Shown one piece after another: positions 1 to 64,000 of a DNA stretch of 64,000 bases (within the stretch, counting starts at the first letter, position 1; every line of letters begins with the position of its first letter). A program made the translations under genes and the position numbers. Source of the DNA: Dictyostelium discoideum (Eukaryota); contig CM000155.2 in assembly GCA_000004695.1 (NCBI GenBank), positions 512,001 to 576,000 of the forward strand. The letters run 5' to 3'. The notes beneath the pieces were generated by a model. It ran no database searches. It worked only from the letters and a program-made list of their open reading frames with translations, and was not told the origin of the DNA.

Positions 1-16419: not shown

Positions 16420-17465
16420 ATGGATAATAATTATAATAAATATAGTTCAGGACAATCAAAAATAATTTCAGACTTTGATAAGATTCAAGATATATTTGAA
16501 ATTGTTTTAAAAAATCATGTCAATAACCAAAGTACCCAGGATAATAATAATATAAGAATTTTAGATATTGGTTGTTCACATGGTAAAAATTCAATAATTG
16601 TCTTAAAACCATTAATTGAACAATTAGAAATAAATGGAAGCCAAATGAAAAAGTAATTGAAATATTTCATTCAGATCTACCAGTAAATGATTTTTCAAAA
16701 TTATTTAATGAAGTTTATCATTTAAATTCATACTCAAATAAAATCAATAATATTTTTACATATGGTATTGGTAATGGATTTGAAAATCAAATAGTACCAG
16801 ATAATTCAATTGATTTTATATTTTCATTTTCAACTTTACATTGGTTACCATTTTTAAATGAATATAAATCATTTGAAGGTTGATTACAAAAACCATTTTC
16901 AGATCGTTTACCAGGTTTTGAAAATTATTATAAAGAAAGATTATTAAATGTATTGCATCATCGTTATAATGAATTAAAAGTTGGTGGTATTTTTTCATTT
17001 AATCTTTTCATTCAAGAAGATCAAGGTAGTGAAAATGAAGAAAAAAGTAAATCAATGAAAAATTGTACGAAAAAAATTAAAGAAATTCTTAGAGAAATGA
17101 GTTATGAATCAATTTTATCAAGAGAAGAAGTTGAAAATATGATTGTTCCAGCCATAATTTTTACTAGAAATGAATATCAATATGCAATTGATAAATCAAC
17201 TAATAATACAGGTCTAAAATTAATTTATGAAAGTAGAATAACAAGCAATTGGTATTATTGTTATCAAGATGATGAATCTTATATTAGCTCAATCATTGCA
17301 TTTATTGGTAATTTCATTAAAAACGCAATTAATGGAGATAAGAATAGAGTTGATTCAATATTCAATGATTTTGAACAACGTCTACATTTAAAATATAAAT
17401 CAAATCCAAAAGATTTCCAATTTCATGTTAGTAGTTTATATTTATCATTTTTAAAAGAAAATTGA
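16420..17465 (+). pseudogene. SAM-dependent methyltransferase of the SABATH-like family, pseudogene. It has a 1-bp deletion at ~16640 (caaattag has become caattag, turning LIEQIRNKWKPNEK into LEINGSQMKK*) and an in-frame TGA at ~16881 (SFEG*).
   Basis: Co-linear with the intact copy at 59564..60610 and nearly identical to the copy at 63206..64000 (shared MKNCTKKIKEILREM, LHHRYNEL). The ORF track splits it into 16420..16656 and 16953..17465. Confidence 0.65.
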
Positions 17466-17659
17466 ATAAATTTTATATGTTGGTAAATAAAATTAAATGT
17501 TTAAATTGAATACTTACTAAAATTTATTTATTATTTTTTAAAAGAAATACAAATTACAACTCTAAATTTTCTATGTTATTTATTTTATTTTTCAAAATTT
17601 TAGTCTATCTTTTTTTAATATAAATGGCCGGTTGTTAAAAAAAAAAAAATAAAAAAAAA

Positions 17660-18720
17660 AATTTTATTCTTGACATTTTATTTTTATTAAATGTTTTGTC
17701 ACCAAAGACAGAATAAAAAAAGTAATATTTGAATGGAAAAAAGAAATTTGAAACAATAATTGATTTTGAAACTTTCATAGTTTTGATTTAATTTAATTTC
17801 TAAAAAAATAAAATGATCAAAAGAATTGGAAATAGAGATAAAATTCAGAATTATTATTATTATTTTTTTTTTCATATATTTATAACGATTGGTCATTATT
17901 AGATTGGTTATTATTTTACATTTTGTATTTTTCGAAAAAGTATTATACTTTTGTTTGTATTGTTAAATTTGATATTTCTTCGAGTCCTGAAATTGGAATT
18001 ATAATATAAATTGATTCAAGTGTTGTATTTTGATAGAGCATTGATACAATTGTTAATTTCATCATCATCATCACGAATAGTAAAATATTTGCCTCCAATA
18101 TTACAAATTGCAAGATTAAGTGTTAATGTTTTAATTGTTTATATTTTTTTATTTTAAATTTTTATTTTTATTCTTTTTTTTATAAATTTGAATATTTATA
18201 GGTACAAGAAAAAAAAAAAAAAAGAAAAAAACCAGTGTGTAAATTTAATTTAATTCAATTTAATTTATTGTACTTTGAGATTGGGGTATTCGAGTTGGTG
18301 TTAAAGTTTGATAGGTGTGGGTAAAAAAAAGAAAAAAAATAAAAGTAAATAAAAAACGAAAAAATAATAAATTATTATTATTTGAAAATAAAAAAAAAAA
18401 AAAACCAATGTTTTTATTGAAATAACCAAAAATATCACAAAACAAACAATTTTTTTTTTTTTTTTTTTTTTGAGTTAATCAAAAAAAAAAAAAAAAAATA
18501 TCCACCAGGCCTGTATTTTATTTTTTTACTTATCTAATTAAATAAATAAAACAAAAAAAAAAAAAAATACAGAATTATTTAATTTATTTAAATATGTTAA
18601 AACCCATATTGAATTTTCCAATGAACATGCATTGTTATATAAACATGCAACATTAACAATTTCTAATGATTTTAAACTATTCATATAATTAATTGATTCA
18701 TTATTTATTTCAAAGTAATT
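17660..18720 (-). pseudogene. Decayed fragments of the F-box-like/LRR family: a duplicate of block 13965..14350, a C-terminal fragment at 17900..18130, and an internal fragment at 18580..18720 (LTYLNKLNK...NYMNSLKSLE)
   Basis: Nucleotide similarity to the family genes. No intact ORF. Confidence 0.45.
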
Positions 18721-18841
18721 AATTATGAAGCATATTAATATTTTGAAACAAAAGGAATAAAAAAAAAGAGAAATTAAATGTAATCATTTTTCAATTATAT
18801 ATTTTATAAATTTTACATATGCAGTCGGGAAAAAAAAAATG

Positions 18842-20518
<1,677 letters not shown>

Positions 20519-21236
20519 TTTTTTTTTAGTGTTTTAAATTATCTGATATTTTAATAAAAAATATTAAAAATTATTTTTGTTTGATTATTATTTTTATTGT
20601 TTTTGTTGGGGAGAATTTTTTTGTTTTTTTTTTTTTTTTATTAAAAATAAATAGAAATAAAAATAAAGCTAAAGAAAAACAATAAAATGATCACACAAAT
20701 ATTAAAAAAATAAAATAAAAAAAATGAAAAAAAAAAAAAAAAAAAAAAAAAATGATTTTTAATAATATCTAAAAAATTTTCAGGAAAAAAATGAAAAAAA
20801 AAAAAAAAGCATTTTTTTCAAAAAAAAAAAAAAAAAATTCTTGGTTTGCCTTTATTTCTTTTTCATCACCTAAACTCATACCTCTTTTTCATCACTCAAA
20901 CTCATTATATTTACAGTGAACGGATTTGTGGTAACAGCGATAATGAAAAAAAAAACTAAAATAATCAAAAAAAAAAAAAAATAATCAAAAAATAAAAAAA
21001 AAAAAAAAAAAAATCTTGGAAAAAAAAAAAAAAAAAAAAAAGTTTTTCCCCCATATTAATTTATATTGGATTATTATAAACATGTAAAAAATAATGATTG
21101 AAAGGTTTTTGAAACTATTTAAACCAATTCCAATTAACTAAGGATTTTTCAAAAAAAAAAAAAAAAAAAACCCAAAAAAAAAAAAATTTGTAAAAAAAAA
21201 AAAATTTAAAAAAAATAAATAAGGTCGGAAATGAAA

Positions 21237-21285
<49 letters not shown>

Positions 21286-21328
21286 TTGTCATATACCATG
21301 GGTAATGGAAAAAAAAAGTAATTAATAA

Positions 21329-21874
21329 ATGGAAAAAGAGAAATTTGAATACTCAAGAGAGGGTGAAAAGAGTAGTTTAACAATTGATACAGGTAAATTA
21401 GTTCAGGAATTTAATTCTTTGCCATATGAAGATATTCAAGGTAAAAAGAAAATTATAGAAAAGTTATTTGGTTCAGTTGGTGACGATGTATCAATAGAAC
21501 ACAATTTTCATTGTGATTTAGGATTCAATATTCATGTTGGTAATAGATTCTATGCAGGTTATAATTTTACAGTATTGGATGTAGCAGAGGTTAGAATTGG
21601 TGATAATTGTTTAATTGCACCAAATGTTGGCATTTATACAGCAGGCCACTATATATCACCACCAGAGGAAAGGCATAAAACAGGTTATGGTATACCTATA
21701 ACAATTGGTAACAATGTTTGGATAGGTGGTCATTCTGTAATATTACCAGGTGTAACCATTGGCGATAACTCTATCATTGCCGCTGGTTCTGTCGTTAATA
21801 AAGATGTTCCAAAAAATACAATCGTTGCTGGGAATCCAGCTAGAAAAATAAAAGATATAACTTCAAAACTTTAA
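21329..21874 (+). CDS. Hexapeptide-repeat O-acetyltransferase of the maltose/galactoside O-acetyltransferase (Maa/LacA) type, 181 aa
   Basis: Left-handed beta-helix hexapeptide repeats (IGDNCLIAPNVGIYTAGH, IGNNVWIGGHSVILPGVTIGDNSIIAAGSVV) and the motif HYISPPEERHKTGYGIPITIG typical of Maa/LacA. Complete single-exon ORF. Confidence 0.8.
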   Translation: MEKEKFEYSREGEKSSLTIDTGKLVQEFNSLPYEDIQGKKKIIEKLFGSVGDDVSIEHNFHCDLGFNIHVGNRFYAGYNFTVLDVAEVRIGDNCLIAPNVGIYTAGHYISPPEERHKTGYGIPITIGNNVWIGGHSVILPGVTIGDNSIIAAGSVVNKDVPKNTIVAGNPARKIKDITSKL

Positions 21875-21896
21875 TAACGTATAATTTTATTTTATT

Positions 21897-23520
21897 TTAT
21901 TTTTTTATTTTATTTTGTTTTGTTGTGATTATTTTACATTTTTTATTTTTTGTTAAATTAGATATTTCTTTGGATTTTAAACTTTTTCTAAAATTTTTAC
22001 TATAATTAATAACAATTGATTCTAGTGTTGTGTTTTTGTCGAGCATTGATGCAATTGATTTATAAATTAAATTTATTTTGTTTTTTTCTTCATATTCACT
22101 TAGACGCACTTGAAAATTAAAATCAAGTGTTAAACTGTTAATTGTTTTATTATTTGCAAGCGAATTCATTAAATCATTTAAAAAGTTTTCATTTAATAAA
22201 CTATTTTCATCTAAATCATAGTTGTCAAAACCACAACGGGAAAATGAACCACAATTATGAGTAATTGATAAATTTGTAATTGTTGAATTTGTTGATAATA
22301 ATTTTAAACATTGATTCTAGAGACTTTGAATATGGTGGTATTTCTTTTGAAAAACATGAAATTTCACTACGACTATATGAGCAATAGATTTGATTATCTT
22401 CATTTATACCATTATCAATATAAAATTTAATATCATCATGAACTTCAAATATTTTTCCTTTATTATCATTTCCAAAATCAATAAATTTAAAATTATCCAT
22501 TTTATTAAAATCTAATTCTGTTTTGTCTTTATCACCACTATCTTTACTACTATCATCTCTATTACTATTACTATTACGATCACTATAATAATTATTATTA
22601 TTTTTAATTTGATTATGATCATAGATTGAAGATAAAAAATGAAATTGAAGATTGAAATTGAGTGTATGTAAATTTGGTGATTGTAAAAATCTGTAAAGTG
22701 CATATAATGGTATGAAGTCGTCAATGATTTCTACACTTTCATAGTTTTGATTTAATTTTGAAATTGAGTGATATTGTTGAAGATGTGATTCTCCTGAATC
22801 TGAAACACATCGAAGGGGTTTGATTTTTAAATATTTTGGGTTTAATTCTTTAATCATTTCATAAACGAATCCATAGGTTGTATTATATTCAATATCATAT
22901 GAAACTTTAAATTCATTTGTTTTAAATTTGAATTCTTCTTTTTCAATATGTTCTAAATTTGTTGGTTCATAGGGATCACAGCAACCCAAATATAAATTAA
23001 AATTAATTAATAAATCTTTATTATTTAATTTATTTTAATATGTTAAAACCCATATTGAATTTGTGAATGAATATTCATAGTAATGTAAACATCTAATATT
23101 AACAGTTTCTAATGATTTTAAACTATTCATATAATTAATTGATTTATTATTTATTTCAAAGTAATAAACTATTATTGTTTTAACTAAATCATTATGAATC
23201 AATTTAAATTTGTTATTATTACTATTATTATAATTATTATTATTATTGATTTTGTAAAGAATATTTGTTATATTTAAAATTTGAATAGTTTTTATTATTA
23301 TTATTATCAAAATAAATACGTGGAATAAAATTACTGAAAAGTTTTTGAGAATTTTAAACCAATTCGAATCCACAAGGGAATAATTTATTATTTTGTTTTT
23401 AAATTCTTTTAAAATTTCAAAACTGTCCATTTTATCATATTCTTCATATAATAACCATTATTATCATTATTTACTGATAGATTTGCTTTGAGTTTTTTAT
23501 TTGTAGTTTCGTCTTCCATT
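21897..23520 (-). pseudogene. F-box-like/LRR family member disrupted by several frameshifts. The ORF fragments are 21897..22169, 22255..22989 and 23035..23430, with the start MEDETTNKKLK at ~23518.
   Basis: Co-linear with the intact members but the frame is broken at least three times. A further N-terminal fragment lies at ~21060..21140. Confidence 0.6.
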
Positions 23521-23744
23521 CTTTTAGAAAAAAAAAAAAAAAATAAATCTTTGAGAAAAAAACAATTAGGAAATTGTTTTTTTTTTTATTTTTTTTTTAT
23601 TTTCTTTTTTTTAAAAAATTTCAACAAAAATGTTCATGTTTGTTTTAGTTTCTCCTTTATTTTTTTTGATTTTTGTGTATTTATTTATTTTTAAAAATTT
23701 TATTTTAGGTCTCTATAACTAATAAAAATTAATATTTTCAATAA

Positions 23745-24150
23745 ATGGAAAAATAGAAATTTGAAATTCAGTACTCAATAGAGGGTGAAAAGTAGTTTAA
23801 CAATTAATGCAGGTAAATTAATTCAAGAATTTATCATGATTGATTTTATGCAGGTTATAATTTTACAGTATTGGATGTAGCAGAGGTTAGAATTGGTGAT
23901 AATTGGTTTAATTGCACCAAATGTTGGCATTTATACAGCAGGTCATTATATATCACCACCAGAGGAAAGGCATAAAACAGGTTATGGTATACCTATAACA
24001 ATTGGTAACAATGTTTGGATAGGTGGTCATTCTATAATATAACCAGGTGTAACCATTGGCGATAACTCTATCATTGCCACTGGTTCCGAAAAATACAATG
24101 TTTGCTGGAAATCCAGCTAAAAAAATAAAAGATATAACTTCAAAACTTTT
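23745..24150 (+). pseudogene. Decayed duplicate of the O-acetyltransferase gene
   Basis: About 90 percent nucleotide identity to 21350..21870, with internal deletions and a TAA inside the hexapeptide region (GGHSII*PGVTIGDNSIIATGS). No start codon. Confidence 0.65.
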
Positions 24151-24393
24151 ATTAAAATAAAAAAAAAAAACTTTCTAAAAAAAAAGTAAAAAAATGAATT
24201 CTCAACAACAGATTATTAGCCTTGAGATATTGAACCCACTCTTAAGAGAGGTTGTTAAAAAAAAAGAGAACAGATAAAAGATTTAAAATTAAAAAAGTTA
24301 AAATTTTGCAAACCAAATAGTATACCATTAAAAAGATTATATGTTTATGTTGCGCTAAAAAAAGCTGAGAAATTAAAAAGATTAAATGTTTAT

Positions 24394-27300
24394 TTATTTT
24401 TTATTTTTTTTATCAATAGAATTTTTAACAAGTTGAATAAATGAATTGATTGTACTATTTTGGACTTGTTGAATTGTTAATGCATTTGGAATTGAAAATT
24501 CTTTATCTACCCAATTCTTTAATTGAATGATAACTAAAGAATCTACACCATAATCAACTAAAATGATATCTTTATTAAGTTTTAAAATATCAGTTGATAA
24601 TAACTCTGAAATTTTAAATGTTATTAATTGGTCAACAGTTAATTCAACATTGTCATCTTTTAATAATGATTTTGATTTTTCATTTTCTTCATTTATATTA
24701 ATTTGGTAATCAAATTTAGATATTAATGATTTTTGAGGTAATCCATTCAACGAGGTGAAATTGAAATTTGATAAAATTAAATTTGATGATTGTGCTTGAT
24801 TTTGTAATTGTAAATCCAATGTACCTAAAATTAAATTGGTTGATATTGGTAAAAGACCTTCACCACTTAATAATGCTGCAACACTTTCATTTCTTGAAAC
24901 GAAACCTGTTGATTGAATTAAACCATAATTTGTACAAATTGTTGGTAAACCAATTGAAATTCTATATTTTGATAAAGCATCTAAAACATTATTAGATGAG
25001 ATGTAACCACATTGATTTGCAGAACTTGTTTTACTTGTTATACTTGATGACATTATAAAATTGATTATTTTCCAATTTCTTTTAATTGATTGATTATGTA
25101 AATTAATTGCACCCATTGATTTTGCACTATGAGATTGTGTTAAATGATGTAAATCAACTTCATCAGAATTACAAGTGGCTTGAGTGTATGCGAAATGGAA
25201 TATTGAATCGATATTATTAATATCTGGATTTTCAATTAATAATTCATGAATTCCCTTATCTGTTAATCCAGAATCACTAATATCAACACTCTTGAAATGG
25301 AATTTAATTTTATTTAAATAATTACCCATACTATTAATTGAATTTGAATTTAGTAACTTTGTCTTGTTAATTAATAATTCCATTTCCCATTTAATTGATG
25401 ATTTTGATAAAATGATTATATTGTCAATTGAATTATTTTCAGAATTTCTTAATATCCATTTTAAAATTTCTAAAACTATACCTGATTGACCTGTTATTAA
25501 TATGTTTTTACCTAATAATGATGGTTCAAGTTTATAATTTTGTTTAAAAATTGATTGATCAAATTTATCAATTGATTTTTGTTTTTCAATTAATTCATTA
25601 ATTATTGAATCTTGATTTTCATGATCGACAACAATTTTACCCATATGAACTCTTTCATTTATAAATTCAATTGAGTCTTTAACATTTTCAATTGAATACT
25701 CAGTAATTGGGATTAATTGTAAATCATTTGATGAAACTGCATTTGAAATTATTGATAATGTTGATTTTATAATTTTCTTATCAACATATTGTAATTCAAT
25801 ATTATGATAACCATAATTATATTTAAATTTCTTATTATCAGTAAATTCATTTGAATTTAAATGAGTAATTGATAAATCAACAATTCTACCACTCATATTT
25901 AAACATTTGAAATTTGAATCCATATAATCACTTGATGATAATGTATTCAATATAAAGTCAACACCACTTTTACCAAATGGATTTAATTTACTAATTTTTG
26001 ATTTAATTTGTTTAACGAAATTTTTATTTCTTGTTGAATATATACCTGAAATCATATCACCATAATTTTCTCTTAAATACTCTTCTTTTTCATTTGAACC
26101 AACAGTTACAAAAATTAAACCAGAATGGCCTTTCCATTTTAATATTTCTAAAGTTGATAAACCAACACCACCAGTTGCAGAATGAATTAATATTGTTTCA
26201 TTATTTTTTAATGCACCAATATTATAAAGTGAATGATATGAAGTTAAATAAACAACTGGAATTGATGATGCTTCTGAATGAGATATGTTTGATGGTTTAT
26301 GACTTATTACATCAATATCTGTAATAATATGAGATGATGTTGTACTTTTTCCAGTACCATAAACACTATCACCAACTTTAAATTCTTTATTTCCACTTCC
26401 GATATTAGTAATTATTCCAGAAAACTCTATACCGAAAATTGGTTCAACACTCTCTACTAAACCTGCATATATTAAATAATCTTTATAATTTAAACCTGTT
26501 GACATTACTTTAATTTCAACTTCATTTTCTTTTAATATTGATGTTGGTTTTACTTTTACTTTATATTCTAAATTTGGTGTTAATGATATCATAAAGTTAT
26601 CAACTTGTTCTAATGATTCAAATGAACTTGAGTTCTTGAAAATTGATTTTAATTTTGTTTCATTTTTAATTCTTTCATAATAAACCTTATGATTATTAAT
26701 TATAAACTCTCTTTGTATATTAATTGATGAATTAATTAATGGTTCAATTGTTTTAAATAAATTTTGATTTTCAATAATTGATGGGGTATCGAAATTTAAT
26801 ATAAACAACTCTAAAGGACATTCATGATAATATCTTGCAGCACCAATTAATGATGAACTTAAATAATTGGTTGTTGTCGAATCATTTGTAATTAAAACAT
26901 GCTTACATTTACTATTCAATTCCATTAATTTTTGATTGATTTGAGTATATTCATGTGTAATGTTTACGAAATTATCAACAGATAATTCATCAATTGATTT
27001 AATGAAGTAAATAATTGATTCATTTGAAATATATTTTGTCATTTTATTAAACTCTTCAATTGTTGATATAAATTGTAAATTTCCATTATCAATTGATTTT
27101 ATAAAATTATTTGATAAGTTTGAATCATCTTTATTGCCAAAAACAATAATATTATTATAATTTGTGGTTTCAGATTTTGAAAATGAAAGATTTGAAATTG
27201 ATGGTTTTTGTGCTTGAATTACAAAACATGTTAATTCTGGTGTCATTTTAATATCATCATTAAAATTTACTGATTTTAATAACTTATACCAAGTTTGTTG

Positions 27301-30300
27301 ATTCATACAACATCTATCTTTTCTAATTTCAGTATCTTGGAAAGACCACCATTGATCAAAAACACCAAAAATACCATCACCTACAATTGATTTATAAATT
27401 GGTTCAATGAATAATAAATGACCATTTGGTACTAATAATTGATAAATTTGTTCAACACCATATTTAACATCTTTAATGACATGTAATACATTAAACATAA
27501 TTATATAATCAAAGTATTGTGGTTTCAATCCTTGTTTTTCACCAATCAATGGTTGTTCTAAATTTAATGCTTTATAAATTATATTAACTCTATCATTAAA
27601 CTTTTCAAATTTAGCTTTTGCTTCGGTAATAAAAGATGGTGATATATCTGACCATGTATATTCAATATCAATTTGATAATTTGGATATTGAATTAATAAT
27701 GAATTGATTTTTTCAAGTACTAATAATGATAATGATCCAACACCACCTCCAAATTCTAATATTCTAAATACTAATTTTTCATTTAATATTGGTTTGATGG
27801 ATTCTTGAATGATTTCACCCACCAATTCATTTTGAGCAGAAAAACCACTTGAATAGAATTTATCTAATAAACCGCCTTCGAATAATGATTGTGGTGAATC
27901 TTCATCATTATCATTTTCTAATGGGAATAATAACTTTGAAATTATCTTTGTTGACTTTGAGAATATCTTAAAATTATGAGGACTTAAAACATTTTCAAAA
28001 TCATAATCTTCATTATGGTACCATTGTTTTATTGATTCAAATGCAAATGTAAATAATCTTGAAAGCCATTTATTATCATTATCTTCTTTAATTTTATAAT
28101 ATTTTAATAATAATTGTTCAATTTCACTTGATTGAATTTCAGCAATTGTAATTTCTGGACATCTTTTATTGATATTTGAAAATAATAATTTTGGAATAAA
28201 TGATTCATAAATTTTAATTTGGTCAACATATTCATCAGTTATTTTTCTTTTGAAAATATGATCAAATGATGATAGTGATGGAATTAATGAATCTTTTGAT
28301 TGAAGATAGCATGAATAAATTTCATTTGTTGGATATTCCATTGCCAATGAATCTTTAATTTTTGTAGTTGATTTAAATGATGCGTTTTCCATTTCAAATA
28401 AAACAGTACCATTTTCTAACATTACAATAATTGATGCAGAATATGAATCACCAATTCTTGGTTTTAATTTTGAATAAACATATATTTTAGAATGTTGACT
28501 TGTGGTTGTTGGAACTTTTGATGAATAATAGGTTAATCCTTCAAGTTTTTCAAATACCAATTGACAATTCTCATCAATTAAACCAATTGAACCATGTAAA
28601 CAACAATCAATAATTGATGAATCAAAAAAGGTTGATCTATTTTCATTAACACCTTGGCTTAGTGATAATTCAGATAATGAACAATTATTTCCAAAATAAC
28701 ATTTCTCAACTCTTTGGAAATCACCAGAATAATTTAAACCACATTTTGTTTTAATATGAGAATATAATTCTTGTTTTGATAATTTTGTAAGGTTACATTG
28801 ATTTGAAATTAAATCATTTATATTATATTTAAATAGTGATTCTTCATCATCTTCATTTAAACCTTGGCCTCTTGAAAATAATTGGAAATTTGCAGTTGAT
28901 GTTTGTACCCAATCGCTTGATGATTTTTCATCTTTAAAATGGAATAATGCTTTATATTCTTTTTTACCAGTTGAATGAATGTTGGTTTGTAAACATTGAT
29001 TGACACCATCCATAAAAATCAATGGAGTTTTAAATTCAATAAAACTAATTAATATATCTGGTAACTCTTTATTTGGGTTTGTTGTTGATTCACTATTATC
29101 ACCAAATATTTTTAAAATATTATCAATGTAACCACAACCTGGGAAATAATACTTTCCTTTAATTTGATGTCCTTTTAACCATTGGAATGGTTTCTTTTGA
29201 ATATCAATATGAGTTTGATATGATTTAATATATGGTGTATGATTTGAATTTGAAATACCAAGATGATTGATTGATGGACCATTTGAAAGATGATGTTGAT
29301 AGAGACTATCAAGTTTCCAATATTCTTGTTCTTCCCATTGATATAATGGTAAACTTAATGAAGTTTGAATATTATCATTTTCATTTAGGTTAGATAATTG
29401 AATATTAAATCCGATACCATTATAACCCAAACAATATAATTCTGAAATTAATTTTTGAATTTCAAATAAATCATTTGATTTCTTTTTTGAAAGTGGTGAA
29501 AAGATTGAAACTGATTGTTTTTTATCCTCTGGTACCATTTGTTTTAAATAAAATGATAAAGTTGGATGTGGTGCAATTTCAATAAATATAATTTCATTAC
29601 TATTATTATTAACTGAATAATTTAATTCAATATGTTTATAAATATTTGAAATTGTATTTGTAAATCTTACAGGATTAATGATATTATCATAAACATATTT
29701 GGTATCAAATGGATTCATTTCATCATATAAATTTGTTGTAACTGTTGAGAAAATTGGATAGGTTGATTGTTTTGATTTGAATGAAATTTTTAAAATTTCA
29801 TCTTTTACGGGTATTTGACTTGAGGTATGGAATGAAGTAGGAGAACCTAATATTGTACAAAATACACCATCTTGTTTTAATTCTTTAATAATTTCATTCA
29901 AGATTAATTCTTTACCAGCAATAACAATTGATGATGGTGAATTGTAACATGCAATTTCTAATTCTGGATATCTTGAAGAGTATTTTGAATTATATTCATT
30001 CTCGCCAATTGAAATTGATAACATTCTACCGAGACCATTTGTTTTTGATTGTACCATTGATCTGTGATAAATTAAATAACAAAAAGTATCTAAATCAATC
30101 ATACCAGAACAATATGATGATGAAATTTCACCTAAACTATGACCGACGATAATTGATGGTTTAATACCCCAATGACAGTATAATTCAAATAATGAAATTT
30201 GTACCATACAAGTTGATGGTTGTGCAATTATTGAATATTGAATACCTTTTAAATCATTTTCATTAAATGATCTTAATTTTTCTAAAATTGAAAATCCATA

Positions 30301-32131
30301 ATATTCACTTAATTTTGAATCAATTTTGTCCATTGATTTTTTGAAAATTGGTTCATTATCATATAAATTCTTTGCCATTGTTGAATATTGAGCTCCTTGA
30401 CCACAGAATACAAATACCATTGTTGCATTCTTTTTATTTGATGATACTAACATATTTGATGTTAATTTATCATTTGATGTATTGATAGTGTTTGATTTTA
30501 AATTAAATTCATCCCAATTACTTGCAATGGCAACTGAACGTTGAATTAATTTTTTAGATTTTGATTTTATTTGATTTTCTGCAAATTCTTTAAATTCAAC
30601 ATTATTATCAATTCTTGATTTATATAAATCTAATGATTTAATTGAATTTGTTGAAAATGGGATTAAATATTGTTTTGGTGATTTTGATTTATTATTATTA
30701 TTATTAGTTTGATTTCCTTTGAAACTTGATACAATTAAACAACAATTTGAACCAGTAACACCGAAATTATTAATGGCAATTGAAATTGGTTTATTTGATA
30801 ATTTTAAAGTAGAAAAATCTATTGGGTCTGTCACAACCTTTAAATTCCATTGATTAAATTTAATATTTGGATTTGGTTTATTATAATTTATATTTGGAAC
30901 AAAACATTGATTTTTTAAAATTAAACAACATTTAATTAATGATGATATACCGGATGCACATTCGCTATGGCCAATATTTGGTTTAAATGAACCAATTAAT
31001 AATGGATTATTGGATGAACGATTTTCACTGGTTTTCAAAGCTATTGAAACACTTTCCAATTCAATTGGATCACCAGTTGGTGTACCAGTGCCATGAGCTT
31101 CAAAATAAACGATATCATTTTCATTGACTCCCCCATTTGTAGATTCCAATGCCAAACGAATACATTCAACTTGTGATGATTTTGAAGGTGAATAAAAATT
31201 TGATTTATCTGAAAATCCATTACCATCGACATTTGATGCTGAACCATCAATTACACAATAAATATTGTTACCATCTTTGATTGCATCATTTAAATTCTTC
31301 AAAATTGCAATACCTGCAGACTCTGATCTAACATAACCATCTGCATCAGCATCAAATGTTTTACATTTTCCATCTTTACCTAACATATTTAATTGTGAAT
31401 ATGATTTTGATGTGTTTGGATCTTTAGAAAAAAAAATATTAATAAACATATTTTTAAATAAAAATTTAATAATAAAAATTATAAATTTTTAAATACATAC
31501 CTAATAAAATATTAATACCACCAACAACAGAAATATTACTTGAACCATCAATAATTGATTTATAACCTCTTCTGATTGCATTTGATGATGATGAACATGC
31601 AGTATCAATTGTCATTGATTCACCATGTAAATCAAAACAATAAGAGATACGATTTGATACAGAATGAGAAGATGAAGCGAAAATGTTTTGTTGAATTTTA
31701 TTATTATTTTTATTTAAATTTTGATAATCAAAATTACTGCAACCAAGGAAAACCGAAGTATTGGAATCACGAATTTCAATTGGATCAATTCCAGAGTCTT
31801 CTAATGCTTCCCAAGTACATTTTAATAAAATTCTTTGTTGTGGGCACATGTGAATAACTTCCGATGGATTAATTCCAAAAAATAATGGATCAAATGATTT
31901 CAATTCTTCAAATGGTATTAATCCAGCATATTTTGTTGGAATATCACCTGTTTTATAAAAACTTTCATTCCATCTATCATTTTTAACAATTCCATCATAC
32001 TTATTTAATAATTGACTCCATAATCCATTGGGTGTTAAATCACCTTTTAAATTTGGAAATCTAAAACCTATTCCGATTATTGCAACTTTATTACAATTTT
32101 CATTACTTTGATATTTATTTTTATAATCCAT
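24394..32131 (-). CDS. Type I highly reducing polyketide synthase, copy 1, about 2552 aa. Exon 1 is 31501..32131, the intron is 31422..31500 (GTATGT...AG, phase 1), and exon 2 is 24394..31421. Domain order is KS-AT-DH-cMT-ER-KR-ACP.
   Basis: KS: DTACSSS, EAHGTGT, NIGH. AT: GHSLGE. DH: HQIKGKYYFPGCGYID. cMT: LEFGGGVGS. ER: LIHSATGGVGL. KR: ILITGQSGIVLEIL. ACP: VDYGVDSLVIIQL. The exon 1/2 junction was reconstructed as ...GGINILL|DPNTSKSY. There is no TE/R domain at the C-terminus. Confidence 0.9.
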
Positions 32132-32632
32132 TGTTTGTTAATTGTTTTACTTTGAATTTTTTTAAAAATTAAATTTTTTTGGTTTTACTTTACTTAAAAA
32201 ACTATTATTATTTAAAGAAAAAAAAAAATTATTTATAGTTAAGATTTTTAATTATGAAAAAAAAATAAAAAATTAGAAAAAAATAAAAAAATAAAAACAA
32301 ACTATTTTTTTAAACTTACCAACTAAATCTCAAATCTCCCAATTATACAAGTCCTATATATTTTTTGGAGATTACCATTTGAAAAATAAGGATGGCTTAT
32401 TTCGGAGTTTCGGGAAATAATAATAAAGTCAAAAAAAACCATAGGCTTTTTTATGACACCAAAAAAAAAACTAGTAAATAAATAAAAAAAAGGAGAATTT
32501 TTGAAAAAAAAAAAACGTGTTTAATTGTTTTTTTAATAGGAAAACCAAAAGGATAGGAATGACCAATCATTTCTTAAAAAAAAATAATAATTATAATATA
32601 ATATAAATTTTTTTATCGCTTTCTTCCCACAT

Positions 32633-46929: not shown

Positions 46930-48367
46930 TTCTTTAAAATTAATTACTAATATATATTTTTTTTTTTTTTTTTTTTTTTAATATAAATTTTAAAAGGAAA
47001 AAGAATATTATGAAAGATTAGGTGTTAAACCAGATTGTACAGAAGATGAATTAAAGAAAGCATATAGAAAGATGGCTGTTAAATACCATCCAGATAAAAA
47101 TCAAGGACCAGGTAAAGATGCAGCCGAAGCAAAATTTAAAGATATTAGTGAAGCATATGAAGTTTTAAGTGATCCAGAGAAGAGAAAGATGTACGATAGT
47201 TATGGTTCTGAAGGTATGAAGGAGAGTGGTTTCCATGCATCATCAGCTGAAGACCTCTTCTCACATTTCTTTGGTGCAGGAGGTGGCGGTGGTGGATTTA
47301 GTTTCGGAGGTGGTGGTGGTGATGATTTTGGTGGATTTAGTTTTGGTAATATGGGAGGTATGGGCGGCATGGGTGGCATGGGTGGTGGTCACAAGAAGAG
47401 AAGAAAGGGTGAAGATATTGAACATGAAATGAATAGAAGTTTGGAAGAATTATATAATGGAAAATTAGTTAAGATTTCAATTAGTAGAGATGAAGTATGT
47501 AAAACCTGTAAAGGTAGTGGTAGTAATAAACCTGGTGTAACCACAACTTGTCCAACATGTAATGGTAGTAGATACGTTTTCCAAAAGAAACAAGTGGGTC
47601 CAGGTATGATACAACAAGTTCAAACAGCATGTCACACATGTCATGGTACTGGTGAAAAGATAAAAGAAGAGGATAAATGTAAAGAATGCAAAGGTAAAAG
47701 AGTTATACAAGGTAAGAAGATCGTACAATTCCAAGTCGAGAAAGGTACTAGAGATGGCGAAAGAATCATGTTACAAGGTCAAGGTTCCGAGTATCCAGGT
47801 GTACCACCAGGTGATGTAATCATTACAATTCGTGAGAAACCAAATGTAAATTTCAAGAGAAATGGTGATAATTTAATCTACACCAAACGTTTAAAATTAT
47901 TAGACTCAATCGCTGGTAGTCAATTCATTATAAACACATTGGATCAACGTAAACTTTGGGTCAATCATGAGAAAGGTGATATAATTAAGCAAGGTGATAT
48001 GCGTTACATAGAGAATGAAGGTATGCCAATTAAAGGTACCTCTAGAAAAGGTAAATTAATCATTGCTTTTGATATTGAATATCCATCGAATCTTACAAAT
48101 GATGATATTGAAAAACTCTCTAAAATCTTACCAAAAGCTGCCACCCCTTCTGTTTCAAAATCTGATTGTAAATCGGTTGGTCTCTCAAAGGTAAACTTTA
48201 ATACCAACGAACAAAGTTCTCATGGTGGTGCTGGTGGTGCTTATCAACAACATGGTGGTGCTTATGGTCATCAAAAACAACAACAACAAGGTTTTAATCC
48301 TGCTGATTTTGGTGCTCAATTTGGTGGTGGTGGTCCACAACAAGCACAACAGTGTCAACAACAATAA
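46877..48367 (+). CDS. Type I (DnaJA-class) Hsp40/DnaJ homolog of about 459 aa. Exon 1 is 46877..46885 (MVK), the intron is 46886..46996 (GTAAGT...AG), and exon 2 is 46997..48367.
   Basis: J-domain ([35 protein letters not shown] with HPD), a G/F-rich region, four CxxCxGxG zinc-finger repeats ([32 protein letters not shown]), a C-terminal client-binding domain, and a terminal CQQQ CaaX-like box. Confidence 0.85.
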
Positions 48368-49000
48368 ACAATTTAAAAAAAAAAAAACTAAAAATATCCA
48401 AAAATATCAAAATACCCAAAAATCTAAAATTAAAAAAAAAAAAAAAAAAATTTCCAAAACTATTATTAAATAAATTTATATAATAATTTTTTCGTTGTAC
48501 ATTTAAAAATAAATAAATCATTGTTAATTTTAAATTTAATTTTTCATTTATATTTTTATTCCTATATAGAAATAATTGGTGTATTTTTTTTTTTTTTATT
48601 ATTTGTTTCCGCCTTTTTTTTCTTAGAATTTGGACCGTTTTTGAAAAAAAAATATTTTTTTTTATTTTTTTTTTCTTTTTTTTTTTTTTTTTTTTAGTGA
48701 ATTATTTTTTTTTAATTTTTTTTTTATTTTTCTTAATGGTATCAAATAATAAAAAATATTATTGTAATATCGAGTAAAAGTAATATTATTCTATTAAGGT
48801 GGTGTTTATAATAAAACTCTATCGCTTAGAAAAAATAAAAAAAAAATAAAAAAAATAAAAAAATTAAAAAAATAAAAAAATAAAAAAAAATAAAAGATAA
48901 AAAAAATAATAAAATTATAATTTTTATAATCAATTCCAAAAAAAATAGAGAATAATAGAAGAGGAAGAAGTAGAGGTGAATAGATAGGTAGGAGTGGAGG

Positions 49001-49044
<44 letters not shown>

Positions 49045-49047
49045 AGA

Positions 49048-52580
<3,533 letters not shown>

Positions 52581-52715
52581 TAATAATAATAATAATAATA
52601 AAAATTTTAAAATAAATTATTACCCCCTTCCCAATTATTTAATAATTAGTTTAATTGATAAAAAAAAGATTTTTTTTTTTTTTTTTTTTTTTGAGTTTTA
52701 TTTAAACTTTAATTA

Positions 52716-53758
52716 TTAAAATAACAAAGAAATTATTAAAATTAATAATAATGAGAATAAAGAATAACTAATTTTTGAGGAGTCATTACAGTATTTTTCA
52801 AATGAATATTTGGTACTTGGACAAGTGTCATCATTGGTACCCAAACTTGTTTGGTAGTATTTACATACTAGTGATCTACAATTTTTAGAAGAACAAGATG
52901 AAAGGGAGAATGAATTACCACCCAAACTGCAATTATATTCATTTAAACAATCATATAATGGTAATAAAACATCTACACGAGTTTTTGGAGAAAACCATTC
53001 ATTGCATTTACTATCACATCCACATTGTTGAAATTGATCGCACACATCGTCATTATTTGTACAATTTCCATTTTGAATTGGTTCAACATATTTTTCACAA
53101 ATATTCTTATTACACTTTAATTATTATTATAAAATTAATTATTTTTGAAAATTTAAATTAGATTTATGTATTTATATTACAATTTAAAATACTTACATAT
53201 AAATCTTGATTAATGTTACAATTTTCATCTGAAACACAAGCACTGCCAAGAACATTTTGGAAAAGATTTTGACAAGTTCCAACATCTTTTTCATTTGAAT
53301 AGGCTTTTTGACAAGATAATGGATGTACACATGGTTCTTCTTTACTATTGAGTGAACAGTTTTTACCTCTTTGAATTCTTTGAGTACAAACTTTATCTTG
53401 ACAATATTGATCATATAAACAATCTTCTTCATATTTACATTCATTAGTTGGATTGGTACAAATATTTTTGGTACATGTAGAGAATTTACTGTAACAATCT
53501 GATTCTTTTTCACATTCATCACCAATTTGAGAGAACTTTGCATTAATACATTTTCCATTTACACAAACTAAACCAATTTCACAAATTCCAAAATCAGTAT
53601 CTGAATTTACAAAACATTCTTCATCCAATTGAGCTGATGGTCTACAAACATAGTTTTCTTTTTTCGTTTCATTAGTATATGGACCACAAACAAAACCATC
53701 ACTCACACAACTTCCTGTGTAAAGGAAATCACTATCAGACTTTTTATAGGTACACTAT

Positions 53759-53797
<39 letters not shown>

Positions 53798-53964
53798 TTA
53801 TGTTTTTAAAAAAATAAATGATTAATCAATTAGTAAATTTTATTCAACTTGAATTAAATTGAAATACAAACTTTTTCTTCATCTTGGAAACATTTCATAC
53901 AACTATCTCCTTTGGTCAATACGATTAGAAATATTAAAGAAATAAATGAAAATAATAATTTCAT
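52716..53964 (-). CDS. Secreted Cys-rich protein with a GPI-anchor-like C-terminus. Exon 1 is 53872..53964 (signal peptide MKLLFSFISLIFLIVLTKGDSCMKCFQDEEK). Intron 1 is 53740..53871 and contains (TTTA)n. Exon 2 is 53197..53739, and the terminal exon is about 52716..53112. The exon 2/3 splice phase is inconsistent under GT-AG rules.
   Basis: N-terminal hydrophobic signal, many Cys in EGF/cysteine-knot-like spacing (C..C....C patterns), and a C-terminus S-rich then hydrophobic (SYSLFSLLLILIISLLF). The terminal exon has no ATG and is bounded upstream by a TAA, so it must be spliced. Confidence 0.5.
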
Positions 53965-54300
53965 TTTTTAATTTTAATTTTTTTTTTTTTGGAAAAAAAA
54001 ATAATAAAATGATTAAATGGTAAAAAAAAAAAAAAAAAAAAAAGAAATAAAAATAAAAAAAAAAAAGAAATCAAAATAAAAAAAATAAAAATAAAAATAA
54101 AATAAAAAGATATTTTCAAAATGATTTTCAAATAAAATAACAAGATTTTTTTTTTTTTTTTTAAAACAAATCAGTAATATTTTTTTTTTTTTTTTTTTTT
54201 TTCAAACTGCCGCCCCAAAAATTGTAAATTTGAACAAATAAATTATGATTTTTTTTTTTAATTTAAATGGATTTATTATTTGTTAAGTTTGAATTGAAGG

Positions 54301-54461
54301 CATTAAATTATAACATTTTCCATTACAATCACAACCTTGATCAATTGAACAAACACTTGGATTTACATTTGAAACCTCTGGTTCTACATTTTTTACAAAT
54401 TTTATTTTTATAATAACACTTTTAAAATAAAATAAAATGAAATTAGTAAAATGATTTTTTG

Positions 54462-54504
<43 letters not shown>

Positions 54505-54600
54505 ATTGGTTACTTATAAACCATCACTAGATTTATAAGAACCACCCATACCATTTATTGTTAAAGGTTGACATGTTCCAATTTCTTCGGGGATGGGGAA
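54301..54600 (-). pseudogene. Possible remnant exons of a paralogous Cys-rich gene (YFPIPEEIGTCQPLTINGMGGSYKSSD ... EPEVSNVNPSVCSIDQGCDCNGKCYNLMPSIQT*)
   Basis: The 3' piece is clearly paralogous to the terminal exon of 52716..53964 (VEPIQNGNCTNNDDVCDQFQQCGCDSKCNEWFSP versus VEPEVSNVNPSVCSIDQGCDCNGKCYNLMP). A T40 tract separates the pieces. No start, signal peptide or GPI tail was found. Confidence 0.3.
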
Positions 54601-54753
54601 ATAATGCTAAAGCATAAAAAATGGTATTGGTTTTAATTTTTAATTTTTTATTATTATTTTTGTCAGAATTTATCTCTATTATTAAAAAAAATTAAATTTT
54701 GTAATTAATTATTTAAAAAGTTTTCTTTTATTGTTATAATTTTTTTATGACCT

Positions 54754-55563
54754 TCAGAATCCAATAATCAAAATAACAGAGAATAATGCCAAAGCATAAA
54801 AAATGTACTGAATGGAATGTTTTGATTGGGCACTAGAGGTAGAATCTGTTGATGAAGTAGTGGTTTTTTCCGGACCGGAACATGGAGTAATATCACTATT
54901 GTATCCTGTTGTGTTAAAAACAAAATTAATTTTATATTGTGGATTATCACTAAAAACTCCATTGAAAAATGATTGTTTGTCAGAGTACAATGAACTAAAT
55001 GTTTTTCCATTTTCTGTTTTAATACTCGAACATGATTCATATAAACCTTGAGCAAAATCAGGATGAAGAATGAAATCAATTTTAACCACTTGAAGTGTTT
55101 GTGTTATTGTCTCAGTTGGTACCATAAATGATTGTTGAAATGGTGAACAAATTGATCCACACCATAAGCTCCAAACATTGGCTAAACATCCTGGACATTG
55201 ACCAAAAAGTGTTTCATTACTTTGAATAAATGTTTTAAGTCCATTAGTTTGATATGTATAACAACATGCTTTTTGTGAATATTCTGGATGTGAAGCTTGA
55301 CATGTTCCTGAAGTAATAGAAACACTGTTATACTAAAAAAAAAAAAAAAAAAAAAACAATTTGTTAATTATGTTTAATTACTTATGGTATTTTGAAAAAG
55401 TAATTCATACTGGAGGAAATTGTGAATTTTTAACAAAAGTTGCATTATTACCAAAAATTGAACATCCTTCAGTTGTATTATAAGGGAATGGTCCTTGTGA
55501 TTTTACTAAAAGAGTAAAACAAAAAAAATAAATAAAAAAAATTAAAATTATATTTAAATTCAT
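54754..55563 (-). CDS. Small secreted, probably GPI-anchored Cys-containing protein of about 244 aa. Exon 1 is 55411..55563 (signal peptide MNLNIILIFFIYFFCFTLLVKS), the intron is 55333..55410 (GTATGA...AG), and exon 2 is 54754..55332.
   Basis: N-terminal signal, the Cys motif KACCYTYQTNG...GQCPGCLANVWSLWCGSICSP, a Ser/Thr-rich stalk (TTTSSTDSTSSAQS), and a hydrophobic C-terminal tail (YALALFSVILIIGF) typical of a GPI signal. Phase-0 junction ...SQFPP|YNSVSITSG. Confidence 0.6.
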
Positions 55564-56897
55564 TTTGGTAAATAAAATTTAATATTTTAGAAAAAAAAAA
55601 AAAACAAAAAAATTAAAAAACAGTTCCCAATGGTTTTTTTTTTTTTTTTTTTTAAAAGATTTTTATAATAAAAATAAATATCTAAAAACGACACAATATT
55701 GTGTTGCATGTCTTAAAAAAAAAAATTAAAAAAATAAAAAAATAAAAAATAAAATAAAATAAAATTTCCAATCACTTCGTCATTTTTACAAAATTGATTC
55801 CCAAAGATATTTTTTTTTTTTTTTGGTTAATTTTGATGCATAAAATATATTTTATACAACCATTTTTGACTGAAGAGAAGAGCAATATATATAATGAATT
55901 AAAAAACTAATTACTCTGCCAACTAGGTTGTTTATTTTAAATTAAATAAAAAAATTTATTAAAGAAAATTTTATTACTATTATTATTATTTATTTATTTA
56001 TTTATTTGATTTTTTAAATTTATATGATTTTGAGTATTTTTGGGTGATCTATTTATCTATACTAAATTCATATTAAAAATAATATAATTATGATCGAGTT
56101 ATCTCGAAAAAAGTTTTTTATTTTTTAATAAAAAGCACGATTGGTAATTTAAGTACAGTAGCATTACTTGATAAAGCAGGTTTAACAAATGAAGTTTTAT
56201 TTTAATATTTTTAGGTGTATCATTATCGATATTGGGATTTGCAATATTGAGTAAACCAGTTATAGTTAATGATAAAGGTCAAATAGTAGAGAAAGAGAAT
56301 CAAATTAAGTTTATTATTATTTAAAGATAGACCAACTCGATTACTAGTGGTACCATTACTTTATAGTTAGGGTAAGTGATTTTTTTTTTTTTTTTTCAAT
56401 TGACAACCACATTTTATAACAGTTATCATCTAAAAATAATTAATAAAATTACAAATACATATTAAAAAAAAAAATAAAAATAAAAATAAAAACAATGTAA
56501 AATATAATGTTTCAAATTCAGCTTGCAGTTGAATAGTCATCTACTTTAAGACAATCAACTAAAAGAATGGACTAAAACAATTCCATCAGCTATAATTAAA
56601 ACTTAATTTATATAATTTTAATAATATTAAAAATTAAAAAAAATATTTTAAAATTTGTAAATTATGTATTTTTTTTTTTTTTGTAAATTTTCTATTTTTT
56701 CCACTATTTAAAAGTCATTTGATTTGAATTTTTAAGTTTTTAATTTCACATATTCATTTTTTTTTTTTTTTATTTTAATTTTCAAAACAAATAATAATAA
56801 TTTTTTTTGAGCCCTTATTTTTTTATTTACTCAAAATAGACTCGAATACCCTTTTGTCAACTAATTAATTTCGAAACTAATTCGGTTTTAAGTTTTA

Positions 56898-56937
<40 letters not shown>

Positions 56938-57330
56938 AATATTATTATTTGTTACAAACAAACACAAAAAAAAAAAAATTAGTATTATTATTTGTAACAA
57001 ACACAATAAAAAAAAATAATAATTATGTTATTTATTAAATTATTTTTTTGTTAATTTTCATTCTAATTTTTAGAGATAATCTAAAAAAAAAAACATAATG
57101 TGTTGGGTGGAAAAAAAATATATATATATAAATAGATGAAGATATAAAATCTTTTGATAAAATATTTGTAATTAACCCAAAAAAGGTAAAAATAATATTG
57201 TGTAACTAAATAAATATTATTATGAAAAAAATTATAAGTTTTTAACTTTTTTAAAAAATTAGTTTTTTTTTTTTTTTTTTTTTAGAAATAATAATTATTA
57301 TTATCATTATTATTAATTTGTAAAGTCATA

Positions 57331-58269
57331 ATGTTAAATAAAATAATATTAATATTTTTTTTAATAAATAATATATTTTCAATAGTTGTTTCCTCAACAA
57401 AATTAAATCCATGGGTTTTTGAGGAAAGAATTAAATTATATGATATATTAATTAATTCAACAAAAGTTGAAATTTTTGGAGATGATAATTTAAATAATTG
57501 TTTTCAAGGTTTTAAAATCCAACTTGAATGGCAAAAAACAACAGGTAGATCAATGATAATTGATAATTCGAATATTAGTGTTAATAGTTGGTGGGGATCA
57601 ATGAACTATTATGAATCAATCATACCATTTATATCTGCTATGAATTTAGGTATTATACAACCACCAATTGAACTGGTTAATATTGGAGATGACAGATTTT
57701 GTACAGACTATTCTGAATGTGATAAAGAGTTAATGGAGCCATGGGATTTATATTTCCAATTTTTAATTAAAATTAAAGATGAAAAGTATAGCTATTCAAT
57801 TCAACAACAAATATTAAAATATAATTGGGATGGACATATGAAAAGTTTAAGTATTGGTTTAAAATTATTTAATGATAAATTGAATTATCTTTCAAAAAAT
57901 GAAATTAAATTCTCAACTGGATTTGTTCATTTTGTTGATATTATATCATTAATTAATTTCAATACAAATTATAGCCAAATTTTACCAATTTTCGATTCAC
58001 TTCCACCAAGAATGTTAACAAATTCTGATCATCCACCATTTTTTAAAGGTTTTACAAGAACTCAAAATTTTTATACTGTATCAGTTTTATCAATTAATGA
58101 ATTACATGAAAATCAAATACTATGGAATTATTTTTTAAATCTTTTAAAAACAAAAACTGAAAATGAAAAATGTCGTGATTTTATAAATCAAGAAATTATT
58201 AATTTTACAAAATACCCTGAATCAACATTAGTTAAATTATTATTAAAACTTTTATTAAATAATTGTTAA
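57331..58269 (+). CDS. Hypothetical secreted protein of 312 aa with an N-terminal signal peptide
   Basis: Complete ORF with a hydrophobic N-terminus MLNKIILIFFLINNIFSIVVSS. No recognisable domain from sequence alone. Confidence 0.45.
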   Translation: MLNKIILIFFLINNIFSIVVSSTKLNPWVFEERIKLYDILINSTKVEIFGDDNLNNCFQGFKIQLEWQKTTGRSMIIDNSNISVNSWWGSMNYYESIIPFISAMNLGIIQPPIELVNIGDDRFCTDYSECDKELMEPWDLYFQFLIKIKDEKYSYSIQQQILKYNWDGHMKSLSIGLKLFNDKLNYLSKNEIKFSTGFVHFVDIISLINFNTNYSQILPIFDSLPPRMLTNSDHPPFFKGFTRTQNFYTVSVLSINELHENQILWNYFLNLLKTKTENEKCRDFINQEIINFTKYPESTLVKLLLKLLLNNC

Positions 58270-58693
58270 TTTAAATTAAATAAAAAAAAAAAAAAAAAAA
58301 AAAAAAAAAGAATCTGCCCTACCTTTTAAAATTTTTTAACAAAAGTAATGTTTGTGTATGGAATTGGCATAACTTCGAAACATAACTTTAAATTAAAAAT
58401 TTCAAAAAGCAGGGAAGGGTACATTGAGAGTCTCATTACTTTTTCACACTCTGATATCAAAAAAAAAAATAATAATAATATAAAAAGAAAAAAAAATATA
58501 GAAATTGAAGAATAATTATAAAATAAAACGAATATTTTTTGAAATAAAATTTTATTTGTTTTTTTTTTTTTTTTTTTAATTTTATATCTAAAGTTGAGTC
58601 GATAAATTATTAATTACCTTAAAATGGTGAATTACTGAGATAGCTTTCAAAAATTGAAAAATTTCATCTAGAGATATCTCAATCAAAATGGGC

Positions 58694-58745
<52 letters not shown>

Positions 58746-58985
58746 GTTATTATTAATTATTATTATTATTATTACTACTAACTAAATCTTCTTCCTCTTC
58801 TTCTTCTTCCTCTTCTTCATCATCCTCCGAGATATTTTTTTTGAAAAAAAAAAAAAATCACCAAAGCGCTGGTGGTAAAAAAAGATTTTTTTTTTTGCCA
58901 GTTAACTTTTAATTATTACCCAAAAAATTTCAACAAATTTTTTTTTATTTTTTTTTTTTTTTTTATAATTTACTTTTTTTAATTT

Positions 58986-59492
58986 TTGATCAACATTAAA
59001 CATAAAATGGATAACAATTATAATAAATATTGTTCAGGACAGTTAAAAATAATTTCTGATTTTGATAAAATTCAAGAAATATTTCAAATTGTTTTAAAAA
59101 ATCATGTCAATAACCAAGATACAAACGATAATATTAAAATTTTAGATATCGGTTGTTCACATGGTAAAAATTCAATAATTGTCTTAAAACCATTAATTGA
59201 ACAAATTAGAAATAAATGGAAGCCAAATGAAAAAGTAATTGAAATATTTCATTCAGATTTATCAGTAAATGATTTTTCAAAATTATTTAATGAAGTTTAT
59301 CATTTAAATTCATATTCTAATAAAATCAATAATATTTTTACATATGGTATTGGTAATGGATTTGAGAATCAATTAGTACCAGATAATTCAATTGATTTTA
59401 TATTTTCATTTACAACTTTACAATGGGTACCATTTATAGGTAAATATAAATCATTTGAAGGTTCATTATATAATATTTTTTTAAAAATTTAA
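58986..59492 (+). pseudogene. SABATH-like methyltransferase, truncated N-terminal half (about 160 aa) lying directly upstream of the intact copy
   Basis: MDNNYNKYCSGQLKIISDF...ILDIGCSHGKNS...IDFIFSFTTLQWVPFIGKYKSFEGSLY, then a stop. The C-terminal half of the fold is missing. Confidence 0.55.
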
Positions 59493-59563
59493 TTTATTTA
59501 GTTTATATTTTTAAATTTATTTTTTATTTGTTTAGTTTTTTTTTTTTTTTTTATAAAAATAAA

Positions 59564-60610
59564 ATGGATAATAGTTATAGTAAATATTGTTCTGGACAAT
59601 TAAAAATAATTTCAGATTTTAATAAATTTCAAGAAATATTTAAAATTGTTTTAAAAAATCATGTTAATAATCAAGGTACCCAGGATAATAATAATATTAG
59701 ATTTTTGGATATTGGTTGTTCACATGGAAAAAATTCAATAATTGTATTAGAGCCATTAATTGAAAAAGTTAGAAATCAATGGAAGCCAAATGAAAAAGTA
59801 ATTGAAATATTTCATTCAGATTTACCAGTGAATGATTTTTCAAAATTATTTAATGAAATTTATCATTTAAATTCATATTCAAATAAAATCAATAATATTT
59901 TTACATATGGCATTGGTAATGCTTTTGAAAATCAATTAGTACCAGATAATTCAATTGATTTTATATTTTCATTTACAGCAATACATTGGATACCATTTTT
60001 AAGTGAATATAAATCATTTGAAGGTTCCTTATACATACCAATTACTTATCGTTTACCAGGTTTTGAAAATTATTATAAAGAAAGATTATTAAATGTATTA
60101 AAAAATCGTTATAATGAATTAAAAGTCGGTGGTATTTTTTCATTTAATCTTTTCATTCAAGAAGATCAAGGTAGTGAAAATGAAGAAAAAAGTAAATCAC
60201 TTTATTATTGTTTGAAAAACATTAAAGAAATTCTTAGAGAAATGAGTTATGAATCAATTTTATCAAGAGAAGAAGTTGAAAATATGATTGTTCCAGCCAC
60301 AATTTATTCTAGAGATGAATATCAATATGCAATTGATAAATCAACTAATAATACTGGTCTAAAATTAATTTATGAAAATAGAATAACATCTAATTGGGCT
60401 GATAGTTATCAAGATGATGAATCTTATATTGGTTCACTTGTTGGATTTATTAGTAATTTCATTAAAAATGCAATTAATGGTGATAGTGATAGAGTTGATT
60501 CAGTATTCAATGATTTCAAACAACGTCTACATTTAAAATATAAATTAAATCCAAAAGATTTCCAATTTCATCTTTGCAATTTATATTTATCATTTTTAAA
60601 AGAAAATTAA
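59564..60610 (+). CDS. SAM-dependent methyltransferase of the SABATH/Methyltransf_7-like family, intact (about 348 aa from the MDNSYSKY start; the ORF track opens at 59528)
   Basis: N-terminus MDNSYSKYCSGQ (compare SABATH MxGGxGxxSYAxNS), SAM-binding ILDIGCSHGKNS, and IDFIFSFTAIHWIPFL (compare the SABATH SLHWLS motif). Complete ORF. Confidence 0.7.
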   Translation: MDNSYSKYCSGQLKIISDFNKFQEIFKIVLKNHVNNQGTQDNNNIRFLDIGCSHGKNSIIVLEPLIEKVRNQWKPNEKVIEIFHSDLPVNDFSKLFNEIYHLNSYSNKINNIFTYGIGNAFENQLVPDNSIDFIFSFTAIHWIPFLSEYKSFEGSLYIPITYRLPGFENYYKERLLNVLKNRYNELKVGGIFSFNLFIQEDQGSENEEKSKSLYYCLKNIKEILREMSYESILSREEVENMIVPATIYSRDEYQYAIDKSTNNTGLKLIYENRITSNWADSYQDDESYIGSLVGFISNFIKNAINGDSDRVDSVFNDFKQRLHLKYKLNPKDFQFHLCNLYLSFLKEN

Positions 60611-61277
60611 ACTTTATAAAAATAAAATTAAAAAAATGAATAAATAATTTTAAGAAAACAAAAAAATAAAGTATATATGAGTTTACAATCACAATATATA
60701 TATATTTATTTTTTTATTTTTTATAAATATTTTTAAAAAAGTAGTCAAAGTGTTGAATTTTTTTTTTTTTTTTTTTTTTTTTTTTGTGTTCACTTGCTGC
60801 AATGATTTTTTTTATTAATTTTATATATTTATTTTTTTATCTATATGAAAAAATAATAATTTAATAGAATTAATTATCTTTTGAATTAGATATGTGGTAA
60901 AAAAAAGAAATTAATGAAAACGTAATAACCACTTTTTTTTTTCTTTTTTCTTTTTTTTTTTTTTTTGGGGATATGAAAATGCTTTTAATACTATATAAAA
61001 AATAAATTTTATACTTTGGGTTTAAAAAAAAATAAAAAAATACCCAACTCAAATGGCAATCTGAATTTTTAATTTGTAATTTATGTAACATTTTAAAAAA
61101 AAAAAAAAAAAAAAAAATAACTTTGTATTTTAAAAATAAATTAAAAACTATATTTATAATAGTTATAAATTAATGAGTATATAATCTTTCCAATGTTTTC
61201 TATAAAGAAAAACTTTTTTCAAGACACATAAATAATTTTTTTTTTTTTTAAACTATTTTTTCTTTTTGTTTACTATA

Positions 61278-61497
61278 GTAACTTTGGTGGGTTGAAGGCT
61301 GGTGTGAACGAGTCGTGGAATGAGCCGTCCAAGACTGACTCGTCGTCGACCTTGATGGTGAAGGTGTTGTCTGGTCTGATGATCAAGGTGTAGATATGCG
61401 ACACTCTGTCTTTTCTAACCGATGGTTTTGCAGTGATCAATTTCTCTTCGTGTACGTTTGTGATTGGGTTACGATCGTTTAGTTTTATTTTTAAAAT
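61278..61497 (-). pseudogene. Calnexin gene fragment of about 70 codons (N-terminal lectin-domain portion), isolated
   Basis: The minus-strand translation DRNPITNVHEEKLITAKPSVRKDRVSHIYTLIIRPDNTFTIKVDDESVLDGSFHDSFTPAFNPPK aligns with the calnexin/calreticulin N-domain (THLYTLI..PDN.FE..VD...V..G.L..D..PP.NP). The block is about 50 percent GC in AT-rich surroundings. It has no start and no downstream P-domain. Confidence 0.5.
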
Positions 61498-61499
61498 TA

Positions 61500-62513
61500 A
61501 AATGGATATTAGCTATAATAAATATTGTTCTGAACAATTAAGATTAATTTCAGATTTTGATAAAATTCAAGAAATATTTGAAATTGTTTTAAAAAATCGT
61601 GCCTGAAATCAAGGTACCCAGGATAATAAAAAAATTTTAAAATTTTAGATAATGTTTATTCACATGGTAAAAATTCAATAATTTTATTAGAAACATTATT
61701 GAACAAATTAGAAATAAATGGAAGCCTAATGAAAAAGTAATTGAAATATTTCATTCAGATGCATCAGTAAATGATTTTTCAAAATTATTTAATTAAGTTT
61801 ATCATTTAAATTCATATTTGAATAAAATCAATAATATTTTTACATATGGTATTGGTAATGAATATGAAAATCAATTAGTACCAGATAATTCAATTGATTT
61901 TATATTTTCATTTTCAACTTTACATTGGGTACCAATTTTAAGTGAATATAAATCATTTGAAGGTTCATTATATATACCAATTACAGATTGTTTATCAGGT
62001 TTTGAAAATTATTATAAAGAAAGATTATTAAATGTATTAAAAATCGTTATTATTAATTAAAAGTCGGTGGTATTTTTTCATGTAATATTTTAATTCAAGA
62101 AGATCAAGGTAGTGAAAATGAAGAAAAAAGTAAATCTATTTATTATTCTATGATAAAAGTTAAAAATATTCTAAGAGAAATGAGTTATGAATCAATTTTA
62201 TCAAGAAAAGAAGTTGAAATGAATATCAATATACAATTGACAAATCAACAAATAATACTGGTCTAAAATTAATTTATGAAAATAGAAAAACTTCTAATTG
62301 GGCTGATAGTGATCAAGATGACGAATCTTATATTGGCTCAATTATTTCAGTTGCTGGTATATTCTTTAAAAATGCTATTAGGTGTGATAAGAATAGAGTT
62401 GATTCAATATTAGATGATTTTGTACAACGTCTACATTTAAAATACAAATTAAATCCGAATGATTTCCAATTTCATCTTTGTAATTTATATTTATCATTTT
62501 TAAAAGAAAATTA
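61500..62513 (+). pseudogene. SABATH-like methyltransferase pseudogene with multiple stops and frameshifts
   Basis: MDISYNKYCSEQLRLISDFDKIQEIFEIVLKNRA*NQGTQDNKK... It runs co-linear to 59564..60610 but the frame is broken many times. Confidence 0.65.
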
Positions 62514-63205
62514 AATAAATTATTAAAAAAAATTATTATTTTTATTATTATAATAATTTTTTTTTTTAAAATATATTTATATTTATCATTTTTAAAAGAA
62601 AATTAAAAAAAAAAGTGAATAAATAAATTTTACAAAATAAATTATTTATTAATTTTAAAACAGAAAATATTTTTCCTTTTTTAGTTTTTTCTTTTTTAAT
62701 TTTATTTTATTTATTTTTTATATCTTTCAAATTAAAACTATTCAAACGATGGCTTGAATAAATTTTTTATCAAAATAAAAAAATCACTAAATCTTTTGAA
62801 CATGACATCATAAATTATGTTATAAAACAAAAGAAATAAAAATTAAAATAAATAAATTGGTACCACTATATAATTAAAAATAAATTTTTTTTTTTTTATA
62901 TTCTTTCATTTTTTTTTTAACCACACCACCTTTATTGAATATGTAACTGCTTTTTTAAATATGTAACTGCTTTTTTAATTGAGAAGTTTGGGAAAACTTA
63001 AGGGGTTAAAAAAAAAAAAAAAAAAAAAAAAAACTTCTGTGTATTAAAAATATGTATAAAACATTTTTACATAAAAATTTGATTTGCTTTTTGTATTTTT
63101 GTAAACTTTTTTCAATATTCCATACAATTATTTTTAAAAATATTTTCATAGCACAATTAAATTTATTTCCAAAAGTTAATTTTAGTTTCAATTTTTTATT
63201 TTAAA

Positions 63206-64000
63206 ATGGATAATAATTATAATAAATATTGTTCTGGACAATTAAGATTAATTTCAGATTTTGATAAAATTCAAGAAATATTTGAAATTGTTTTAAAAAA
63301 TCATGTTAGTAATCAAGGTACCCAAGATAATAATAATATTAAAATTTTAGATATTGGTTGTTCACATGGTAAAAATTCAATAATTGTTTTAAAACCATTA
63401 ATTGAACAAATTAGAAATAAATGGAAGCCAAATGAAAAAGTAATTGAAATATTTCATTCAGATTTACCAATAAATGATTTTTCAAAATTTTTTAATGAAG
63501 TTTATCATTTAAATTCATATTCAAATAAAATAAATAATATTTTTACATATGGTATTGGTAATGGATATGAAAATCAATTAGTACCAGATAATTCAATTGA
63601 TTTTATATTTTCATTTACAACTCTACACTGGGTACCATTATTAAATGAATATAAATCATTTGAAGGTTCATTATTAAATATTTCAATTACAGATCGTTTA
63701 CCAGGTTTTGAAAATTATTATAAAGAAAGATTATTAAATGTTTTGCATCATCGTTATAATGAATTAAAAGTCGGTGGTATTTTTTCATTTAATCTTTTCA
63801 TTCAAGAAGATCAAGATAGTGAAAATGAAGAAAAAAGTAAATCAATGAAAAATTGTACGAAAAAAATTAAAGAAATTCTTAGAGAAATGAGTTATGAATC
63901 AATTTTATCAAGAGAAGAAGTTGAAAATATGATTGTTCCAGCCATAATTTTTACTAGAGATGAATATCAATATGCAATTGATAAATCAACTAATAATACT
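63206..64000 (+). CDS. SABATH-like methyltransferase, apparently intact but partial because it runs off the window end
   Basis: MDNNYNKYCSGQLRLISDF...ILDIGCSHGKNS...LHWVPLL...LHHRYNELKVGGIFSFNLFIQEDQDSENEEKSKSMKNCTKKIKEILREM. The frame is open to position 64000. Nearly identical to pseudogene 16420..17465. Confidence 0.65.
   Translation, partial: MDNNYNKYCSGQLRLISDFDKIQEIFEIVLKNHVSNQGTQDNNNIKILDIGCSHGKNSIIVLKPLIEQIRNKWKPNEKVIEIFHSDLPINDFSKFFNEVYHLNSYSNKINNIFTYGIGNGYENQLVPDNSIDFIFSFTTLHWVPLLNEYKSFEGSLLNISITDRLPGFENYYKERLLNVLHHRYNELKVGGIFSFNLFIQEDQDSENEEKSKSMKNCTKKIKEILREMSYESILSREEVENMIVPAIIFTRDEYQYAIDKSTNNT

Follow-up and report, generated by a model that had tools for sequence, protein, structure and literature searches.

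The window considered here is a 64,000-nt stretch of DNA with a G+C content of 21.4%, and its proteins match Dictyostelium discoideum AX4 chromosome-6 entries at 100%. Within it, tblastn locates five methyltransferase (MT) homologues, one near 16.4 kb and four between 59 and 64 kb, the last of which is cut by the window end (Table 1). At the array the tblastn matches run over 59007-59471, 59564-60607 and 61502-62511 and, for the fourth copy, from 63206 onward. The 265 N-terminal residues of the open reading frame at 63206 are those of the AX4 protein DDB_G0291616, which is an intact, full-length PF03492 protein. The array genes match PF03492 (Methyltransf_7, SABATH); they lack introns, encode about 348 aa and score 107-111 bits where the cut-off is 29.8. 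An intact paralogue aligns with the Clarkia breweri SAMT (PDB 1M6E) at E = 1.6e-11, and the Dictyostelium motifs DIGCSHGKNS, IFHSDLPVNDF and FSFTAIHW fall opposite DLGCSSGPNA, IFLNDLPGNDF and HSSYSLMW of the plant enzyme. As with plant SABATH proteins, nearly the entire profile is covered by the array genes and by the 16.4-kb copy once it is repaired. Set against the plant carboxyl- and N-methyltransferases, the Dictyostelium family is a distant amoebozoan branch, and the relatives recovered by a word-indexed search fall into 24 clusters, all of them from the D. discoideum, D. cf. discoideum and D. citrinum group. We found no relevant literature on the DDB_G loci treated here or on the SABATH family in Dictyostelium.

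The array continues beyond the window, and for its sequence past position 64000 we rely solely on an independent D. discoideum assembly (GCA_054883475.1, locus-tag prefix ACTFIT) that is collinear with the window. There the array comprises nine elements, which are, in order, the 59007 fragment, c59564, psi61502, c63206, psi5, c6, c7, c8 and psi9, followed by a DEAD-box helicase gene. The eighth element, c8, is an intact ORF of 347 aa that lies about 7 kb past the window end in ACTFIT coordinates.

Table 1. Positions of the methyltransferase copies, their neighbours and the features discussed in the text (window coordinates).
Feature	Position	Strand	Basis or remarks
Intact X-family gene (X-b) bounding the spacer of insertion	14360..15919	-	ORF list; paralogous to 12418-13464, 18842-20518 and 22255-23430
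Inserted segment, probably c8-derived: 48 bp of 5' flank, CDS homologue, 68 bp of 3' flank	16372..17533	+	Alignment with all copies, borders read directly
MT pseudogene, AX4 locus DDB_G0291680, PF03492 homologue	16420..17465	+	tblastn, alignments, profile score
Lesion 1: one A gone from an AAA run (CAAATT>CAATT), frameshift at about codon 68	16622..16623	+	All ten other copies keep the A
'Intron' of AX4 model DDB_G0291680	16653..16939	+	Sole GT..AG interval reproducing the 252-aa protein
Lesion 2: in-frame TGA (TCA>TGA, C>G at 16882), SFEG*	16881..16883	+	C at this site in all other copies
Decayed X copy, 3' end and downstream flank	17637..18150	-	89.9% to 13938-14364, 77% to 14378-14555
Decayed X copy, 5' coding fragment	18574..18726	-	88-90% to 13354-13506, 15404-15556, 19898-20050 and 23020-23172
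PKS genes, tandem duplicates	24394-32131 and 33874-41580	-	95.4% identical
N-terminal remnant of a truncated array member	59007..59492	+	tblastn, alignment
Intact array member DDB_G0291580, 348 aa	59564..60610	+	tblastn; 100% identity to its AX4 protein
Array member pseudogene	61502..62514	+	Four frame changes in tblastn; 34-bp gap in the alignment, an internal deletion
MT gene DDB_G0291616	63206 to past 64000 (cut by window end)	+	tblastn
5' part of DDB_G0291616, c63206 type	63206..63689	+	41/41 sites separating ACTFIT c63206 from c8 (63230-63689)
Recombination interval	63690..63815	+	c63206 and c8 do not differ over these 126 bp
3' part of DDB_G0291616, c8 type, running past the window	63816..64000	+	21/21 informative sites c8-like

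The copy at 16.4 kb is interrupted twice. Where every other copy reads GAACAAATTAG, this one has GAACAATTAG, and its product runs into the tail ...LEINGSQMKK*; further on, a single substitution has created a nonsense codon. The rest of the reading frame is continuous, with one tblastn HSP (16623-17462) spanning everything downstream of the frameshift and no further frame break anywhere in the copy, so that the earlier note's description of a pseudogene with exactly two lesions agrees with the alignment of all copies. Repairing both sites restores an ORF of 348 aa that scores 109.7 bits on PF03492 and covers profile positions 10-329 of 335. As it stands, no uninterrupted ORF spans the SAM-binding and substrate-binding core, which is broken by both the frameshift and the TGA, and in this respect the copy differs from the plant SABATH enzymes in being unable to make such a protein. 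Sequencing error, which the earlier note had named as the explanation that would overturn its reading, is ruled out. The window and ACTFIT are 100% identical across 16299-17585, both lesions included. Elsewhere the two assemblies do differ, mostly by homopolymer indels: a 20-kb stretch around the pseudogene shows 42 mismatches and 20 gaps (99.4% identity), and 14.4 kb at the array are 99.6% identical. That the same sequence recurs in an independent assembly that is distinct elsewhere means that the lesions are not sequencing errors. What did not survive closer inspection is the notion of one decaying copy among healthy ones, since of the four copies between 59 and 64 kb two are dead as well, the one at 59007 being truncated and the one at 61502 frameshifted.

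Both available annotations nevertheless present the locus as a spliced gene. The AX4 model, DDB_G0291680, has one intron and a product of 252 aa, and the ACTFIT annotation of the identical DNA has two introns and a product of 309 aa. If the AX4 model were right, the locus would be a functional spliced gene, and the model does have a GT..AG interval that restores an ORF and a product that still scores 50.4 bits on PF03492. Against this, the 'intron' (287 bp) has the base composition of coding DNA, at 78.7% A+T compared with a coding average of 77.8%, and throughout its length it is homologous to the coding, exonic sequence of every paralogue. Its length is reportedly about twice that of a typical D. 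discoideum intron, which also counts against splicing. Exon 1 would have to finish with 11 out-of-frame residues (LEINGSQMKK...), and the 252-aa product would do without roughly profile positions 35-165, a part that holds HSDLPVNDF and FSFxxxHW, the motifs aligned with DLPGNDF and SSYSLMW of SAMT. The second annotation pipeline, moreover, arrived at a different, two-intron model on the same DNA. We regard a functional spliced gene as barely credible on these grounds, and judge that both spliced models are probably annotation artefacts, the AX4 intron appearing to hide both lesions.

Where the pseudogene came from can be read from its alignment with all copies and their flanks. Over the whole CDS it is 98.6% identical to c8; besides the 1-bp deletion, only a 3-bp indel and 15 substitutions set the two apart. 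Identity to DDB_G0291580 is 91.2%, and in the 5' half every copy other than c8 reaches at most 94.4%. The flanks tell the same story. The 48 bp upstream match c8 at 89.6% and other copies at no more than 75%, the 68 bp downstream match c8 at 95.6% and other copies at no more than 63.5%, the other copies ranging over 52-75% in the two flanks taken together, and beyond 16372 and 17533 similarity to c8 ends abruptly. Because the whole CDS and both flanks match c8, we take c8 as the parent lineage and about 1,162 bp as the copied unit. A long-range segmental duplication, as the earlier note envisaged, is not what the alignment with flanks returns; it returns a gene-sized patch of 1.16 kb. A search for homologues of 15952-16371 and 17534-17636 that would lengthen the duplicated segment yielded only an 80-bp element. 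This element, at 16034-16113, has folding z-scores near -0.6. Substitutions between the pseudogene and c8 give a pN/pS of 0.26, a ratio built on 8 non-synonymous and 7 synonymous changes, too few to assign to branches, and one that on its own is no sign of relaxed constraint. From comparison of the sequences we consider it likely that member c8 of the chromosome 6 tandem array gave rise to the 16.4-kb copy, a duplicate that is young, dispersed and non-functional.

The parent first proposed was a different one. The earlier note took the gene at 63206 as the source, and in that scenario the pseudogene would be a direct, recent duplicate of the present 63206 gene that left MT copies on both sides of the pair of polyketide synthase (PKS) genes. 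The proposal drew on motifs, and the 16420 and 63206 copies do share LHHRYNEL, MKNCTKKIKEILREM and IIFTR where 59564 reads LKNRYNEL, LYYCLKNIKEILREM and TIYSR. The motifs are indeed common to the two and missing from the 59564 copy, but they are not private to them, as MKNCTKK and IIFTR are the c8 states. Sequence identity gives a similarly divided picture. Across the 791 comparable CDS bases within the window the pseudogene and 63206 are 94.9% identical, a figure that breaks down into 92.8% for 16420-16904 (485 bp) and 98.4% for the in-window part of 16905-17465, or into 92.5% and 98.7% under an alternative partition. The high identity across about 16900-17209 (98.4-98.7%), together with the shared LHHRYNEL, MKNCTKK and IIFTR, is what speaks for 63206 as parent. 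The 5' 485 bp, however, match 63206 no better than they match c6 or c7, and the flanks do not match (60% in the 5' 48 bp); c8 is both the closest copy over the full length and the only one whose flanks agree. At the four mismatches within the similar stretch, 63206 carries the c8 state and not that of the pseudogene, which indicates that this stretch of 63206 derives from c8 and not from the pseudogene. The ACTFIT orthologue of 63206, furthermore, lacks MKNCTKK and IIFTR, and the ACTFIT pseudogene has both; and unrelated genes separate the MT copies from the PKS genes. Descent from the present 63206 gene is thus most improbable, and we retain c8 as the parent.

The partial resemblance between the pseudogene and the 63206 gene has its origin in the 63206 gene itself. 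DDB_G0291616 is a recombinant of c63206 and c8, with a single switch in 63690-63815. The informative sites upstream of this interval are uniformly of the c63206 type and those downstream uniformly of the c8 type (Table 1), and the C-terminal 187 aa of the AX4 protein are those of ACTFIT c8. The same signal is visible in the distribution of differences between the assemblies: of the 24 substitutions that separate the window from ACTFIT over 14.4 kb, 20 lie inside 63816-63959. The window's 63206 gene carries MKNCTKK and IIFTR because it is such a recombinant, and the pseudogene resembles it only in the 3' half because the 3' part of the recombinant is c8.

Whether the array was shortened in the process, and how far, has to be read from AX4 protein records. 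The accession of the recombinant, XP_635316 (DDB_G0291616), is followed directly by XP_635317 (DDB_G0291586), the counterpart of psi9, and no AX4 proteins occur in the c6 or c7 clusters, nor did any match psi5. These records point to an unequal crossover as the most likely event, with about 6.8 kb and three array members deleted in the window's lineage. In AX4, c8 would then survive only as the 3' half of the 63.2-kb gene, and its 5' half only in the pseudogene. It is conceivable that the chimera is no deletion allele at all: the reference assembly may have collapsed the array, or gene conversion may have produced the c8 tract while psi5 to c8 persisted downstream. Identity among the array copies is 90-94%, the switch falls within 126 identical bp, and both scenarios would be expected to leave the same sequence in a window that stops at 64000. 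A single switch with c8 identity up to the protein end sits poorly with either, as does the direct passage of AX4 accessions from the chimera to psi9. Nor do AX4 proteins exist for c6 and c7, both of them intact in ACTFIT, whose other differences from the window amount to about 0.03% in substitutions. We consider collapse or conversion unlikely, and continue to favor deletion by unequal crossover. Haemoglobin Lepore, a delta/beta fusion, is the textbook example of a fusion gene born by unequal crossover within a tandem array, and the 63206 gene resembles it in having one paralogue switch inside an identical stretch and in the apparent loss of the intervening members; it differs in that the deletion at the 63206 locus is deduced from the AX4 protein records.

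The manner in which c8 sequence reached the 16.4-kb site is less obvious than its identity. In some respects the copy is what one expects of a non-processed pseudogene: a full-length paralogue copy with short non-coding flanks that carries a frameshift and a nonsense codon. It departs from typical cases in lying about 53 kb from its parent and not in tandem with it, and a gene-sized unit is unusual for duplication at the DNA level. Its transcript-like extent and its insertion away from the parent are shared with processed pseudogenes, and c8 could have travelled through an mRNA intermediate and given rise to a retrocopy. With 48 bp ahead of an intronless CDS and 68 bp behind it, the copied unit is of transcript size where the parental spacers measure 915 and 235 bp, and AATAAA motifs stand just 3' of the stop codon. 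On the other hand, the 3' border has no poly(A) tract, with TTTTTTAAAAGAAA coming directly after the last c8-homologous base, and no direct repeat that could be a target-site duplication can be made out at 16372 and 17533, a weak test in DNA of about 90% A+T. The copy thereby differs from processed pseudogenes in having neither a tail nor a target-site duplication. Introns offer no guidance here, as c8 and all array copies are intronless and there is no intron whose loss could mark retroposition. We regard a retrocopy as a real though minority prospect, and favor copying by DNA-templated repair or ectopic insertion, which would not be out of place in a region that is visibly rearranging. The direction of copying would have been from the array to the dispersed site.

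The surroundings of the pseudogene belong to a second, unrelated gene array, which we call the X family and for whose member at 14360-15919 there is no Pfam match. The insert lies in the spacer between this intact X gene (X-b) and a decayed X copy. With the insert this spacer measures about 2,020 bp and without it about 858 bp, close to the 895 bp of a neighbouring X spacer. To ask how old the insertion is, we compared 20-kb loci centred on the orthologue of a hexapeptide-acetyltransferase gene (21329-21874) that lies 3.9 kb from the pseudogene in the window. The comparison took in two further D. discoideum assemblies, ACTFIW and ACTFIR, with acetyltransferase CDS identities to the window of 98.4% and 98.0%, two of D. 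cf. discoideum, ACTFIY and ACTFIZ (97.3% and 96.3%), and one of D. citrinum, ACTFIU (93.2%). Neither blastn nor tblastn detected MT sequence within 10 kb on either side of the acetyltransferase gene in any of the five, and the ACTFIT positive control was found. In ACTFIR, ACTFIW and D. citrinum, X-family genes do lie on the upstream side of the acetyltransferase gene. The X array is rearranged among strains at this position and the empty site does not align base for base, and the absence could also reflect loss in those lineages. Two genes came into view as potential intact orthologues of the dispersed copy and were set aside: ACTFIW_000319 is an array-end gene beside a different PKS, and ACTFIZ_005935 is an array member, a fused two-copy model near transposase genes. 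The window was scanned for tRNAs and against Rfam, and 15900-16420 once more with permissive Rfam settings; none of these scans returned a match.

On this evidence the dispersed copy appears to be specific to the AX4/ACTFIT lineage. Its identity in the two assemblies, both lesions included, places the insertion before the AX4/ACTFIT split, and its absence from the syntenic site of five related assemblies fits the earlier note's suggestion that the copy is evolutionarily recent. We also weighed whether an old resident MT copy at 16.4 kb might have been overwritten by ectopic gene conversion from c8, with no new insertion involved. Conversion or recombination among copies clearly occurs in this family, as overwriting would require. 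But the five other assemblies have no MT remnant at the syntenic site, and c8 homology stops sharply at both borders with no older, diverged MT sequence outside them, which makes overwriting highly improbable and leaves a fresh insertion of c8 sequence as the reading we prefer.

A history consistent with these observations would begin with the copying of a 1.16-kb patch, made up of c8, a gene without introns, and its flanks of 48 bp (5') and 68 bp (3'), to a position about 53 kb away. Its new site would have been the spacer separating two genes of the unrelated X array, and the event would date to the common ancestor of the AX4-like and ACTFIT strains and after their split from other D. discoideum, D. 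cf. discoideum and D. citrinum. There the copy would then have gained the 1-bp deletion in the A run and the TCA>TGA change, with both becoming fixed in the two strains examined. Later, and in the lineage of the window alone, c63206 and c8 may have crossed over unequally in the 126 bp that they share, which would have joined the 5' portion of the former to the 3' portion of the latter and removed three members.

The locus is a standard duplicated pseudogene and no new kind of element. Its value lies mainly in annotation, and alone it raises no new biological question; the parentage first proposed for it is corrected along the way. The AX4 entry DDB_G0291680, listed as a 252-aa 'hypothetical protein', corresponds to a pseudogene with two lesions, DDB_G0291616 combines two array members by recombination, and three members are probably missing from the AX4 array by comparison with a wild relative. 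Taken together with the array, the locus provides a small, well-dated case of turnover in a lineage-specific gene family of Dictyostelium, with duplication to a dispersed site, decay, unequal crossover and strains that differ in whether they have a copy.

The position of the MT copies on either side of the PKS pair, which the earlier note had read as bracketing, looks incidental, and we see no evidence of a functional arrangement. Two X-family genes and the acetyltransferase gene stand between the pseudogene and the first PKS gene, and the second PKS gene is separated from the array by about 18 kb that hold DnaJ, Leg1, NPC1_N-domain, EB-domain and other genes. In ACTFIR and ACTFIW a PKS lies downstream of the acetyltransferase gene with no dispersed MT copy present, so that relatives keep the syntenic PKS without the copy. 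The MT copy thus has neither the contiguity with a core synthase nor the conserved linkage that would mark it as part of a PKS cluster. The name pks39 was considered for a member of the pair and dropped, as a paper puts pks39 (DDB_G0290943) on another chromosome. One could still imagine the MT array as a fast-evolving PKS tailoring module, with the dead copy as both a failed recruitment and a gene-conversion reservoir for the array, and we hold this to be quite improbable. A link between PKS and MT genes is kept faintly alive by ACTFIW, in which a different PKS, with 68% nucleotide identity to those of the window, adjoins the array, lying 640 bp upstream of an inverted array-end MT gene.

The two polyketide synthase (PKS) genes of the window share 95.4% nucleotide identity over 7.7 kb, so the pair arose by recent tandem duplication. 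The second of the two matches a PKS sequence of strain ACTFIT (L002 17950-21046) at 96%; the 2,525-aa PKS of strain ACTFIW has only 68% nucleotide identity to the window genes. In ACTFIW, a methyltransferase gene of the array family follows that PKS after 640 bp on the same strand, and the remaining methyltransferase array comes next in inverted orientation; where ACTFIW has its PKS at the array end, ACTFIT instead has a DEAD-box helicase gene. In D. cf. discoideum ACTFIZ, mobile-element genes come after the array start, three of them encoding DDE transposases and one being the pol gene of an LTR retrotransposon, and two methyltransferase copies are fused there in a single gene model of 563 aa.

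Features of the window and of related loci in other assemblies (L005, ACTFIW; L006, ACTFIZ)
Feature	Location	Strand
X-family genes	window 12418-13464, 14360-15919, 18842-20518, 22255-23430	-
X-family fragments	window 17637-18150, 18574-18726	
Element of ~80 bp, relatively G+C-rich	window 16034-16113	+
ACTFIW counterpart of the element	L005 11647-11730	-
Hexapeptide-repeat acetyltransferase, 181 aa (AX4 DDB_G0291538)	window 21329-21874	+
Two PKS genes	window 24394-32131, 33874-41580	-
PKS, 2,525 aa (GCA_054859355.1)	within L005 1680-11053	
Dead methyltransferase copy, 5' fragment	window 59007-59492	+
Dead methyltransferase copy, several frameshifts and a 34-bp deletion	window 61502-62514	+
Start of methyltransferase array and transposon genes	L006 13424-22795	

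Decay of methyltransferase copies also extends to the array itself. Both of its dead copies, of which the 5' fragment stops 72 bp short of the next gene's ATG, are found in ACTFIT as well, where the annotation assigns them predicted products of 199 aa and 161 aa. In strain ACTFIR, the gene model ACTFIR_003556, which resembles the intact array member at 59564, includes the out-of-frame peptide LEINGSQMK within its predicted protein, the same peptide that is made by the frameshift in the window pseudogene. This predicted protein suggests that a frameshift arose independently in this region of another copy.

The methyltransferase pseudogene is adjoined by a decayed copy of the X family, an arrayed set of fast-evolving paralogues that had no match in Pfam and whose individual copies have lost their orthology between D. 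discoideum strains. The ~80-bp element, whose sequence includes …AAGTGGTGAAAAGTAATTTTGTGCGGCGCTGTGGG followed by a run of T, is situated upstream of the pseudogene at a distance of about 300 bp. The element had no match in Rfam, folding gave no signal, and no copy was found among the sequences compared beyond those of the window and ACTFIW. It is 85% conserved in ACTFIW, where it has a methyltransferase gene on either side and sits at the far end of the array.

The acetyltransferase gene DDB_G0291538 is kept across D. discoideum, D. citrinum, D. firmibasis and D. dimigraforme. Outside Dictyostelium, its best matches are bacterial sugar/maltose O-acetyltransferases (Paenibacillus, Bacillaceae and Bacteroidota) at 65-71% identity, and the gene looks to be of bacterial origin.
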